NCBI GenBank assembly: GCA_000830295.1
Contig: CP010425.1
Span: 832,001-896,000 of the forward strand
Length of the DNA stretch: 64,000 nt
From: an archaeon GW2011_AR15
GTDB lineage: Archaea > Nanobdellota > Nanobdellia > Woesearchaeales > GW2011-AR15
Direction: 5' to 3'
Notes under the pieces: model-generated
The model's database searches: none
Seen by the model: only the letters and a program-made list of their open reading frames with translations
What the model was told of the DNA's origin: nothing
Shown: in pieces, positions 1 to 64,000 of the stretch
Layout: each line of letters opens with the position of its first letter
Numbering within the stretch: the stretch's first letter is position 1
Position numbers and translations under genes: made by a program

Positions 1-1389
1 AGATATATCTTCAAAAATACAAATATAGACTCTTTTCTTCCTCTCGGCATAGCCCAGCTTTCTGCTGTATTAAAGGAAGGAGGCCATGAGACAAAAGCTG
101 TTGACCTCAGGATTACAAGGAAACTAACCCAGGCGGTCATGGAATTCCAGCCGGACATTATCTCAGTTTCATCATATTTCAGCTCAATAGCCCGTCTTCA
201 GAAGCTGTGCAGGTTCCTGAAATCCAGATTTGATACCCACATTGTTCTTGGCGGAATCCATCCTTCATTATACCCGATTACGATATTTGACGACAATGCC
301 TCAACAGACTACATTCTTGATGACTCCATTGATTTTGTAATAACAGGCGAGGGAGAAGTTGTTTTTCCCCAGCTCCTGGAAAACCTCCAGAAGAAAAAAT
401 TCAGAAACATACCCGGGCTCTATTACAGGAAGAAAAATAAATGGATAAAAAACAAGGGAAGGCCGCTTGTAGAAGACCTTGATAAACTTCCTTTTCCTGA
501 TTTTGATATCTTTGAATTGAAATATTATGTCCCCAATCCAAAACATTACAAAAGGACGCCGGTAATGTCGATGTCAGCAAGCAGGGGCTGCACCTGGGGC
601 AGATGCACTTTCTGCTGGCAGTCGCATCTGGACGGATATTACAGAAAGCAGTCTCCTGAAAGAGTAGTTGCAGAGATAAAGCATGCTGTTGAAAAATATG
701 GGGTCAGGGAGATAAGATTCTGGGATGACACATTCCTCCACAAGCATTCATGGATCTTGAGATTCTGCGACCTGATGATTAAAGAGAAGCTTGGCGTCAT
801 ATGGAGCTGCCACGAGCGTGTCAGCGTGGTTACCCGGGAAATCCTGAAAAAGATGGCCAAAGCAGGATGCTGGCAGGTGCTTTATGGCATTGAGTCAGGG
901 TACAAAGCCCTTCTTCAGGATGTAAATAAGGGGATAACAGTTGAACAGGCAAAAAGGGCAGTAAAATGGACCCAGGATGCAGGCATGGAAGCGAGAGTAT
1001 CTTTTATACTCGGCCTGCCTAATGAAACTCCGGAGATGACAGAGGAAACAATAAGATTCGCAAAAAGCCTTAATGCAGATATAATCCAGTTCAGTCTCAT
1101 GACTCCATATCCCGGGACAAAAATGTATGCAGATATAAAAAATTCAGAGGGGCTCAACAGAAACATATTTGACTATACAGAAATACAGCCGGTTTACCTG
1201 TCCAAAGGATATAGGAGATATAGTGATCTTGAAAAGAAATTCAGGAGAGCATATAGGACAATATACCTTGATCCTGCGTATGTTTTTAGAACTTTAAAGA
1301 AAATAAAAAGCCTTGAGGATATAAAAAGATATTACAGCGGGCTGAAGGCAATGATCGGGCTGAGCTATGGCAGGAGGACCTGGAGTTAA
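1..1389 (+). CDS. Cobalamin-binding (class B) radical SAM protein, 5'-truncated by the window edge
   Basis: Frame is open from base 1 (…LPLGIAQLSAVLKEGGHETKAVDL…), upstream of the ATG called at 139; B12-domain motifs GGIHPS and GEGE; SRGCTWGRCTFC cluster motif; FWDDTF, YGIESG, TPYPGT. Confidence 0.9.
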   Translation, partial: RYIFKNTNIDSFLPLGIAQLSAVLKEGGHETKAVDLRITRKLTQAVMEFQPDIISVSSYFSSIARLQKLCRFLKSRFDTHIVLGGIHPSLYPITIFDDNASTDYILDDSIDFVITGEGEVVFPQLLENLQKKKFRNIPGLYYRKKNKWIKNKGRPLVEDLDKLPFPDFDIFELKYYVPNPKHYKRTPVMSMSASRGCTWGRCTFCWQSHLDGYYRKQSPERVVAEIKHAVEKYGVREIRFWDDTFLHKHSWILRFCDLMIKEKLGVIWSCHERVSVVTREILKKMAKAGCWQVLYGIESGYKALLQDVNKGITVEQAKRAVKWTQDAGMEARVSFILGLPNETPEMTEETIRFAKSLNADIIQFSLMTPYPGTKMYADIKNSEGLNRNIFDYTEIQPVYLSKGYRRYSDLEKKFRRAYRTIYLDPAYVFRTLKKIKSLEDIKRYYSGLKAMIGLSYGRRTWS

Positions 1390-3126
1390 ATGGAAGATTC
1401 AAGGAAGATACATTATTTCTTTTTGGTTCTTGTATTCCTGTTTGGGTGCTACGGGGCATATGTAAATTATAAGGTCCTGCAGGAAGACACTACCCCCTTT
1501 ATTTATGATATCCTGAATAGCTATGTGACAAGCATTGATCATTACAGGTTCCTACAGCAGGGAGATATCATAGGATTTATCAATCATTACATCACTAAAT
1601 ATTCACGGGACTATCCTGCACTTTATATGTTCCAGACTTTTCCTTTCTATGCTATCTTTGGGATCAGCGAAGATGCCGCAGCTATGTCCAATACAATTTA
1701 TCTTTTCATCCTTCTATTTTCAGTATATTTCATAGGAAAGAAAATGAAGAATTCCTATGCAGGTTTTCTTTCAGCTTCAATAGTACTCTTCATTCCCGGA
1801 GTGCTGTCTTTCTCCAGGGTTTACCTTCCTGACTTCGGTCTTGCAGCATTTTTTCTGTTAAGCCTGGCTCTTTTCCTTTATTCTGACTTTTTTAGAGATA
1901 GGAAGTACTCTATCCTTTTTGGGGCCTCTGCAGGGCTTGGCATGCTCATCAAATATACCTTTTTTGTGTATATTGGAGTGGCTCTGTTCATATTATACTT
2001 AAGGCATCTTAAGAACGAAAAAAAACTTCTTCTCACTAAACAGCAAAGAAGCAATCTCATGATTTCACTGTCTATTGCAGTTTTATTTATGCTATTGTGG
2101 TACCCCATGAATTTTTTAAATGCTCTTGGGTATATCACAAGAAAATCTTCTTATGATGCTACTGTGGCATTTAATGATACAGGCATATTTCAAAGATGGA
2201 ATCTTGTAATGGATAGGTATGTCTTTGAGATGAATGACATGCTGGCGGGATTTGTTTATCCTGTTTTTTTGATAATAGTATTATTACTCCTGGAAAAAGT
2301 TTTTTCCCGCCGAAAGACCCAGGAAAAGAAAACAATAGAACTGCAAGACCTGGTCTACATCTCACTTATTATTTTTTTATTCTCCCTGAATTCCACGGCA
2401 TCTGTAAGATATCTAATATTTATGCTGCCTTTTGCAGCCCTGCTCATTGGAGTTTACATATACACTAAATTTGATATTTTTCTCGGTTATTTTAAGAACA
2501 GGAATGAGACAAAATTCATGGTATTTGTGCTTCTTGTACTCCTTCTTGTATCATCAGCAGGCTCATATTACAGCGCATGGCTTGAACAAAAAAAACCTGC
2601 AGAAATAGCAGATGACATATTCATATATGGACTCCAGGTGCCAAAACACCACCATAATAAGCATATAGAAATTATTGAAGCAATAAACAGAAGAATGGAA
2701 GGACTCAACGGCCTTTCTGTGCTTTCATTCCAGGAGTCTGAGGTTATGTATATTGTATCTCATTCCAAGCACCTGTCGGGCTACGGCTATGAATTTCCGC
2801 CTGCCTGCCTTACGACTCCAGATTACGTCGACAGGGGAAGCTGTTATATCCCGGAGGAAATAAACTGCGATTGGTATTTCCTGCAGAATGATATTATAAT
2901 AGACTCAGACATCCATACAAGCATAAAGACGGCTGAAGTATGGGCCAAGTTCCCTGAAAGAAAAGAAATCCTGGACGAGATTCTTAATGTGTGGGAAAGC
3001 TGCAAGGAAAATTATATCCTGGCGGAAACAATAGAGGATGTGCCTGTTTTAACAAGCTATATCCCCAGAGAGTATACAAATTCGACATTGTATCTGTATG
3101 TGAAAAAATCCAAGCTTAGTTCTTAA
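1390..3126 (+). CDS. Multi-TM GT-C fold glycosyltransferase (ArnT/PMT-like)
   Basis: About 11-12 hydrophobic segments; YPALY loop, SRVYLPD, GLGMLIKY and RYLIFMLP motifs typical of ArnT/PMT-like proteins; soluble C-terminal domain. Confidence 0.75.
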   Translation: MEDSRKIHYFFLVLVFLFGCYGAYVNYKVLQEDTTPFIYDILNSYVTSIDHYRFLQQGDIIGFINHYITKYSRDYPALYMFQTFPFYAIFGISEDAAAMSNTIYLFILLFSVYFIGKKMKNSYAGFLSASIVLFIPGVLSFSRVYLPDFGLAAFFLLSLALFLYSDFFRDRKYSILFGASAGLGMLIKYTFFVYIGVALFILYLRHLKNEKKLLLTKQQRSNLMISLSIAVLFMLLWYPMNFLNALGYITRKSSYDATVAFNDTGIFQRWNLVMDRYVFEMNDMLAGFVYPVFLIIVLLLLEKVFSRRKTQEKKTIELQDLVYISLIIFLFSLNSTASVRYLIFMLPFAALLIGVYIYTKFDIFLGYFKNRNETKFMVFVLLVLLLVSSAGSYYSAWLEQKKPAEIADDIFIYGLQVPKHHHNKHIEIIEAINRRMEGLNGLSVLSFQESEVMYIVSHSKHLSGYGYEFPPACLTTPDYVDRGSCYIPEEINCDWYFLQNDIIIDSDIHTSIKTAEVWAKFPERKEILDEILNVWESCKENYILAETIEDVPVLTSYIPREYTNSTLYLYVKKSKLSS

Positions 3127-4519
3127 TCATGCTTATGCCGGCTTTAACATATCTCTCCAGCTCAGGAAGAGACTGCACTCTTGACAGCGTCCTCAGAACA
3201 AAAGAAGGCCTGAAATAGAACTCCATGTATGCTTTCTTTATCCACCTGTTAAGCTCTTTATCAGACATTCCGCATCTTAGCCTTGGAAGAGGATGCTCAA
3301 CTCCTCTGTCTTTCACATATTCCCTCCAGTAATCATATCCCATCTCAGACTTGAGCTCTTCATACATTGTCGTGCCAGGGAGGGTGCTTAATCTGTTGAA
3401 CTGGGCATAGTCAAGCGGGAGGGATTTTGCAAGGTTTATTGTATTTCTTATTGATTGCCTTGTTTCCCCCGGATTGCCAAACATGAAGTAGCCGAAAGCA
3501 AGTATCCTGTGCTTTTTCGTCAGGTAAATTGCTTTTCTTATCTGCTGCTTTTTTGTGAATTTTTTTATGTTTCTTAAGATCTGTTCATCCCCTGATTCAA
3601 TGCCGAAGTAGATCCTATAGCAGCCTGCCTTCTTCATCTCTATCAGCATCTCTTCATCTATTGTGTCAACCCTTGACCTGCAGGACCAGGCAATTCTTAT
3701 CTTTCTTTTTTGTATTTCCATGCATATCTCTATTACCCTTTTCTTGTTTATTGTAAACAGAGGATCAAAAACATCGATTTCCCTTACTTTGTACCTGTAA
3801 TAGCATTCTTCCATCTCATCAGCAACATTCTTTGCGCTCCTGTACCTTATGTCGCCGCTTCTCTGCTCGCAGAAAGTGCACTGGAAAGTGCAGCCTCTGC
3901 TGGACATCAGGATTGTGTAATTCCTGTATTTTGAGATGAATGAATAATATTTGCTCATCGGGAGGAGATTCCTTGCCGGGAAAGGTATACTGTCGAGGTC
4001 TTTTATCTTCTCCCTTGGTTCCGTCAACACAATTTTTTTATTTTCCCTGTAACATATCCCTTTTACGGTTTTCAATGATTTTTTCTTCTCTATCTTTCCA
4101 AGAACCTCAATAATGGACTTTTCAGCCTCTCCGACAATGCCGATATCTATCACCTTTTTTAGCAGGGTTTCTTTAGGGAACAAGGTGACATGCTGTCCTC
4201 CTACAATAACTTTTGCGGGCCATTTTTCCCTGAAATAGCCAATTACCCTGGCTGTCTCGTGAAAAAGGTAGGTTGTGACTGTGAACATCATTATATCCGG
4301 CCTGAATTTTATTACTCTTTCAGCCATGTCATTTAGAGAATAGCCTGAAGCCATCCCGTCAAGAAAAATAAGCTCGTGGCCTGCTTTCTGCAGTGCCCCT
4401 GCAACATAGGCCAGGCTGATATTCGGGTAGATACCATAGTTGTCTGCAACCGCCTTTATATTCGGCTGATTGACTACCGAGACAACTCCAAAAGCAGGGT
4501 AAATAAGCGCAATCCTCAT
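3116..4519 (-). CDS. Cobalamin-binding radical SAM protein
   Basis: YPNISLAY, GGQHVT, GEAE; SRGCTFQCTFC; FGIESG. Confidence 0.9.
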   Translation of the reverse strand: MRIALIYPAFGVVSVVNQPNIKAVADNYGIYPNISLAYVAGALQKAGHELIFLDGMASGYSLNDMAERVIKFRPDIMMFTVTTYLFHETARVIGYFREKWPAKVIVGGQHVTLFPKETLLKKVIDIGIVGEAEKSIIEVLGKIEKKKSLKTVKGICYRENKKIVLTEPREKIKDLDSIPFPARNLLPMSKYYSFISKYRNYTILMSSRGCTFQCTFCEQRSGDIRYRSAKNVADEMEECYYRYKVREIDVFDPLFTINKKRVIEICMEIQKRKIRIAWSCRSRVDTIDEEMLIEMKKAGCYRIYFGIESGDEQILRNIKKFTKKQQIRKAIYLTKKHRILAFGYFMFGNPGETRQSIRNTINLAKSLPLDYAQFNRLSTLPGTTMYEELKSEMGYDYWREYVKDRGVEHPLPRLRCGMSDKELNRWIKKAYMEFYFRPSFVLRTLSRVQSLPELERYVKAGISMIKN

Positions 4520-4557
4520 AACATGATTATAATATTTTAAACTATAAAAGACTATTG

Positions 4558-4764
4558 CTAGTCAAGATATCCGAGGGATTTCAGCCTTTCTGCAATCTCA
4601 GTCTGGTTGTATTCTCTGCTTTCACCGGTGTAGTTGGTATCTTGATTGCCTTTATTTCTCAGCAAATAGACAATCTCCTCTTTGTTACTATAAACGAACA
4701 GAGAGATAATTACCAGGAATAAAATTACAGCGATTATAATCAATTTTTTTATTGAGTGTTCCAT
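4558..4764 (-). CDS. Small membrane-anchored protein ending in RLKSLGYLD
   Basis: 68 aa, one N-terminal TM segment, overlaps the upstream gene by 16 bp; C-terminal motif shared with neighbouring genes. Confidence 0.7.
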   Translation of the reverse strand: MEHSIKKLIIIAVILFLVIISLFVYSNKEEIVYLLRNKGNQDTNYTGESREYNQTEIAERLKSLGYLD

Positions 4765-5948
4765 ATTCCCATTAGCCTGTTAATCCTTTCTTTCTCCATT
4801 CTGGACGACCGGTATATAGTCTCCCTTTTTCCCTGCCTGTTGAAATAAGGGAACCAGTATTCCCATACAATCTCTTTATCCGGGGTGACTTCTATTACAT
4901 GGCCTTTCTCGCTCTCTGAAATCAATGTGTTCCCATTAGGCAGCCTCTGGACAGAGCCCATAGACTCGCTGAAAAAGCTGTCAGGCGGATTGCCTGTATA
5001 ATTCCAGACAATCTCCTGCTTCAGCGGGTCCAGCTCAAGCACTCTGGAATAATCTCTCGTTTCTCCTCCGTTGTCAAAAAGGAGTATGTTTCCGTTTGCC
5101 AGCATCGTAGGCATATGAGTGCCTTCCAGAAAATCAGGCCCTGATGCCCACACAATCTCTTTTGAATCTTTATCCAGGATAATCAGCAGGTTGACATTAT
5201 GCAGGCTCAAAAGCATGTTTCCCTGCTGAAACCTGCTGTCTGTCTGGTCCAGGCTATTTTCAGGCAGCTCCTGGACAGAGTTTATGTGATAATAGTCATA
5301 TATATCTATATTGTCATCTTCTTTGGCAAACAATTTTGCCCATATGTATTCCGGAATTTCAAGGCTGGATTCATAATGGCGTTTTCTAATCTCATCAAAA
5401 TGGTCAAATGTTGACCACCTGTCTATTGTCTCCCCGGTTTCAGATATTCTTATTATGCTGTCAAATAATACTTTTCTGCCCTTATAGGCTTTCTTTTCCC
5501 TTGATATTGTCAGGAAAGTGTGATTGTATGACCTCCTCATGTCATGGTGAATCATTATGTTTTTTTTCAAGAGCAATGAAAAATTTTTGTCATATAGTGC
5601 AAAATAGTTGTCATTGCCTCCCCAATCCCCGTCAGCTACTACCCCGTCATCAAATAATATCTGCAGGTTCCCGTCTCCGGGGAGAGTCACCAAAAGGTTG
5701 CCTTCCATATCGATTATAAACCTGCCGTCAACTACAGTGTAGCCGTCATATGCCCTGTCTTTGTCATAAAGCACAACTCCAGACAGGTTCCTGTCCTGCA
5801 CATCTTCTGTGTATTCCAGATAAGGAAGAGACCTTAATTTCTCAAGCCCGAGCTGGGACCTATACTCAGCTTCCATATATGAAGAAAACACTGAAAAGAG
5901 TCCAAATAGGATGAGCAGCACAATGCCGAAGATAAGTATCCTTTTCAT
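4749..5948 (-). CDS. Arylsulfotransferase (ASST-like beta-propeller), membrane-anchored
   Basis: N-terminal TM; IHHD, YHINSV, THMPTML..GNILLFDNG, SRVLELDP, GSVQRLPNGNTLI propeller repeats. Confidence 0.85.
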   Translation of the reverse strand: MKRILIFGIVLLILFGLFSVFSSYMEAEYRSQLGLEKLRSLPYLEYTEDVQDRNLSGVVLYDKDRAYDGYTVVDGRFIIDMEGNLLVTLPGDGNLQILFDDGVVADGDWGGNDNYFALYDKNFSLLLKKNIMIHHDMRRSYNHTFLTISREKKAYKGRKVLFDSIIRISETGETIDRWSTFDHFDEIRKRHYESSLEIPEYIWAKLFAKEDDNIDIYDYYHINSVQELPENSLDQTDSRFQQGNMLLSLHNVNLLIILDKDSKEIVWASGPDFLEGTHMPTMLANGNILLFDNGGETRDYSRVLELDPLKQEIVWNYTGNPPDSFFSESMGSVQRLPNGNTLISESEKGHVIEVTPDKEIVWEYWFPYFNRQGKRETIYRSSRMEKERINRLMGIWNTQ

Positions 5949-5949
5949 A

Positions 5950-6756
5950 TTACATATAGCCGAGGCTTCTCAGTTTCTGCATATTATATTCTTTCTCTGT
6001 GTCCCTGCCCTGCCTTTCTGAGTTTCTGTCTTTGTCTATCTCCTTTATTATTTTGTCGATTGTATCTGCTCTGGATTTTACAGGGGAAGAGCAGCATTTG
6101 CAGCCGATGCTCCTGAACCTTTTCCCGTCTTTGGCAAAATACAGATTCACGACAGGGATATTCTCTTTTTTTATGTATTGCCAGATATCCAGCTCTGTCC
6201 AGTGGAGTAAAGGGTGTATCCTCACATGGTTGGAGTCTTTGAATTCTGTTGCATATATATCCCATCCTGACAGTTCTGCATCCTGAGCTGAGCCTATGCC
6301 TGCTTCATTCTTCTCTTCTTTCGTGACATTCCACCTGAATTCCCTGTCTCTTGGGGAGAAATATCTTTCCATGCCCCTTATTGAATTCTCGTCTCTCCTT
6401 ATGCCTACTATAACTGCATCGAATTTGTGCTTTTCAATCTCCTTTTTCAGTATCTCGGTTTTTCTTGACGTGCATGTTTTTTCTTTGAACTTTTCTTCGC
6501 TTTTCCCGACCACCAGGTCAAGTTTCCACTCTTTTGCAATCCTGTCCCTGAATTCATATGTTTCCTCATACTCTGTTTCAGTATCTATGTGCAGGACTTT
6601 GAAGGGGATCTCGTCGTAGAATGCTTTTCTGCAGAGATACAGCAATGTAGTGGAATCTTTCCCTATGCTCCACAGCACAACAGGGTTCTTAAATCTCTTC
6701 TTTACTTCCCGGAGTATGAAGATTGATTTGCTTTCTAAATCCTTCAAATTTGCCAT
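5950..6756 (-). CDS. cysD: Sulfate adenylyltransferase subunit 2 (PAPS reductase-like fold)
   Basis: WSIGKDS PP-loop, HIDT, GIRRDE..R..ERYFSPR, RIHPLLHWTELDIWQYI, RFRSIGC. Confidence 0.88.
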   Translation of the reverse strand: MANLKDLESKSIFILREVKKRFKNPVVLWSIGKDSTTLLYLCRKAFYDEIPFKVLHIDTETEYEETYEFRDRIAKEWKLDLVVGKSEEKFKEKTCTSRKTEILKKEIEKHKFDAVIVGIRRDENSIRGMERYFSPRDREFRWNVTKEEKNEAGIGSAQDAELSGWDIYATEFKDSNHVRIHPLLHWTELDIWQYIKKENIPVVNLYFAKDGKRFRSIGCKCCSSPVKSRADTIDKIIKEIDKDRNSERQGRDTEKEYNMQKLRSLGYM

Positions 6757-6802
6757 TGGATAAATTATTCTATATCTGGTTTATCAATCTTTCTTTTTGA
6801 TT

Positions 6803-8089
6803 TTAAATGAGATATCCAAGGGAGAGAATTCTTTTTCTGATCTCATCACTTACATCATGCTCCCTTTCCGCAATTCCTATCTTTTCCCTGAGTTTGTCAT
6901 TCCTCTGCAAAAACTTGAGGTATTCATCTTCAAATCTTTTGCCCGGATACAGCAGGCTATTTTTTTCAAGAGGGTCATTGGAAAGGTTGTAGTATTCAAA
7001 GTAATCGGGCCTTAATATATATTTTTCAGTTTCAGTCCTTATCGAGATTCCGCCCCTTGTTTCTGTAAAGAGAAATTCATGGAGCCTGTCTTTTTTTCCT
7101 GCAATTAAATCATATGTGCTTTTTCCCTGGAATGTTTTTGGCAACCTGTATCCGAGCGTATGCAGTATTGTTGGTGCGATATCCAGGGACTGGACCTGGG
7201 CAGTGATTCTTTTTACATTTACATCAACTTCTTCAGGAAACCTTATTATCATGGGGACTTTGATTATCTCCTCATACGGGTCGCCAAGCCCGTGGCCTAT
7301 TTTTCCGTGCTCCAGGAATTCTTCCCCATGGTCTGATGTGAAAATTAGTATTGTATTGTCCAGAAGTTCAAGTTCTTCCAGCTTACTATATAACCTTCCA
7401 ATATACTGGTCATATTCATGCAGCTCAGAATCATAGGCGTTTTTTATTATTTCAACATCACTTTCATTTAATATGCTGAATTCCTCTTCCTCCCACAAAT
7501 CAAAATCAGGCTTGCTCATGTTTAGTATCTTGCTCGGCTGGTTGTATACATGAGTGTCATATGAATGTATGAAAAGGAAAAACCTCCTGTCTTTCACTTC
7601 CTCAAGATGCTTTATCAGCTTTGGGTAAAAATCAGAAAAGGACTGCCCTTCTTCATCATCAAAGAAATCAAATCCTTGGTCGTATCCGAAGTCCCTGCTG
7701 ACAAAAACATCCCCGGTATAGCCGAAGGTGTAGTATCCCTTTCCCCGCAGGAACTTCTGTATTGTCATTGTGTTCGGGTTTATGAAATTGTCAACTGAGA
7801 GGACGCCGTGTGCTGAGCCGTATAAAGAAGCCAGCATGCTCACATGCGAAGGCAGGGTCCAGTCATAATTCACAAAGGCATTCTCGAACAATACGCCTTT
7901 TTCAGCCAGCCTGTCTATGTTTGGGGTCACATTGCTGTTTCCATAGGCTCCAAGACGGTCTGCCCTTAGGGTATCCTCGGATATCAGGATTACATTATAC
8001 TCCTTTGGCTTTTGGATTACATCTGCAATTACAGTTATAGAGATTACGACAGTTATAAGCAGGAAAAAGAAAATCAGGACTTTTTTCAT
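6803..8089 (-). CDS. Sulfatase-like hydrolase/transferase (no formylglycine CxPxR motif)
   Basis: N-terminal TM; DTLRAD, TPNIDRLA, WTLPSH, TSDHGEEF, DIAPT; C-terminal RILSLGYLI. Confidence 0.85.
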   Translation of the reverse strand: MKKVLIFFFLLITVVISITVIADVIQKPKEYNVILISEDTLRADRLGAYGNSNVTPNIDRLAEKGVLFENAFVNYDWTLPSHVSMLASLYGSAHGVLSVDNFINPNTMTIQKFLRGKGYYTFGYTGDVFVSRDFGYDQGFDFFDDEEGQSFSDFYPKLIKHLEEVKDRRFFLFIHSYDTHVYNQPSKILNMSKPDFDLWEEEEFSILNESDVEIIKNAYDSELHEYDQYIGRLYSKLEELELLDNTILIFTSDHGEEFLEHGKIGHGLGDPYEEIIKVPMIIRFPEEVDVNVKRITAQVQSLDIAPTILHTLGYRLPKTFQGKSTYDLIAGKKDRLHEFLFTETRGGISIRTETEKYILRPDYFEYYNLSNDPLEKNSLLYPGKRFEDEYLKFLQRNDKLREKIGIAEREHDVSDEIRKRILSLGYLI

Positions 8090-9990
8090 TTTAAGAGAGG
8101 CTTGCCGTCAATCTGCTCTGGCATACTTATATTCAGGAAATTCAGCACCGTCGGCGCAATGTCAACAAGGCTGGCTGAGTCCTGATTGATCTGTTTATTT
8201 GAAAACAAGACACCAGGCACAAATGTCGGGTCTATAAGATGGTCTCCCTGCCATTTTTTTGTGTTGTCAAGTATTGCATTCCTCGTGAATCCGCCGATTG
8301 CGGACTGCCATTCCATCCTGTATCCCGGATTGAAGCCTATTATGAGGTCAGGGGCATTCTCAAGCGAGTCTCCGGAATAGATGTCTCCTCTCCTGTAAAC
8401 CTTATTTATAACTTTCCTTCCTGTTTTTGGGTCTGTCAGATTTTCAAGCTTTTCAATTATCTCATTTTCCACTGCCTCTTTATCATCTATGCTTACTGTC
8501 CCGTGCTTTTCCCTTCCTTCAAGATTTATGTATATGCTGGAGAAGCCGACAGAATATGCTTTTGTCTCATCCCATATCACATACTCAAACAGGCTGTCTT
8601 CCACACCCTGCTTTATTACTGTGTTAAGCTTCATGAATCCGTTCTGGGAAAGCCAGGTGTTTATGTTGACAGCGCGCTCAAATGAGCTGAATCCGTGGTC
8701 TGAAAAAATCAGGACCATGGTGTCATTGCCTACTTCTTTCATTATCTTGCCAAGCAGCTCGTCTTTCCTCATATAGTAGCCTGTGAGGACCTCATTCATG
8801 ACAATCTCATCAGAGATGTTGGTCAGCACTTTGTTGTCCCAGAAAAGATGCTGCAGCCTGTCAGATGAATCAAATGCAAATGCCAGCACACCGGTTTCCT
8901 TCTCCTTGAATTCATTGAATTCTTTCCAGAACATGGCTTCCCTTTCCTTTTCTATTTCATAGACCTGGCTGAGGAATGCTTTTTCATCTAGGAAGCCGTT
9001 TACATATCCATCGGTTTCTTCAGGCATCCCTAAAGTGTAATACAGCCCGAGCTCATCTGCCAGCTCCTTTGCATAACCTTTGGGTGAAGAAATATCAACA
9101 ATGGGGTTTGTCGGGTCAATCTGGACTGTTGTTATGTACATCTGGAAGGGTTCAGTGCTTATCAGGTATGCCTTGAACATGCCGTGCACACTCCTGAGGA
9201 AACCGGCATCAAACTTCACTTTTACCCAGTCGCTCCATTTCTCCCTGTCCAGCTGGTACTCCCTTCCGTCTATGGTTAGTATGGCAGAATATTCGTCTGT
9301 TATTTCAATATCCATGCCTTCTTTTACGTCCTCTATTTTGCTGAATTTCCTGACTTTTGGGCCGAGGACATTGGTGTGAATTGACGAGCCTTCTTTTGTT
9401 ACATGTATTACTTTCTGCTTGTCTATATCTTCTTCTGTGTAGAAAGCATAGCCGCTCAGGAACCCCTTTATGTCAGGGACTCCAAGGCCCGAGAACAGGT
9501 TTCCATTAACCTTTTCAGGCGGAAAAGTTGCAGGCCACCTTATTACTGAAGTCGGAATTCCTGCCTTGCTTGTAAGTTCCCAGAAAGGGGTTGCCCTTAT
9601 CAGAGAGGCATAGCTTCCTCCGAATCCTTTCTGGCTTGTTATTGAAAGCTCAGGGAGGTAGGTCTGCGGATCCCTTATTATGAAATCAAACATATTGTGC
9701 TTCCCAGGATTTGTCCCTGTGGAGATTGAAGTCCAGGCAACAGGGCTTTCAGGAGGATTGCTTGTTTCAAGCTTCAGGAATGCACCTGTTTCAGCCAGTT
9801 TCTTGAAATTTGGAAGTTTTCCTTCTGCCATAAGCTTGGCAGTTGCCTTATAATCCATGGCATCTATCCCAATAAGAAGAACCTTGCCTTTTGGACTGAT
9901 TTTATCTCCCCCCTTTGAAAGCGCAAATATGAAATACAGGATAACTACAATAACCACGACGTTAATAAACCTTTTTAATGCCTTATTCAT
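8086..9990 (-). CDS. Alkaline phosphatase superfamily protein (type I phosphodiesterase/nucleotide pyrophosphatase-like)
   Basis: IGIDAMD, PPESPVAWTSISTGTNPGKH, DRLQHLFW, SDHGF, GDH, DIAPT. Confidence 0.85.
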   Translation of the reverse strand: MNKALKRFINVVVIVVILYFIFALSKGGDKISPKGKVLLIGIDAMDYKATAKLMAEGKLPNFKKLAETGAFLKLETSNPPESPVAWTSISTGTNPGKHNMFDFIIRDPQTYLPELSITSQKGFGGSYASLIRATPFWELTSKAGIPTSVIRWPATFPPEKVNGNLFSGLGVPDIKGFLSGYAFYTEEDIDKQKVIHVTKEGSSIHTNVLGPKVRKFSKIEDVKEGMDIEITDEYSAILTIDGREYQLDREKWSDWVKVKFDAGFLRSVHGMFKAYLISTEPFQMYITTVQIDPTNPIVDISSPKGYAKELADELGLYYTLGMPEETDGYVNGFLDEKAFLSQVYEIEKEREAMFWKEFNEFKEKETGVLAFAFDSSDRLQHLFWDNKVLTNISDEIVMNEVLTGYYMRKDELLGKIMKEVGNDTMVLIFSDHGFSSFERAVNINTWLSQNGFMKLNTVIKQGVEDSLFEYVIWDETKAYSVGFSSIYINLEGREKHGTVSIDDKEAVENEIIEKLENLTDPKTGRKVINKVYRRGDIYSGDSLENAPDLIIGFNPGYRMEWQSAIGGFTRNAILDNTKKWQGDHLIDPTFVPGVLFSNKQINQDSASLVDIAPTVLNFLNISMPEQIDGKPLLK

Positions 9991-10181
9991 TTTTTGCTGT
10001 TCTTCAGTCTCTTTATTATGTTTTTTACAGGGTTTATTATCAGGAAGGCTATGACTGCCCCCAGAACAGCCACAATCGTCTGCCAGAAAGAGCCGATTAT
10101 AATCCCGCCGGTTCCCGGGTCAATGTATGCGTAGCTACTGTGAACTAACAATATGAAAATCACTAAATATGTCCCCCACAT
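9987..10181 (-). CDS. Small membrane protein with AYIDPGTG motif
   Basis: 64 aa: signal-like N-terminus, YIDPGTG, second hydrophobic segment, basic tail; ATGA overlap with the next gene. Confidence 0.7.
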   Translation of the reverse strand: MWGTYLVIFILLVHSSYAYIDPGTGGIIIGSFWQTIVAVLGAVIAFLIINPVKNIIKRLKNSKK

Positions 10182-10268
10182 TTGTATTTAAGTTACCCGA
10201 GGAGTATTTAAACGTTTTGATTGGTTTTGATGAAAGAATATTTAAAGAGAGAAAATTTAGTTTGTGAA

Positions 10269-11498
10269 ATGGAATTCAAGAAAGAAATATTACTTTTCCT
10301 TATTTTTATACAAATTGTTGCAGTTTTATTTCTTGGATTTAATATGGTAAAAGACACTTATTTATCAAATAATTCTTATAAATGTAAAGAATGCAATATA
10401 GTACTCATAATTATAGATACAGTGAGAGCAGATCACATTAGCTTTTATGGTTACCATAAAAATACAACACCTAACTTAGATAGTCTCGCAAAGAAAGGAG
10501 TTTTTTTTAACCAGGCAATTAGCCAGGGGTCCTGGACAGCGACATCAGTACCTTCTTTAATTACCTCCAGATACCCTTCGACAATCGAGGTTTACCTATT
10601 TTCAGATACGAATATATTAGCAAGAGAGATACCAACTCTCCCAAAGGTATTGCAAAAAAAAGGTTATAGAACAGCGTTTATCAGTTCTCACCCACTTCTG
10701 TTTGTAGAAGAGGTAGGTATGTTTGAAACATTCATAAAATCCGATGGTGCTAAGGCAGATAACTTAACAAACGAGGCAATTCAATGGATCAGAGAAAATG
10801 GTGAAGATAGATTTTTTCTACAACTACATTATATGGATGTGCATGATATTCCTTTCTTTGGTAATCAAACTACCTTGGAAGAAGGCATCTCAATGTATGA
10901 TGAAGCACTTACATTTACCGATTCAAACATAAACAGACTTATAGAAGAACTTAATAAACTAGGCATAGAAGATAAAACGATTATAGTTTTTACATCAGAC
11001 CATGGAGAGGGGATAAATGACCACGAACAACTGTTTGAACATAGTGCATACTTGTATGATTATTTAATAAATGTTCCACTAATAATCTACAATCCAAAAG
11101 CAAAAATTACAGGATACAACGTAGATTGTCAAGTTCAGCTTGTGGATATTGTTCCAACCATGTTAAATATTCTAGGAGTAAAAGAACAAGAGTCATTTCA
11201 AGGTAAAAACTTATTCCAATACACTCAATTTGATGTTTGTACAGACTCTTCAATTAGTGAGCACATACAATTTGAGTTTTATCCTGATGATGCAATATAC
11301 CTTTATGAACTTAAATCGTTTAGGGTTGGTAAGTGGCATCTAATACAAAACCTTAGCTCAGAAAAAGAACCATTTGAATTGTATAATCTAGAAGAAGATG
11401 CCAGAGAATTAAATAACCTTATAGATAATTATACAGAGCTTAAACCAGAGTTAAATACTGAAATAATAAAAAGAATAGAGAACAGAACTTTAATCTAG
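10269..11498 (+). CDS. Sulfatase-like hydrolase/transferase
   Basis: DTVRADH, TPNLDSLA, WTATS, HYMDVH, TSDHGE, DIVPT; ATG at 10269 preferred over the TTG at 10221 because a TATA-like TATTTAAA lies about 30 bp upstream. Confidence 0.82.
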   Translation: MEFKKEILLFLIFIQIVAVLFLGFNMVKDTYLSNNSYKCKECNIVLIIIDTVRADHISFYGYHKNTTPNLDSLAKKGVFFNQAISQGSWTATSVPSLITSRYPSTIEVYLFSDTNILAREIPTLPKVLQKKGYRTAFISSHPLLFVEEVGMFETFIKSDGAKADNLTNEAIQWIRENGEDRFFLQLHYMDVHDIPFFGNQTTLEEGISMYDEALTFTDSNINRLIEELNKLGIEDKTIIVFTSDHGEGINDHEQLFEHSAYLYDYLINVPLIIYNPKAKITGYNVDCQVQLVDIVPTMLNILGVKEQESFQGKNLFQYTQFDVCTDSSISEHIQFEFYPDDAIYLYELKSFRVGKWHLIQNLSSEKEPFELYNLEEDARELNNLIDNYTELKPELNTEIIKRIENRTLI

Positions 11499-12665
11499 GT
11501 TTTTTACTAACTCATAATTCTCCTTATTCTCCATCAGATTATCACATGTTTTGAGGCAGCCGACTTTTTCCACAAACCCAGGGTGTTCCTTTAGATTAAC
11601 TCCTATCTGCCTGAACATCTTCTGCTTCTGTCCGTTCCAGATATCTCTGAATCTTTGTCTATTAATGTTTCCAGTAGCCACCATAACTCCACGGCAGCAC
11701 GGCGCAACATCTCCGTTTGCCATTATCCTTGAGAAAGTCCAGCCGACGGTGCAAGGAACCTTGTATATGATGTTGCTGTCGTATCTGCCTGTTGTCACTG
11801 TACTGTTCGAGATCCTTCTCAGAAAATTATCCGGGTTGTCGATTTTTAGATCCCCATAGTGACCTTTATGGTATTTTTCATAAATCCTTGCAAAGCTCTT
11901 TTTCAGCTCTTCCTGCTGTTTTTTGTTTAAAAGAAGAGAATCTGTCTCTCCGTCAATAGGATCAACCATCGTAAGGTAGACTTCACTTGCCTTGACTTCT
12001 CTGGCAAGCTCTATCATTTTTTCTATCTCTTTATAATTCAGGTTTGATATAACATTGGCAATAACAACTTTTGTTTTCCTGTTTATTGTACTGAAATACA
12101 TCAAATTCCCCTTAATCCTGCTGAATGCTTCTTCTGTCTGGTTGGGATGTGTTTTCGCGTATGTTTTGGGAGTGGCTGCCCAGAGGCTTACAGTAAGATT
12201 ATCCACCCCGTATTCTACTAATGTATCCAGTTTCTTTTTGTTCATTAAGGAGAAGTTGGTTGTTATATCAAGCCTGATTCCCCTGCTCTTTATCAGCTTT
12301 ACAATCTCCATTATTTGAGGGTGTATGAAGGGCTCGCCGCCCCCCGTCAGCCGAATTTCCTCTGTTTTTAGCTCTTTCAGGTCTTCTACAAGCTGCTTTA
12401 TTGTCTCAAACGGAAGCTGCTGCCTGAACCATTCTTCTTCAGGCTTTTTTTTGTTTAACATAGGAGAATAAGTCCAGCAGGCAATGCAGTTGAGGTTGCA
12501 CTTGTTTGTTATGTCTATTACAACATATTTTGGGCCAAGAGAGGCATTAAATTTCCTGTTTTTTATCTCGCTTATTCTAATACTGGCATGATTTTTTTCA
12601 TTTGCTAAATTCCTTTTAAACAGCTTTAGCTGCGATTCCAGATAAGATACCATAGATAAATACAA
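11490..12665 (-). CDS. Radical SAM protein with SPASM/Twitch domain
   Basis: CNLNCIAC, TGGGEP, C-terminal CTVGW..IMANGDVAPCC…CLKTCDN. Confidence 0.9.
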   Translation of the reverse strand: MYLSMVSYLESQLKLFKRNLANEKNHASIRISEIKNRKFNASLGPKYVVIDITNKCNLNCIACWTYSPMLNKKKPEEEWFRQQLPFETIKQLVEDLKELKTEEIRLTGGGEPFIHPQIMEIVKLIKSRGIRLDITTNFSLMNKKKLDTLVEYGVDNLTVSLWAATPKTYAKTHPNQTEEAFSRIKGNLMYFSTINRKTKVVIANVISNLNYKEIEKMIELAREVKASEVYLTMVDPIDGETDSLLLNKKQQEELKKSFARIYEKYHKGHYGDLKIDNPDNFLRRISNSTVTTGRYDSNIIYKVPCTVGWTFSRIMANGDVAPCCRGVMVATGNINRQRFRDIWNGQKQKMFRQIGVNLKEHPGFVEKVGCLKTCDNLMENKENYELVKNLD

Positions 12666-12735
12666 TATTTGAAGATATTTAAATGTAAGTTACCAAGACT
12701 AATCGTAACTATGAAATAGTAACAAAAGCGAAAGA

Positions 12736-12743
12736 TTTATATA
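12736..12743 (+). promoter_or_regulatory. Archaeal TATA box with upstream BRE-like purine run (probable leaderless transcript)
   Basis: CGAAAGA-TTTATATA about 22 bp before the ATG at 12766. Confidence 0.55.
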
Positions 12744-12765
12744 GGAGTAGGAAATTAATATCTTC

Positions 12766-13899
12766 ATGAGTCTGGCAAATATTGTCAATAAAACGCTCTT
12801 GCTTGGAGTAGGGTTATCATTACTAGTGAATGCAGCATGTTCGCCTGTTCAGGCACAGAATAACCCAAGCGCTACAGAGACAAGACCTGCAGTCACAGCC
12901 ACATACACTCCAACAGCTATCCCTACAAACACAGCTACAGCCACGCCTGAGCCAATTTATCAGGAAGTACAGGGCGTTAGGGTGCCTACAAATGTAACTA
13001 TAGAAGAAGGTATTCCAATGATGATACAGGGAGAAGAGAAATTAATCAATTATTTCTGGTATGGGGAAGCAGGACAGAATTTTTCAAGAGACTTAGAGCT
13101 AAGCGGAAATGTGTATGTTATTGGAGATGTCAATGCGCAGAATGTAACTTGTGTGAATAGCCCACAGGTTTATGTTGATGCTAATCATGATGTACAGGAC
13201 CTCTATGCGCATTATGGAGAAGCACACCAAAGGTCAGGAATAAACAATGAATACGAAATCTTAGAAGGAGTTCATAGAGGAGAACCTTTTTATGATGAAG
13301 AAAACAAAATATCTATGACTTTTAATGGGTTTCTTGATTGTATAGGGATTAACCAAGAATATCCAGTTTTACTAACATCAGATGCAGCTGAGCCTACAAG
13401 ATGGGACTGGAACTTTTTTCAATATAAAGGGATAATACAAAATGCGATTATTGAGTATGGCAGATCTGTTGAACCAGGAGATAACACCGAAATAAGTTAT
13501 AGTATAATTAGACACATGGGCGGAGGATCTATAGTTACATGGCATAATAAAAATGTTGTTATTAAGAATAACACACTCTACGATACTAACCATGAGCTAA
13601 TAGATATCCATCATTCAGATGTAGAGATTATAGAAAACGATATAGGGCCAGCAGTTAATGGCACTATAATGCGACCAGGCATAATTTTAGATTTAGAAGA
13701 AGACGGATTTGTTACAATCTATGGGAATAAGATACATGATAATGGAATAGGGATATTTTTTCTCAGTCAACCTAGAGAGGTCCCAGACATTAGTGGAAAT
13801 ACTTTTTATAATAATTTAACTGATTTAGAGTATGAAGAGAATGGAATTATCCTTAATGAATTTTTAGAGGAGTGGATTACATCAAACTATTTTGAATAG
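12766..13899 (+). CDS. Lipobox surface protein with T/P-rich linker and right-handed beta-helix domain (copy A)
   Basis: LLVNAAC lipobox-like motif; PTNTATATPEP linker; IKNNTLYD, IIENDI, IYGNKIHDNGIGI, ISGNTFYNN repeats; paralog at 34617-35774. Confidence 0.75.
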   Translation: MSLANIVNKTLLLGVGLSLLVNAACSPVQAQNNPSATETRPAVTATYTPTAIPTNTATATPEPIYQEVQGVRVPTNVTIEEGIPMMIQGEEKLINYFWYGEAGQNFSRDLELSGNVYVIGDVNAQNVTCVNSPQVYVDANHDVQDLYAHYGEAHQRSGINNEYEILEGVHRGEPFYDEENKISMTFNGFLDCIGINQEYPVLLTSDAAEPTRWDWNFFQYKGIIQNAIIEYGRSVEPGDNTEISYSIIRHMGGGSIVTWHNKNVVIKNNTLYDTNHELIDIHHSDVEIIENDIGPAVNGTIMRPGIILDLEEDGFVTIYGNKIHDNGIGIFFLSQPREVPDISGNTFYNNLTDLEYEENGIILNEFLEEWITSNYFE

Positions 13900-13921
13900 A
13901 AACTTAGTAAATCTTCTGATA

Positions 13922-15382
13922 TTATTTGTATAAATAATTCATTGCATGCCTCAACGTATACCCCAACCCATGCTCCCTCAAACAATCAAAGAACAGTTTA
14001 ACAGGCGTTTTATTCTTGTATCTCTGCTGCTTAATCTTGTGGTCATGCCATCTGCTATAGGCGTATCTCTGCGCTCTGGTTAAATCCTCAGAACTCAGTG
14101 TTTCAGTCCTTATGACGCTCATTGTGTTGCCGTCATAGTTTGAGAAATTTTCATTCACGATCATTCCCTGCTTTTTGAGCATATCATAAAACTTAGTGCC
14201 GGGGAAAGGTGTCATTATAGAGAACTGGACTGATTCAGGGTCAATGAAAAGAGCATAATTAACAGTCTGGTTAATTGTTTCTCTTGTTTCTCCTGGTAGG
14301 CCAAGAGTAAATGTGAGGTGCATCTTTATTCCCAGCTTTTTTGTAAGCTGCATGTTCCTTGTAGCAACTTTTAGATTAAGATTCTTTTCAGCAGCATCCA
14401 CAATCTCCTGAACACCGGATTCAACTCCATATTTGACAGCAGCCAACCCTACTTCTTTTAATCTTACAAGAATTTCTTCATCTACTATATCTGAGCGGCC
14501 CATGAATGCCCATGGAGTGTTCCAGTTCCTTTTCTTCAGCTCATCAGCGAGCTCAAGCATTCTTTTTTTCCCAATATTAAAGGTATCGTCGTCAAAATAG
14601 ACTGATTTAAAGCCAAGCTTTTTGACACAATATTCCATTTCGTCTACAACTTCTTTTACATTCCTTGCCCTGTAATTCCTGCCGCTGTAGACAAGCTGAG
14701 GCCAGACGCAGAAAGTGCAAAGATAAGGGCATCCCCTTGTAGCTATCATCTGGACGCTTGGGAAAGGTATGCCACCTGGACAGTCATGGTATTTGTAAAT
14801 TGGGAAGTCAACCCTGTCAGGCCATGGATATTCTTCTAATGGCTTTCTTTCTGTTCTTCTTTCATTCACGACAATTTTATTCTTATTCCTGAAAACCAGG
14901 CCAGGTATCTTATTAAGGGGTTTTTTGTTTTCCAGGTTCTGGACCAGTTCAAGCAGAGTAAACTCATATTCTCCTACAAGGGCAAAATCAATATTAGGGT
15001 TTTCTTCCATGAATTTTTCATTAAAGATATCCATATCAGGGCCGGCAATCGCAATCTTGCACACGGAAAAAGCTTTTATCTGCTCTATCAGCTCTAAATC
15101 ATGCTTTAGGGAGGGAGTTGAAACCTCAACAAACAGCACATCAGGGTCAAATATCTTTAATTGCCTGAAAAATTCAGCATAACTCATATTATCTGCAATT
15201 GCATCAATGGCTTTTACATTAACATTGTGTTTTTTTAATAAAGAAGTTGAATAGGCCAGGAAAAAAGGAAAAGGAAGATATCCTTCTTCTTCAGTTATCT
15301 TTAGATGGGGCCACCTGCTGCCTGCCCTGACACCCTGTCTACCCCCCACAGTCCATGGCATATTTGCCAGTAGGATTTTCAT
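13922..15382 (-). CDS. Cobalamin-binding radical SAM protein, HpnJ-like N-terminus
   Basis: RAGSRWP…PFPFFLAY; GEYE; TRGCPYLCTFC; FDDDTF; YGVESG; TPFPGT. Confidence 0.88.
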   Translation of the reverse strand: MKILLANMPWTVGGRQGVRAGSRWPHLKITEEEGYLPFPFFLAYSTSLLKKHNVNVKAIDAIADNMSYAEFFRQLKIFDPDVLFVEVSTPSLKHDLELIEQIKAFSVCKIAIAGPDMDIFNEKFMEENPNIDFALVGEYEFTLLELVQNLENKKPLNKIPGLVFRNKNKIVVNERRTERKPLEEYPWPDRVDFPIYKYHDCPGGIPFPSVQMIATRGCPYLCTFCVWPQLVYSGRNYRARNVKEVVDEMEYCVKKLGFKSVYFDDDTFNIGKKRMLELADELKKRNWNTPWAFMGRSDIVDEEILVRLKEVGLAAVKYGVESGVQEIVDAAEKNLNLKVATRNMQLTKKLGIKMHLTFTLGLPGETRETINQTVNYALFIDPESVQFSIMTPFPGTKFYDMLKKQGMIVNENFSNYDGNTMSVIRTETLSSEDLTRAQRYAYSRWHDHKIKQQRYKNKTPVKLFFDCLREHGLGYTLRHAMNYLYK

Positions 15383-15406
15383 AGAGGTAGTGAAAGAGAG
15401 AGAGTT

Positions 15407-16432
15407 TTAAATATGTTTCTGAATTATTTCTATTAATCTAGTTAATGGCTTCTTCCCAAGCTCTTTTTTTCTTTCCTGAACATCATACAGACAGTTTACT
15501 AAGAAATGACAATTTTCTTTGCATGTGCTTGCTTTTTTTCTTGCATGAGAAAAATCTCCGTAATAGATCTCCATTGGACTATCTCTTATTATGTTCCCGG
15601 CAGGCATTTCTTTTATGCATCCATGAACGTCTCCTGTGTAAGAAACAGCAAAATTGTTGGTGCCAGCAGGGCATTTTATCTCCAAATCTGCTTCAGGATT
15701 GAGAAAATACTGTATATATTTATCAAATTGGGATGCAGGGTTGGATATTTTGGCACCCTCCAATTTTCTCCTTTTCAGATACTTCATAACCTGTATTATA
15801 ACTTCCCTGTCTTTCGGCCATAATGGATCATTTTTCCACCATTGTTTGCCCCCATTATGAGTTAACACTTGATTGTATGCCTGGAAATGGATGTAATTAA
15901 TTGGCAATTTTTCTGTTATCCACTCAACAAATTCAGGAATATCATATATGTTATCTTCTAAAATGATTGCTGAAATACCTATACTTAATTCTGGTTTTAA
16001 CTCTTTTAAGTAATTTATGGCTTTCACACATTTCTCGAATAAATCAGGTATACCTCTCATCCTATTATGTTTCTCAGCAAAACTGTCTATAGAAAAATCA
16101 ATATGGCTTATTCCTGCTTCTATAAGTCTCTCACAGTTCTTCTCTGAAAGCAAGCTTCCGTTTGTAACAATAGAAACAATAATTCCAAGTTCTCTTATCC
16201 CCCTGATAACAGCATATAAATCTTTATACATGAACGGCTCTCCACCGCCGATACAGACATGCTCTACATCAGAAAATCTCTTAAGGTCTCTTGCGGTTCT
16301 GATCCAGTGCTCTGCAGGAAGTATTTTCTCATTATAAATCGGGTTTTCCCATATCTTACAGAAATCGCATCTGGCGTTACAAACACCATTAATCTGGAAA
16401 TCAACCCTTATTTTCGGTCTTTTTCTATCCAT
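15407..16432 (-). CDS. Radical SAM protein with SPASM/Twitch domain
   Basis: CNARCDFC, GGGEP, TNGSLL, C-terminal CPAG…GDVHGC…CKENCHFLVNC. Confidence 0.88.
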   Translation of the reverse strand: MDRKRPKIRVDFQINGVCNARCDFCKIWENPIYNEKILPAEHWIRTARDLKRFSDVEHVCIGGGEPFMYKDLYAVIRGIRELGIIVSIVTNGSLLSEKNCERLIEAGISHIDFSIDSFAEKHNRMRGIPDLFEKCVKAINYLKELKPELSIGISAIILEDNIYDIPEFVEWITEKLPINYIHFQAYNQVLTHNGGKQWWKNDPLWPKDREVIIQVMKYLKRRKLEGAKISNPASQFDKYIQYFLNPEADLEIKCPAGTNNFAVSYTGDVHGCIKEMPAGNIIRDSPMEIYYGDFSHARKKASTCKENCHFLVNCLYDVQERKKELGKKPLTRLIEIIQKHI

Positions 16433-18130
16433 CTACCGCTCCACAAACCTCAGCAAGTCATAATTTAGTGCAGCATCTACCATCATTGTGTTCTGGTCAT
16501 GATTGTCACAGGAATCGCAATAATCGTCATATAACAATCTGCCATATAATGTGAGGGGGTTCTCTTTATGCATAATTAACCCGTCATTCCTGTATCTGGT
16601 ATATGCATCTGAAAGCCAGACATCTTTCAGGCCAGAGCCGTCTTTCTCCAGCAGCCCAATCATCCTTGCACCGCAGCACATGAAAACCTCTCTTCTTAGT
16701 GATACATAAGTAAAGCACCAGCCGACATAGCACCCCTGGCTCAATAACCCTTTGTTTCCCCAGCTTCCGGAATTCTTATCATAATGTTTTATCTCAAATT
16801 CAATGAAGGAGTGGAACTCAATCCCTATCTCTTTGCACACTTCTCTGGCCTTTTCGAGCTCTTTCTTCACAAAATCCATATCACTTTTTTTCATATATAG
16901 CTTGTCCACGCTGAAATTCTCCAAATGGACAAGCTGATACCATATCTTGTCAGCTCCGATTTTCTTTGCATGATAGGCCATGTCAACGATTTCTGTAAAA
17001 TTATACTGATTTATCACATAAAGTGCCTGTATAAACGGATGTCTTACATTATGATCTTTTTTTAACTGCGATAACTCTAAGATATTGTCCTCTATTTTCT
17101 TCATTAGCTTAAGTGGGGAATTTGGCCTTACAAGTTTCCATGATTTTTCAGATGCATAAGACAAAGAAACATTTATTGATTGACAATTGCCATATTCCAC
17201 AATCTGTTTTTTGTATAGATGAAGCATTGATCCGTTCGTCACCAAATCTAAGTTTAACCCCAAATCCTTTGTAATCTTTAATATCTCACCAAACTGAGGA
17301 TGCATTGTCGGTTCTGCTCCTCCAACAAGAAAAACATTTTCGGCGCCAAGCTCTTTTGCCTCTTTTAATGAATTCTCCACAATTTCTATATCCAGCATCC
17401 CAAATAGCTCCGAGTGCTGGTCATCCCAGTATTTTTTATTCCATGGAGAGAATTTTCTGCAATAGACGCAGTCAAGGTTGCACTTTCCGCTTAAATCCAG
17501 AAGAATATTTTCCGGCCCGCTAAAAACGTCTTTGACAACAGGACCTAATGTTCGCAGGAATGCGCCCATATTAAACCCTGTACTTCTGGAGTTATTTTCT
17601 ATGACTGAAAGCAGCTCGTCTAGCTGGCTGTCTATAATCCTGAATTCTATGCCCTGCTTTAGACAGGCCCTGCTTAAATTACTTAGATAGGCATAAAACC
17701 GGGATTTTATATCCACTAATGGGAGAATGTTAAATTTAGGGATGTCTGCATTTTCTCCTTTAATTTCCATAACCAGCCCTATTATCCTATAAAGCCTGTG
17801 AAAGTTTGTTCTCCTTATTCCGATTATAATATGGTGCTCCTGATTCTTTGAGACGGCTTCTTTTAATTTATCTACTTGTTTGAAAAAATCATTTTCATCC
17901 AGATCAACACCCCATCTGTGGTTTTCTGATGTGTCGCCGCACAAGTAGATTAAAGGTATGTTTTTTGAACTTGGCAGAGGAAACTTTCTATCCTCTATAT
18001 TTTCATATTTTCCTATCACATCAAGCTTTTCAGAATATTTTATGATATCCGGATAGGTAGGTATTCCTTTTTTTGCAATCTCCCTGACTTCCGGAGGTAT
18101 TATAATCTTACCCGAACCATAGATTCCCAT
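16433..18130 (-). CDS. Radical SAM/SPASM protein with ~200-aa N-terminal extension
   Basis: CNLDCVYC, GGAEP, TNG, CYVGW…VFMCC…CDSCDN; C-terminal pattern resembles 11490-12665. Confidence 0.85.
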   Translation of the reverse strand: MGIYGSGKIIIPPEVREIAKKGIPTYPDIIKYSEKLDVIGKYENIEDRKFPLPSSKNIPLIYLCGDTSENHRWGVDLDENDFFKQVDKLKEAVSKNQEHHIIIGIRRTNFHRLYRIIGLVMEIKGENADIPKFNILPLVDIKSRFYAYLSNLSRACLKQGIEFRIIDSQLDELLSVIENNSRSTGFNMGAFLRTLGPVVKDVFSGPENILLDLSGKCNLDCVYCRKFSPWNKKYWDDQHSELFGMLDIEIVENSLKEAKELGAENVFLVGGAEPTMHPQFGEILKITKDLGLNLDLVTNGSMLHLYKKQIVEYGNCQSINVSLSYASEKSWKLVRPNSPLKLMKKIEDNILELSQLKKDHNVRHPFIQALYVINQYNFTEIVDMAYHAKKIGADKIWYQLVHLENFSVDKLYMKKSDMDFVKKELEKAREVCKEIGIEFHSFIEFEIKHYDKNSGSWGNKGLLSQGCYVGWCFTYVSLRREVFMCCGARMIGLLEKDGSGLKDVWLSDAYTRYRNDGLIMHKENPLTLYGRLLYDDYCDSCDNHDQNTMMVDAALNYDLLRFVER

Positions 18131-18155
18131 AGAAATAGAATAATATTCTGAGTTT

Positions 18156-19319
18156 TTATATATGTTTCTGTGATAAATCTCTCTTATACAATTTTAACAG
18201 CCTGTCAGCAACAATCTCCCACCTGAACATCCTCTCGGCCCTTTCTCTTGCCTTTTTCTCCAGTTTTTTCCTTAAGGCTTTGTTTTTCAATAGTTTCATT
18301 ACCTTATCAGCCATTTCTTGATAGTTTCCTGGTTCATACAACAATCCTGCATCTCCAAGCATCCAGGGAATTTCTCCGACATTGCTTGCTACAATGGCCT
18401 TTCCGGATGCCATGTACTCAGCTATCTTTAAAGGGGATTTGCATCTCTGCTGCTTTGTATCGGCAAAACTGCCGACAACAACATCTGCAGCAGCAAGATA
18501 TTCATTAACTTCTTTTCCAACTGCAAATCCGGTAAAAATGATCTCTTTCTGCAAGCCCATTTTCATTACAATCATGTTAAGCCTTGGAAGGTCCTGCCCG
18601 CCTCCGACAATCATAAATTTCGCTTTTGGCATTTTTTTTAGTATTAATCTGGCAGAGCGTATAAACTGCTGGGCATACTGGGCGCCGTGAAGCTGCCCAA
18701 GATACAGCACAACAGGGTTTTTCTCAATTTTGTATTTTTTCCTTACATAAGCGCCGGGGTATTTTGGGCTGAACCTGTCCAGATCAGCGCATACATTTGC
18801 CTTTACAATCCTGCTTTCAGGAAAGCCCATCTCTAAAACCATGCTTCTCAGCTCTTCGCTCGCTACAGACACAGAATCAACAAGCTTAGGCAGTAGCTTT
18901 TCCATCACATTAAGGTACCATCCGTAGATTCTTGAAGGCGGTGAGAACATGTATATGCCGTATTCCCAGTCATCCCAGTCATAGTGCACAGGCTTATTAT
19001 TAACATAAGCAGAGAATATCGCAGGAATTGAGGCAATTGAAAAGCATTTCTGGAAATGAATCACATCGGCCCATTTCCCGAATTCAGCCATTTTTTTCAT
19101 ATTTGAGAACAAATACCATTTGCTCCTGTTAAAAGGAATTGTTTCATATTCTGTTATTTTTTCCTTTAGTTTCCCTCTCTCTTTTCCAGAAAGTGGGAAA
19201 TATACAAGCTTTACCCTATGGCCTTTTTTGACAAATTCATGGGCAATGGAAGTTATTCTTATTGTCCATGGCTCTGAGGCAGAGTAGATGTCGTGCGGGT
19301 GGATTATTAAAATATTCAT
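18156..19319 (-). CDS. Glycosyltransferase family 4 (GT-B)
   Basis: SPLKIAEYMASGKAIVASNVG motif; GT4-type N-terminus. Confidence 0.9.
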   Translation of the reverse strand: MNILIIHPHDIYSASEPWTIRITSIAHEFVKKGHRVKLVYFPLSGKERGKLKEKITEYETIPFNRSKWYLFSNMKKMAEFGKWADVIHFQKCFSIASIPAIFSAYVNNKPVHYDWDDWEYGIYMFSPPSRIYGWYLNVMEKLLPKLVDSVSVASEELRSMVLEMGFPESRIVKANVCADLDRFSPKYPGAYVRKKYKIEKNPVVLYLGQLHGAQYAQQFIRSARLILKKMPKAKFMIVGGGQDLPRLNMIVMKMGLQKEIIFTGFAVGKEVNEYLAAADVVVGSFADTKQQRCKSPLKIAEYMASGKAIVASNVGEIPWMLGDAGLLYEPGNYQEMADKVMKLLKNKALRKKLEKKARERAERMFRWEIVADRLLKLYKRDLSQKHI

Positions 19320-19359
19320 TTTATTTTTTAAGAATAACTATGGCTATATTTAAATATAG

Positions 19360-21003
19360 TTATCGGACTATTTCACCAGAAATAGTATTAAACATTTTCT
19401 TCTCCTCATTATCTAATATGTTGTACAATTGATTAACCAATTCATAGGAAGGTATCAATTCATCGGTTAGGAATGCTAGAAAAAATTTTTTTTTATCTTC
19501 AGAATTCAAAGTATTTAATATTTCCCTAATTTGAGCAGTATATGGCATCTGTTTACCTCCAATATCAAAACCCTTTATAATTCTTCTACTCATTCCACTG
19601 AGATAAGCTTCTTTAATAACTGTATCTTTATCTATTTCATTATAGAATTTCATAAAGATAGCGGGAGCCATCACATAGTTAAACCCTGCCTCGAAGACAT
19701 TTGCTTCCGTATAACTTCTTATTTCTCTGAAAACACCAGGATTATATCTGCCAAACTGTAATGTTGAAAAAAAACCAACACTCATTATTAGCACACAAGC
19801 TATAAAAAGAGAGTAGGAAATTTTTTGTAATTTAGAACCAGCTATTAATTGTCCAATACATAAGCTTGTGATTAAAAATAATAAGGGATGGAAGAACAAC
19901 AGATAATACCCATCATTAGGATCCATAGAGTTGAATTTTGGATTATCACCCGGCGGTGGATTCATAATATTGAAAACTAGGAAACAAATAAAGAAATATA
20001 ATAGAACTAACATGAAAAACTGTTTTCCCTTTTTCTTTTTATTATCAATTGTTCCAGATATCTTAATATCTTTAAAAGAACTGAAACCTAAAAAAATTAA
20101 TGAAATAACTATAAAATAGAAGGTATAGGACAATAGTGGTGCCTTAATAATAAGAAAATCCAAAAAATGAAAGGATCGTGGAAGATACAAGACCAAGAAT
20201 GAGATCATTCTTTCTGCAATTCCAGAGAAAAGAGTGCCAGTTACAAACTGCGGATTAAACAGATTATAGATTAGAGGATCGGAGAAAATACTTGGAAAAC
20301 CATAGCTTATATTGTAAATTATCCAAGGCAGAAAACCAATTAAAAAAGAAATTGGCAGGATTATCAAATTTCTAAACTCAATACTCCTTATATACATAAA
20401 TACTAGTATAATAATGAGCAGAATAATTGATATGAACCCGTACTGCACCCATAGCCCAAGTCCAGAAACAAACCCAAGCAATATAAAATTTTTCATATGC
20501 CTATCATTATCAATAAAAATTTTAGTTATGAGAGTCATGGCAAGCATAATAAACAAAACAAACACCATAGAGTTGCCAAGTATCATAACACTTTTTTGAA
20601 GGAAATGTGGAGTTCCCAATATAAAGAAAATTGAAAATATAATAATTACAACTTCAGAAAAATACTTTTTTAATAGATTTAGACATAAAAGAAAAACAAT
20701 TAAAGAGTTAAATATTGCAGCCATTTTTAAAGCCAGAAGAGTATTTCCGAATATTAGATAGAAAGGTATTATCTCAATCTGTGCCAGCAAGTGTCCTCCT
20801 GAATGAGGCGAGTCAAGATATCCCCACATAGGCACTCTTAAACCCCTGTTAAACACAATATCATAACCTAGAGAAGAGGTTTTTACTTCTTCAGGGTTGT
20901 ATATATAAGGACTATAAAATAAGAAGAGTAGTCTTGATATTATAAATAACACAATTAAAATTATCATTAGTTTGTTTCTGCTGATATTTGAAAAATAATC
21001 CAT
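19360..21003 (-). CDS. Polytopic membrane protein, probable GT-C glycosyltransferase
   Basis: About 11 TM segments, NPEE luminal loop, GFVSGLGLW motif; very AT-rich. Confidence 0.6.
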   Translation of the reverse strand: MDYFSNISRNKLMIILIVLFIISRLLFLFYSPYIYNPEEVKTSSLGYDIVFNRGLRVPMWGYLDSPHSGGHLLAQIEIIPFYLIFGNTLLALKMAAIFNSLIVFLLCLNLLKKYFSEVVIIIFSIFFILGTPHFLQKSVMILGNSMVFVLFIMLAMTLITKIFIDNDRHMKNFILLGFVSGLGLWVQYGFISIILLIIILVFMYIRSIEFRNLIILPISFLIGFLPWIIYNISYGFPSIFSDPLIYNLFNPQFVTGTLFSGIAERMISFLVLYLPRSFHFLDFLIIKAPLLSYTFYFIVISLIFLGFSSFKDIKISGTIDNKKKKGKQFFMLVLLYFFICFLVFNIMNPPPGDNPKFNSMDPNDGYYLLFFHPLLFLITSLCIGQLIAGSKLQKISYSLFIACVLIMSVGFFSTLQFGRYNPGVFREIRSYTEANVFEAGFNYVMAPAIFMKFYNEIDKDTVIKEAYLSGMSRRIIKGFDIGGKQMPYTAQIREILNTLNSEDKKKFFLAFLTDELIPSYELVNQLYNILDNEEKKMFNTISGEIVR

Positions 21004-21116
21004 ATTTTATACTACTTTAGTTACCCCAGTTTAAATAAATTTTGTAATGAGAAGAGTTTATTAGTAAAGAATATAAATATAAACTAAACATATGATAAAT
21101 TTGTTGGGATACTGAA

Positions 21117-22793
21117 ATGAAGAATAAAAATACTAAAAGATATTATCTTAGCATCTGTGACAACCATGATACCGGGGCAGGAATATTTTTTGAAACAGAA
21201 CCTTTAAGTGTAATCTCAGAAGAACGTCTAAATAGGGAAAAGATCACCAGAAAATTCCCTAAAAAATCAATAAACCTAAACTTTGTATACACTAAACTAA
21301 ACCCAGAGAAAATAGAGAGAATCATAATTGGATCAAGGAACACTCCAATATTTTTCCTGAGATTATTTAATAAATATCACGCAGAACAGCAAGCAGTTTC
21401 TTCTTTTGATATAAGACTATATCTGTACTTCTATTTTCAGATTTTATTAAACATAACCCCTCTTTCATACTTTGATTCTCAATTGTCCGCTATACTCCTC
21501 AAAAGAAAATTTAGGAAAAAAATAACTATGGTTGACCATCATTTGTGCCATGCATATTCTGCATATTCCACAAGCGGATTTAGAGGCAAATCTCTTGTAA
21601 TAACTGCTGATTCCGGGGGAGACGGATTATGCCTGACAGTTAGTATAGGAGAAAGAAGTAACCTAAAAAGGATTTACCAGGAAAGTGTATTATCCTCAAT
21701 AAGCCAGTATTACAGATCCTTTACTGAAATACTTGGGTTTGTGCCTTCAAAAGACGAGGGTAAAGTTGTCGGGCTGGCTGCGTACGGAAACCCAGACCTG
21801 TTGTTAGATTATATGAAGAAAAAATTATATTTTAATGGGATAGGATTTAATAAAAATCTCTTCCAGTATGCAGGTACCAGGGCAAAAATAGAGAAAGAGC
21901 TTAAAAAATACAAGAGAGAGGACATAGCCGCAGCTCTTCAAAAAAATTTAGAGGAGGAGGTTTGTAAATTTATTTCACATTGGATTAAGAAAACAGGCAT
22001 AGGCAATGTATATCTGGCAGGCGGATTATTTGCTAATGTGAAGCTTAATCAGAAGGTACATGAACTTGAAGAGGTAGAAAACATATTCATTTTTCCGCAT
22101 ATGGGGGATGGAGGATTATGTATTGGGGCAGTAATGGCATACTTGCAGCCAAAACCCTCTAAAATAACAACGCTTTATCTTGGGCTAGAGTTTAGTGATG
22201 AGTATATGCTAAATATCTTTAAAAAACATAATCTCGATTTCAAGAGACTGAGAAACGCACCAGCAGAGATAGCAAAACTGCTTGCAAAAGGAAAAGTTGT
22301 TGCAAGATTCAAGGGAAGAATGGAGTTTGGACCAAGAGCATTGGGCAATAGAAGCATACTCTATAGGCCGGACGATGAAGATACTATTAACTGGCTTAAT
22401 AAAAGACTTAACAGAAGTAAGTTTATGCCATTTACTCCAACCATACTCGCTGAAGATGCGGACAAATGTTTTGTTAATCTGAGAGGTGCAGAATATATGG
22501 CCAAATATATGACTATAACATTCAATTGCACTGAATGGATGAAGAAAAGCTGTCCAGGAGTAGTTCATATTGATGGTACAGCCAGACCACAGGTTCTAGG
22601 CAGAGAAGATAATACAGAGTACTATGATATAATTTGGAAATTCAAAGAACTAACCGGACTTCCGTGTGTACTTAACACAAGCTTTAATATGCATGGAGAA
22701 CCAATTGTATGCAGCCCAGAAGACGCAATAACCTCTTTCAGGAAATCAAAATTAGATTATTTATTATTGAATGACTTTTTAATAAAAAACTAG
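21117..22793 (+). CDS. Carbamoyltransferase (NodU/CmcH family)
   Basis: HDTGA, EERLNR, HHLCHAYSA, EGKVVGLAAYG, GGLFANVKLN, MEFGPRALGNRSIL, NTSFNMHGEPIV. Confidence 0.93.
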   Translation: MKNKNTKRYYLSICDNHDTGAGIFFETEPLSVISEERLNREKITRKFPKKSINLNFVYTKLNPEKIERIIIGSRNTPIFFLRLFNKYHAEQQAVSSFDIRLYLYFYFQILLNITPLSYFDSQLSAILLKRKFRKKITMVDHHLCHAYSAYSTSGFRGKSLVITADSGGDGLCLTVSIGERSNLKRIYQESVLSSISQYYRSFTEILGFVPSKDEGKVVGLAAYGNPDLLLDYMKKKLYFNGIGFNKNLFQYAGTRAKIEKELKKYKREDIAAALQKNLEEEVCKFISHWIKKTGIGNVYLAGGLFANVKLNQKVHELEEVENIFIFPHMGDGGLCIGAVMAYLQPKPSKITTLYLGLEFSDEYMLNIFKKHNLDFKRLRNAPAEIAKLLAKGKVVARFKGRMEFGPRALGNRSILYRPDDEDTINWLNKRLNRSKFMPFTPTILAEDADKCFVNLRGAEYMAKYMTITFNCTEWMKKSCPGVVHIDGTARPQVLGREDNTEYYDIIWKFKELTGLPCVLNTSFNMHGEPIVCSPEDAITSFRKSKLDYLLLNDFLIKN

Positions 22794-22796
22794 TTC

Positions 22797-22919
22797 TCAG
22801 GATCCCGGAAATATCTTATGCCTCTTTACCTTCTCCCAGGCAAGAAGAAACACATCAATAACAAGCGTTAAGCCTAATAGATAAATTAAGCCCAGCCATT
22901 TGAATATACTTTTCCTCAT
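22797..22919 (-). CDS. Small (40 aa) single-TM protein, not in the ORF track
   Basis: MRKSIFKWLGLIYLLGLTLVIDVFLLAWEKVKRHKIFPGS*; follows wzt on the same strand. Confidence 0.45.
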   Translation of the reverse strand: MRKSIFKWLGLIYLLGLTLVIDVFLLAWEKVKRHKIFPGS

Positions 22920-22967
22920 TTTTTGAGCAGAATAGAATTCAATATTTAAGTTTATCCTGATAAACAC

Positions 22968-24935
22968 TTATTTATTAATTTCCCACCTGCTGTCCAGATA
23001 AACAATGCCTAAATCTCTTATCTCCCTGCTCTTTACTTCAAACGAGTATCTCTTATCATGCAGGTCATAAGGCGTGAATGAATTATACGGATGGACAGCA
23101 GCACTAACCAGGTAGGTCCCTTCCAGCAAAGGCAGCTTATCTATGATATAGGAGACGCTCCCTTTTCCCTTAACATAGGGGATTTCAATATTGTGGAATT
23201 TAGTATTCGGCCCTGTTATCTGCGTTCCGTCATCTCCATGGATTGTTATGCCGAAAACAGGCTTTTCAACCTTCTTTTCAGCATCAAACATAATTTTTAT
23301 CTTGACCTGTTCCCCGGTATAAAACAACTCTTTATGCTCTTCTTTTGAATCCAGAAAAACCACATTTGTTATCCTGACAGGTCTCTGTTCTTTCTCATCA
23401 TCCTCTTTTACTGATATTGATAATTTTGTTAATTCTTTCCTAAATTCAAGCAATCTCTCCAGTTCTTTTTCTATTTTTTTCTTTTCAGCCGGTTTTGCCT
23501 CTTCTAGCTCAAGCTTATGCACACTAATTAGTTCATGCAGCTCGTGCAGATGTGTTCTTATAATACCGGATATCTGGTTCTCGTTATCTTCAGGGTCAAA
23601 ATGCGGGACAGTTTTGAGCATATTTTTGCATTCTTTTATTGAATGGATTATAGAAGCAAACTCAGAGTTATCTATCCTGAGTGAGATCAGGAAGTCAAAC
23701 ATATATTTCCGCAGATAGACCGCGCTTGGCTTGTCAACATGATTGAATCCCTCTTTGTATCTGGCAAACACTCTGGAAATAACTTCTTCCCTTTCCTTTT
23801 CTGCTGTCTGCAGCTGGACTTCCATCTCCAGCAGCCTTATTCCCAGAAGTATCTCTTCAAACTCAAAAGATTTTTTTGTAACAGCCTGCTTTATAGTCAG
23901 CGCTTCCTGCGCCTGCTTCAGGTTCTCCAGCAATTCCTTTTTCTGCTGGGGAGAGAAATTCTTTACTTTGTTTTCCAGCCAGACATAATTCTTGTCAGGA
24001 AGAATGATAAGCATGTCGCACAGGTCAATAAGCTGTGATCTTAAGGTTGCTTCCCGATATCCCAATGATTCCAGCTGCTTTTCCAGCCTGCTTCCCATGA
24101 AACTGTCTATAATAGGGAGATTGATTTTTCTTTTCAGATCTTTTCTTAATTTTTGAGTTTCATCTGAAACTGAAAGATATGATTTGAAATTCTTCTTCAG
24201 CAAAAAGTAATTGTAAACCCTTTCTGATTTTTCGCTGTGATTCAGATAATCCAGTATAACTTTCTGCGCAACTCCCTGGCTTTTCACGACTCCGTGCTCA
24301 AGAAAAATTGCCCTGTCACAGATTTCCCTTACTGTTGACATGTCATGGCTCACAATGACCATTGTTTTTCCCTGCTCTTTCATTATCCTTATCCTGTTCA
24401 GGCTTTTTTTCTGGAATTCCTCATCACCAACTGCAAGAATCTCATCTATCAGGATCACTTCAGGGTTATTTGACATTGCTATTGCAAAAGCCAGCCTGAG
24501 CTTCATGCCTGTGGAGTAATCTTTAAGCTTGACATTGATGAATTTTTCAAGCTGCGAGAAGTCTACTATCCTGCTGAAATTCTTCTTTATCTCAGAAGTG
24601 CTCATCCCAAGTATTGAGCCATATAAAAAGACATTTTCCTTCCCAGTCAGTTCCTCCCTGAACCCAGAGCCTGTATCAAGGAAAGTCAGCACTTTTCCGT
24701 TTACTTTTACATTTCCTTTTGTCGGAGACAAAATTCCCGCGATTACCTTGAGAAGGGTTGTTTTTCCTGAGCCATTCGGGCCGATTATGCCAAGGCACTC
24801 CCCTTTTTTCACAGCTAAATTAATGTTCTTCAGGGCATAGAAATCTTCTTTTTCTGATTTTCCAATAAGCATGCTGTCTTTTTCATGGATCAGGTTAAAT
24901 TTCTTAGACACGTTTTTCAGTTCTACAGTATTCAT
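22968..24935 (-). CDS. wzt: Polysaccharide ABC exporter ATPase with C-terminal Wzt carbohydrate-binding domain and long helical insert
   Basis: GPNGSGKTT, YSTGMKLRLAF, LIDEILAVGD; C-terminal Ig-like domain (PVFGITI…LPLLEGTYLVSAAV…YD). Confidence 0.9.
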   Translation of the reverse strand: MNTVELKNVSKKFNLIHEKDSMLIGKSEKEDFYALKNINLAVKKGECLGIIGPNGSGKTTLLKVIAGILSPTKGNVKVNGKVLTFLDTGSGFREELTGKENVFLYGSILGMSTSEIKKNFSRIVDFSQLEKFINVKLKDYSTGMKLRLAFAIAMSNNPEVILIDEILAVGDEEFQKKSLNRIRIMKEQGKTMVIVSHDMSTVREICDRAIFLEHGVVKSQGVAQKVILDYLNHSEKSERVYNYFLLKKNFKSYLSVSDETQKLRKDLKRKINLPIIDSFMGSRLEKQLESLGYREATLRSQLIDLCDMLIILPDKNYVWLENKVKNFSPQQKKELLENLKQAQEALTIKQAVTKKSFEFEEILLGIRLLEMEVQLQTAEKEREEVISRVFARYKEGFNHVDKPSAVYLRKYMFDFLISLRIDNSEFASIIHSIKECKNMLKTVPHFDPEDNENQISGIIRTHLHELHELISVHKLELEEAKPAEKKKIEKELERLLEFRKELTKLSISVKEDDEKEQRPVRITNVVFLDSKEEHKELFYTGEQVKIKIMFDAEKKVEKPVFGITIHGDDGTQITGPNTKFHNIEIPYVKGKGSVSYIIDKLPLLEGTYLVSAAVHPYNSFTPYDLHDKRYSFEVKSREIRDLGIVYLDSRWEINK

Positions 24936-25702
24936 AATTTCTCACTTATATCCTTAGACATCTTGTCAAATACAAACAGCCCGAAAAGCAAGATGCTCAT
25001 GCACAATATAAAAGTTATCATCAGCTGCTCAGGCAGATCAACATAGTCATATATGAAAATATTCCTTAAATGGCTTATTATCCTTGCCAGCGGGTTCAGC
25101 ATATATATCCCCCTTATTGCCAGGGGTATAACCTGCTCGGAGTATATTATCGGGCTCAGCCAGAAGCCAATAAGGAGGAGAAAAGACCAGATATGGGCAG
25201 TGTCTTTGAAATTCAGGAAAGCTCCGGTTACAAGGAGCGAAACGCCTATAGTCAGTAGGAAAAGCATTGTCATATAAAATATCGATAGCAGTGCAATAAG
25301 CTTTATCTGGATGCCGAATACAATCAAAAGCATAAGAAACACAGCAAAGCTGAGCAGCAGGCCGACAAGGTTGCTCAGGCAGGAGCTTATAACAAAGATA
25401 TATGGGCTGACTTTATGTTTCTTTAGAAGGTAGGAATTTTCCATGAGAGCACTGAGGCTATTGCTGGTCGCTTCAGAGAAATAGTTCCACACGAGTATAC
25501 CAAGGAGCAGGAAGTGCTGGTAATGGGGCACATTCAGCTGCATGACATAAGTGAACACTACATATAGTGTGACTAGCAGCAGTAGCGGGTTAAGTATTGA
25601 CCAGACATAGCCGAAAAATGCATTCCTGTGCTTAAGCTTGAACTCATTTACAGCAAGCTGCCATATAAGCTCCAGATCCCTGAATTTAACAAATGCTCTG
25701 AT
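24932..25702 (-). CDS. wzm: Polysaccharide ABC exporter permease; true N-terminus lies upstream of the called GTG, candidate start ATC at 25702
   Basis: In-frame IRAFVKFRDLELIWQLAVNEFKLKHRNAFFGYVWSILNPLLLL upstream of 25558; FKDTAHIW, FWLSPIIY, NPLARII motifs. Confidence 0.85.
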   Translation of the reverse strand: MRAFVKFRDLELIWQLAVNEFKLKHRNAFFGYVWSILNPLLLLVTLYVVFTYVMQLNVPHYQHFLLLGILVWNYFSEATSNSLSALMENSYLLKKHKVSPYIFVISSCLSNLVGLLLSFAVFLMLLIVFGIQIKLIALLSIFYMTMLFLLTIGVSLLVTGAFLNFKDTAHIWSFLLLIGFWLSPIIYSEQVIPLAIRGIYMLNPLARIISHLRNIFIYDYVDLPEQLMITFILCMSILLFGLFVFDKMSKDISEKL

Positions 25703-25723
25703 TGCACTCCCCCCGGCTTATGA

Positions 25724-26641
25724 TTATTTCCCTGAATTATAAAATTTTCTGACAGAATCTCTTTTCTTATTGATAAATCCCCCTTCCTTTTTTATCTCAG
25801 AGAGAGCTCTGGAAAAATATTTTATGAAGGAAACTCCTCTCCCAAGAAAAATTTTATTTTCTGTTTTTAGTTTTTTTGTGGCTCTGTCATATCCATGCCA
25901 GTTGAACCAGGCGAAATTCATGGCTCCATATATAAACGACTTAGCAATCGCTTTCTTTGTAAATGGGTTGTAGAGGCCAGATTTCTTTGCCAAATCCCCC
26001 AGTTTTTTGTATCCGTAAATGAGGTTCCTGACTTCGAGATAATACCTCTCACTGTAGTCAGTTTTTTCTTTGTTTTTGTGCGTGACCCTGGCATCTTCAA
26101 TATACGATGCTGATAATCCTGCTAATCTGCATCTGATGAAAAAATCGTAATCCTCAAGATAAGTCCCGTAGAATTCATCAAAATTCTCATCCAGCTTTTC
26201 AAGCGCATCTTTTTTTATCAGGAAGCAGCCGCTGATATGCGGATACTGTTTTTCAACCTCAAGAAGAGGGTACATTACCTGCCCGTTTTCATAAATAATT
26301 TTCGGAAAGACTATATCATAATCTTTTATTCCCTTTATCATCGTGGTTATTGTCGTCTTGTTGAGCCACATATCACTGTCTATGAAAAGGAGGATATCAC
26401 CGCCGGAATTCCTTACCCCGTTGTTTCTTGCAGCAGAAGCCCCTTTCGGCAGATTGAACCTTAGAACCCTTACAAGTGGGTATCTCTTGTTTACCTCATT
26501 ATACAGCCCGTCTGTGGAGCCGTCGTCGCAAAGTATTATCTCATAATCATGCTTGTTTATCCCTGCTGATGAATAGATGCTTTCCACAGTATTAAAAATT
26601 ACAGGGGAGTTGCAGTTAGGGATGATTATGCTGAGTTTCAT
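25724..26641 (-). CDS. Glycosyltransferase family 2
   Basis: SIIIP, DDGSTD, ARNNG, FIDSD, EDYDFFIR. Confidence 0.9.
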   Translation of the reverse strand: MKLSIIIPNCNSPVIFNTVESIYSSAGINKHDYEIILCDDGSTDGLYNEVNKRYPLVRVLRFNLPKGASAARNNGVRNSGGDILLFIDSDMWLNKTTITTMIKGIKDYDIVFPKIIYENGQVMYPLLEVEKQYPHISGCFLIKKDALEKLDENFDEFYGTYLEDYDFFIRCRLAGLSASYIEDARVTHKNKEKTDYSERYYLEVRNLIYGYKKLGDLAKKSGLYNPFTKKAIAKSFIYGAMNFAWFNWHGYDRATKKLKTENKIFLGRGVSFIKYFSRALSEIKKEGGFINKKRDSVRKFYNSGK

Positions 26642-27768
26642 TTTATTCTTCTGTAGTATTCCTCAATTTTTTTTGCCTGCTTTTTGACACCATACTCTCC
26701 GGCAAATTTCTTTGCATAGCTGCTCATTTTATTCAGCTGTTTTTTGTCATTTAAAAGCTCACCTATCTTGTGTGCTACTTCAATCTCTTTCTTTTCCAAA
26801 ACACACCCGTTTTTCCCGTCTATAAATGAGGCAAGGGCATTTCTTTGGTGAGTTAGAGTAATTACAGGTAGTCCGCATCTCATGGCCTCAAATGCAACGA
26901 TGCTAAAGCCTTCAAGCTCTGACAGCAATACAAACAGTTTCGATGATTTCATGTAGCTGTAAACCTGTTTATGGTCTTTTGAAAAGCTCAGAATATCGAC
27001 GTTTTTCTCAAGATCAAGAGTCCGTCTTATTTTTAGTAGTTTAATTGTTTCAGGACCATTTCCTATAATCAGGACTTTTATAACAGGATTGTTTGCTTTC
27101 AGCAATGAGACAATCTTCAGCAAAAGGTCAAAATTCTTGTGCTTCATATGCCTGCCTATTGAAATTAAGTCATATTCTACTTCTGTTTTTTTGGCTTTGT
27201 CTATTTCTTTTGTATCAATCCAGTTCTCTATTGTTGCTATGTTTCTTCCTCCAATCTTCTTTAAATCATCTGCAACAGGCTTAGAAACACAGATATTATT
27301 CTTTGACAGCTTTGCAGCAGCCCTTTCTACAATCTTTCCAAAAAACCCAGTCATCCCAAATCCTGACCAGTATTTGCCCCATATCTCGTGCCAGGTAACA
27401 ACCAGCGGCTCTCTTTTGAGCAGAGAACAAAGCTTGCACGAAAAGGCAGGGAAATACGGGAAAGCAGTAACATCAATTATATCAAAATCATGCTTCATGA
27501 GCTCAAAGAAAAGAGCGAGAGAGTATTTTAGCGGCTCAAATGGTTTTCTTTTCCCTGTAAATTGATATTTTCCCTTATAGCTGGAGACTCCATGGATATA
27601 AAATCTTTCAGTTATCTTCTTAGTCTTTGACCCAGGCCACATCTTCACGCCGAAAAGATGGACTTCATGCCCCATAAGCACAAGCTGCTCTGCAAGGCTG
27701 AAATTCCTGTACTCAGCTCCGCCTATTGAAAAAGGATAGATGAGGTCATAGACAAGAGCAATTCTCAT
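26638..27768 (-). CDS. Glycosyltransferase family 4
   Basis: MRIALVYD..YP..GGAE start preferred; EGFSIVAFEAMRCGLPV. Confidence 0.9.
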   Translation of the reverse strand: MRIALVYDLIYPFSIGGAEYRNFSLAEQLVLMGHEVHLFGVKMWPGSKTKKITERFYIHGVSSYKGKYQFTGKRKPFEPLKYSLALFFELMKHDFDIIDVTAFPYFPAFSCKLCSLLKREPLVVTWHEIWGKYWSGFGMTGFFGKIVERAAAKLSKNNICVSKPVADDLKKIGGRNIATIENWIDTKEIDKAKKTEVEYDLISIGRHMKHKNFDLLLKIVSLLKANNPVIKVLIIGNGPETIKLLKIRRTLDLEKNVDILSFSKDHKQVYSYMKSSKLFVLLSELEGFSIVAFEAMRCGLPVITLTHQRNALASFIDGKNGCVLEKKEIEVAHKIGELLNDKKQLNKMSSYAKKFAGEYGVKKQAKKIEEYYRRIK

Positions 27769-27772
27769 CTGC

Positions 27773-28891
27773 CTAATCCCTCTTTTCCACAAGCATCATG
27801 CTTATGAAAAATACCGAGAAGACAGTCTGCACACCTATAATGAACACACTGAGGATGAACAGTATCCATGCAGTATTAAGTGTTGTGAAAAGCCTTTGAA
27901 AGAACAGGAAAAATCCGGCCAGACCTAAAACAACAAGCCCCAATCCAAGAATTATCCCTCGTTCCAGCGGCACCTTTTTTGCTATAAAATCAATTAGTTT
28001 ATCCTCTTTCTCAAACCCAGTATGTATCGCGTATATCTTTGAATAAAGCCCAAGGTTCATCAGCTGGTAGCCAAGCACTGAAAATGACGAGCCAAGTAGG
28101 GACATGTAAATGCTAACGTCCTGTCCGCTGATAAATAATGTTCCTGCCATCATTGCTCCCAGAATAAAGAAACCGGAAAGCAGCAGTAAGAGACCGGGAA
28201 TAAAGAAAAGATAGGTCGGGCTGAACATCAGCATGAACCTCAGATGCCTCCAGCCGTCACTAAAACTCTTTAATTTTGATTCGCCAATTCTTGGAGAATA
28301 GGTTATCGGGACTTCTGTTATATCAAGGTTATTCTTTGCTGCCTTTATGATCATCTCAGAGGCGAATTCCATGCCTGTTGTCTTAAGGTTAAGGAAGAAG
28401 AGATAGTCTTTCCTTATTGCCCTGAATCCTGAATGGGCATCGCTTACTTTTGTCCTGAAAAAAACATTTAATAAAAACGACAGCAATGGGTTTCCTATGT
28501 ACTTATGATGCCAGGGCATTGCCCCTTTCTTGATATTGCCTTTAAGCCTGCTTCCTATAACAAGATCATGGCCGTAGTCCAGCTGCTCTATAAGCAGAGG
28601 TATTTCTGAAAAATCATAGGTGCCGTCAGCATCTCCTATAACAATGTAAGTCCCCTTTGCCTTGTGCATGGCTTCAATAATGGCTATCCCATATCCTTTC
28701 TTATTGTGCCTTACAAGCTTCACTCCATGCCTTTTTGCTATTTCAGGGGAGCTGTCTGTTGATGAGTCAGAGACAATAATCTCGTAATCCAGCCTTTCCC
28801 TGTCAAGGCTTTTCTTTATCTGCCTGATGCAGCCAGCTAAAGTCCTCTCCTCATCCCTGCAGGGCAGGATAACAGATACATTAACCCCCAT
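27773..28891 (-). CDS. GT2 polyprenol-phosphate glycosyltransferase (DPM/GtrB-like) with C-terminal TM helices
   Basis: SVILPCRDEE, DADGTY, VIGSR, DAHSGFRA, EVPITY.PR.GESK; four C-terminal TM segments. Confidence 0.88.
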   Translation of the reverse strand: MGVNVSVILPCRDEERTLAGCIRQIKKSLDRERLDYEIIVSDSSTDSSPEIAKRHGVKLVRHNKKGYGIAIIEAMHKAKGTYIVIGDADGTYDFSEIPLLIEQLDYGHDLVIGSRLKGNIKKGAMPWHHKYIGNPLLSFLLNVFFRTKVSDAHSGFRAIRKDYLFFLNLKTTGMEFASEMIIKAAKNNLDITEVPITYSPRIGESKLKSFSDGWRHLRFMLMFSPTYLFFIPGLLLLLSGFFILGAMMAGTLFISGQDVSIYMSLLGSSFSVLGYQLMNLGLYSKIYAIHTGFEKEDKLIDFIAKKVPLERGIILGLGLVVLGLAGFFLFFQRLFTTLNTAWILFILSVFIIGVQTVFSVFFISMMLVEKRD

Positions 28892-28943
28892 AGGCTCCTG
28901 GATTACCCCCTAATATATAAATGTTTGAGAAAAAATAAAACAG

Positions 28944-29927
28944 CTATTTCAGGTCTTTCTTCAGCTTTTCAATAATTTCTACAGGCGTCGGATCCCTGTC
29001 ATACTCCATTGCCAGATAATAGGCAAAGAAAAGGCCCATCCAGATGCTTGAGAAAAGCCTTGCAAGAAGGGTATTCCCTACAAAATTTACCTCAGCAACA
29101 GGGACCTTGTATTCTTTAAGCAGTTTCCTGAATATTCCAATTCTCTTCTTGATTTTTGGGTGGTAGTCATCATAGCTTAATATCAGCGGCTTGAATATCT
29201 CCTGGTTGTACTGGTAGGCGCATATCTCATTGTGGTTGAATTCCGGGAGCACATTATAGAAAGCATGTGTCTTTGCGTTCTCATTTATATCCGTCTTCCA
29301 TTTTTCGGCAATGCAGAAAAATTCCTGGGCAGAATAGATAATCGGGATTTTGTTCCTGTATTTGCCGGCAAGCTCTTTCCCGGTTTTCTCTATACTGCCT
29401 GCTGATGATTCAAGCTCGGCTACGCATTTCTTCACCAGCTCCCCCTGGTCTTCTATTATTCCTGAATAGCTAAGCACATTTAATACAGAAATGAAAAGAT
29501 AAGGAGTAGACAGCCTGGGCTGGATTCCACCGGGAATTGATATGTGGGGATTCTTGTTCAGTTCTGCCAGCTCTTTTAATTTTCCGCCAGAAGATATGCT
29601 TATTATATTGCATCCTCGCCTTATGGCTGTCCTGTAGGCAGAGATGGTTTCTTCTGTATTCCCAGAATATGAAATTGCAAAAATAAGGCTTTTCCGTCCT
29701 ATGAACTTGGGCAGGTTATAATTCTTTACAACATGCACGGGTATTGCGACATCATTCAGATAGGCTTTCAGAAGGTCTCCGGTGTAGCCGCTTCCGCCCA
29801 TCCCTATAACAACTATACTTTCCACAAATTCTTTCTGGAAATTCATGTCCTCTCCCAGCTTGGCAGCGCTTTCAAGCATTGCCGGGAATTTTCTTAGAAC
29901 ATCAATCATATTTTCTTTATCAGCCAT
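28944..29927 (-). CDS. Bifunctional phosphoglucose/phosphomannose isomerase
   Basis: GMGGSG, SYSGNTEET, QPR, NENAK, PEFNHNE. Confidence 0.93.
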   Translation of the reverse strand: MADKENMIDVLRKFPAMLESAAKLGEDMNFQKEFVESIVVIGMGGSGYTGDLLKAYLNDVAIPVHVVKNYNLPKFIGRKSLIFAISYSGNTEETISAYRTAIRRGCNIISISSGGKLKELAELNKNPHISIPGGIQPRLSTPYLFISVLNVLSYSGIIEDQGELVKKCVAELESSAGSIEKTGKELAGKYRNKIPIIYSAQEFFCIAEKWKTDINENAKTHAFYNVLPEFNHNEICAYQYNQEIFKPLILSYDDYHPKIKKRIGIFRKLLKEYKVPVAEVNFVGNTLLARLFSSIWMGLFFAYYLAMEYDRDPTPVEIIEKLKKDLK

Positions 29928-29945
29928 ATAACCACCAAATCTGCA

Positions 29946-30455
29946 TTATGTTATAAATTTATTCATATTAAGAAAACTGTGTATTTCATTCTTCAATTCT
30001 ACAGCATCGCTCTTCACCATGCCTGCAAAATCTTTTCCAGGAGAGCTGAACAGCATTTTGTCGAAAATTGTTTTTATGAAAACATATTCCGGCCTTGCAT
30101 CCCACTTGCCTCTTATGTCCTGAAGCACAAATGCGTCAACAACAGCGCTCACCCTGCCTTTGTTGAGGGTGACTTCAATCCCGTCAATTTTTTTCTTGAC
30201 ATCCGTCATGTCCCTTATGTCAAGCCAGAGCTGCACTTCAAGCTTGTTTGATTTGACAGGCTTAAAAGGCCTCAGCCTCAGGCTTACCTGCCTGCCTGCC
30301 TTGCTTACCTCCTCCTTGTGGTTTATGACATGCTTTGTATATCCCTTTTTCTTGAAAAAAGAATCTATCATGACTACAAGTTCCGGAAAGCTGAATATCC
30401 CGGTGTAGCTTGTTGACATGCCCTGCGCAACTGTCTGTATTTCATCCCTTATCAT
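29946..30455 (-). CDS. Hypothetical protein, paralog 3 of a tandem trio
   Basis: YTGIFSF.EL…ID.FFKKKGY; GRV..VDAFV.D…W..P.Y.F.K.IFDK; shared with the next two genes. Confidence 0.75.
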   Translation of the reverse strand: MIRDEIQTVAQGMSTSYTGIFSFPELVVMIDSFFKKKGYTKHVINHKEEVSKAGRQVSLRLRPFKPVKSNKLEVQLWLDIRDMTDVKKKIDGIEVTLNKGRVSAVVDAFVLQDIRGKWDARPEYVFIKTIFDKMLFSSPGKDFAGMVKSDAVELKNEIHSFLNMNKFIT

Positions 30456-30457
30456 TT

Positions 30458-30973
30458 TTATTTCTCATATAGGAACCTGTTGAGGTTGAGATAGCTGGAA
30501 AGCTCTGTTTTTAGTTCATTTATGACGTGTTTTGACACATTGTCCCAGTAAGCTATCCTTGCTCTTGCAAGGTATTTTTCATATATGACCTTAAAGAGGA
30601 AATAGAAGGGCTTTGTGTCCGGGAAAAGGCCGAAATACTCAGTCTGGAGAAAAGCATCGAAAGTTATGGAAAGCCTTCCGTGCCCGGTCTTGACTTTGTT
30701 TCCGTCCACCTCAATTTCAGTTTCCTTGTATTCATTCACATAAATCCAGAGCCTTGTCTGCAGCCTGATATAGGAGTCTGTTTTTTTGTAATACTCTGTT
30801 TTCAGGTGGAAATACTTTCCCTTTGCAGTCTGGTATTCCTCATCAAACACAATTTTCTTATCAAAGGCTTTTGTCCTGAAGTATTTGTCAATAATCCTGA
30901 CTAATTCCCTTACGCTGAACAGTCCCTCATAAGTCAGCTGCTCTGCGACAACAGTGCTGTATATTTCAGTCAT
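30458..30973 (-). CDS. Hypothetical protein, paralog 2 of a tandem trio
   Basis: YEGLFSV.EL..IIDKYF; GRLSITFDAFL; SD-like AGGTG upstream. Confidence 0.75.
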   Translation of the reverse strand: MTEIYSTVVAEQLTYEGLFSVRELVRIIDKYFRTKAFDKKIVFDEEYQTAKGKYFHLKTEYYKKTDSYIRLQTRLWIYVNEYKETEIEVDGNKVKTGHGRLSITFDAFLQTEYFGLFPDTKPFYFLFKVIYEKYLARARIAYWDNVSKHVINELKTELSSYLNLNRFLYEK

Positions 30974-30996
30974 AGCTTACAACACCTATCATAGTT

Positions 30997-31176
30997 CTAA
31001 TATGCATTTGTAGCACTCTCGGCATCAGCTGGTTACGCTCCCCTAAAAAATCAAAGATTTTTGGGGCCCCGAAAAACAAATCGTTTTTCGAGGGGGTTGG
31101 CACGCAAAACCCAGTGCTATTCAATTTCATTGAACAGCACGCTGTAAAGTTATTAGTAAGCATTTGTAGCACTCTC
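30997..31176. repeat. Direct repeat of a gene 3' end (ESATNAY*) flanking a 132-bp hairpin-rich insert
   Basis: 30997-31020 vs 31153-31176: 17 identical bp, then three third-position differences; four stem-loops in 31040-31140. Confidence 0.85.
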
Positions 31177-31668
31177 CATATCCAGGAATTTTTTGACATC
31201 ATTCATGAAGTCATATAGGTAATAATCGAGGTAGTCAAAATACTTCAGCAGGACTTCGTGGTAAAGCACTTTATCCACAAGGAATTTTTCAATTTTCTTC
31301 AGTCCAGGGGATTTTTCAAAATCACCGTCATAATCAAGTATAAACCCCCCGTTTATTATGATTTTCATCCTCCCTTCTGTGAGATGCATCACTTTGTCGT
31401 TTCTCAAAACTTCAACAGGCTTTGCCTCCCATATCCAGACCTCAGGCAGCAGCATAAGCATTGCGTAGAAGCTAATCTTCTTTTTGCCCACCATCTTATG
31501 GATCCTGTAAGGTGGGTAGTCCCATATCTTTGTTTCATAGAAGTCAAAATCATGGTCTTTTATCCACTTGGCCATGTATTTATACAGGCCGTCAAAGTCA
31601 AAGATTCCCTTGTACTTGATAGTCCTGTGAAACCCGTATTTACTGTAATCTGCAAGTCCCGTGTACAT
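31153..31668 (-). CDS. Hypothetical protein, paralog 1 of a tandem trio
   Basis: YKGIFDF.GLY..M.KWI.DH.F; GRMKIII.GFI.DY. Confidence 0.75.
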   Translation of the reverse strand: MYTGLADYSKYGFHRTIKYKGIFDFDGLYKYMAKWIKDHDFDFYETKIWDYPPYRIHKMVGKKKISFYAMLMLLPEVWIWEAKPVEVLRNDKVMHLTEGRMKIIINGGFILDYDGDFEKSPGLKKIEKFLVDKVLYHEVLLKYFDYLDYYLYDFMNDVKKFLDMESATNAY

Positions 31669-31785
31669 TTCAGTATATAAATAAGTATACTGGTTTATTA
31701 AATTTTTCTTTTATAGGGAAATTTAATATTCAAAAATCTCCTGATTTTTGTTTTATATAATTTTTGCTTTATCTTCGTGAATACT

Positions 31786-31966
31786 AGAATCAATGGTAGG
31801 TTGTCCTGCTTCCAAGCTGATATCTTGTCATCTGCCTTATACCGCATCAAGCCTTTAATAAGCCTTGAGGGAAACATATTAAGGACTACATTACTGCGTA
31901 AGTAGTCCGAAGAATCAATGATAAGTTGTCCTGCTTCCAAGCTGATATCTTGTCATCTGCCTTATA
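31786..31966. repeat. 56-bp direct repeat of a gene 3' end flanking a 69-bp hairpin-containing insert
   Basis: 31786-31841 vs 31911-31966, two mismatches, both synonymous; hairpin GGACTAC…GTAGTCC at 31883-31908. Confidence 0.9.
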
Positions 31967-32460
31967 TCCATCTCGCCTTTTTCAGGATGGAGTATGTGCA
32001 GGACTTCGTGAGTGAGCACTTCCTGGTATTCGCTTCCCATTAGGGAATCCAGGATTTCTATGTAATTGCTGTGGATGAAAGCCCTGCCGAGGACGCCGTT
32101 CCCAAGAGTATTTTGTGAGACCCTCCTGACAATAACGCCTGAAGGTGCAAAAAGACCATAATCTTTTTCTTCCTGCTTCTCGCTTATTGCATATTCAGTC
32201 CAGACCGGCTCTCTCTTATCCTGTTTTGTATAAACATAATAAAAGTCTCTGCTTACCTCGTAAAGAAGTATATTGTGCTTTGGATCTGGCAGGTCAACAA
32301 GCAGTACTTGCTCTTCAAGTTCCTTTATGCTGATGTTCCTGTTTTCAGGGATAAAAACAAATGCCTTTTTCTCTTCAGTCTGCTTTGCAAGGCTCTCGAG
32401 TATTTCATCAAGAGAGAATTTACTTTGTTTGCCTGAAAATACTCTCTCTTTGAGCTTCAT
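31915..32460 (-). CDS. Putative zinc metallopeptidase-like protein (HEXXH)
   Basis: VLGRA…IEI…EVLTHEVLH…E; directly downstream of the NTase-HEPN gene. Confidence 0.6.
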   Translation of the reverse strand: MKLKERVFSGKQSKFSLDEILESLAKQTEEKKAFVFIPENRNISIKELEEQVLLVDLPDPKHNILLYEVSRDFYYVYTKQDKREPVWTEYAISEKQEEKDYGLFAPSGVIVRRVSQNTLGNGVLGRAFIHSNYIEILDSLMGSEYQEVLTHEVLHILHPEKGEMDIRQMTRYQLGSRTTYH

Positions 32461-32461
32461 T

Positions 32462-34384
32462 TCACTGGTGGATCATAACCTCTACATCCTTGCCAAAGAG
32501 TTCTCTGAGGTTTTCAAAGATAGGCTGCTTTATGAAAACCCTGGTAGGTATGGACTGGTCTGCCAGAGCCTTTTCAAGCTCCTGTATTGAACTTCCACTT
32601 ATATTCTCCAGCGCACCTTCGGCAGTTATATCTGCTTTTGATATCTGCTTTTCATCAGCATCAAGGTCATGCGTTATGAAAGCGGTTTTTCCCAGGAGCA
32701 CCACTTCACCAAAAACATCACCGTATTTTACCCTGATAGTGGCTTTCTCTATCTCTCTTCCTCTCTTCCTCTGTATATGCTCAATCAGGAATTTGTGCAG
32801 GTCCTTGCTTATCTTCGTGACATTATTAACATCTGTCCTTGTAAGCTTGGAATTGTCATAGTCATCTTTTGCCTTCACGATTTCCTTTATCATCCTGAGG
32901 AACTTATGAGGGACTTTCCCAGTGTCTATTATCTCATGCTCAAATGTCCTGAGAACTTCATCTTCCTTGATTTTCTCAACACCCTCAATCCTCAGGATAT
33001 CCCTTACCAGTGTTATTGTGTTCTCATATGTGGTAACAAGGGACTCTTCTTCCTTTATTTTGTCAATCTGCTTGAACAGCCTCTTGATTCTTTTCAGGAA
33101 TTTATCTGCATCGCCAAGAAGCTCATCAACCTCTTTTCCGGTAAGCTCTTTCTTTGTCTGGTGCTCAAGCTCTTTCCTGACTTTTATGTTGTTTTCAAGT
33201 ATCTTGATATACTCTTCCTCCAGAAGCTTTTCTTTTTTCACGAAAATTTCTCTCATCAGATCCGGAGTTTCCTTTGGAGTCGGAGGAGACACTCCATAAA
33301 GCATCAGAGCAGCCTGCGATGGGGTCAGGATAGCATAGAAAGTATCCTCCATGCCGATAGAACTCAGCTTGTACTTTACCCTTGAGACCAGCTGCTCTCC
33401 TGAACTCATGAAAAGGTCAATTGCTTCAGGGCTTGGCTTTACTTTTCCCATCTGCAGAAGCTGCTTCCACGGCATGAATATTCCCCTGTCATAGAATGGG
33501 ATGCCATCCCTCAGGAAAGTGAATATGATTGGATTGGCCTCTTTTATGTTGTCCCAGAAGTCTGTCAGTATATAGACCTGGATGTTCAGCTTGTTCTTAA
33601 TCCTTGTAAGCTCACCTGCCTCGAGCCCCATCCCTATAATGATGGCCCTCAGCTTGTCCTTAAGCTCCACTCTTGTCATTTTCTTGACATCAGTGTCATC
33701 TATCACAACAAATACATCGATGTCAGAATCAGGCTTTGCTTTGCCCTGGACAAGGCTTCCTGCAAGAACATAGGTTACAATATATTTTTCAAACTTCTTC
33801 AGCACCATCTGCTTGTGTATTTCTGCTATCTTAATTGCTGCAAGCATCCCTGTATCATATACTATCCCCCCTGAAGCTATTTTGCCCAGAACTTCATATT
33901 TTGCATCATAGCAGCTCTGCCACACATCACTCAGGATAAGGGTTTCAGGAATCATTGAGGGGTTGATATCTTTTGCAATCTTTTCGATTATCTGGCTGAG
34001 CTTGCTTTTCAGTTCATATTTTGACATTTTTTTGCTGTCAGAATCATCCACAAGCACCATAACAGAAATCTCGCTCTCCTCGGCAGCTGGCTGATGCGGC
34101 ACTGGCACAGCCTTGTTCATAGGAACAGGTGATAATCCGGACAGCATGCCAGGCAGAGCTGGCTGAGGAAACTTCTGCTTTGGCTGGGGAGGCAGCAGGC
34201 TTATCCCCATTATGTATTTGTCAAATTTTGCAATTACTTCTTTCTTAAACCTGTCAACTTCTTTTTTTATCTTCTCAAGCTTCTCTTTTGCTTCCTTGCT
34301 CAGATTTGGTATTTTATCCAGATTGAATTCGTCATTTTCCTCTTCTTTGACCTTTTCCTGTTCTTTTTTTCCTTTTGCTGCCAT
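32462..34384 (-). CDS. Nucleotidyltransferase-HEPN fusion with duplicated domains
   Basis: GSLVQG…SDIDVFVVIDD (pol-beta NTase); degenerate copy ISVMVLVDDSDSKKM; HEPN-like helices with RKELEH (Rx4H). Confidence 0.75.
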   Translation of the reverse strand: MAAKGKKEQEKVKEEENDEFNLDKIPNLSKEAKEKLEKIKKEVDRFKKEVIAKFDKYIMGISLLPPQPKQKFPQPALPGMLSGLSPVPMNKAVPVPHQPAAEESEISVMVLVDDSDSKKMSKYELKSKLSQIIEKIAKDINPSMIPETLILSDVWQSCYDAKYEVLGKIASGGIVYDTGMLAAIKIAEIHKQMVLKKFEKYIVTYVLAGSLVQGKAKPDSDIDVFVVIDDTDVKKMTRVELKDKLRAIIIGMGLEAGELTRIKNKLNIQVYILTDFWDNIKEANPIIFTFLRDGIPFYDRGIFMPWKQLLQMGKVKPSPEAIDLFMSSGEQLVSRVKYKLSSIGMEDTFYAILTPSQAALMLYGVSPPTPKETPDLMREIFVKKEKLLEEEYIKILENNIKVRKELEHQTKKELTGKEVDELLGDADKFLKRIKRLFKQIDKIKEEESLVTTYENTITLVRDILRIEGVEKIKEDEVLRTFEHEIIDTGKVPHKFLRMIKEIVKAKDDYDNSKLTRTDVNNVTKISKDLHKFLIEHIQRKRGREIEKATIRVKYGDVFGEVVLLGKTAFITHDLDADEKQISKADITAEGALENISGSSIQELEKALADQSIPTRVFIKQPIFENLRELFGKDVEVMIHQ

Positions 34385-34493
34385 AAGCTCACCTTGTGAA
34401 AGTTACTATTTATTCAAGGTAGCCGGACTCAATATATAAATAAAATTGTAGTTTAGCCTATAGAAGTGTGACATAAATGACAATTGGAAGTAC

Positions 34494-34613
34494 AGGTATA
34501 AGAATAAAACGCCTGTTAAGCTGTTTTTGGATTGTTTGAAGGAGCATGGGTTTGGTTATACGGTTAGGCATACATACAAGTATTTAAAAAATAGAGAAGG
34601 TATTTTGGTATAA
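34494..34613 (+). pseudogene. Orphan 3' fragment of a B12 radical SAM gene homologous to the end of 13922-15382
   Basis: RYKNKTPVKLFLDCLKEHGFGYTVRHTYKYL vs RYKNKTPVKLFFDCLREHGLGYTLRHAMNYL; 78/93 nt identical by hand alignment; no in-frame start. Confidence 0.85.
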
Positions 34614-34616
34614 AAT

Positions 34617-35774
34617 CTATGGGATTCCTGTTCCATCTATGAATCTATCCAAACTACTATAAGAAACTGGTATTTCTGGGCCTTCAAATATATATTCATA
34701 CATTATTTCGTATCCTGAAGGAATATTAATAAATGTATTAGATTCTGTTATTTGAGTTTCTCTTGGAATACCAAGAAAAACTATTGCCCCTCTATTATCA
34801 TATGCCCAACTACAATTTTCAAATGAGTTATTATCTAGATATGGTGAGCCTCTACTTATATTAACACAACTACTTGAATTTGGTCCTAAGGTATTATCAA
34901 TTAAATTAACTGTGCTGCCATTTAAGGCAATTAACTCGTGCCCTTTATCATGTTCATTGTAAATACTATTACCTATAATATCTCCTTCCAAAACATCATA
35001 TAAACAAAGTGCACATTCACCAACATTTCTTAGTGTACTATAACTTATCTCACCTCTCTTTTCAAAATTAAGATACCTATAGTATTCTATTGTTGCATGT
35101 GAGATAGTGCCTTGAACAAAAGTAAAAAAATTCCAATCATAAATCATAGGATTTTCAGAAGCTGAAGTGATTAAAACTTGGTTTTCTTCCGTACCACTAC
35201 AATCAAGATTACCTAATATCTGGATAGACACATGGTTCTTTTCATCTCTAAATGGTTCCCCTTTATGAACACCATCAAGATTTTCATATTCGTTGTTTAT
35301 TCCAGATCTTTCATATGCTTCACCGTAATGTGCATATAAATCATGGACATCATTATTCGCATCAACATAAACCTGCGGGCTATCCACGCAGGTAACGTTC
35401 TGTGCATTGACATCCCCTATAACATACACATTTCCGCTTAGCTCTAAATCTCTTGAAAAATTCTGTCCTGCTTCCCCATACCAGAAATAGTTGATTAATT
35501 TCTCTTCTCCCTGTATCATCATGGGAATAGGCTCTGCTAATGTGATATTTGTAGGCACCCTGACACCCTGTACTTCCTGGTAAACCGGCTCAGGCGTGGC
35601 TGTAGGCGTATTTGTAGGGATTGTAGTTGGAGTGTATGTAGCTGTAATTGCCGGCCTGTCTGTTTGAGTTATGTTCGGACTGGCCTGCGCCTGGCCAGAA
35701 CATGCTGAGGTAACTAATAGTGATAACCCGGCTCCAAATAATAGCGTTTTTTGAATAATTTTTGTTAAGCTCAT
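34617..35774 (-). CDS. Lipobox surface protein with beta-helix domain (copy B)
   Basis: LLVTSAC; N-terminal half nearly identical to 12766-13899; divergent AT-rich C-terminal half. Confidence 0.78.
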   Translation of the reverse strand: MSLTKIIQKTLLFGAGLSLLVTSACSGQAQASPNITQTDRPAITATYTPTTIPTNTPTATPEPVYQEVQGVRVPTNITLAEPIPMMIQGEEKLINYFWYGEAGQNFSRDLELSGNVYVIGDVNAQNVTCVDSPQVYVDANNDVHDLYAHYGEAYERSGINNEYENLDGVHKGEPFRDEKNHVSIQILGNLDCSGTEENQVLITSASENPMIYDWNFFTFVQGTISHATIEYYRYLNFEKRGEISYSTLRNVGECALCLYDVLEGDIIGNSIYNEHDKGHELIALNGSTVNLIDNTLGPNSSSCVNISRGSPYLDNNSFENCSWAYDNRGAIVFLGIPRETQITESNTFINIPSGYEIMYEYIFEGPEIPVSYSSLDRFIDGTGIP

Positions 35775-35809
35775 AGTGAGAAGTGTTAAAAAGTTATATT
35801 TAAAGGTAA

Positions 35810-36415
35810 CTAGGCCACTGCAATATTGAGCTTGCTCATCTTCCTGTATAATGTTCTCTTTCCGACATCAATCGCAGCAGCTGTCCTCTGCACATTGTAT
35901 TCATTGTTTTTCAGGGCCTTCTCCAGGTATTCTTTTTCAAAAACTTCAACTGCGTCTTCATAGGAGTGGTGGCCTATATGCTCTGCAATAATCTGGGAGA
36001 TGTCATCAAGGTTTGAGTAGATCCTCTTTATCTTGGACTCATCAAAGCCTGAAAGAGTGCCTTCAAGAATCTGGTGTATGTTTTCTTTCATGTACTCTGC
36101 AGGCTTTACAAGCTCCCTTCTGTGGCTCTCCGTGTCTATGTCAAGCTCTGTTATTATCCTGTGGATATGCCTCCTGTGGAGCTGGGCTTTTTTTGCAGCC
36201 AGGCTTATGTTTCCAAGGCTCAGCACGAGAAGGTCATTGAAATAATTTTTCAGGAATTCTTTCCTGGCCTCTTTAAATGTTTTTGAGAAGTCTATGGTAA
36301 ACAGGAGCCTGAACTCGAGATTGGTTGCTATATCCTCCTTAATCTCCTTTGCCTCTTTGCCTCTGCTTACGTGCCTGTTTATTGCACTGTCAACGAGCGT
36401 GGATATTGTCTCCAT
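35810..36415 (-). CDS. Tandem Fis-like (HTH_8) DNA-binding protein
   Basis: Two repeats: EFLKNYFNDLL…GNISLAAKKAQLHRRHIHRII and FEKEYLEKALKNNEYNVQRTAAAIDVGKRTLYRKM. Confidence 0.75.
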   Translation of the reverse strand: METISTLVDSAINRHVSRGKEAKEIKEDIATNLEFRLLFTIDFSKTFKEARKEFLKNYFNDLLVLSLGNISLAAKKAQLHRRHIHRIITELDIDTESHRRELVKPAEYMKENIHQILEGTLSGFDESKIKRIYSNLDDISQIIAEHIGHHSYEDAVEVFEKEYLEKALKNNEYNVQRTAAAIDVGKRTLYRKMSKLNIAVA

Positions 36416-36438
36416 AAGATAAGGTAGAAAATCATGGT

Positions 36439-37701
36439 TTATATTACTTGTGCTCTCAGGTCAAAAGAAGTCACCTTTTTCACATCAACTTCAATTTCTT
36501 CTCCAATATTGAAATGCCCCTCTACAATTACAGGCTTATATGCATAATTTCTTCCTACAAGGCTTCCCTCCTTGCCCTGCTCATCTATGATTATCTCCCC
36601 TCTCCAGCCAATCCATTTCCTGTTGTTTTCCCTTGCTATCCTGTGGTAGAGCTTTGTGAGTTCAATGCTCCTGTTTTTTATTTCAAGAGTTGGCAGCTGT
36701 TTTTTCTTGGCAGCCACTGTCCCGGGCCTTGCCCAGAATCTTGAAATATTCATCACATCCGGCCTTGTTTTCTCAAGTATTCTAAGCGTCTCCAGAAAAT
36801 CTTCCCTAGTTTCCCCGGGGTAGCCGACAATTATGTCAGTTGCAATTGTTATGTCAGGATGGACTGCCCTGAATTTCTCTATTATCTTCACAAATGTTTC
36901 TGCCGTGTAATTCCTCTTCATTTTTTTAAGGACATTGTCTGAGCCTGCCTGTAGTGGGATATGCAGGAATTTGAACATCCTTTTGTCTTTAAAGACCTCA
37001 ATCAGCTCATCCAGGTAATCCGGCAGGAAGTCAGGGTTGCCCATCCCCAGCCTCACTTTGAACCCCCTCTTCATCTCAAATATCTTCTTCAAGAGAGCTA
37101 CTATAGTTGTTCCTATGTCATAGCCGTAGCATGCAGTATCCTGGCTTGTAAGCCAGATTTCTTTAGCCCCGTCATTCAGGGCATTTCTTATATGGCTGAC
37201 TATCTCTTCAGGCTGGTAAGATACAAGATGCCCCCTTGAGAACTTGGTGGCGCAGAAATTGCAGCTTCCGAGGCAGCCTTCATTTATTGGCACAATCTCA
37301 ACAATGCTGTTCTTCCTGACTTTTGGGATATTGAGCCTTCCTGTACTTTCTTTTTTGAAGAGCTGGACTGTATTGCCCGACAAAGTCTCATCCACAACTT
37401 CAACCACCGAATTTATCTGGTTGCTTCCGATTACAGAGAATCTCTCGAATTTGGATTTGTCGCGCTCTGCCTGCGGCACGCAGCCTGCAAGAATCTTTGT
37501 TTTCTTTATGTTTTTGAGATCCCTCCAGAACTTGTTTTCTGCCTTATTTTTTACAGTGCAGCTGTTTATTATCACAACATCAGCATCGCCTTCAGAATCA
37601 ACCAGCCTGTATCTTTGCGATTTGACCAGCAGGCCAGCCATATTCTCTGAGTCTGCCTGGTTAAAAGAGCATCCGTATGTCTTGATGAAGATTTTTTTCA
37701 T
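36439..37701 (-). CDS. tRNA methylthiotransferase (archaeal/eukaryotic MtaB-type, MiaB-like family)
   Basis: TYGCSFN, NSCTVK, AGCVPQ, GCLGSCNFC, C-terminal TRAM; start set to MKKIFIKT because the called extension overlaps the tRNA. Confidence 0.9.
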   Translation of the reverse strand: MKKIFIKTYGCSFNQADSENMAGLLVKSQRYRLVDSEGDADVVIINSCTVKNKAENKFWRDLKNIKKTKILAGCVPQAERDKSKFERFSVIGSNQINSVVEVVDETLSGNTVQLFKKESTGRLNIPKVRKNSIVEIVPINEGCLGSCNFCATKFSRGHLVSYQPEEIVSHIRNALNDGAKEIWLTSQDTACYGYDIGTTIVALLKKIFEMKRGFKVRLGMGNPDFLPDYLDELIEVFKDKRMFKFLHIPLQAGSDNVLKKMKRNYTAETFVKIIEKFRAVHPDITIATDIIVGYPGETREDFLETLRILEKTRPDVMNISRFWARPGTVAAKKKQLPTLEIKNRSIELTKLYHRIARENNRKWIGWRGEIIIDEQGKEGSLVGRNYAYKPVIVEGHFNIGEEIEVDVKKVTSFDLRAQVI

Positions 37702-37718
37702 TTTCCCTGAAAAATAAA

Positions 37719-37844
37719 TGCGGGTGAGGGGATTCGAGCCCCCGACCTCAGGATTTCTAGCGCGCATGAAATATCATCGCCTAACGGCTCATCACTCATA
37801 AGCATATGAGTCCTGCGCTATAGACCAAGCTAAGCTACACCCGC
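37719..37844 (-). tRNA. tRNA-Met(CAU), elongator type, with 50-nt intron at position 37/38 (37755-37804)
   Basis: Acceptor stem GCGGGTG/CACCCGC-A; anticodon arm CAGGA-CTCATA|A-TCCTG; T arm GGGGG-CTCGAAT-CCCCT; no encoded CCA. Confidence 0.9.
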
Positions 37845-37884
37845 TTAGTCCAGAAAGAATTCTATGAGTTTTATAAAAGTATTG

Positions 37885-38295
37885 CTATATACTCTCAATA
37901 ATTTTGTTTTTTACTGCTATCATCTCATCTTCACTATAGTCCTTCTTTGGCCAGTGCTTTAACCCGTCATTTTCAAATCTTGGGATTATATGGAAGTGTG
38001 TATGGAAAACAACCTGTCCGGCAACAGGTCCCGTGTTCGCAATGAAATTAAATCCTTCTGCACTTACTGCCTTCATCACAGCCGCGCTTATTTTCTTTGC
38101 TGCCTTCATCACAGCCGCCAGATCCTTATTATTGTCCTCCAGCATGTCCTTTGAATGCTTCTTTGGCACTATCAGGGTATGCCCTTTATTTGCAGGCGCA
38201 ATATCCAGGAAGGCCATAACATCCTTATCCTCATATACTTTTAATGTAGGTATTTTGCCTGCTATTATCTTACAAAATATACAATTTTCATCCAT
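37885..38295 (-). CDS. HIT family nucleotide hydrolase
   Basis: CIFC, FLDIAP, GHTLIVPKKH, GQVVFHTHFHIIPR. Confidence 0.95.
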   Translation of the reverse strand: MDENCIFCKIIAGKIPTLKVYEDKDVMAFLDIAPANKGHTLIVPKKHSKDMLEDNNKDLAAVMKAAKKISAAVMKAVSAEGFNFIANTGPVAGQVVFHTHFHIIPRFENDGLKHWPKKDYSEDEMIAVKNKIIESI

Positions 38296-38362
38296 TTTAC
38301 ATTCACCTTTTGATGCTTAATTTTGCTTTGTATTTAAACCTTTTTTCTAAGCGCAGTATTTT

Positions 38363-38514
38363 GTCTCAAAAATGTCTTATTTTTGTCTTTTTTTGTATCT
38401 TTCTCGTCTCAAAATTAAATTTGAGACACCCCTTCATTTCCTGTGGAACTTTGGCTGTTTTTTGAGTCTCAATCAGGTCTCAAAAAATTCTGAGAAGGTA
38501 TCAGTTTTGTCTCA
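38363..38514. repeat. Array of GTCTCA/TGAGAC hexamers in an AT-rich divergent intergenic region
   Basis: Exact copies at 38363, 38406, 38422 (inverted), 38466, 38477, 38509, plus near matches. Confidence 0.8.
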
Positions 38515-38529
38515 TCCATCACATAAAAA

Positions 38530-38537
38530 TTTATATA
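38530..38537 (+). promoter_or_regulatory. TATA box of the winged-helix gene
   Basis: AAAAA-TTTATATA about 24 bp before the ATG at 38561. Confidence 0.55.
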
Positions 38538-38560
38538 CTAGTTAATGATTTTTCATTTTC

Positions 38561-39019
38561 ATGTTCGGGGGCGATAGTGATAGAAATAGCATTGCGAAAG
38601 CTTTTTCCAAGATAACCGGAGATGTAGCGAAGCTCAGTGAAGAGCTAAACAGGCTTAAGCAGGACCACAGTAAACTTCTGGAAGAAAATATGGCCCTAAA
38701 AAAGCAGATTTCAGCCAATTCTTTTTCTTTTGACAGAGAGATGATAGGCAGCATTGTTAAAGAAACCCTAAAGCATGCGCCGAGCAGCAATAGCCTGATG
38801 AAAAAATTCAACAAGAAAAGAAAAAGCATCCTGACTGTAAGGATAAGCAACCTTGCAATGCACCAGAACCTTACTCTCCCGGAGATAAAAGAGATTGTAG
38901 TTGACCAGGAAGCATTATGCTCAAAAGCAACTTTCTACAGGTATGTTGACAGGATGAAATCAAGAGGCATGCTTGACTTTGTCAAGATAAATGAAATGGA
39001 CATTGTTGTCAAGGCCTAA
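38561..39019 (+). CDS. Coiled-coil plus winged-helix DNA-binding protein
   Basis: N-terminal heptad helix; C-terminal LTLPEIKEIVV…CSKATFYRYVDRMKSRGML wHTH. Confidence 0.7.
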   Translation: MFGGDSDRNSIAKAFSKITGDVAKLSEELNRLKQDHSKLLEENMALKKQISANSFSFDREMIGSIVKETLKHAPSSNSLMKKFNKKRKSILTVRISNLAMHQNLTLPEIKEIVVDQEALCSKATFYRYVDRMKSRGMLDFVKINEMDIVVKA

Positions 39020-39039
39020 GTAAATATTAAGAAAATAAA

Positions 39040-39600
39040 TTAATAATACTCTTCATTGAAGTCAAACTCTATATCAACAAGGTTGTCTACAGGAATCTCG
39101 TTTTCTCTCTTCACTGCATTTGACCTTCTGAAATAATAGACTTCATACAGGAACTCCTCTCCGATTTCTTTCAGACCGAGCCTTTCTTCTATCTGCTCAA
39201 TAACCTTCTTTTCCTGGACAACATATTTTTCGTGTATCACTATGTCCACTCTTACATGGGGATCAAATTTCACGTAAAGGAAATTCTTTATGTTTTCGTC
39301 ATCTATTGTGAAAGTCCATTTCTCCAGGAATTCCTCCTTGTAGACACGCTTAAGCATTATTCCCTGGCGGCTTCTGAAAAGCGACGTATCTCTCTTAAGC
39401 CTGTTTATGAGCTTGAGGGCCTGCTTCCTGTCTTCTATAAAATGCTCGGATATAAGGTTGGACGAATCTCCGTCAATCCTTGTCTTGAAAACTTCCCACC
39501 CGTTATTCCTTTTTCTGGCCTCTATCTTGATTTTATGCTTCTTCGTCTCGTTTTCAAACACAATAATATCATTAGATTCAGCAATTTTTTTCCATGTCAT
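39040..39600 (-). CDS. Hypothetical protein
   Basis: 186-aa ORF with SD-like GGAGGG upstream and normal composition. Confidence 0.65.
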   Translation of the reverse strand: MTWKKIAESNDIIVFENETKKHKIKIEARKRNNGWEVFKTRIDGDSSNLISEHFIEDRKQALKLINRLKRDTSLFRSRQGIMLKRVYKEEFLEKWTFTIDDENIKNFLYVKFDPHVRVDIVIHEKYVVQEKKVIEQIEERLGLKEIGEEFLYEVYYFRRSNAVKRENEIPVDNLVDIEFDFNEEYY

Positions 39601-39718
39601 GAATTAGCCCTCCACACAATTCCTCTTTTAAATAGTTAATATGAATTTAAATCTTTTCCTTTAGTTCTCTCTTTCACATCGATAGCTTTTTAAAGACCTG
39701 TTTTTTCTGCTATAGGAT

Positions 39719-40240
39719 ATGGCAAAATTAAGAAAATTTGTCTGCTACAGGAAGCTTGAAAGGCCTAATACAAGGAAATCCAAGTACAGAAAGAAATCTT
39801 TCGTGAGGGGAGCGCCTATGTGCAGGATAGTCAAGTTCAATGTAGGAAACCTTACAAAGGAATTTCCCTACAGGGTTGACCTTTGCACAAAAGACAATAT
39901 GCAGATAAGGGACAATGCCATAGAATCAGCCCGTCTTGTTGCAAACAGGACACTTGAAAAGGTTCTTGGGAAATCAGGCTTCAGGCTTCAGGTAAGGGTT
40001 TATCCCCACCATGTCCTGAGGGAGCACGCACTGGCATCTGGGGCAGGAGCTGACAGGTTTAGCTCAGGTATGGCGCATTCATTTGGAAAACCAGTGGGGA
40101 ATGCCGCACAGCTAAGAACAGGACAGGCAATACTTTCAGCATATATCAATGAGAATAACCTTGATCTGGCAAGGACCGCATTCAAAAAGTCTATTCACAA
40201 GCTGCCATGCAGGGGTACAATAAAAGTCATCAAGCTTTAG
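39719..40240 (+). CDS. rpl10e: 50S ribosomal protein uL16 (L10e)
   Basis: QIRDNAIESAR, VYPHHVLRE..LA.GAGADR…GM..SFGKP.G.AA, KLP. Confidence 0.96.
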   Translation: MAKLRKFVCYRKLERPNTRKSKYRKKSFVRGAPMCRIVKFNVGNLTKEFPYRVDLCTKDNMQIRDNAIESARLVANRTLEKVLGKSGFRLQVRVYPHHVLREHALASGAGADRFSSGMAHSFGKPVGNAAQLRTGQAILSAYINENNLDLARTAFKKSIHKLPCRGTIKVIKL

Positions 40241-41192
40241 ATTTGATTATAAGTTCTTTTCTTATTGTTTCGATATCTTTTATATCAGGATATTTATCTT
40301 TGATTTCCTCTATTATCTTCCTGTCTGCAATATCAGTCTTGCTCATGTACAGCAGGATTTCTTTGCCGGTCTTTTTTAATTTACTAAGCAGTTTCTCCTG
40401 TTCATCAAGAGGAGTTTCCAGCCTAGGGTCAAACACATAGATAACTAAATCTGCCAGGTATTTCAGCGCAAGATAAGCCTGCATCTCTATATAATTCATC
40501 TTGTCAACCCTGTTTAAAGTGCCGGGAGTATCTATTATCTGGACAGAAATTCCTGGTTCTCGTATATAGCCAAGATTGAGTTTCTTTGTCGTGAAGGCAT
40601 ACGCCTTTATTTCAGGAGTTGCAGTTGTCAGTTTGCTGAGGAGAGTGGATTTGCCTGCATTCGGGAAGCCAAAAAGGCAGACAGTGAACATTGAGGTTTT
40701 CACTGCAGGATAGCCTTTCATTGTTTTTCTTGCTTCTTCCAGATAATTAAGATTGGTCTTTATCTGTTTCAGCACGCTGGAAACCCTTCCATAGTATTCC
40801 CTTCTCAGCCTGTTCATTACCCCGAAATCATTTGTCCTGTTTATCTTGTGCATATATGATTTTGATAGCTCAGATACCTTATCGACAGCCCATTTTACAG
40901 CGCCAAGGGATTTCTTCAAATCACTGTAATCAAGAGTCAGCTTTATGAGCTCATTATAGAATGGGTCAAGCCTGTCAATGCTGGGGAATGAAGTCAGGAT
41001 AGCCTGCAGATGCTCACTGAGCACAGATCTTATAACTTCCAGCTTTGCAGTCTCAAGCTTCTTTGACTTTGCAAGCCTGTCGCTTCCTTTTGCCCTCTGC
41101 CTCAATTCATTTGCAGCAGCAGTTGCCCTTCTGAAAGCCACATCAAGATAAAAATCAGCAGCTTCTATTTTCTTGAGATCCTGGAAATTCAT
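40230..41192 (-). CDS. NOG1 family GTPase
   Basis: FPSIDRLDPFY helical domain; GFPNAGKS, YAFTTK, DTPG, SKTD. Confidence 0.92.
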   Translation of the reverse strand: MNFQDLKKIEAADFYLDVAFRRATAAANELRQRAKGSDRLAKSKKLETAKLEVIRSVLSEHLQAILTSFPSIDRLDPFYNELIKLTLDYSDLKKSLGAVKWAVDKVSELSKSYMHKINRTNDFGVMNRLRREYYGRVSSVLKQIKTNLNYLEEARKTMKGYPAVKTSMFTVCLFGFPNAGKSTLLSKLTTATPEIKAYAFTTKKLNLGYIREPGISVQIIDTPGTLNRVDKMNYIEMQAYLALKYLADLVIYVFDPRLETPLDEQEKLLSKLKKTGKEILLYMSKTDIADRKIIEEIKDKYPDIKDIETIRKELIIKSKA

Positions 41193-41265
41193 GTATAGTG
41201 GAGATTGCGGTTAGTTTATATGTTTTTAGTTAAATTTTATATATAAGAATTTATGACCATCGGGG

Positions 41266-42165
41266 ATGGATACGTTTTATGACAAAATAGACACTGTAAG
41301 GACGTATATTGAAATAGACCCTGAAGAGAGATTTGTCGATTATGTTAAGCTTGGAACAGGAGATACAAAGATCCCTGCGTTCGATGAAAAAGCGCATCTG
41401 AAGCCTGAATTCACAGGGTTCGTAAGCATTAGGGGCCATCATGGACTTATTGAGATAAGTGATTATGTCAGCGCCTGCAGGGATACAATCACGATGTGGG
41501 AGATTCTGGGAAAAAGCATGGTTCTGCAGCCCAGAATAATAGAGGGGGATTATATGTACATCGAAAACGGCATAGGCAAGTATATGCAGGTTCCTTTGGA
41601 AATTAAGCAGAACAGAGCATCTGCAAGCAGCATATATGTTCAGGACAACTGTATTGTGACTGAAGACTATTTTTCTGAGATAGACAGAGAAGCAGGCATG
41701 AGAATAGGCGGGAACGATCTGCCGCTGAAATTTGGACTCAGGGAATATCTCTTTAATCTTGGAAGGTGGCACATTAATGCGAAAATAACGACTTATAATC
41801 CTCCCTACGGTGGGCCGGAGAATTCTGTCTGGATTGATTTTTCACTGCCTGAGATTAAAAATGGCAGGCACATATGCCAGAGGGAAAACCATCACATAAT
41901 AAGCCTGATGGAATCAGGAGGAGATAGTAATTATAATGCCATACTTGATGAGATGGAGGCATTAGGCAGCTCTATGTTCAGCAGCATGGAGAATATAATA
42001 AAAGCTCTGGGCACAATAAGAATCTACCAAGATTCCAGGATTTATGATGAGGCATGCCAGGAAAAAAACGGGCTTACAAATGTTCCGCTGATGCCTCCAA
42101 CAGAAGAATTCCTTTCCATGACTTTCGAGGACGCAATATCTTTTTTTAAGGATACTTTTATATAA
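41266..42165 (+). CDS. Hypothetical protein
   Basis: 299-aa ORF with upstream TATA-like TTTTATATAT; no recognised motif. Confidence 0.6.
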   Translation: MDTFYDKIDTVRTYIEIDPEERFVDYVKLGTGDTKIPAFDEKAHLKPEFTGFVSIRGHHGLIEISDYVSACRDTITMWEILGKSMVLQPRIIEGDYMYIENGIGKYMQVPLEIKQNRASASSIYVQDNCIVTEDYFSEIDREAGMRIGGNDLPLKFGLREYLFNLGRWHINAKITTYNPPYGGPENSVWIDFSLPEIKNGRHICQRENHHIISLMESGGDSNYNAILDEMEALGSSMFSSMENIIKALGTIRIYQDSRIYDEACQEKNGLTNVPLMPPTEEFLSMTFEDAISFFKDTFI

Positions 42166-42186
42166 CCGGGTATTCTGGCTTAATTT

Positions 42187-42771
42187 ATGAAACTTTATAT
42201 TGTTACCACGAACAAACATAAGGTACAGGAAGCAAAGGATGTTTTTTCTGAATTCGGGATTGAAGTCGAGCAGATAAATGAGGAGAAATACGAGCCGAAG
42301 GAGTTTGATTTAAAGAAGACAGCAGAATACAATGCAGACATATTTTATAAAAAATACAAAAAGCCGATTATAGTTGATGACACCGGGGTTTTCTTCAAAG
42401 CATACAAAGAATTCCCGGGTAACCACCCCAAGCTTATGTTTGAGACTCTTGGGTATAAAGGCCTTCTTAAATTACTGGAGCATGAAGCCAGAGAGGTTCA
42501 GTTCAGGACAGTTATTGGCTATTGCGATGCAAATGGGGTAAGGACATTTGAAGGAGTGCTTGACTGCACTGCAGACACAGAAGTCCATGACATGGATAAA
42601 GATGTTCTGCCCTATGAGAGAATCCTTCTTGTTGATGGAACACCGATATCATCAATGTCAAGGGCAGACAAGAATAAAATATCACACAGGGCAAAAGCGT
42701 TCAGGAAGACTGCTGGGTGGCTGAGAGCCAACGAAAATGATAGAAAGGGCAAGGTGCGCTTTTCCCGCTGA
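42187..42771 (+). CDS. rdgB: Non-canonical purine NTP pyrophosphatase (Ham1/RdgB)
   Basis: TTNKHKVQE, VDDTG, FPG, KNKISHRAKA. Confidence 0.9.
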   Translation: MKLYIVTTNKHKVQEAKDVFSEFGIEVEQINEEKYEPKEFDLKKTAEYNADIFYKKYKKPIIVDDTGVFFKAYKEFPGNHPKLMFETLGYKGLLKLLEHEAREVQFRTVIGYCDANGVRTFEGVLDCTADTEVHDMDKDVLPYERILLVDGTPISSMSRADKNKISHRAKAFRKTAGWLRANENDRKGKVRFSR

Positions 42772-42844
42772 ATCTGCTATTCTCGGAAAACAAAAAATTT
42801 AAATAGTATATTAAGAGATATAAGATAAAAAAGAGGTTGGTGAA

Positions 42845-43402
42845 ATGCATAAGATGCGCAAAGGGTCCTTAGATCTTTCAATTAATTCAATCGTGGTTCT
42901 TATTCTGGCAGTTACCCTGCTTAGCCTGGGCCTGACTTTTATCAACAGGAGCTTTGGCGGAGCAACAGAGCAGCTTGAGAAATCCCTACAGGGGATAAGC
43001 GAGGACAGGAAGACACAGTTAAGGGAGAAATGTGTTGACGACCTGTGCCTTGAAACAACATCAATAGTCCTGCCAAGAAACAAGAAAGAGACGATACTTA
43101 TGGTTCTGAATAACAAGCTTGACTGCGATGTTGATGCTGAGATAGTCATTAATACAAACAACTGCCAGATAATAGGGAATACAAGGCCAAGTGCCAGCGA
43201 GTGCAGCGCAGTTGTTCTGAGCACATTTGAAGAACAGAGAGTAGGCTCAAAACAAAAAGAAATAGTTCCCCTTGAGATAAATCCTAAAAATAATGCAGAG
43301 ACTACAACATACAGATATGAAATAGGCGTTGAAGGGTCATGCTCAAGATCGTCAGAAAACAGGATGGCAGGCACAGAATACCTGGATGTGATTGTTGAAT
43401 GA
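42845..43402 (+). CDS. Class III signal-peptide (pilin-like) protein
   Basis: RKG|SLDLSINSIVVLILA; Cys-containing beta-rich C-terminus. Confidence 0.75.
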   Translation: MHKMRKGSLDLSINSIVVLILAVTLLSLGLTFINRSFGGATEQLEKSLQGISEDRKTQLREKCVDDLCLETTSIVLPRNKKETILMVLNNKLDCDVDAEIVINTNNCQIIGNTRPSASECSAVVLSTFEEQRVGSKQKEIVPLEINPKNNAETTTYRYEIGVEGSCSRSSENRMAGTEYLDVIVE

Positions 43403-43623
43403 AAAAAATGAAAAAGCGCCTGACGCAGGCAGAGGAGTTTGACATACTAAAGCTGGTTCTTGACAAGATATTGTGGTTTGGCTTTGCAGTCATGGGCTAT
43501 GGGTTCTATCTTTCAGTAGTTTCCCTTGAAATGGCCCGAGGCATGTCATTTGTACTGGGGGGAGCTGTGGTGCTGGTCCTGTTCATGTTCCTTTTAATCA
43601 AGGAATATGAGGTAGTAAAGTGA
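43399..43623 (+). CDS. Small two-TM membrane protein
   Basis: EEFDILKLVLDKILW…KEYE; overlaps both neighbours. Confidence 0.7.
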   Translation: MKKMKKRLTQAEEFDILKLVLDKILWFGFAVMGYGFYLSVVSLEMARGMSFVLGGAVVLVLFMFLLIKEYEVVK

Positions 43624-44192
43624 TGGATAAGAAGGGATTTGAGCTCTCAGCGACTTTCCTTGTCGGTCTTATTTTAGGTATAATCCTCTTCAGCCTTGGC
43701 ATGATTTTCGTCTTTAGGCTTCTCGGAGGTGTTGATGACATACAGGTTGCCGGTCTTCCAGGCTATTTTGAAACAGAGGCAGAAAACTGCGTTGAGAGGA
43801 ATGAGATGGTCTGCGTGCCGAAAATAAAAGCAGACCTCCAGACCACAAAATCAGAATCTTTCGGAGTGATTGTAAACAATATATACGGTTCTGCAAGGAA
43901 ATTTAAGCTGCACGTAAGGTTCAGGGGAGGCATTACAGAGCAGGGAGAGGAGATAAACTCTGTAGATATAAGCCAATGGACTTTTACTGATTTCAGTGAG
44001 GTTTTTCTTGAAAACAACAACTATAAGATTGTAGAAGTGCCAATGAGGCCTCCAAGAGGCACTCTGCCTGGGGATTATATATTTAATGTTGATGTCTGCT
44101 TCAATGCCAATGACAATCTATCCGGAAAATGCAGTGCAGGCTATCCTTCCCTTTACGGATTGACGCATCAGGTAACAATAACAGTGATATAA
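43620..44192 (+). CDS. Class III signal-peptide (pilin-like) protein
   Basis: KKG|FELSATFLVGLILG; Ig-like C-terminus (PGDYIFNVDVC). Confidence 0.75.
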   Translation: MMDKKGFELSATFLVGLILGIILFSLGMIFVFRLLGGVDDIQVAGLPGYFETEAENCVERNEMVCVPKIKADLQTTKSESFGVIVNNIYGSARKFKLHVRFRGGITEQGEEINSVDISQWTFTDFSEVFLENNNYKIVEVPMRPPRGTLPGDYIFNVDVCFNANDNLSGKCSAGYPSLYGLTHQVTITVI

Positions 44193-44195
44193 GGA

Positions 44196-44945
44196 TTATT
44201 TCTTCAGCTTGTATAGCTGATAAATGCTTAAACCAAGCAGGCTGATGCTTAGCAGCTGCACGAGGCTTAATCCAAGAACATCTACATAAAGCGGAGCCCG
44301 GAAGAATTCAGTTATAAGCCTGAGGATGCTGTATCCTGCAATGAAAGACCATATCAGGAAGCCATGCTTTCTTTTTCTTCTGTTAAGGTAAAGCATCATG
44401 CCGAACAGGACCAGCATTGAGAAGGATTCATACAATTGCGCAGGATGCCTGCATACATCATCAATTTTTTGGTAGACAACACACCATGGCAGATTTGTTG
44501 CTGTGCCTATGTGCTCAGAATTCATAAAATTGGCTATCCTTCCAAAAACCAGTATAAGCGGGAATGGAACAGAAAGGGTATCAAGGATATGCATCATGCT
44601 TACTTTATGCTTTTTGCAGTAGAAATAAACAGCAAGCACACCTCCCAGGATGCCGCCATGAAAAGCCAGCCCACCATTCCATATGGCAAATACTCCAAGC
44701 AGGTTATTTGCATAAAGAGGAAAGTCAGTAATGACATGCACCAGCCTTGCGCCTATAAGCCCGAACACCAGCATGTAGATGATTACGTCAACTGCCTTGT
44801 CTTTGTTGAGGTTCTTTATCTTATGTGCGTTCTTAGATAATATATAAGTAAGCAGGATAAAGCCTAAGGCGTAGACTATACCGTAAAATCTTATTGAGAA
44901 CGGACCAACAGAAACAAGATCCGGGTTTATATTATTTATGAACAT
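44196..44945 (-). CDS. lgt: Prolipoprotein diacylglyceryl transferase
   Basis: IRFYG, GARL.HV, GGLAFHGG, GRIANFMNSE, RHPAQLYE, Y…R…EFFR. Confidence 0.93.
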   Translation of the reverse strand: MFINNINPDLVSVGPFSIRFYGIVYALGFILLTYILSKNAHKIKNLNKDKAVDVIIYMLVFGLIGARLVHVITDFPLYANNLLGVFAIWNGGLAFHGGILGGVLAVYFYCKKHKVSMMHILDTLSVPFPLILVFGRIANFMNSEHIGTATNLPWCVVYQKIDDVCRHPAQLYESFSMLVLFGMMLYLNRRKRKHGFLIWSFIAGYSILRLITEFFRAPLYVDVLGLSLVQLLSISLLGLSIYQLYKLKK

Positions 44946-45087
44946 TTTTACCTGTGAATCAATCTCAATATTTATATCTTTCCAGGATATGGTATTACTG
45001 TCGAGTTACCAAAGTTACCACAATCTTTTTATATTAGCTATTATTCAACAGTTTAACTAGTAGTCATATCTTAAGGGGGAGAAAACT

Positions 45088-46278
45088 ATGAATAAAAACG
45101 CAATTGTTATGTTAGCACTTGTCATGGTGCTGGTATTAAGTGCATGCACGACATATCAGTATAATGTAAACCAGACAGAAGAAGCTACAGGAGAAGTAGA
45201 GATTAATGAATCCGCAGGCGAAGTCATAGAGACCACGCCGGTAGTTGAAGATACAGGAGAAACAGCTGATATTACAGTAACAGAAGGCGAGGTAGTAGAC
45301 CTTAAGCCAGCAGTCTGGGATCCTGACGATGATCTTGTGGAGGTAAGTTTCACAAGTCCATTTGATGCAAACGGCGAATGGGAAACAGAAGCCGGGGATG
45401 CAGGATTCTATTCATCAATTGTAACTGCAACAGATAACAAAGGCTCACTTGTTACTATGCAGGTGACAATAAGGGTTCTCCCATTGAACACACCTCCAAC
45501 CATAGCAGCTCCTGATGTCCAGGAATTCAACGAAGGGGATTTTATAGCACTTGAAGTTGATGCTGTTGACAGAGAGGGAGACGAGGTTGTAGTTACATAT
45601 TCCGGCTGGATGAGAGCAAGGAGATACCAGTCAACATTTGATGATGCCGGAGAGCACAAAGTCACAATAAAGGCAGATGACGGCTTTAACATTGTTACAA
45701 AGGAGATTACAGTCATTGTTAAGGATGTCAACAGAAAGCCAGTATTATCCTTTATAGGCCTTGGCGGGGATGACTCAGTCACAGCCACAGAAGGTGACCT
45801 TATTGAGATAACAGTTGAAGCAAGCGACCCAGACGGAGATCCTCTTACAGTAGGCTTCTCACAGCCAATGGACGCAAATGGCAGATGGCAGACAAAAAGA
45901 GGGGACGCCGGAGAATACACTGTTTTAGTAACAGTCAGCGATGGCACAACTGAACTGACAAAGGAAGTCTCAGTTACAGTCCTTAAGAAAAACGAAGCCC
46001 CTGTAATCGAATCATTCACAGTTTCACCAGAGGAAGTCGTGCTTAAGAAACCAGGCGACCAGGTTACAATAAAACTAACCTTGGTTGCATCTGACTCAGA
46101 CGGAGACGAGCTTACAGTTACCTACTCAAGTTACATGACCTCAGATGAGAAAACAGTAACCTACGGAGAGAAAGGCGGTGTAAAGACAGTTACTGTAACA
46201 GTCAGTGATGGTGAAGAATCAGACACAGCAGAGCTGAGCTTCAACATGAACAACTGGCCATGCTTTGACTGCCAGTAA
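45088..46278 (+). CDS. Acidic lipoprotein with tandem Ig/PKD-like repeats
   Basis: LVLSAC lipobox; repeated DPD(G/D)D.L…W.T..GDAG.Y…VTVSDG and N.PP units. Confidence 0.8.
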   Translation: MNKNAIVMLALVMVLVLSACTTYQYNVNQTEEATGEVEINESAGEVIETTPVVEDTGETADITVTEGEVVDLKPAVWDPDDDLVEVSFTSPFDANGEWETEAGDAGFYSSIVTATDNKGSLVTMQVTIRVLPLNTPPTIAAPDVQEFNEGDFIALEVDAVDREGDEVVVTYSGWMRARRYQSTFDDAGEHKVTIKADDGFNIVTKEITVIVKDVNRKPVLSFIGLGGDDSVTATEGDLIEITVEASDPDGDPLTVGFSQPMDANGRWQTKRGDAGEYTVLVTVSDGTTELTKEVSVTVLKKNEAPVIESFTVSPEEVVLKKPGDQVTIKLTLVASDSDGDELTVTYSSYMTSDEKTVTYGEKGGVKTVTVTVSDGEESDTAELSFNMNNWPCFDCQ

Positions 46279-46311
46279 ATTTAATTTATTTTTTATTACC
46301 TTTTTTCTTAT
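46279..46311 (+). terminator. T-rich archaeal-type terminator
   Basis: TTTAATTTATTTTTTATTACCTTTTTTCTT immediately after the stop. Confidence 0.45.
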
Positions 46312-46342
46312 TGTCCTATAATCCAAAGAAAGTTTTAATTTA

Positions 46343-46402
46343 GTGAGAACTACGTTCTCACACTCTCCTTAATCGTTGGGGAGCGCGGGGGGATATCCCC
46401 TC
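46343..46402. repeat. Cluster of short palindromes between convergent genes
   Basis: GTGAGAAC-TAC-GTTCTCAC (46343-46361) and GGGGATATCCCC. Confidence 0.6.
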
Positions 46403-46447
46403 ACCACAATAAAAAGCAATGAGTGATAATATTCTAACTTGTTAATT

Positions 46448-48949
46448 CTACAATTCGTCCAGCCGCATCTGCTTTGACTTTATCAGTCTGTCAACTTCTT
46501 CGACTTCATCCCTAAGTATGTCTTTCTCTTTTGTTTTTCTTGATTCTATTATTATCTTCTCTGAAATGTCATCATCCTGCTCCAGCCTGAATTGTATCTC
46601 TCTGCTCCTGCTGATGACCTCTTTAGGCATGCCTGCGAGCTTTGCAACGTGGATGCCGTAGCTCTTGTCGGTTCCTCCCTCAATTATCTTTCTCAGGAAG
46701 AGTATCTTGTCCTCTTTCTCCTCAACTGCAATGTTGTAATTTTTTACTCCGCTGAGCTCTTTTTCCAGGTTGTTCAGCACATGGTAATGCGTTGCAAACA
46801 GCGTTTTTGCCTTTATTTTCTTTGTTATATATTCAGCGACTGACCACGCAATCGCGACTCCGTCATAAGTGCTTGTTCCTCTCCCGATTTCATCCAAGAG
46901 TATCAGCGATCTTTCTGTTGCGCTGTTTAATATCTGGGCAGTATCGGACATCTCTACCATGAACGTGCTCTGTCCTTTTGAGATGTCATCACTGGCACCT
47001 GTCCTGAAAAATATCTTGTCAATTATCCCGATTTCAGCGTTTTTTGCGGGCACAAAGCAACCGGCCTGCGCCATTATTATATTGAGAGCGGCCTGTTTAA
47101 GATAAATAGATTTTCCTGCCATGTTGGGACCTGTTATTATCATTGTCCTGTTCTTCTCGCCTATAAGAACATCATTTGCAACAAAGTCAGTGAGCTGCTC
47201 TATGACGGGATGCCTGCTTTCCTCCAGTACCAGCTTATACTCTTCATCGACACTTGGTTTTCTGTAGTTGTTAATTATAGAAACTTTGGCAAAAGAGCAC
47301 AGCATGTCAACATATGCTATTTTTTCAGCAGCATCCTGTATCTTTTTCGTCTCTTTTTTTATCTCTCCCTCTATCTCCCCAAACAAGTTCTGTTCCAAAA
47401 CTATTCTTTTTTCCTCGGATGTAAGGATATCCTCCTCAAGCTTTTTCAGCTCTTCTGTTATAAATCTCTCGCTGCTGACAAGAGTCTGTTTCTTTATGTA
47501 ATTATCGGGCACGAGATTCAGGTTTGTTTTTGTAACGTCAATATAATACCCGAAGATTTTGTTGTATCTTATCTTTAGGGATTTTATGCCTGTGCTTTCC
47601 CTCTCTTTGTCTTCAATCTGGCTGATAAGCTTTTTTCCCTCCCGGGAGATTTTCCTGAGCCTGTCAAGCTCTTCATTATATCCTTCCCTGATGAACCCGC
47701 CGTTCAGCGTATTGGCAGGCGCATCATCAGATATGGCCTCATCTATAAGTTCCGCCACATGGCTTAAACTCTCAAATTCTGAAAGCTTTGAAAGAAGATC
47801 TGCATCAGTTTCAGCAAGATATTTTTTTATTTGTGGGATTAATTCAAGAGAACCCTGCAGCGACACAAGATCCCTTGGATTTGAATTGCCGTAATTTATC
47901 CTTGAAATGAGGCGCTCAATATCTGATACATTCTTCAGCAGATCCCTTGTTTCCTCAAGCACAAAGTTCTTTTTTATCAGCTCTTCCACAGAACTTAGTC
48001 TTTGGTTTATCTCCTTTAGGTCCCTTAGAGGCTGAAGCAGGGATTTTTTCAGCAGTCTCAATCCCATTGGTGTAAGAGTCTTATCAAGCACTTTCAGCAG
48101 TGAAGGCTTCTCTCTGCTGTTTATTATCTCAAGATTATTTGCAGTTGTGCTGTCAAAAGCAAGAAACTCAGAGTCTGAGTAGTATTTTAGGGTGTTTATG
48201 TGTGATAATGAACTTTTCTGCATATCCTGGAGATAAGAAAGCATTGCTCCTGCAGAGGATACAGCATTTTCTTTTCTCTTGAGCCCGAAACCATCAAGCG
48301 ACATAACTCCGAAATGCTTCTTGAGGCAGGCCCTTGCATTATCAAAATAGAACTCAACATCGTTCCTGAACGTCAGATAGAACTTTTTCCCCCGGAATTG
48401 CTCCTCTGTCCTGCTCCCTTCCATGCTCATGGGAAGTATGACCTCTTTTGGCTCATAGATTACCAGCTCAGCTATTGCCTTTTCCATACTTTCTGACTCA
48501 GTGGCAAAAAACTCTCCTGTAGATGCATCCACAAAAGATAATCCTATTTTCTCGCCCTTGTATATTGAAGCGATAAAATTGTTTTCCTTGTCAAGCATCT
48601 TTTCTTCTATAACTGTTCCTGGGGTAACTACTCTTATGACTCCCCTTTTTACAACGCCTTTTGCATCTTTTGGATTTTCCAGCTGCTCAACTATTACAAC
48701 CTTATGACCATGCTTTATCATCTTTGACAGGTAGGAATCAAGCGCGTGATATGGAATTCCGGCCAGAGGGATTGCCTGCGAATTCTTCATGCCTCTCCTT
48801 GTCAGGGCTATATCAAGGGTCTTTGAGGTTATTTTTGCGTCCTCAAAAAATGTTTCGTAGAAATCGCCCATCCTGAAAAAGACGATGCAGTCCTTATACT
48901 GCCCCTTTATCTCCATATACTGCTTCATAGCAGGCGTTAATTTTTCCAT
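46448..48949 (-). CDS. mutS: DNA mismatch repair protein MutS (MutS1)
   Basis: TPAMKQY, FRMGDFYE, AGIPYH, TPGT, TGPNMAGKS, STFMVEM, DEIGRGT, FATHYH, SYGIHVAKLAG. Confidence 0.97.
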   Translation of the reverse strand: MEKLTPAMKQYMEIKGQYKDCIVFFRMGDFYETFFEDAKITSKTLDIALTRRGMKNSQAIPLAGIPYHALDSYLSKMIKHGHKVVIVEQLENPKDAKGVVKRGVIRVVTPGTVIEEKMLDKENNFIASIYKGEKIGLSFVDASTGEFFATESESMEKAIAELVIYEPKEVILPMSMEGSRTEEQFRGKKFYLTFRNDVEFYFDNARACLKKHFGVMSLDGFGLKRKENAVSSAGAMLSYLQDMQKSSLSHINTLKYYSDSEFLAFDSTTANNLEIINSREKPSLLKVLDKTLTPMGLRLLKKSLLQPLRDLKEINQRLSSVEELIKKNFVLEETRDLLKNVSDIERLISRINYGNSNPRDLVSLQGSLELIPQIKKYLAETDADLLSKLSEFESLSHVAELIDEAISDDAPANTLNGGFIREGYNEELDRLRKISREGKKLISQIEDKERESTGIKSLKIRYNKIFGYYIDVTKTNLNLVPDNYIKKQTLVSSERFITEELKKLEEDILTSEEKRIVLEQNLFGEIEGEIKKETKKIQDAAEKIAYVDMLCSFAKVSIINNYRKPSVDEEYKLVLEESRHPVIEQLTDFVANDVLIGEKNRTMIITGPNMAGKSIYLKQAALNIIMAQAGCFVPAKNAEIGIIDKIFFRTGASDDISKGQSTFMVEMSDTAQILNSATERSLILLDEIGRGTSTYDGVAIAWSVAEYITKKIKAKTLFATHYHVLNNLEKELSGVKNYNIAVEEKEDKILFLRKIIEGGTDKSYGIHVAKLAGMPKEVISRSREIQFRLEQDDDISEKIIIESRKTKEKDILRDEVEEVDRLIKSKQMRLDEL

Positions 48950-49071
48950 TTACCCCACTGGAAAGGAGAAAAGTTGGAGCTATTTAAAAAAGTATACACT
49001 TGGCTGTATCATGGCAAAAACCAAGGTTTAGGGATTAAATTTATATATTTCTACTTAGTTATGCTTAGTTT

Positions 49072-49947
49072 ATGGATTCAAGGAAAATACAAAGGTCAGG
49101 CACAACCTATTACCTTTATTTGCCGGCATCATGGTGCAGAGAGCACAAGATAACCACGGACTCTATCGTGTACTTGGATAAATCTTCAAGGGGAGACCTT
49201 GTTGTAAAGCCAAAAAAATCAGAAAGCAACCTTTCCTCTCTCAGCATAGAGCTTGCTGACAGCACTCCTGAGGTCATAAACAAGATGATTATTGCCTCGT
49301 ATATCAATCCTGTTAAAGAGTTTACTATCTCCCTGAAAGACAGCATAAGCGCTGACCAGATACTCCAGCACAAGCAGCTTCTTGGCGGGCTTGAGCTCGT
49401 TGATTTTGAGGAGTCACAGATAACATGCAGGACATCCCTTGCACTCAGCGACCCGGACAGCCTTCTCAGGGGAGTCATAAAGAAGGTCCTGAGCATAGCA
49501 AAGCTGATGAAAAAAGACAGTGGCCATGAGCTAATCAAAAGATATGAGGAAGAAGTTGACAAGAGCAATCTTCTCATACACAAGGCAATAATAACAACAC
49601 TGATGTACAGGCATGAGTCAAAGCTGAGGCATATAGACCTCTTTTATATAGGCAGGCTTTCAAGGCTTGCAGAGCAGATTGCGGATATACTGATAAGCCT
49701 GGGAGATAACAAAAAGCTGGTGGATACAATAGAAAGGATGTCTGAAATGCTGCTTTTTACCCTTGATAATCTGAAGCAGCAGAATGTGATAAGATTTATT
49801 AAGGAAGCAGAGAAGCTTGATAGAGTAGAAGTGAAGAGTCTTGAGACGTACAAAGAAAAAAGGATTTATTCTCTCTTTGCGCACATTGCAGAAGTCCTCT
49901 GCAACTGGCTTATAACGAAGAAGACAGAAGAGAAAGACTTATATTAG
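49072..49947 (+). CDS. AbrB-like N-terminal domain, PhoU-family phosphate regulator
   Basis: RKIQRSG.TYYL.LP.SW N-terminus; EEEVDK and RLAEQIAD PhoU-like helices. Confidence 0.7.
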   Translation: MDSRKIQRSGTTYYLYLPASWCREHKITTDSIVYLDKSSRGDLVVKPKKSESNLSSLSIELADSTPEVINKMIIASYINPVKEFTISLKDSISADQILQHKQLLGGLELVDFEESQITCRTSLALSDPDSLLRGVIKKVLSIAKLMKKDSGHELIKRYEEEVDKSNLLIHKAIITTLMYRHESKLRHIDLFYIGRLSRLAEQIADILISLGDNKKLVDTIERMSEMLLFTLDNLKQQNVIRFIKEAEKLDRVEVKSLETYKEKRIYSLFAHIAEVLCNWLITKKTEEKDLY

Positions 49948-49978
49948 GTAAACTAAGTAGATTAACTTTTTAATATGT

Positions 49979-50365
49979 ATGGAATTTCGAGGACAGGTCA
50001 GAAAGAAAAAAATGGAACACAGTGAAGAAGAAACCAAGGAAACTGATAATTTTGCACTGCAGGTTAAAAAGATAGAAGAAGAGGCAGAAAAAATTATCGC
50101 GGATGCGAACCGGGAAAAGGAAGAGATTATTTCTGAGGCAAAGACAAAATCTGTTTCTCTTTTGGCTGAAAAGCAAAGAAAGCTTGAAGGGGAGAAAGAA
50201 GAGATAGTAAAGAAAGAAAAGCAAAAAATTTCAAAGGAAAAAGATAAGATACTGGCCAAGGGGAAGGAAGACCTTGAGGCATTTGAAAAAAAAGCCTCAA
50301 AAAATGTTGCCAAGGCAGCTGAACTTGTTCTAAAAAAGCTCGATGAGAAAATAGGGGAATTATAA
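49979..50365 (+). CDS. atpH: A-type ATP synthase subunit H (G-like stator); start may be 50012
   Basis: Charged coiled coil (EEEAEKIIADA…EA) at the head of the operon. Confidence 0.7.
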   Translation: MEFRGQVRKKKMEHSEEETKETDNFALQVKKIEEEAEKIIADANREKEEIISEAKTKSVSLLAEKQRKLEGEKEEIVKKEKQKISKEKDKILAKGKEDLEAFEKKASKNVAKAAELVLKKLDEKIGEL

Positions 50366-52321
50366 ATGATGAAAGCAAAAGACATGAACAAGGTTACAGT
50401 ATTCGGCCCGAAGAGCTATATGAAGGAGATCATAGAAACCCTCTATAATCTGAACGTCGTCCATATAGAAGATTATACAAAAAAGACAGAAGAGGATTAT
50501 TTTGAGATAGGAGAGCCTTATGCAGAGAATGAAAAGTATGCAGATATCCTTATTAAGCTTAGGACCATGATATCAAAGCTTGGGCTCAGGAAATCAGGAA
50601 AAAACCCAAGCAAGATTTCCATAAAGGAAATTGAGTCAAAAACCAATGAGCTTTATGACAGAATCACCGCACTCCTCAGGAAGGAGGAGTATTTTTCAGA
50701 TATAAAACGGGCATATGAAAAAAAGAAAGTGGAGGAAGCTGTTTCGTCCCTTAAGCTCGGCTCTGAGTCAGATTACTCATCAATGGCTCATTATGTTGGA
50801 TTTATCAATACCAATGAGGCAGAGTTTAAAGAGAAAGTAGGAAAATTAACAGCAAAATTTGAGCTGTACTGGACAAACTATGACGGAATTCCGGTAATGG
50901 CCTTGCTTGCAGGAGTCAAAAAGCATGACAAGATAATCCGGCTGCTTAATGAGTACGAGTTTTCACCAATGGACAACCCACTTGTAAAAAAGCAGCTTAA
51001 GCTGAAATCAAAATCAGGGATTAAATTCGTCAAAGAAGATTATCAGCTTAAACTTGTTACAGAAAAACTTGAGCATATAAAAAAAGAGATTGAAAAGCTA
51101 AAGGAGCATAACAGCGGATTCTTAGAAGAGGCAGAGAAAAAATTAAGCATTGAAGCTGAGAAAGCGGAAGCGCCATTGAGGATAGCAACCACAAAGAACA
51201 CATTCCTCATAAAAGGGTGGGTTCCTGTTGAAAACAAGGAGAAGCTCCAGTCTTCCCTTGAAGCAATAACAAAAGGCAGGGTAATGGTGGAATTTGAAAA
51301 GCCGACCACAAAAGAAAAGCCGCCAATAGCTTTTAACCATCCGAAAATAGTCGAGCCGTTTGAGGCATTCATGAATCTCTATACGCTTCCGAGCTACAAG
51401 GAGATAGACCCGACATTCTTCATGTTCCTTACATTTCCCATATTTTTCGGATTCATGCTCGGTGATGTTGGCTATGGACTTGTAATACTCACCTTATTCT
51501 TGATTTTGAAGAAGAAAATGCCGGGAGCAAAGAATTTCCTGAATGCATTTATCATAGCTGCAGTTGCATCAATAGCATTCGGAGCGGTATTTGGGGAATA
51601 TTTCGGATATGAAGAAGTTTCTCCAGGGGTTGCAGCAGCCCTTGGCATACACCCGGAAGAGATATTTTCCCACGGGGAAATTGAGACAGTATACCCTATC
51701 CCGCATCTGTTCAGCAGAAGCCATGGGATAAACGATTTACTCTCAATGGCAATACTATTCGGAGTTGTGCATGTCCTGATTGGTTACATGATAGGATTCA
51801 TCAATGTTGCAAAAGCGCACGGCATTAAGCACGCAATCTTTGAAAAAGCAGGATGGATGCTGTTATTTCCTGCAGTGATATACCTGCTGACTGATTTTCT
51901 CGGTGTCGTGACAGGATTTATAGCGCTGATGCTTGCGCCATTAATACCGCCAATGCCGGTAATGATAGCTTTGGCACTACTAGGGGTATTATTAATAATT
52001 AAAGGAGAAGGGGTCCAGGGTGCAATTGAGCTTCCTGCATTGTTGTCAAATATACTTTCATATGCAAGGCTGATGGCAGTCGGCCTGGCCTCATTAAGCC
52101 TGGCCCTTGTAGTTAATGATCTTGCAGGCCAGATGTTTTCATCAGGAATAATAGGGATAATAATGGGCACAATAGTACTGGTGCTGGGGCACACAATCAA
52201 CATAGCTCTCGGCGTGCTGAGCCCATTCTTGCATTCTCTCAGGCTTCACTATGTTGAGTTTTTCACAAAGTTCTTCAAAGGCGGAGGAACAAAATACAAT
52301 TCATTTGGATACAAAAATTAA
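50366..52321 (+). CDS. atpI: A-type ATP synthase subunit I (a)
   Basis: GWVP, PSYKEIDPT, FFGFMLGDVGYG, SYARLMAVGL, LRLHYVEFF. Confidence 0.96.
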   Translation: MMKAKDMNKVTVFGPKSYMKEIIETLYNLNVVHIEDYTKKTEEDYFEIGEPYAENEKYADILIKLRTMISKLGLRKSGKNPSKISIKEIESKTNELYDRITALLRKEEYFSDIKRAYEKKKVEEAVSSLKLGSESDYSSMAHYVGFINTNEAEFKEKVGKLTAKFELYWTNYDGIPVMALLAGVKKHDKIIRLLNEYEFSPMDNPLVKKQLKLKSKSGIKFVKEDYQLKLVTEKLEHIKKEIEKLKEHNSGFLEEAEKKLSIEAEKAEAPLRIATTKNTFLIKGWVPVENKEKLQSSLEAITKGRVMVEFEKPTTKEKPPIAFNHPKIVEPFEAFMNLYTLPSYKEIDPTFFMFLTFPIFFGFMLGDVGYGLVILTLFLILKKKMPGAKNFLNAFIIAAVASIAFGAVFGEYFGYEEVSPGVAAALGIHPEEIFSHGEIETVYPIPHLFSRSHGINDLLSMAILFGVVHVLIGYMIGFINVAKAHGIKHAIFEKAGWMLLFPAVIYLLTDFLGVVTGFIALMLAPLIPPMPVMIALALLGVLLIIKGEGVQGAIELPALLSNILSYARLMAVGLASLSLALVVNDLAGQMFSSGIIGIIMGTIVLVLGHTINIALGVLSPFLHSLRLHYVEFFTKFFKGGGTKYNSFGYKN

Positions 52322-52347
52322 GTTCAAAACACACGGAGGTTAAAAAA

Positions 52348-52581
52348 ATGGCAGCAGATATCGGAACAGGATTGATTGCTATCGGTGCATCGCTGGCTGT
52401 AGGCCTTACTGCTCTTGGTACAGGAATGGCAGAGCAGGCAATAGGTACAGCAGCAATCGGTGCAATGGCTGAGAAAGAAGAACTTTTCGGTAAAGGGCTT
52501 ATCCTTACAGTTATCCCGGAGAGTATCGTTATTTTCGGTCTGGTAGTAGCTATCCTGATAATTGGATTGGCAGCAGCATAA
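52348..52581 (+). CDS. atpK: A-type ATP synthase subunit K (c), single hairpin
   Basis: Two TM helices with IPESIVIFG ion-binding Glu. Confidence 0.95.
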   Translation: MAADIGTGLIAIGASLAVGLTALGTGMAEQAIGTAAIGAMAEKEELFGKGLILTVIPESIVIFGLVVAILIIGLAAA

Positions 52582-52599
52582 AAACTGCTTTGATCTAAG

Positions 52600-53142
52600 A
52601 TGGGGATAAACGAAGTAAAAAAAGAAATACTGGACAATGCCGGAAAAGAGGCATCCAGAATTCTGGCAGAAGCTGGGAAAGAGGAGAAAGAGATAGTAGG
52701 CTCAATAGCCTCAGCAGTAAAGCAGAGCAAAGAGAAACAGGAAAAAGACATAAAGAGGACAGTTGAGCAGTACAGGTCCTCTGTGCTTTCAGAGGCAGAA
52801 TCAGCAGTCAAGAAAGAGAGGCTTTCCCTTGAGAAGAAGATTATCAGCAAGGTTTTCTCCAGTGCAGCCGAGAAGCTTGGCAGCCTTAGCCAGAAAAAGA
52901 GGGAGCAACACCTAAACAGGCTTTCAAAAAAGATAAAGGAGCTTGGATACCCTACGGTCTATTGTTCTCTGAAAGACCAGAAGCACCTCAAGAAATATAG
53001 TCCGAAAGCAGCAGATATTCTTGGAGGCATAGTTCTTGAAAACAAACAGGGAGATACAAGGGTAGATCTGAGCTACGATATGCTTCTTGAAGAAGTTAAG
53101 AAGGAGGAAATGTCAGCGATTGTCAGGACATTGTTTGCATAA
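52600..53142 (+). CDS. atpE: A-type ATP synthase subunit E
   Basis: ILGGIVLE…RVDLSY…LF; operon position. Confidence 0.88.
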   Translation: MGINEVKKEILDNAGKEASRILAEAGKEEKEIVGSIASAVKQSKEKQEKDIKRTVEQYRSSVLSEAESAVKKERLSLEKKIISKVFSSAAEKLGSLSQKKREQHLNRLSKKIKELGYPTVYCSLKDQKHLKKYSPKAADILGGIVLENKQGDTRVDLSYDMLLEEVKKEEMSAIVRTLFA

Positions 53143-53147
53143 TAAAA

Positions 53148-54200
53148 ATGACAGAGCAAAAATTCAGGTATAAGTTTAATCCGTATACATTTGCCAGAAT
53201 CAGCGCTATGAGGTCCCTTCTCCTGAAAAAAGAAGATTATGACAAGATAATGAAGATGGACACTTCAGAGATAGTAAAATTTCTCCAGGAGGGAGTCTAC
53301 AGCCAGGAGATAAGCGATGCGGCAATAAGGTATTCAGGCCTGAAGCTTGTGGAAGTCGCCCTAAGCAGGCACCTTCAGAAAATATTTCTGAAGCTGAAAC
53401 TGATTTCAGACCCAAGCATTGAATTCCTTATGAACCAGTATCTGAAAAGGTATGATTTCTACAACCTGAAAACAATACTGAGGGCAAAACAGACAGGAGC
53501 CCGGGAAGAGGAAGTCAGGGATCTCCTGTTGCCTGTCGGCTCGCTCAGGACAGAGAAACTGAGGCAGCTTTTTGGAAAGGATACGGCAAGAGAGATAATA
53601 GCATCGTCAGGCGTGGTTAATATGAAGGATTTCTCTTCAGCAATAAACAATTATGAGCAGACACATCAGCTGAGCGAGATTGAGAACCTGTTTGACTACC
53701 ATTATTATATTGATACATTGCAGTTCTCAGAAAAGATACCTAAAGAAGGGAAGCTTTTCGAGGAATTTTTCAGGCATGAATTTGATGTATACAACCTAAA
53801 GCTGCTGCTAAGGAAGATATTCTTTGAGCTTCCTGAAGACTATGTAAAAAAATACGTCATATACGGAGGAAAGAACATATCAAAGGCTGCCCTTAACTCG
53901 CTTCTGAAGGCAGAGAATTATTCCGAATTTATGAATGCCCTAAGCAGGACGAAATACAGCAGAATACTTCCGGATATGAAAGGGAAAAAGGGAGCACTTC
54001 TTAGGACAGAGATTGCACTTGACTCGATGCTTCTTGAGAAAAGCATATTATTATTTCACCAGCATCCTCTTACAGTAGATATAGTTCTTGGCTATATGTT
54101 TGCAAAAGAGATTGAAGTCAGGAATCTGAGGATAATAATAAAATCAAAAAAACTGGAATTTACAGAAGATTATGTCAAGGACCTAGTGATGGTGAGATAA
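53148..54200 (+). CDS. atpC: A-type ATP synthase subunit C
   Basis: YTFARISAMRS.LL, D.YNLKTILR, KEIEVRNLRII. Confidence 0.92.
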   Translation: MTEQKFRYKFNPYTFARISAMRSLLLKKEDYDKIMKMDTSEIVKFLQEGVYSQEISDAAIRYSGLKLVEVALSRHLQKIFLKLKLISDPSIEFLMNQYLKRYDFYNLKTILRAKQTGAREEEVRDLLLPVGSLRTEKLRQLFGKDTAREIIASSGVVNMKDFSSAINNYEQTHQLSEIENLFDYHYYIDTLQFSEKIPKEGKLFEEFFRHEFDVYNLKLLLRKIFFELPEDYVKKYVIYGGKNISKAALNSLLKAENYSEFMNALSRTKYSRILPDMKGKKGALLRTEIALDSMLLEKSILLFHQHPLTVDIVLGYMFAKEIEVRNLRIIIKSKKLEFTEDYVKDLVMVR

Positions 54201-54512
54201 ATGGCAGATTTGGCAGTTGTCGGGGATAGCGAATTCGTAATGGGGTTCGAGCTCATAGGAATAAAAAAAATCTTTGAAGGAGAGACGCCAGCAGAGCTGA
54301 AAAACTCATTCAGCCGGGCACTGTCAGATAGGACAACAGGAATAATAGTCACAAATGATAAGGCTCTTGGAAAGCTTGACCTTAATTTCAGGAGAAATGT
54401 TGAGAACTCAATAAGCCCGGTCACGGTTGTGCTTTCCACAAGCATGGCAGCACAGCAGAACCTTAGGGACATGATAAAAAAAGCAATAGGAATTGATTTA
54501 ATGAACAGATAA
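54201..54512 (+). CDS. atpF: A-type ATP synthase subunit F
   Basis: AVVGD.EFVMGFELIG, IKKAIGIDL. Confidence 0.93.
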   Translation: MADLAVVGDSEFVMGFELIGIKKIFEGETPAELKNSFSRALSDRTTGIIVTNDKALGKLDLNFRRNVENSISPVTVVLSTSMAAQQNLRDMIKKAIGIDLMNR

Positions 54513-54522
54513 TAGGTGAATC

Positions 54523-56274
54523 ATGATGAAAGAAAAAGGAAAACTAGTAAGGATTGCCGGCCCGGTTGTAGTGGCAGTAGGCATAAATGCAAGAATGTAT
54601 GACCTTGTTAAAGTCGGTAACGAAAACCTGATGGGAGAAGTTATTCAGGTTGACGGCGACAGGGTGACGATCCAGGTATATGAGGACACTTCAGGCATAA
54701 AGCCCGGAGAGCCCGTGGTAAATATGGGCCTTCCTCTCTCAGTAAAGCTCGGGCCAGGGCTGCTTACAAGCATCTATGACGGAATCCAGAGGCCTCTCCC
54801 GGTCCTTTCAAAGAAAATGGGGGATTATATCCAGAGGGGAGTTACAGCATCAGGGCTTGATGAATCAAAGAAATGGGAGTTCAGGGCACTTGTCAAGAAA
54901 GGCGATAAAGCCTCTCCTGGGATGATTATCGGGGAGGTTCAGGAAACAGAAACAATAAAGCACAGAATACTTGCTCCGCCAGAAGAAAAATATGAAGGAA
55001 AAATAAAGGAAATCAAGTCAGGCAAGTTTACAGTAAATGATGTAGTGGGAAAGCTTGAAAACGGCGCAGAATTAAGACTGAGCCATGAATGGCCGGTAAG
55101 GGTCCCAAGAAGGCTGGCAGAGAAATCAGCTCCGAATATGCCGCTTATAACAGGGCAGAGGATTTTTGACGGACTTTTCCCTCTTGCAAAAGGTGGAGTG
55201 GCAGCTATCCCCGGGCCGTTTGGGGCAGGGAAGACAGTTTCACAGCAGCAGCTTGCCAAGTGGTCTGACGCGGATATTGTGGTATATATCGGCTGCGGGG
55301 AAAGGGGGAACGAGATGACAGAAGTTCTTACAGAATTCCCGCATCTGAAGGATCCGAAGACAGGCAAGCCGCTGATGAACAGGACAGTGCTTATAGCAAA
55401 CACATCAAATATGCCGGTTGCTGCAAGGGAAGCTTCAATCTATACAGGAATCACAATTGCAGAATATTACAGGGACCAAGGATATTCAGTCGCCCTGATG
55501 GCAGACTCAACAAGCAGGTGGGCAGAAGCAATGAGGGAGATTTCATCAAGGCTTGAGGAAATGCCCGGAGAAGAAGGCTATCCTGCTTATTTATCAACAA
55601 GGCTTGCAGAATTTTACGAAAGGGCAGGCATAGGAAAAACACTTTCAGGAGATATCGGTTCAGTATCAGTTATCGGAGCAGTAAGTCCGCCCGGAGGAGA
55701 TTTTTCAGAGCCTGTTACACAAAATACCCTGAGAGTTACAAAAACATTCTGGGCCCTTGATGCAAAGCTTTCCCAGAGAAGGCATTTTCCGAGCATCAAC
55801 TGGCTTACATCTTACAGCCTTTACAACAAGACACTGGAGCCATGGTATTCTGAGCATGTTAATCCAAACTGGTCAAGAATGATGGCAGAGATAATGTCTA
55901 TACTTCAGGAAGAAGAGAAACTGCTGGAAATTGTCCAGCTTGTAGGCTCTGATGCCCTGCCGGAAAAACAGCAGCTTACACTGGAAGTTGCAAGGATGAT
56001 AAGGGAATTTTTCCTTCAGCAGAACGCTTTTCACGATATTGATACATACTGCGAGCCAAAGAAGACATATATGCTTGCAGAGACAATCCTTTACTTCGGA
56101 GACAGGGCAAAGCAGGCCCTGGAAGAGGGAATTGCAATCGCCACCCTCCTTAACCTGAAGAGCAAGGATGAGATTGCAAACGTGAAATTTGTCAAGGATT
56201 ATGAAAAAGAGCTTAACAAAATCAAGCTGAGCATTGACAGGGAATTCAATAAAGTTGAGCAGGGTGGTCAATAA
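54523..56274 (+). CDS. atpA: A-type ATP synthase subunit A (no intein)
   Basis: [36 protein letters not shown]. Confidence 0.98.
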
Positions 56275-57725
56275 TGTTACAAAAAGAATATAAGACAATC
56301 AGGAGAATTGCAGGGCCTCTGGTCTTTGTAGAAAAGACACACCCGGTTGGCTATGGTGAGCTTGTAGCTATAAAGCTTTCAGACGGCTCTCTGAAGAATG
56401 GCCAGGTGCTTGATACAAGCGAAGACCTGGTTGTTGTCCAGGTCTTCGAAGGGACATCCAGGATTGACAAGGCATCATGGGTAAAATTCCTCGGAGAGAC
56501 AATCAAGCTTCCTGTATCTGAGAAGATGCTTGGAAGAATCCTGACAGGGGCAGGCAAGCCAAGGGATGGCGGTCCTGAAATTGTTGGGGAGAAAAGGCTT
56601 GACATTGTTGGGGCAGCCATAAATCCGCATGTCAGGAGAAGCCCGGCTGAATTCATCCAGACAGGAATTTCAACAATCGACGCGACAAACACGCTGGTAA
56701 GAGGCCAAAAACTGCCTATTTTTTCAGGCTCCGGGCTGCCGCACAACGAGATTGCACTGCAGATAGCAAGGCAGGCCAAGGTTCCTGGCAGCGAGGGAAA
56801 GTTTGCAGTAATATTCGCAGCAATGGGCATCACGAACGAGGAAGCCCAGTATTTTATGAGAGATTTCGAGGAGACAGGAGCTTTGCAGAGGGCAGTTGTC
56901 TTCCTTAACCTTGCAGACGACCCGGCTGTCGAGAGGCTTATCACTCCGAAAATGGCGCTTACAACCGCAGAGTATCTTGCATTTGAGAAAGATATGCACG
57001 TACTTGTTATTCTTACAGATATGACAAACTACTGCGAGTCACTAAGGGAGATAGGTGCAGCAAGAGAAGAAATTCCCGGAAGAAGGGGATTCCCAGGGTA
57101 CATGTATACTGACCTCGCATCAGTCTATGAAAGGGCAGGCATGATTGAGGGAAAGAAAGGATCAATCACACAAGTGCCGATTCTTACAATGGTAGGGGAC
57201 GATATTACGCACCCTATTCCTGACCTTACAGGATATATAACAGAAGGCCAGATTGTGCTTTCAAGGGAACTGCACAGGAAAGGCATCTATCCTCCTGTTG
57301 ACGTGCTTCCGTCATTGTCAAGGCTGATGAATTCAGGAATAGGGGCAAAGAAGACAAGGGATGACCACAAGCAGGTAAGCGACCAGATGTATGCTTTCTA
57401 TGCAGAAGGCCGCGACTTAAGAGGGCTTGTAGCAATTGTCGGTGAAGAAGCCCTGTCTGACAGGGATAAAAGGCTGCTTAAGTTTGCAGAACAATTCGAA
57501 AAGAAGTTCGTCCGGCAGAGCACAAAAGAGAACAGGGACATAGACAGGACACTTGAGATCGGCTGGGAACTGCTGAGAATGCTTCCGAAGAAAGAGCTTA
57601 CAAGGGTAAGCCCAGAGCTGAGAGAAAAGTATTATGGCAATGAGGAAGTTGCTCTTGACGGCCAGAAGCATGAAACTCCTCTTGAATCCGATGAAGACGA
57701 AGAAAAACTTAAGAGAGCCAAATAA
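56274..57725 (+). CDS. atpB: A-type ATP synthase subunit B
   Basis: [43 protein letters not shown]. Confidence 0.98.
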
Positions 57726-57740
57726 TTAGCGAAGGGAGGT

Positions 57741-57761
57741 TCGGAGGGCAGAGCCCTCTGA
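57741..57761. repeat. GC-rich hairpin between atpB and atpD
   Basis: TCGGAGGGC-AGA-GCCCTCTGA. Confidence 0.55.
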
Positions 57762-57796
57762 TGACCCTGGCAAAACAAAAACCATAAAACTGCAAT

Positions 57797-58414
57797 ATGA
57801 CAGACATAAAACCAACCAGGAGCGAGCTGATTAAGCTCAAGAACAAGATTAAGCTGGCTAAATCAGGGTATAAGCTCCTGAAAAAAAAGAGAGACGGGTT
57901 AATCCTGGAGTTCTTTGAGATACTTAAGGAAACAAAATCCGTCAGGCAGGAGATGACTGAGAAGTATAGGGAGGCCATTAAAAAAATAAACATGGCAAGA
58001 ATTCTTGATGGTGATATTGTAATTAAGTCTGTTTCAATGGCCATAAAAGATAAGCCGGTTATTGAAGTTGAGAACAAGAACCTTATGGGTGTTGTTGTCC
58101 CGAAAATAAACAGCAGGAATGTCAAGAAAACCCTGAAGACAAGAGGATACGGCCTTGTTACAACAAGCGCAGCAATAAACGAGGCCAGCGATGCCTATGA
58201 AGAACTTCTCGAGTACATTATCCTTGTAGCAGAAATTGAGACTGCAATGATACGGCTGCTTGAGGAGATTGACAAGACTAAGAGAAGGGTCAATGCGCTT
58301 GAGTTTGAGGTTATCCCGAAGCTTGAGAAGACAAAGAGCTTTATCCAGCTAAGACTTGAAGAGCTGGAAAGAGAGACAATCTTCAGGAGCAAAAGGATAA
58401 AAAAGAAGAGATAA
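57797..58414 (+). CDS. atpD: A-type ATP synthase subunit D
   Basis: PTRSEL, GYKLLKKKRDGL, TKRRVNALE. Confidence 0.97.
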   Translation: MTDIKPTRSELIKLKNKIKLAKSGYKLLKKKRDGLILEFFEILKETKSVRQEMTEKYREAIKKINMARILDGDIVIKSVSMAIKDKPVIEVENKNLMGVVVPKINSRNVKKTLKTRGYGLVTTSAAINEASDAYEELLEYIILVAEIETAMIRLLEEIDKTKRRVNALEFEVIPKLEKTKSFIQLRLEELERETIFRSKRIKKKR

Positions 58415-58441
58415 CAATCTCATTAGATTTTTCAGATTTAT

Positions 58442-58699
58442 CTATCTCAAGTTAGGGTCTTCCAGAGGCTCTTTCAGCGAAACATAATATCTTTTCGGCC
58501 TTGGGGCTGCGTTTTCCTTTTCGACCTTGCTTATGGCAGAATTCACTTTATCCTTATCCCAGTGGCTGAGAATCTCGTATATCTTCTCATTTGGATATTT
58601 TTTCACGTTTATGGCATACCTTATGTATTTCAGAACCTCGACAGAATTTGGATTCTTCTTTGCCTTTATCTCATCCATCCTTTCCCTGGTATCATGCAT
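58442..58699 (-). CDS. Hypothetical protein
   Basis: 85 aa with strong SD-like AGGTGAGGAG. Confidence 0.6.
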   Translation of the reverse strand: MHDTRERMDEIKAKKNPNSVEVLKYIRYAINVKKYPNEKIYEILSHWDKDKVNSAISKVEKENAAPRPKRYYVSLKEPLEDPNLR

Positions 58700-58750
58700 T
58701 TCTCCTCACCTTTTACATATATATAATGCAGTCCGGGATTTTAAATATTT

Positions 58751-59623
58751 CTATCTTATAAATAAGAAAAGCACAATATCATCAGCAATAGTCGTGTAAA
58801 TCATTGCTATAAGAAAGCTTGGTATGAAAGGAATGCCGTATTTCACTTTTACTGTCTTTATTTTTCCCTCTGCCTTATACTTCAGCAGCTTTTTTATCTG
58901 GTCTTTTTTTATTCCCAGTTCCTTTGGCCCTGTTATGTATTTTCCGCCTACCTTGACTTCCTCAACTATCCAGTCCCCTTCGGTCAGCTTTTCAGGTGGC
59001 ACGGATTTTATCATGGAAGCTTCTTCAATTGCCTTTATTACTATAACAAGATAGTTGGCGGAATAGAGGAAGACAGACATAAATGCGAAGATAATCTTTA
59101 TGCCCGCGGGTATGTCAATAAAAAATATTACTGCAAGCCCCAGAATGACTACCCCACCTGAATAATACCTCAATCTTCTTAATTTGTCATCTTTCATCAG
59201 CTTCATAAAATTCCTGCCTATTTTCTTTCTGTTCCTTATGCCTTCTATAATTGTCCATACTGTCACATACAGGGCGCCTGCAAAGAACATATTTATGAGG
59301 AATTTTACAAAAAAGTCATCCAGGAGCGGAAAGCCCAGGCCAAGCATGGCTCCAAGGCCGAAAATCATCTTGCTGTCTCCCCCGCCCCACTGTCCTGTAT
59401 AATACATGAAACAGCCCAAGGCAAGCGCAACACCCAGGCCGGTAAGTCCCTTTAGGATGTATGAATAATCCGAATATATGATTGTATAGATAAGGTTCAG
59501 CCCTATCCCAATAGCTATAAGCGAGTAATTGAACCAGTCAGGGACTTCCCGTGTCTTTATGTCTGTATAGGTGCCTATTACAATAGCTATCAGGGCAGTA
59601 ATAATGAAAAAGTCAATAATCAT
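58751..59623 (-). CDS. Prepilin/preflagellin peptidase (A24, FlaK/PibD-like)
   Basis: TDIKTREVPD, GGGDSK, LTEGDW, GIPFIP. Confidence 0.9.
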   Translation of the reverse strand: MIIDFFIITALIAIVIGTYTDIKTREVPDWFNYSLIAIGIGLNLIYTIIYSDYSYILKGLTGLGVALALGCFMYYTGQWGGGDSKMIFGLGAMLGLGFPLLDDFFVKFLINMFFAGALYVTVWTIIEGIRNRKKIGRNFMKLMKDDKLRRLRYYSGGVVILGLAVIFFIDIPAGIKIIFAFMSVFLYSANYLVIVIKAIEEASMIKSVPPEKLTEGDWIVEEVKVGGKYITGPKELGIKKDQIKKLLKYKAEGKIKTVKVKYGIPFIPSFLIAMIYTTIADDIVLFLFIR

Positions 59624-59659
59624 AGAAGGGAATCTTTCTGCATCCTATATAAATTTTTC

Positions 59660-59914
59660 TTAGAGATACAGCCTTGGCCTGTACAGTTTGTGGAATATCA
59701 GGTAAATTCCGCCAAGCACGCTTCCTCCTGCACAGATATAAATCAGGACTGATTCAGGAATAAAAGGGATAAGGTCGTTTCCGAGTTTCTTTAATAATAG
59801 TAAAGCACCAGTAGCTAAAAACAGAAATCCAAGGATAAACTGGGCAGGCAGCTCAAAGTGAGAGGTCCTTGGTCCGCTATAATGCCTTTGTGGATGAGGT
59901 TCACGCATAGCCAT
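59660..59914 (-). CDS. Small two-TM membrane protein
   Basis: 84 aa with two hydrophobic helices. Confidence 0.6.
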   Translation of the reverse strand: MAMREPHPQRHYSGPRTSHFELPAQFILGFLFLATGALLLLKKLGNDLIPFIPESVLIYICAGGSVLGGIYLIFHKLYRPRLYL

Positions 59915-60017
59915 TTAATAGGATAGTTCCTATTTAAATTTTTGCATATAAACATACCCCCGTATACCCTCTATAGAAAGGTTTAAATATTTCAGAGGGG
60001 ATTAATTGAGTCATTAA

Positions 60018-61097
60018 ATGAGAATTAATGGAAAATTTGTTGCAGCGGTAGTGATATTAGTTCTTTTGTCTAGTTTTGCATACGCGCAAAGCCAGAATTA
60101 TTCACAGATATTTGATCCTCTTTTTGACCTTTTTGATTATATCTTCAATCAGCTTGGCACGCAGATAGTGTTCAGGAAATTCCTGCTGTGGATGCTGCTG
60201 TTCGCTCTTCTGACTACGCTTGTCAAGAACCTCCCCTTCCTGAAAGATCAAACCGAGAACAGAAGAGGAAATGTGATTGCGTTTGCGCTTTCCCTTATAA
60301 TGGTTCTGGGAATCCCAACCAATGTAATAAACCTGATATATGACCAGTATGCACTCATAACCGCAATCGCGCTTTATCTTCTTGTTCCGGCTTTGCTGTT
60401 CTATGCGACAAAAGATGTGCAGTCCTCACTCATAAGAGGGATATTATTCTTAGGACTCGGCATATTGCTTCTGATACTTTCAAACTCATTTTTGGCAGGC
60501 CCAAGTAATTCAATGAGATTTTTCATAAACTGGATGAGGCTGGGAGCTGCCATACTGATGCTGGTCGGCCTTATTATGATACTTTCAGGCGGGTTCAGTG
60601 CAGCAAGGGGAGGACTGGGGTTCGGGTTTAATCCTTTAAACAGGAGAGCTCCGGGGGCAATACCCACGCCCGCAACACCTCCGCCAGCCGCATTCGTAAA
60701 TGCAGGCAATGCGCTTGATGTGCCTCTCAGGGCAGCTCAGGCTGCTGTAAGGGCAGTGTATGACAAAATCCATACACAGCTTATTGTTGCCGGAAATACC
60801 CATCTCATAAATAATGCAAATGCAATAAGGGATAATAATGCCACTGCCCAGGCCCAAAACAATAACTTTGCAACAAATTTCCATAATGTGATGCACAGCC
60901 TTATCATGACAGACTTTGCAAATGCAGTGAATGCAATAGCAACTGTCAGAGGCCATGCAGCAATAGGATCAATAACAGCTCCCCAGGCAACTGCATTGAC
61001 AAACCTGAGCAATGAACTGATTGCTTATGCGGATGATGTAGCAGATTACTATACTGTTTACGCTCAAAGACTGGCAAGAGCACAGGAGCCAACATGA
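60018..61097 (+). CDS. Membrane protein with Pro linker and Ala/Asn-rich C-terminal domain
   Basis: Signal-like N-terminus, about 5 further TM segments, PTPATPPP linker; TATA-like TTTAAATA upstream. Confidence 0.7.
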   Translation: MRINGKFVAAVVILVLLSSFAYAQSQNYSQIFDPLFDLFDYIFNQLGTQIVFRKFLLWMLLFALLTTLVKNLPFLKDQTENRRGNVIAFALSLIMVLGIPTNVINLIYDQYALITAIALYLLVPALLFYATKDVQSSLIRGILFLGLGILLLILSNSFLAGPSNSMRFFINWMRLGAAILMLVGLIMILSGGFSAARGGLGFGFNPLNRRAPGAIPTPATPPPAAFVNAGNALDVPLRAAQAAVRAVYDKIHTQLIVAGNTHLINNANAIRDNNATAQAQNNNFATNFHNVMHSLIMTDFANAVNAIATVRGHAAIGSITAPQATALTNLSNELIAYADDVADYYTVYAQRLARAQEPT

Positions 61098-62221
61098 CAG
61101 AGCAACACCAAAATCCGGAGAAAGTCCCAGGACATAACATACCGGAAGGAATAAGGAAGGTAAAGGAAGAAAATAAAATGCATCTTGCCAGAGTTAACCC
61201 TCTTATTGAATTGCTGAAAAAAGAAATGGAGAAGTTCAAGCAGGTGCTGGAATCATCAAGAGAGAAGATACCCGGCGAAGGAAATGAGCTTGGAAAAAGC
61301 GTAGATGGGGCCGAGAAAGCTATTAAGAAGCTCGATGCTGCAGAAGAAGCAGGCAAGAAGGCTGAAGAAGAAATTGATAAAATTGAGGAAAAAGAGAAGA
61401 AGGACCGCTCCCATGATGAAGAGACTATTGAAAAGGAGCTGGAAAAACTCGTTAAATCTTTTGAGAGGACAAGGCATGAGCTTGAGGAAATAAAGGCTGT
61501 TGACGATGAGGAATTCAGGGACATAAAAAAACTTCATGACCTTCTTGTGCCTATAAGGGAAGGGCTGCTGTATGCCTCTAAGCTTCCGGAAGACAAATGC
61601 ATTGAAGCCCTTAAAAAAATGAATACTATACACAGAGGAATATACAGCCTGAGAAAAGAATTCTCCAAATCACACAATGCTATGAAGGGGGCATTGTGGA
61701 CTATTTACAGGTTCTCCAGGCTGGAATACAGGCACTACAACACTTTAGGGAAAGATGTAAGGAAATTTATAAACAGGCCGGATGTTGATCCTGGTGCAAA
61801 GCAGTATTTAGAGAGAATGCTTGAGCAGCTGGAAAGGCCAATCCAGGTGATAATTGCCTATGAGAGAGAGCTGACAGGAAAGGAAAAAGAGGCAGTGCAT
61901 TCAGAAGAAGAAATAATGAAATATATGGATAGTATGAAGAAGAAAGTTGAGGAGATATTCAAAGGCCTGACAAGCCCGAACCCGAAAAAAGAGACCCTTG
62001 AAAAAAGGATAACTGCCAATAAGCAGCACGTCCTTGAGCTTATAGCAATCATAAAGAGACTTGATGATGCAGCAATCGCTTTTAGGAGGCTGCTTGTAAC
62101 TAATTTTGAAACGACGAGAAACTTCTATAGCGCAGTGAACCAGCTTATACAGGTATTATCACAGAAAGAAAGGGCATTGAAGTCTATAGAAGTCAGCAGA
62201 AAAACTGCTGCTAGGGCATGA
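61094..62221 (+). CDS. Charged coiled-coil protein
   Basis: 375 aa, E/K-rich helical; ATGA overlap with the previous gene. Confidence 0.7.
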   Translation: MTEQHQNPEKVPGHNIPEGIRKVKEENKMHLARVNPLIELLKKEMEKFKQVLESSREKIPGEGNELGKSVDGAEKAIKKLDAAEEAGKKAEEEIDKIEEKEKKDRSHDEETIEKELEKLVKSFERTRHELEEIKAVDDEEFRDIKKLHDLLVPIREGLLYASKLPEDKCIEALKKMNTIHRGIYSLRKEFSKSHNAMKGALWTIYRFSRLEYRHYNTLGKDVRKFINRPDVDPGAKQYLERMLEQLERPIQVIIAYERELTGKEKEAVHSEEEIMKYMDSMKKKVEEIFKGLTSPNPKKETLEKRITANKQHVLELIAIIKRLDDAAIAFRRLLVTNFETTRNFYSAVNQLIQVLSQKERALKSIEVSRKTAARA

Positions 62222-62260
62222 AAGTAATTCTAAAAAAGAAAGGAATAAAAAATTAAATAA

Positions 62261-63199
62261 TTATATCTCGTAATCCAGGTCGCTTGTCGGCTCAGCCATG
62301 GCTACAGGCCTTACGCCGTCTAATACACGCAGTTCGCCATCATATCCTGACAGCTTTTCCCTGTCTATCCTTAATGCAGGATTGCTGTTTACCCTTGCCA
62401 TTTCCTGGGCAAGCTGCGGTATGCCAAGCTCTCCTTCAAGAGTTGCTACATTCTTGTATTTCAGGGCAATTGCAGCTGCATCCATAAGGTGTCCGTCAAG
62501 CATATAGCCCGGGCCTTTTTGTGAAACATAGGCTTCAGCAACTTTCTCAAGCACAGCATATCCTGCTTTGAGCGTATCAATAATGCCCTGCTTTCCTGTC
62601 CATACATTCAGATGGATATCTTCATCTCCAAGAGCCTCTGTAAGAGCCCTTTCAATTTGGTTGGCATTTGTTCCGTTATAGAGTGTATTTTCCAGAGTTG
62701 AATGGTAGGCTGCTTTTGCCTGTGATGCATGAAGAAGCTGCTCTACCACAGCTACTCTTGCGCGGGAACTATCTGCTCCCCATGCAGTATCCATTTCTAT
62801 CCCCTGGTAATCAACAGCGACATCAGCTACCTGTGTCTTGCCGAATGCTTCAAGGTATGTGCTTATATCAAACAGAAGCCCTGTTTTGAAAACTTCATCT
62901 TCTGCTCTTGTGCCTTGTATCTGGGAAGTTTCCTCAAGCAAATCTGAAAGCCTTAGCATATCGCTATATGCTGTAGAAACATCAAGTGAGGCTACATTAG
63001 GGGCTGGGCCATACATTGATTCCAGTGAATTTGTCCTGTAATCAAGATTTTTCTTTACTTCTGCATAATTTTCAGCAGGCACTCCGCCTGAAAGACTCAG
63101 GTTAAGAGCCCTCATTTTCTGTCCTTTTGGCGCATGTCTTGCTGCGCTGAATGCTTTGCCAAACCTTGAATTTCTTATTATTGACATAAGTGATGCCAT
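62261..63199 (-). CDS. Hypothetical protein
   Basis: 312-aa ORF with SD-like AGGTGA; no recognised motif. Confidence 0.65.
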   Translation of the reverse strand: MASLMSIIRNSRFGKAFSAARHAPKGQKMRALNLSLSGGVPAENYAEVKKNLDYRTNSLESMYGPAPNVASLDVSTAYSDMLRLSDLLEETSQIQGTRAEDEVFKTGLLFDISTYLEAFGKTQVADVAVDYQGIEMDTAWGADSSRARVAVVEQLLHASQAKAAYHSTLENTLYNGTNANQIERALTEALGDEDIHLNVWTGKQGIIDTLKAGYAVLEKVAEAYVSQKGPGYMLDGHLMDAAAIALKYKNVATLEGELGIPQLAQEMARVNSNPALRIDREKLSGYDGELRVLDGVRPVAMAEPTSDLDYEI

Positions 63200-63335
63200 T
63201 GTTTTTCACCTTTTTACCACTTAAACGTGGTTATTATTTACTTGTTAGTAACAATTACTATATAAATGTTTCGTTTTCCTATTCTGACAGAGGATAACCA
63301 AACATTTTTATACCATTCCCCATATTTTCTTCTGT

Positions 63336-64000
63336 ATGGAGATAAGGCTGTCCAGAAAACCTTTAAGGCCGAAGATAATAGAAGGCTTTCCTGGATTTGG
63401 GCTTATTGGCACCATTTCAACGGAATTTCTTATAGATCATCTTAAGGCAGAAAAAATAGGTTCATTCCACTATACAGAGCTGCCTGCCACAGTTGCTGTG
63501 CATGGTGGAAGGATAGTTGATCCGATGGGCGTCTTCTACAGCCGGGAGCACAACCTTGTGATATTGCATACAATACTTGATACTATAGGGCTTGAATGGG
63601 CCATTGCAGAAAATATAAACAGAATGGCAAAAGAGCTGAGAGCTGCTGAGATTATAGGCCTTGAGGGAGTCTCCTCTCTGCAGAAATCTGACTCAGGCAG
63701 AGTTTTTTTCTACTCCACAAGCTCAAAGACCAAAGAAAAGCTGGAAAAAGCAGGCCTTTACCCGCTGAAAGAGTCAGTGATTGTAGGAGTTTCAGGAGCG
63801 ATGCTGCTCCGCTCAGCCATTCCTGTCACATGCTTCCTTGGAGAGACCAAGACAGAAACACCTGACAGCAGGGCAGCAGCCGGAATAATAAAGGCACTGG
63901 ACGAATACCTCAACTTAAAGGTTGACTACAGGCCGCTGCTTAAACAGGCGCAGGAAGTAGAAGAGAAGTTTAAGTCCATAATGAAACAGAGTTCAGCAGC
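63336..64000 (+). CDS. PAC2 family proteasome assembly chaperone-like protein, 3'-truncated by the window edge
   Basis: Hand translation MEIRLSRKPLRPKIIEGFPGFGLIGTISTEFLIDHL…PDSRAAA; open to the window end. Confidence 0.85.
   Translation, partial: MEIRLSRKPLRPKIIEGFPGFGLIGTISTEFLIDHLKAEKIGSFHYTELPATVAVHGGRIVDPMGVFYSREHNLVILHTILDTIGLEWAIAENINRMAKELRAAEIIGLEGVSSLQKSDSGRVFFYSTSSKTKEKLEKAGLYPLKESVIVGVSGAMLLRSAIPVTCFLGETKTETPDSRAAAGIIKALDEYLNLKVDYRPLLKQAQEVEEKFKSIMKQSSA

Follow-up and report, generated by a model that had tools for sequence, protein, structure and literature searches.

A shared L-x-x-L-(G/P)-Y motif in a cysD operon of archaeon GW2011_AR15, tentatively read as a portable docking helix

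The window analyzed here is a stretch of 64,000 nucleotides from archaeon GW2011_AR15, a tiny groundwater archaeon whose whole genome of 1,157,790 bp (1.16 Mb) was also searched. The genes considered all lie on the minus strand of the window:

4558..4764, minus strand: 68-aa microprotein with an N-terminal membrane helix, a linker of about 35 residues and an LGY tail (ORF translation)
4749..5948, minus strand: arylsulfotransferase (ASST)-like membrane-anchored beta-propeller, 399 aa (PF14269/PF05935)
5950..6756, minus strand: short, CysN-less form of a CysD-like sulfate adenylyltransferase subunit, 268 aa (PF01507, NF003587)
6803..8089, minus strand: sulfatase-fold membrane-anchored enzyme with a Thr nucleophile, 428 aa (PF00884)
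8086..9990, minus strand: AP634, an NPP/AlkP-type membrane-anchored enzyme without the tail (PF01663 at 5.5e-38)
9987..10181, minus strand: 64-aa two-helix membrane protein (ORF translation)

A preliminary description had read one motif in four consecutive co-oriented genes, and both ORF translation and the mapped motif coordinates confirm that L-x-x-L-(G/P)-Y is common to the four genes at 4558-8089. It closes the sulfatase-like protein (RKRILSLGYLI, 6806-6838), the CysD-like protein (MQKLRSLGYM, 5953-5982) and the 68-aa protein (ERLKSLGYLD, 4561-4590, with Tyr66 at 4567-4569). In the ASST-like protein, it stands right behind the N-terminal hydrophobic helix (EKLRSLPYLEY, residues 36-46, 5811-5843, with Tyr43 at 5820-5822). 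Among 7210 six-frame ORFs of at least 40 aa, the strict pattern [LIVMF][RKQ][SAT]L[GP]Y matched only three times genome-wide, and all three matches were inside the cluster; a looser pattern gave 19 matches, five of them in the four genes. Thus, the motif clusters in this operon more than chance would allow. The cluster is packed as a single operon, with ATGA overlaps at two junctions (64-aa ORF/AP634, and AP634/sulfatase-like, where the stop of the one overlaps the start of the other), a spacing of 1 nt between the CysD and ASST genes, and a 16-nt overlap between the ASST gene and the 68-aa ORF.

The family assignments made earlier for the three enzymes were upheld by Pfam and NCBIfam matches. 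The sulfatase-like protein matched PF00884 at 7.2e-43 and, by Foldseek, S1 sulfatases and phosphonate monoester hydrolases at about 1e-24. Its nucleophile position is a Thr in T-L-P-S-H (T78, invariant in 13/13 aligned homologues of alignment A4), and therefore the protein lacks the formylglycine motif Cys/Ser-x-Pro-x-Arg. The AF2 model has a mean pLDDT of 86.8; in it, the tail helix (415-424) has a pLDDT of 53-63 and is unpacked against its own domain. An internal HTLGY of this protein, unrelated to the tail, is one of the five looser-pattern matches in the cluster. The neighboring AP634 ends in ...DGKPLLK and has no LGY tail, though its family is usually tailed.

The ASST-like protein matched PF14269 at 1.2e-25 and a second family at 2.4e-14. 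Its AF2 model (mean pLDDT 90.5) has the beta-propeller fold, the best Foldseek matches being Cpz4 (9kf4; 1.6e-18, TM 0.62) and E. coli ASST (3elq). H135, H221 and H278 are invariant in 30/30 aligned homologues and are candidates for the catalytic His that forms the sulfo-enzyme intermediate. The motif is kept in five of five relatives, and the wider set of 71 homologues has it behind the anchor in 24 cases, across phyla and with G and P interchanging; homologues without the anchor do not have it. In the model, P-Y-L-E-Y runs into the first propeller strand (residues 41-50, pLDDT 86), and this copy may therefore be a fixed structural junction rather than a free handle.

The CysD-like protein carries the PP-loop domain of the CysD subfamily, scoring 279.9 bits with NF003587 (cut-off 195) and falling below the cut-offs of two stricter CysD models. 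No CysN over cut-off was found in the genome; the best TIGR02034 match (282 bits, cut-off 336) is not adjacent and is, in our reading, a translation factor. Searches of the genome also found neither APS kinase nor Sat. With these enzymes and a true CysN missing, PAPS cannot be the donor. CysN-linked CysD proteins end in ...K-K-R-Q-G or ...L-R-[RK]-[ED]-G-Y-M, whereas 20 of the 21 CysN-less ends read are ...L-R-S-L-G-Y-M. Tyr is present in 26/26 CysD ends read, and CysD enzymes that work with CysN also retain G-Y-(F/M). The caution that the CysD copy could be coincidental was therefore half justified: G-Y-(F/M) is ancestral in CysD, whereas L-G-Y-M marks the CysN-less type, the Leu at -2 and -5 being limited to that type, which travels with tail-bearing small proteins. 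The tail profile A6 matched the 68-aa protein (4.7e-8) and the sulfatase-like protein (3.3e-7), both of which were rows of A6, and did not report CysD at E <= 0.01.

For the 68-aa protein, there was no match in Pfam or NCBIfam, and a protein atlas look-up gave no usable feature match, its structure matches covering the membrane helix only. A single-sequence search finds only the peptide itself, as an identical sequence on 30 contigs. Relatives surfaced only by genome searches and an alignment-based search; profile A1, run over 401 genomes, was swamped by membrane-helix matches, and no counts were taken from it. Six intact anchor-plus-tail relatives of 43-76 aa were found, in five genomes and as one metagenome protein. 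They sit just after cysD (directly so in G001, G005 and G337) or beside tail-less sulfatase-like genes, and their start codons are tightly coupled to the preceding gene. One pair of relatives, at about 80% identity, retains length, sequon and tail. These intact homologues make the 68-aa ORF a real gene. The expectation that stand-alone anchor-plus-LGY peptides co-occur with sulfatase-like and cysD genes was likewise borne out, and elsewhere the tail is fused to such enzymes.

The hydrophobic helix is preceded by one to four positive charges in all six peptides; by the positive-inside rule, the N-terminus is predicted to lie inside and the tail outside. The linker of the 68-aa protein holds two N-x-T sequons, and a sequon occurs in the linker of four of the six peptides (shuffle-based chance of at least four, 0.025), which is no more than a weak hint. 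The 64-aa protein, with Y-I-D-P-G-T-G between its two helices, is a second split-or-fused module of the same operon. AlkP-type proteins (L074, L075, L079) and an ASST (L071) carry this hairpin fused at the N-terminus, and it stands alone ahead of the AP gene in G005.

Beyond the window, the tail is about 20 residues long, with the consensus [YFL]-[ST]-x-E-[ED]-E-x-x-[IV]-x-E-R-L-[KR]-x-L-G-Y-[LIVM] and then 0-2 further residues. It terminates most examined members of a large cytoplasmic alkaline-phosphatase-type family (PF01663), which we take to be COG3379-like. A profile of the tail and the adjoining AlkP C-terminal region returned 1849 representatives at E <= 0.001, a count that measures that family and not the tail alone, as about 80 AlkP-domain positions were included. 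Each of the 147 newly returned proteins has G-Y plus 1-3 residues at its C-terminus; 86 of them are full length (480 aa or more), and 2 of these 86 have a hydrophobic N-terminus. The Tyr, whose conservation had been in question, is kept in every tail (these 147 included), N-terminal motif and CysD end read, and L-5, L-2 and G-1 are conserved about as strongly.

The tail occurs both split and fused. It is fused to sulfatase-like proteins in G000, G005 (L019), L079 and L141, and the tail-less sulfatase-like genes of G002 (two), G005 and G337 each face an anchor-plus-tail peptide gene. In G200 and G032, tail-less cytoplasmic AlkP or sulfatase-like genes flank a gene for a ribbon-helix-helix protein with the tail. 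Such small proteins precede cysD in many related archaea, immediately upstream in 11 of 15 fetched loci, which had been chosen for tail and CysD matches on one contig. Their ribbon-helix-helix assignment is of moderate strength: P0034 matched RHH_1 at 27.5 bits, other members fell below cut-off or had no match, and P0009 is listed in one source as a CopG family regulator. In the small tail proteins, nothing is conserved beyond the anchor or fold plus the tail. A tail match is present in 26/38 short-CysD genomes versus 28/363 other genomes (p 4e-17, the relatives not being independent), and in 19 of those 26 it lies within 2.5 kb of cysD. The recurring gene set spans DPANN archaea to Planctomycetota and Omnitrophota, and the motif is not special to the window locus.

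The motif may best be read as a portable docking helix that caps itself and is either part of an enzyme or borne by a small protein. The docking tag named as one option in the preliminary description thus becomes our preferred reading, one that we hold tentatively and with somewhat more doubt than belief. The tail would form one free-standing helix, capped by Ser/Thr at the N-terminus and by Gly at the C-terminus, that turns from acidic in its first half to basic in its second and has a narrow Leu/Leu/Tyr stripe along it. It would be a handle by which proteins dock or assemble, serving an unstudied enzyme set around the CysN-less CysD, namely membrane-anchored ASST-like propellers together with AP-superfamily enzymes of the PF01663 and PF00884 types. 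Where the handle is not fused to an enzyme end, a small adaptor would bear it, by a ribbon-helix-helix domain in the cytoplasm or by a single membrane helix outside. In the window, the 68-aa gene would encode the membrane-anchored form; its tail and the one fused to the neighboring sulfatase-like enzyme would dock to one and the same partner. We infer that this partner is either the catalytic domain of an AP-type enzyme or a second helix of the tail or motif kind, and that the contact would keep the outer enzymes assembled at the membrane.

We favor docking because the tail exists in both split and fused forms, is widespread and is linked to cysD, and because the ASST motif follows the anchor and is missing in anchor-less forms. 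Furthermore, the unpacked tail helix in the sulfatase-like model fits an element acting in trans, and the charge pattern agrees, the first half being net negative in 17/20 tails and the second half net positive in 15/20. Several points count against it. The amphipathicity of the tail is no higher than that of shuffled sequences (by hydrophobic moment, 0/20 tails beat 95% of shuffles), and the idea of a strongly amphipathic helix was dropped. The strict Tyr, never Phe, exceeds the needs of a hydrophobic cap. Since the motif is predicted to lie on both sides of the membrane, docking would call for two receptors or for self-binding, and the ASST copy, which runs into the propeller in the model, may be a fixed junction. 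A three-chain co-fold (sulfatase-like 26-428, ASST 24-399, peptide 27-68), made without controls and not in two-chain form, scored 0.00 and is evidence neither way.

The foremost alternative takes the Tyr as a covalent shuttle that would accept a sulfuryl- or phosphoryl-type group and ferry it between active sites, by analogy with DltX or the fused MBOAT tail for acyl groups. In this scheme, a CysD that has neither CysN nor APS kinase to work with would draw the unfavorable synthesis of APS forward by handing sulfate to a tail Tyr, and sulfo-Tyr would be the aryl-sulfate donor for the ASST-like or Thr-type AP enzymes. ASSTs are PAPS-independent and use aryl-sulfate donors, which suits a genome where PAPS is not the donor. 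The Tyr present in all 147 tails, in the ASST motifs and in every CysD end is consistent with such a shuttle, as are the flexible tether of the modeled sulfatase-like tail and the peptide genes directly after cysD. The split and fused pattern also parallels DltX and PatA, as far as the portion of PMC12148441 consulted describes them. We nevertheless consider it unlikely. The similar conservation of L-5, L-2 and G-1 fits a helix cap, and CysN-partnered CysD keeps G-Y-(F/M) as well. Prediction puts the Tyr of the peptide on the outer side of the membrane, away from the intracellular CysD, and no conduit or membrane component for moving a group outward is evident in the locus. The earlier proposal of a sulfo- or phospho-Tyr carrier feeding the ASST fares poorly on further grounds: the tail is also borne by DNA-binding-type small proteins and cytoplasmic AlkP-type proteins where no ASST was found, and G005 (94% complete) has the peptide and no ASST match with the query used. 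In its fullest form, which we rate less likely again, CysD would drive sulfate activation by moving sulfate from nascent APS to the tail Tyr; tails bearing sulfo-Tyr, whether part of an enzyme or of a small protein (the latter including a membrane-anchored, outward-facing form), would then donate to ASST-like and Thr-type AP transferases. If true, this would give bacteria and archaea a PAPS-independent way of sulfating surface glycans.

Improbable too, and placed below that form, is a regulatory tail, a pseudosubstrate or sensor binding the active site of CysD or of an AP-type enzyme. On ribbon-helix-helix proteins, it would make transcription of the cysD operon respond to the state of the enzyme, as their position directly upstream of cysD and the look-alike tail of CysN-less CysD suggest; on the enzymes and the membrane peptide, it would be autoinhibitory or competitive. 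However, it leaves the tails on predicted outward-facing proteins unexplained, and it leans on the moderate ribbon-helix-helix assignment. Still less probable is a coincidence, in which L-x-x-L-G-Y would be a common helix ending (Gly cap plus hydrophobic staple) gained independently in each family and sharing no partner. The ancestral G-Y-(F/M) of CysD and the ASST copy that enters the propeller agree with it. So do a weak match of the P0034 tail to the first helix of the peptidoglycan-binding domain PF08823 (E 0.001) and a similar L-K-x-L-G-Y in a loop of some TauE-like permeases, where the Tyr is Val in one. Against it stand the confinement of the strict matches to one operon, the occurrence of the tail both split and fused, its link to short CysD (the relatives not being independent), and small proteins that conserve just the anchor or fold plus the tail. 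That the 68-aa ORF is the leftover of a sulfatase-like gene is hardly credible: its anchor-linker-tail build mimics both ends of the neighboring sulfatase-like protein, but intact relatives at conserved positions, the pair that retains length, sequon and tail, and the coupled start codons contradict this.

Sulfated surface glycans are common in archaea and bacteria, and the present host has a CysD yet no way to make PAPS. The LGY tail ties an orphan CysD, two AP-superfamily enzyme types, ASST-like propellers and two kinds of small protein into one gene set. A 20-residue peptide may thus offer a concrete handle on the partners and donor chemistry of a possibly undescribed sulfation route, and the inventory of functional microproteins gains unannotated members that combine the tail with a membrane anchor or a ribbon-helix-helix domain. 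If the tail merely docks, it is a useful marker of such loci and not a new mechanism. Among titles and abstract openings, no publication on the LGY motif was found.

Arylsulfatases and phosphonate monoester hydrolases of the AP superfamily have C-terminal oligomerization extensions, which resemble the tail as C-terminal appendages on the same fold and act between subunits, as the tail would. Those are longer and family-specific, whereas here a 20-residue cassette is common to unrelated folds and small proteins. The window CysD matches chain A of 1ZUN, the P. syringae CysD-CysN complex, at 2e-51, and its tail aligns to the chain end, sharing G-Y plus one residue; it differs from CysN-linked CysD in its ...L-R-S-L-G-Y-M ending. 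The portions of PMC5770160 and PMC4373884 consulted give no description of a role for the CysD C-terminus in the solved CysDN complex. The likeness of the ASST-like protein to Cpz4 (9kf4, 9kf6) and E. coli ASST (3elq) lies in the beta-propeller fold, at an identity of about 20% or less; the window protein is membrane-anchored and has the L-(G/P)-Y motif between anchor and propeller.

The closest parallel is with DltX and with MBOAT acyltransferases such as PatA, where, according to the part of PMC12148441 consulted, an acyl shuttle motif is either split off or fused at the C-terminus. In contrast to the C-terminal F-x-Y-x-x-F of that system, the tail reads L-[KR]-x-L-G-Y-[LIVM] (L-x-x-L-G-Y-[LIVM] more broadly), the Tyr being invariant and the flanks different. 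Transfer there is of acyl groups; here, there is no MBOAT or DltC, the Pfam matches of eight neighboring window ORFs include neither MBOAT nor SGNH, and in G001 a GDSL/SGNH gene follows the peptide with no MBOAT seen. Besides, cytoplasmic proteins carry the LGY tail too, and it is not known to bear a covalent adduct. What the two systems share is a one-helix microprotein with an invariant Tyr near an extracellular C-terminus (here a predicted one), a short motif that is fused in some pathways and split in others, and a setting in the modification of cell-envelope polymers.

The LGY tail, a short tyrosine-bearing helix, is common to four neighbouring genes that belong to a cluster of six tightly packed genes, defined here by ORFs and family searches and running from 10181 to 4558 on the minus strand:

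9987-10181, minus strand: two-helix membrane protein, 64 aa, with Y-I-D-P-G-T-G between the helices
8086-9990, minus strand: PF01663 NPP/AlkP-type enzyme (AP634), membrane-anchored, 634 aa
6803-8089, minus strand: PF00884 sulfatase-fold enzyme, membrane-anchored, 428 aa
5950-6756, minus strand: CysD, 268 aa
4749-5948, minus strand: arylsulfotransferase (ASST)-like protein, membrane-anchored, 399 aa
4558-4764, minus strand: small ORF, 68 aa

Neighbouring genes overlap at three of the junctions (two of them by ATGA and the third by 16 nt), and 1 nt separates the genes at another. The translations and coordinates of the ORFs reproduce the four motif copies (68-aa, ASST-like, CysD and sulfatase-fold proteins) as read in the preliminary description. 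A strict motif pattern matched 3 of the 7210 six-frame ORFs of the genome (a single contig of 1.158 Mb), all three in this cluster, and a looser pattern gave 19 matches genome-wide, five of them in these four genes. The clustering of the motif in the operon is not due to chance. The surroundings of the cluster are a glycan locus:

1390-3126: PMT_2/Agl23-like membrane protein
3116-4519: B12 radical SAM enzyme
10221-11498, plus strand: second sulfatase-fold paralogue, membrane-anchored, 32% identity
22968-24935, minus strand: Wzt-type ABC ATPase with a Wzt_C domain

The Wzt-type ATPase identifies the region as a locus for glycan export; it also carries an internal L-E-K-Q-L-E-S-L-G-Y at residue 288, which we take as a chance occurrence. 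The paralogue has the nucleophile site W-T-A-T-S and ends in ...T-E-I-I-K-R-I-E-N-R-T-L-I without L-G-Y, which may be a decayed tail.

Genome searches and an alignment search revealed six intact relatives of the 68-aa protein:

68 and 43 aa: related genome G002
62 aa: related genome G001
65 aa: related genome G005
76 aa: related genome G337
68 aa: metagenome protein P0005

All share one build, in which some basic residues precede a single membrane helix and a linker that varies leads to [ED]-R-L-[KR]-x-L-G-Y plus 0-2 residues. The peptide gene lies directly after cysD in G001, G005 and G337, and faces a tail-less sulfatase-fold gene in G002 (two loci), G005 and G337. Conversely, the tail is fused to sulfatase-fold proteins in the genome of the window and in G005 (L019), and such fused proteins adjoin ASST genes in bacteria (L079, Pirellulales; L141, Myxococcota). 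These sequences indicate that the tail on sulfatase-fold enzymes is in a split-or-fused relation with the anchor-plus-tail peptides. This relation rules out the 68-aa ORF as a deletion remnant and argues that it is a real gene. A sequon (N-x-S/T) lies 9-14 residues ahead of the tail in four of the six peptides (shuffle-based chance, 0.025), and the linker of the window's 68-aa protein holds two (4591-4690). With the topologies of the anchored proteins read from charge, the sequons would fit a glycosylated, outward-facing linker. The gene after the peptide gene of G001 encodes a membrane-anchored protein of the GDSL/SGNH family (PF13472; L016:1748-2686, plus strand), to which DltD and PatB belong; no MBOAT turned up.

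The Y-I-D-P-G-T-G hairpin, whose ORF runs into the beginning of the AP634 gene, is the operon's second split-or-fused module. The same hairpin is fused at the N-terminus of the AlkP-type proteins of three bacterial ASST loci (L074, L075 and L079) and of an ASST in L071, and G005 encodes a stand-alone hairpin protein of 73 aa before its AP gene. At L074, from a PVC-group bacterium, a 37-aa lysine-rich ORF (1188-1301, plus strand) ending in ...L-K-E-R-L-K-S-L-G-Y-M sits between the ASST gene and the AlkP-type gene that bears the hairpin.

The tail is also carried by small cytoplasmic proteins of 61-133 aa, in which it follows one or two ribbon-helix-helix-like units; this fold is assigned with moderate confidence. 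In 401 genomes of the phylum (both searches being assumed to cover the same 401), a tail-only profile matched 54 genomes and CysD 45, comprising 38 with the short, CysN-less type and 7 in which the match was confined to the query's C-terminal half. In all five of these seven that were fetched, cysD had two genes beside it, one GTPase-like (590-610 aa) and one of 190-205 aa, which their motifs suggest to be CysN and APS kinase, respectively. Tail matches occurred in 26/38 genomes with short CysD, 0/7 with the other type and 28/356 without CysD, although a p-value overstates this link because related genomes are not independent. Leaving out genomes flagged unpublished, the values were 24/36 for short-CysD genomes versus 27/359. 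By coordinates, 19 of these 26 genomes have the tail match no more than 2.5 kb away from cysD. Among 15 fetched loci, picked because the tail and CysD matches were on one contig, a ribbon-helix-helix-plus-tail gene stood immediately upstream of cysD in 11 (L144, L146-L154 and L156; DPANN genomes), a TauE-like permease gene directly followed cysD in five, and a PF01663-like gene was present in eight (BLAST to reference sequences). TauE-like permeases are encoded after cysD in L013, L145 and L150. A loop of some TauE-like permeases reads I-K-x-x-L-K-x-L-G-Y-x-E-S-F-K; one has Val for Tyr, and the stretch is absent from three others.

The preliminary description had cautioned that the CysD copy might be coincidental, since CysD proteins commonly end in a similar way. 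This caution holds in part. The window CysD aligns up to the final residues of the solved Pseudomonas syringae chain, which ends in ...K-K-R-Q-G; therefore, G-Y plus one residue is ancestral. However, the L-G-Y-M form marks the short CysD: CysDs with an adjacent CysN-like GTPase gene end in L-R-[RK]-[ED]-G-Y-M (5/5; L159-L163), whereas short CysDs end in L-R-x-L-G-Y-M in 20 of 21 cases and in F-G-Y-M in one. The Leu stripe therefore characterises the CysN-less CysD. Across its whole genome, GW2011_AR15 has CysD and no APS kinase, Sat-type ATP sulfurylase or CysN over the cut-off, and PAPS cannot be made in it by known routes.

Beyond this locus, longer proteins sharing words with the peptides included PF01663 AlkP-type proteins ending in ...E-R-L-K-S-L-G-Y-[IV]-x. 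A profile search of 1.84 billion representatives gave 1849 matches at E <= 0.001, a number that counts the AlkP-type family and not the tail alone, because the profile also held about 80 positions of the AlkP C-terminal domain, contributed by two rows. Each of the 147 proteins newly returned terminates in G-Y followed by 1-3 residues. A hydrophobic N-terminus was found in only 2 of the 86 that were full length; therefore, this tailed family is mainly cytoplasmic. The two members tested matched PF01663, and the closest solved structure was PafA (E 0.003), none nearer being found. The tail logo is [YLF]-[ST]-x-E-[ED]-E-x-x-[IV]-x-E-R-L-[RK]-x-L-G-Y-[LIVM]; in the tail scoring of the 147, nine sequences reading G-L-G-Y were mis-anchored.

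For the ASST copy, S-L-P-Y-[LI]-x-Y follows the anchor in 5/5 homologues in the relatives. We surveyed 80 ASST loci from public genomes and examined 71, nine being dropped for a match at a contig edge or without the N-terminal part. L-x-x-[LIVA]-[GP]-Y precedes the propeller in 24/71, from Methanosarcinales to Planctomycetota, Acidobacteriota and Omnitrophota, in both R-A-L-G-Y-V and R-S-L-P-Y-L forms; most of the 47 that lack it have no anchor. A raw count of the pattern gave tail-bearing neighbours at 6/24 motif-bearing loci versus 2/47 others, of which, by reading, four (L065, L075, L079 and L141) and none, respectively, are genuine. Foldseek confirmed the ASST fold of the window protein. 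In its AF2 model, E-K-L-R-S-L (pLDDT 66-68) ends the long anchor helix, and P-Y-L-E-Y (pLDDT 86) lies at the entry of the first strand.

What, then, might the tail do? It has a Ser/Thr N-cap, acidic and then basic halves, a Gly cap and a Leu/Leu/Tyr stripe, and we infer that it forms a self-contained helix. In the model of the sulfatase-fold protein, the tail is helical and unpacked against its own domain (pLDDT 53-63). This, together with the occurrence of split and fused forms, leads us tentatively to predict a docking or assembly handle, a reading that has somewhat less than an even chance of being right. The small proteins would then be adaptors that, on both sides of the membrane, provide the tail in trans to enzymes lacking one of their own, and the tail's putative binding partner would be an AP-type domain or another tail. 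The preliminary description had proposed a sulfo- or phospho-tyrosine shuttle or, alternatively, such a docking tag. The resemblance to DltX is a real parallel in form and lends some weight to a covalent tyrosine shuttle, which we consider improbable. Such a shuttle would also offer a way of pulling forward a CysD that lacks CysN and APS kinase.

Follow-up and report, generated by a model that had tools for sequence, protein, structure and literature searches.

Does a compact array of hexamer repeats beside a winged-helix gene mark a replication origin of an archaeal chromosome, or does it do something else? Such an array lies in the 64-kb stretch of DNA analysed here (hereafter, the window), which covers 832–896 kb of a 1,157,790-bp genome, and a preliminary description of the locus had proposed it as a candidate non-Cdc6 origin or partition site. 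To our knowledge, the regulation of Orc1/Cdc6 after initiation is largely unknown in archaea, and we know of nothing on replication control in the DPANN archaea, which have very small genomes and for the most part have not been brought into culture.

Organisation of the array

The array occupies an intergenic region of a length seen in only 14% of those in the genome (Table 1). The six exact copies of GTCTCA/TGAGAC, the near matches, the palindrome and the adjoining winged-helix gene of the preliminary description were all recovered, at window positions 38363–38514 and 38561–39019. The degenerate copies keep to a register of 10–12 bp, and the array is therefore laid out as two blocks of about five positions each. 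The inverted repeat within it is a likely seat of a protein dimer.

Table 1. Features of the array locus (window coordinates).
Feature	Position	Strand	Details
Whole intergenic module	38296..38560		265 bp; divergent HIT gene on one side, winged-helix gene on the other
Left iteron block	38363..38411	+	Exact GTCTCA at 38363 and 38406; degenerate GTCTTA at 38375, GTCTTT at 38385, GTATCT at 38395; spacings 10–12 bp
Inverted repeat GTCTCA-N10-TGAGAC	38406..38427		Arms GTCTCAAAATT/AAATTTGAGAC; minus-strand copy starts at 38422; abuts ORB directly
Origin recognition box (ORB)	38429..38449	-	GTTCCACAGGAAATGAAGGGG read on the minus strand; mini-ORB, then G-string
Right iteron block	38466..38514	+	Exact GTCTCA at 38466, 38477 and 38509; degenerate GTATCA at 38498
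Putative TATA box	38530..38537	+	TTTATATA; assigned by eye; last iteron 15 bp before, ATG 24 bp downstream
Gene for P0001	38561..39019	+	152-aa putative iteron-binding protein; N-terminal coiled coil, C-terminal winged helix

The preliminary description had recognised neither a cdc6/orc1 gene nor an ORB. The former holds, the 64-kb window containing no cdc6 gene, but a canonical ORB is present between the two blocks. It fits the consensus quoted in the Haloferax paper (PMC1868953), and a single base separates its G-rich end from the TGAGAC copy. ORBs were called throughout by regular expressions, and genes by a crude open-reading-frame rule. The strict ORB pattern has only two matches in the whole genome, one at 469,655, upstream of cdc6-1, and the other at 870,429, in the array, some 400 kb from oriC1. 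We infer that Orc1/Cdc6 binds the array ORB. The array ORB of this genome is single, with no inverted partner at the locus, and a possible degenerate inverted half-site left of the array was noted, by eye only, in the locus's own family.

GTCTCA is no commoner overall than expected by chance, with 23 occurrences in the window (27.6 ± 5.0 in shuffled sequences) and 433 in the genome, for which a maximal-order Markov estimate gives 444.6. Its clustering, by contrast, proved exceptional, since elsewhere in the genome no 160-bp segment contains more than two copies. No second intergenic pair within 60 bp was found elsewhere in the genome, nor does any pattern emerge from the 15 intergenic copies that stand alone, and no regulon of the neighbouring protein is apparent from this search. 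An Rfam search of positions 37800–39700 gave no match, so no RNA gene was found.

The probable main origin is linked to cdc6-1

The switch of gene orientation reported at this site is real, genes at 3–38 kb of the window lying mostly on the minus strand and those to the right of the site being mixed but mostly on the plus strand. The array, at 870.4 kb of the genome, also lies 3–10 kb from the global minimum of raw GC skew (873,172) and from the minimum of gene orientation (880,949). Together with iterons that adjoin the gene of their putative binding protein, and with the existence of arrays lacking an ORB in relatives, these positions are what would favour an Orc1-independent origin, main or co-equal, with the protein P0001 as its initiator, which was the version first proposed.

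We regard that version as highly improbable. Corrected for coding strand at third codon positions, the AT3 skew of the genome traces one V, lowest at 469,018 and highest near the antipode, and the largest corrected AT3 step in the genome falls at the cdc6-1 site (z = 4.27), whereas the corrected steps at the array locus are small (AT3 z = 0.08–0.36; GC3 z = 0.28–1.42). Raw skew was therefore rejected as origin evidence, and the local switches of GC skew and gene strand at the array are due to large same-strand operons on either side. Homologues of cdc6 lie at 468.4–469.6 kb and 991.0–992.0 kb of the genome. At the cdc6-1 site (469.7 kb), inverted ORBs surround a 93% AT stretch that ranks in the top 0.5% of intergenic regions, while the best 60-bp segment of the array locus reaches 78% AT, a value equalled or beaten by 42% of 443 intergenic regions. 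Because it combines an inverted ORB partner, the 93% AT stretch and the strongest switch of strand composition, the cdc6-1-linked site at 469.7 kb, and not the array locus, is the probable main chromosomal origin. The ORB inside the array also argues against independence from Orc1, as do the single winged helix of P0001, which matches no initiator family (see below), and the many genomes of the order found without the module. Orientation-corrected skew leads to the cdc6-linked site instead, an outcome that had been named beforehand as refuting the non-Cdc6 origin.

Corrected skew confirmed a cdc6-1-linked origin in the complete relatives G116 and G161 as well, with no clear signal at either site in G103, and gave no robust inflection at the array locus in this genome (G000) or in any of these three. 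All 30 control cdc6-1 loci of the order lack a GTCTCA cluster, and 26 of them carry ORBs in the 900 bp upstream. The probable main origin is thereby located for this genome and for these relatives, G103 apart, and raw GC skew and gene-strand switches can evidently mislead origin calls in such genomes. Weak hints of a switch at the array exist nonetheless: the largest positive GC3 step lies at 880 kb in this genome when computed over 50 kb, and at 380 kb in G116 when computed over 100 kb, both close to the array locus; the z values are only 1.4–1.7, and the sign in G116 is opposite to that of the known origin.

The winged-helix protein P0001

The predicted structure of P0001 (mean pLDDT 84.6) consists of a long N-terminal helix, assigned to the coiled coil, and one winged helix, whose recognition helix, LCSKATFYRY, is invariant. 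The protein scores 22.8 bits against the Fur family profile PF01475, below the Pfam cut-off of 23.1; the match covers only profile positions 5–66 of 121, the DNA-binding part, and does not extend to the metal-binding dimerisation domain of Fur. Identity with YabA was considered and rejected, the Pfam hit being coiled-coil noise and the NCBIfam score 18.7 bits against a cut-off of 128. A PHROGs search returned nothing, a PDB sequence search nothing below E = 0.03, and an ESM Atlas search only unnamed archaeal clusters. Foldseek against the PDB yielded generic winged helices only (E > 0.005), including the repressors PadR, Fur/PerR and ArsR and, among the weak matches, TubR (E = 0.016–0.034). 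No match to Rep, Cdt1/WhiP or Orc families emerged from the family, PDB sequence or fold searches, and the second winged helix of a Rep-type fold is absent from the model. The superfamily of P0001 comprises 955 clusters at 50% identity.

Conservation and phasing of the module

Array, ORB and the gene for the coiled-coil winged-helix protein recur as a set of three in metagenomes and in 48 genomes belonging to a single DPANN order; in all counts that follow, related genomes are not independent samples. Loci chosen purely by DNA pattern contained the gene in 11 cases out of 11 and the ORB in 9, and the 28 loci chosen by protein profile contained the array in 27 and the ORB in 26. The array lies beside the orthologous gene in all 20 relatives' loci compared, 18 times upstream, as had been anticipated, and twice on the gene's other side. 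An ORB sits within the array in 44 of the 48 genome loci, and the 43 usable metagenome loci have an array in 34 cases, an ORB in 35 and both in 30. Taken at the level of sequence, the comparison says that array, ORB and winged-helix gene belong together. We found no published description of this module. The observations first reported for the locus accordingly stand, apart from the missed ORB; of their interpretation, the pairing of array and gene is upheld by co-inheritance and by a recognition helix that tracks the repeat word (see below), but the non-Cdc6 origin is not.

Arrays have a median of 7 copies and a maximum of 13 in the 48 genome loci, with 17 in one metagenome contig, and extend over 150–250 bp. 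Same-strand neighbours are spaced by exactly 11 bp in 84 of 187 cases, and 132 of the 187 spacings deviate by at most 0.1 turn from whole helical turns. GTCTCA follows 38 of 80 ORBs in related loci, and its inverted partner is present at 21 of them.

Several of these features would suit an ordinary autoregulated transcription factor whose operators are the repeats, with Orc1/Cdc6 acting through the ORB as a second regulator of the promoter, the divergent HIT gene perhaps also regulated in this family, and the real targets single hexamers too short to detect. The promoter-proximal repeat is close to the TATA box here, most relatives have only 4–8 bp between the last iteron and a similar TATA-like box, arrays of a paralogous gene come equally near, the HIT gene adjoins in 14 of the 48 loci, and repressors figure among the fold matches. 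This explanation nevertheless seems unlikely to us, since the number of copies and the length of the arrays go far beyond the needs of self-repression, no other cluster, intergenic pair or pattern of single copies exists in the genome, neighbours other than the winged-helix gene are not conserved across families in the 48 loci, and the ORB, some 80–100 bp upstream of the TATA box, is far away for a repressor. Autoregulation is very likely part of the mechanism all the same, given a last repeat only 15 bp upstream of the TATA box in this genome and immediately next to it in most relatives, but it accounts neither for the ORB nor for arrays of up to 17 copies.

A mobile-element origin of the module was also considered and was rejected, no relatives being present in IMG/VR viral contigs, and neither terminal repeats nor small circular contigs among the metagenome loci checked.

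Comparison with known replication loci

A canonical archaeal oriC consists of inverted ORBs around an AT-rich unwinding element beside cdc6/orc1, as set out for Haloferax (PMC1868953) and Pyrococcus (PMC1904270). The array locus resembles it in its consensus ORB, its intergenic region with repeats and its adjoining gene for a predicted DNA-binding protein, but its ORB is not one of an inverted pair, cdc6 is not its neighbour, and neither a marked AT-rich stretch nor a switch in corrected skew is seen there; its repeat word is a different one, which forms no clusters at cdc6-linked origins within the order. In bacteria, iteron replicons that carry DnaA boxes, such as pSC101, F, P1 and Vibrio chromosome 2, have longer iterons, usually about two turns apart, a Rep protein with two winged helices and an AT-rich stretch that is required. 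Like them, the locus combines a host-initiator box with direct iterons and an inverted copy of the same word beside the gene of the presumed binding protein; unlike them, it has hexamers at about 11 bp, a protein with one winged helix, no marked AT-rich stretch and, in IMG/VR viral contigs and the metagenome loci, no extrachromosomal copy. In Sulfolobus, oriC3 is an active origin with the neighbouring initiator gene whiP, which encodes a relative of Cdt1. The array locus likewise couples a chromosomal element to an adjoining gene whose product is a winged-helix protein other than Orc, but P0001 shows no Cdt1 relationship and the locus no sign of firing.

Two archaeal systems come closer in other respects. 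At Sulfolobus oriC1, the ucm element is a motif among the ORBs bound by a non-initiator protein, UBP, an abundant nucleoid protein that has over 300 sites, with a single ucm at each origin, and the account closes by asking whether analogous proteins exist in divergent archaea (PMC12141716). P0001 would similarly be a second, non-initiator protein with a specific motif set among ORBs; it is set apart from UBP by what appears to be one arrayed target beside its own gene, at a locus other than the main origin. In Haloarcula hispanica, the ORB-rich region oriC2D restrains oriC2, probably by titrating Cdc6E, and contains 11 ORBs directly downstream of its cdc6, with no dedicated accessory protein (PMC3936714). 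Both loci have ORBs outside an origin and a proposed role in initiator control, but the array site has only one to three ORBs, is set within the array of another protein and is separated from cdc6-1 by 400 kb.

A proposed initiator-holding complex

The reading we favour, to which we would give about an even chance on the sequence features described, is that iterons and protein form an autoregulated complex; this would retain Orc1/Cdc6 at a second site, of a non-canonical kind, and serve as an initiation-control locus or a conditional origin. The intergenic region would be the assembly site of one dedicated nucleoprotein complex, in which P0001 dimerises via its N-terminal coiled coil and reads the GTCTCA words through its recognition helix. 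As the words recur once per helical turn, P0001 would line one face of about 150 bp in two blocks, and as the gene-proximal block ends just before the TATA box, the complex would also determine how much P0001 is made. The full ORB between the blocks would serve as the binding site of Orc1/Cdc6 and, since the inverted GTCTCA pair stands one base from the ORB's G-rich end, one initiator would be fixed beside a P0001 dimer.

This initiator-holding complex could take either of two forms, both tentative. The first is a non-firing initiator-control site, by analogy with Haloarcula oriC2D or E. coli datA, although one to three ORBs are too few to titrate an initiator that is abundant. The second, put forward with the same reserve, is an origin that fires conditionally or lies dormant, on the plan of a bacterial iteron replicon that includes a host-initiator box. 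Against the conditional origin stand the lack of a marked unwinding stretch, the ORBs that are single or, in all 12 multi-ORB array loci of relatives, in direct orientation, as opposed to inverted pairs in 11 of 13 multi-ORB cdc6-1 loci, and the missing corrected skew inflection in the four genomes analysed above.

A more specific and rather doubtful proposal, again by analogy, makes the locus an archaeal counterpart of the initiator-control sites datA, DARS and crtS of bacteria, the lineage-specific P0001 building a phased scaffold by which one Orc1/Cdc6 is docked on a non-origin ORB and which either switches the initiator's activity or times re-initiation; the fixed contact would be made at the ORB's G-rich end, and re-initiation would be timed as the fork passes. 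If this were true, DPANN archaea would possess, in this superfamily, a hitherto unrecognised class of factors that organise the chromosome from a single locus, with at least two repeat specificities. The 265 bp of DNA and the 152-aa protein form a defined set that is testable in vitro with recombinant Orc1.

ORB-less arrays and a paralogous subfamily

A longer paralogue of P0001 has arrays of its own, made up of (G/T)TCCCA words, and an altered recognition helix. Helix and word vary together, LCSKATFYRY occurring with GTCTCA and LCSKSSFYR(I/L)L with (G/T)TCCCA, and in both subfamilies a two-block layout phased at 11 bp ends just before the promoter. Four GTCTCA arrays (L247, L046, L170 and L227) have no ORB inside or adjacent to them, and the same is true of all seven paralogue loci examined. 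Since ORB-less arrays exist in both subfamilies, the core function of array and protein would be independent of Orc1, and such arrays weaken any reading that makes control of Orc1 the main purpose. With both subfamilies counted, the module was found in 86 of 201 sampled genomes.

These arrays bring centromeres to mind. In parC/ParR of plasmid R1 and in tubC/TubR, two blocks of repeats phased at 11–12 bp lie around or ahead of the promoter of the binding-protein gene. The present locus shares the phased blocks of short repeats ahead of the gene for a putative binding protein, and the winged helix is as in TubR; it departs from them in having no adjacent gene for an actin-, tubulin- or ParA-type motor and in carrying an ORB in its central spacer. 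By this analogy, P0001 might coat the phased blocks of a centromere-like anchor, its coiled coil linking the locus to a distant segregation or positioning machine, with the ORB as an optional addition. The shared layout of the subfamilies, a single locus per genome with no visible regulon, the ORB-less arrays and the weak fold match to TubR all agree with such an anchor. We think it quite improbable, given that no motor NTPase gene recurs among the neighbours in 48 loci, that the only ParA/MinD-like gene found with PF13614 (AAA_31) lies at 562.7 kb of the genome, 308 kb away, that the fold matches of P0001 are generic winged helices, that fewer than half of the sampled genomes have the module, and that the full ORB at a fixed junction in most arrays would be left unexplained.

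The linked change of recognition helix and repeat word makes the superfamily a natural system for studying the evolution of DNA-binding specificity. Integrase genes lie near three of the seven paralogue loci, but in G116 the gene concerned is distinct from chromosomal XerA, and the link was dropped. At paralogue locus L034, a lone match to the ORB regular expression lies about 350 bp past the 3' end of the gene.

Structure of the GTCTCA array and its origin recognition box

The intergenic region upstream of the winged-helix gene (window positions 38296-38560, 265 bp) contains a GTCTCA array that is unique in the genome and helically phased, with a canonical origin recognition box (ORB), the binding site of Orc1/Cdc6, at a fixed junction inside it. 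The host genome is a single contig of 1,157,790 bp (42.5% G+C) whose archaeal nature is evident from genes for Orc1/Cdc6 homologues, an A-type ATP synthase, a Nog1-type GTPase and ribosomal protein L10e. All six exact GTCTCA/TGAGAC copies claimed in the preliminary description were located, as was its palindrome, and degenerate hexamers maintain a 10-12 bp register, so that the region resolves into two blocks, each with about five positions. The word itself is not enriched, either in the window (23 copies versus 27.6 +/- 5.0 in shuffles) or genome-wide (433 copies versus 444.6 expected), but its clustering is unique, every other 160-bp stretch of the genome holding at most two copies. An Rfam search of the array region gave no match.

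Coordinates of the array elements, paralogue arrays and Orc1/Cdc6-associated loci
Feature	Location	Strand	Remarks
Exact GTCTCA/TGAGAC copies (n=6)	Window starts 38363, 38406, 38422, 38466, 38477, 38509	38422 minus	
Degenerate hexamer copies	Window 38375, 38385, 38395, 38498		10-12 bp register maintained
GTCTCA palindrome	Window 38406-38427		
Probable main origin, oriC1 (locus L001/L172)	Genome G000:C1:469,590-469,950, outside window		Two inverted ORBs directly upstream of cdc6-1
Second, divergent Orc1/Cdc6 homologue	Genome G000:C1:991,015-992,007	+	167.5 bits, below TIGR02928 cut-off
Sister-subfamily loci	Genomes G035, G037, G028, G020, G032, G034, G116		
Paralogue (sister-subfamily) array loci	L026, L029, L030, L032, L033, L035, L135:14,366-14,570		

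No ORB had been recognised in the preliminary description; a canonical one nevertheless adjoins the palindrome at 38429-38449 on the minus strand, reads GTTCCACAGGAAATGAAGGGG and matches the euryarchaeal consensus, a mini-ORB followed by a G-string, as quoted by Norais et al. (PMC1868953). Applied to both strands of the whole genome, a strict ORB pattern returned two matches only, this site and 469,655. Among 80 ORBs from 78 loci (ORBs called by patterns, TATA boxes by pattern or eye, genes by ORF length), GTCTCA starts one base past the G-string at 38, and an inverted GTCTCA partner follows at N10 beyond the junction at 21 of the 80, the arrangement also seen in the window.

Neighbouring copies on the same strand gave 187 spacings, with 84 at exactly 11 bp, 22 at 21-22 bp, 13 at 32-33 bp and 5 at 43-44 bp; 132 of the 187 deviate by no more than 0.1 turn from an integral number of helical turns. 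Conservation is limited to the hexamer, with variable, A/T-rich spacers, and a layout common to many loci (e.g. L039, L040 and L043) has a central ORB flanked to left and right by four 11-bp-spaced repeats. By eye, the gene-proximal repeat lies 15 bp from a TATA-like box in the window; for most relatives this gap is 4-8 bp. Plain autoregulation of the winged-helix gene, with Orc1 as co-regulator, is an unlikely overall account of the locus.

Conservation of the array, ORB and winged-helix gene

Array, ORB and adjacent gene are deeply conserved as a trio, in genomes that are mutually related, so that the counts below record recurrence and not independent events. Relatives of the 152-aa winged-helix protein, P0001, are single-copy in 29 of 41 genomes (GW2011_AR15 counted) and occur in 15 of the 19 other genomes of its family. 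The expectation that orthologues carry the same upstream array was borne out at 18 of the best 20 loci of relatives, each with at least three GTCTCA copies within 450 bp upstream; at the remaining two, the array flanks the opposite end of the gene. The best 28 loci by protein profile have an array in 27 cases and an ORB in 26. When loci were instead picked by DNA pattern alone, a P0001-family gene adjoined the array in 11 of 11 (E = 1e-19 to 1e-27), with an ORB, by a loose pattern, in nine; across the order, sampled at one genome per family, 27 of 121 genomes contain GTCTCA-N5-GTCTCA, mostly as several matches at one locus, against six genomes for the reversed control pattern.

One locus from each of 48 genomes, a set that leaves out the array-less locus L171 and seven paralogue loci, gave 3-13 copies per array (median 7) and an ORB inside the array in 44. 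A metagenome scan seeded by the recognition-helix peptide yielded 70 loci, 43 of them non-duplicate with at least 300 bp upstream; an array of at least four copies was present in 34 of these, an ORB in 35 and both in 30. Four arrays (L247, L046, L170 and L227) lack a recognisable ORB, and the core function of the array therefore does not need Orc1, which counts against readings centred on replication initiation.

As a control, the DNA upstream of cdc6-1 was compared across 30 genomes of the order; ORBs were found in 26 and GTCTCA as just three single copies. Where at least two ORBs are present at cdc6-1, they occupy both strands in 11 of 13 loci; module loci with multiple ORBs have them in direct orientation in 12 of 12. 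Apart from the winged-helix gene itself, module neighbours differ across families (a HIT gene at 14 and an unnamed family at 16 of the 48 loci), and no cdc6 was found near the module in these 48. A 186-aa protein without a family match, encoded at window 39040-39600 (minus strand) convergently with the winged-helix gene, is kept at the same position in nine genomes of the family.

The winged-helix protein and its sister subfamily

In the AlphaFold model of P0001 (mean pLDDT 84.6), a linker of lower confidence joins a long helix (residues 4-53) to a winged helix (~77-151). Foldseek against the PDB retrieved generic winged helices only (PadR, PerR/Fur, TubR and SSV1 F-93; E >= 0.0056), sequence searches of PDB, PHROGs and NCBIfam returned nothing meaningful, and a Pfam Fur match fell just under cut-off. 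Close homologues are labelled 'Nanoarchaeota archaeon' or Woesearchaeota, which places the host among the DPANN archaea, and the named ones are all 'hypothetical'. Run against 1.84 billion proteins, a profile of P0001 and its sister subfamily matched 955 cluster representatives at E <= 0.001 (215 at E <= 1e-30); in a phylum-wide sample a member was found in 86 of 201 genomes, all of them, among the matches listed, in the order of GW2011_AR15.

The sister subfamily consists of longer relatives (~215-260 aa) that adjoin their own (G/T)TCCCA arrays, with 6-13 copies at six of the seven paralogue loci and ten counted in G116. The arrays whose sequence was inspected form two blocks with a phase of exactly 11 bp, the gene-proximal block abuts a TATA-like box, and no ORB was found inside or adjoining the arrays. 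The recognition helix LCSKATFYRY is invariant across 21 aligned P0001-type sequences and reads LCSKSSFYR(I/L)L in the sister subfamily. Since the former goes with GTCTCA and the latter with (G/T)TCCCA, helix and repeat word change together at the sequence level, a covariation that is the best evidence in hand and suggests that the array beside each gene is bound by the product of that gene. At L027 (G036:C3, ~79.7-79.9 kb), a single array mixes TGAGAC and TGGGAA-type words, and the helix of the adjoining protein, LCSKSTFYRIL, is intermediate and may represent a transitional specificity. Neighbours at the paralogue loci include a small methyltransferase (3 loci), a second coiled-coil HTH protein and a tyrosine recombinase (3 of 7 loci).

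Location of the main replication origin

Of the two cdc6/orc1 homologues, cdc6-1 (468.4-469.6 kb; 422 bits against TIGR02928, with a Cdc6_C domain) is the stronger, and the second strict ORB match lies just upstream of it. Another ORB-like element lies inverted at ~469,778, and the pair flanks an extremely AT-rich stretch, the anatomy of a textbook archaeal origin. The divergent second homologue has no Cdc6_C match and no nearby ORB by the strict pattern.

Raw skews mislead on origin position in this genome. The global minimum of GC skew (873,172) and that of gene orientation (880,949) both fall beside the array (genome 870.3-870.6 kb), and the global minimum of keto/amino disparity (469,772) falls exactly inside oriC1. 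The local strand switch and raw skew minimum arise because a mostly minus-strand cluster (window 3116-30455; radical-SAM/B12-binding enzymes, sulfatases, glycosyltransferases and an ABC exporter) is followed by the plus-strand A-type ATP synthase operon (window 50366-58414). We examined third-codon-position skew minus the mean sense-strand bias, a correction that assumes a single such bias across all genes and takes genes from a crude longest-ORF rule. The corrected AT3 residual forms one clean V, with its minimum at 469,018 and its maximum around 1,040 kb to 36 kb; the point opposite oriC1 on the chromosome is at 1,048 kb. On a 5-kb grid, the left-right AT3 step in 50-kb windows has its genome-wide maximum at 470,000 (z = 4.27), and at the array z is 0.36 (50-kb windows) and 0.08 (100-kb windows). 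GC3 is less clear, with a cumulative minimum at 669 kb and its largest positive 50-kb step at 880 kb, z at the array being just 1.42.

The best 60-bp window of the array region is 78% AT, equalled or beaten by 42% of 443 intergenic regions, and that of oriC1 is 93% AT, in the top 0.5%. Corrected skew, oriC1 anatomy and AT content thus indicate that the main origin is probably cdc6-linked and away from the array, and the non-Cdc6 origin of the preliminary description, read as an Orc1-independent main origin, becomes very improbable. A cdc6-linked origin elsewhere is the outcome which that description had itself given as refuting its proposal. Among relatives with large contigs, the step in G116 is strong at cdc6-1 (GC3 z = -3.9), with z of opposite sign at the module (+1.6 to +1.7), G161 has skew minima at 103.7-106.6 kb beside cdc6-1 (111.5 kb) and only a small dip near the module (214 kb), and corrected skew in G103 gave no clear signal at either site. 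Cumulative skews fail to return to zero in G116:C1 (1,000,545 bp; GC -25,663 and AT +26,070 at the end) and G103:C1 (909,956 bp; AT -22,443), a strand-wide asymmetry still present at third codon positions after gene-orientation correction.

Possible functions of the locus

P0001 would coat the array as coiled-coil dimers and repress its own promoter, and Orc1/Cdc6 would occupy the ORB beside a P0001 dimer on the palindrome. As P0001 has only one arrayed target and shows no sign of a regulon, its effect is most likely exerted by the complex as such. We give even chances to a role of this complex in replication initiation, divided about equally between two readings by analogy. The locus could be a non-firing initiator-control site, like Haloarcula oriC2D as described in PMC3936714, or datA, set against which one to three boxes are too few to titrate an initiator. 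Equally, it could be a conditional or dormant origin of iteron-replicon design with a host-initiator box, although the locus has no unwinding element, no inverted ORB pair and no skew signal. A centromere-like anchor is improbable, slightly more so than autoregulation, and a minor share of the probability goes to none of these readings.

Full-text literature searches on GTCTCA in archaea (subscription-only literature not covered) gave nothing relevant among the matches listed, those on DPANN replication origins and Orc1 gave nothing on such a module, and those on origin-associated proteins with ORB or cdc6 in archaea did not describe it among the matches listed. Dhanaraju et al. (PMC12141716) report an accessory protein at Sulfolobus origins and ask whether divergent archaea possess analogues; as presented there, it is a different protein from P0001.

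Elsewhere in the window, two genes look bacterial within an archaeal genome: 35810-36415 (minus strand), whose product has an HTH_8 domain of the bacterial Fis type, and 46448-48949 (minus strand), which encodes a bacterial-type MutS of full length, domains I-V included. Unusually for an archaeon, the product of 44196-44945 (minus strand) strongly matches the bacterial-type prolipoprotein diacylglyceryl transferase Lgt (PF01790, E = 2.5e-65).
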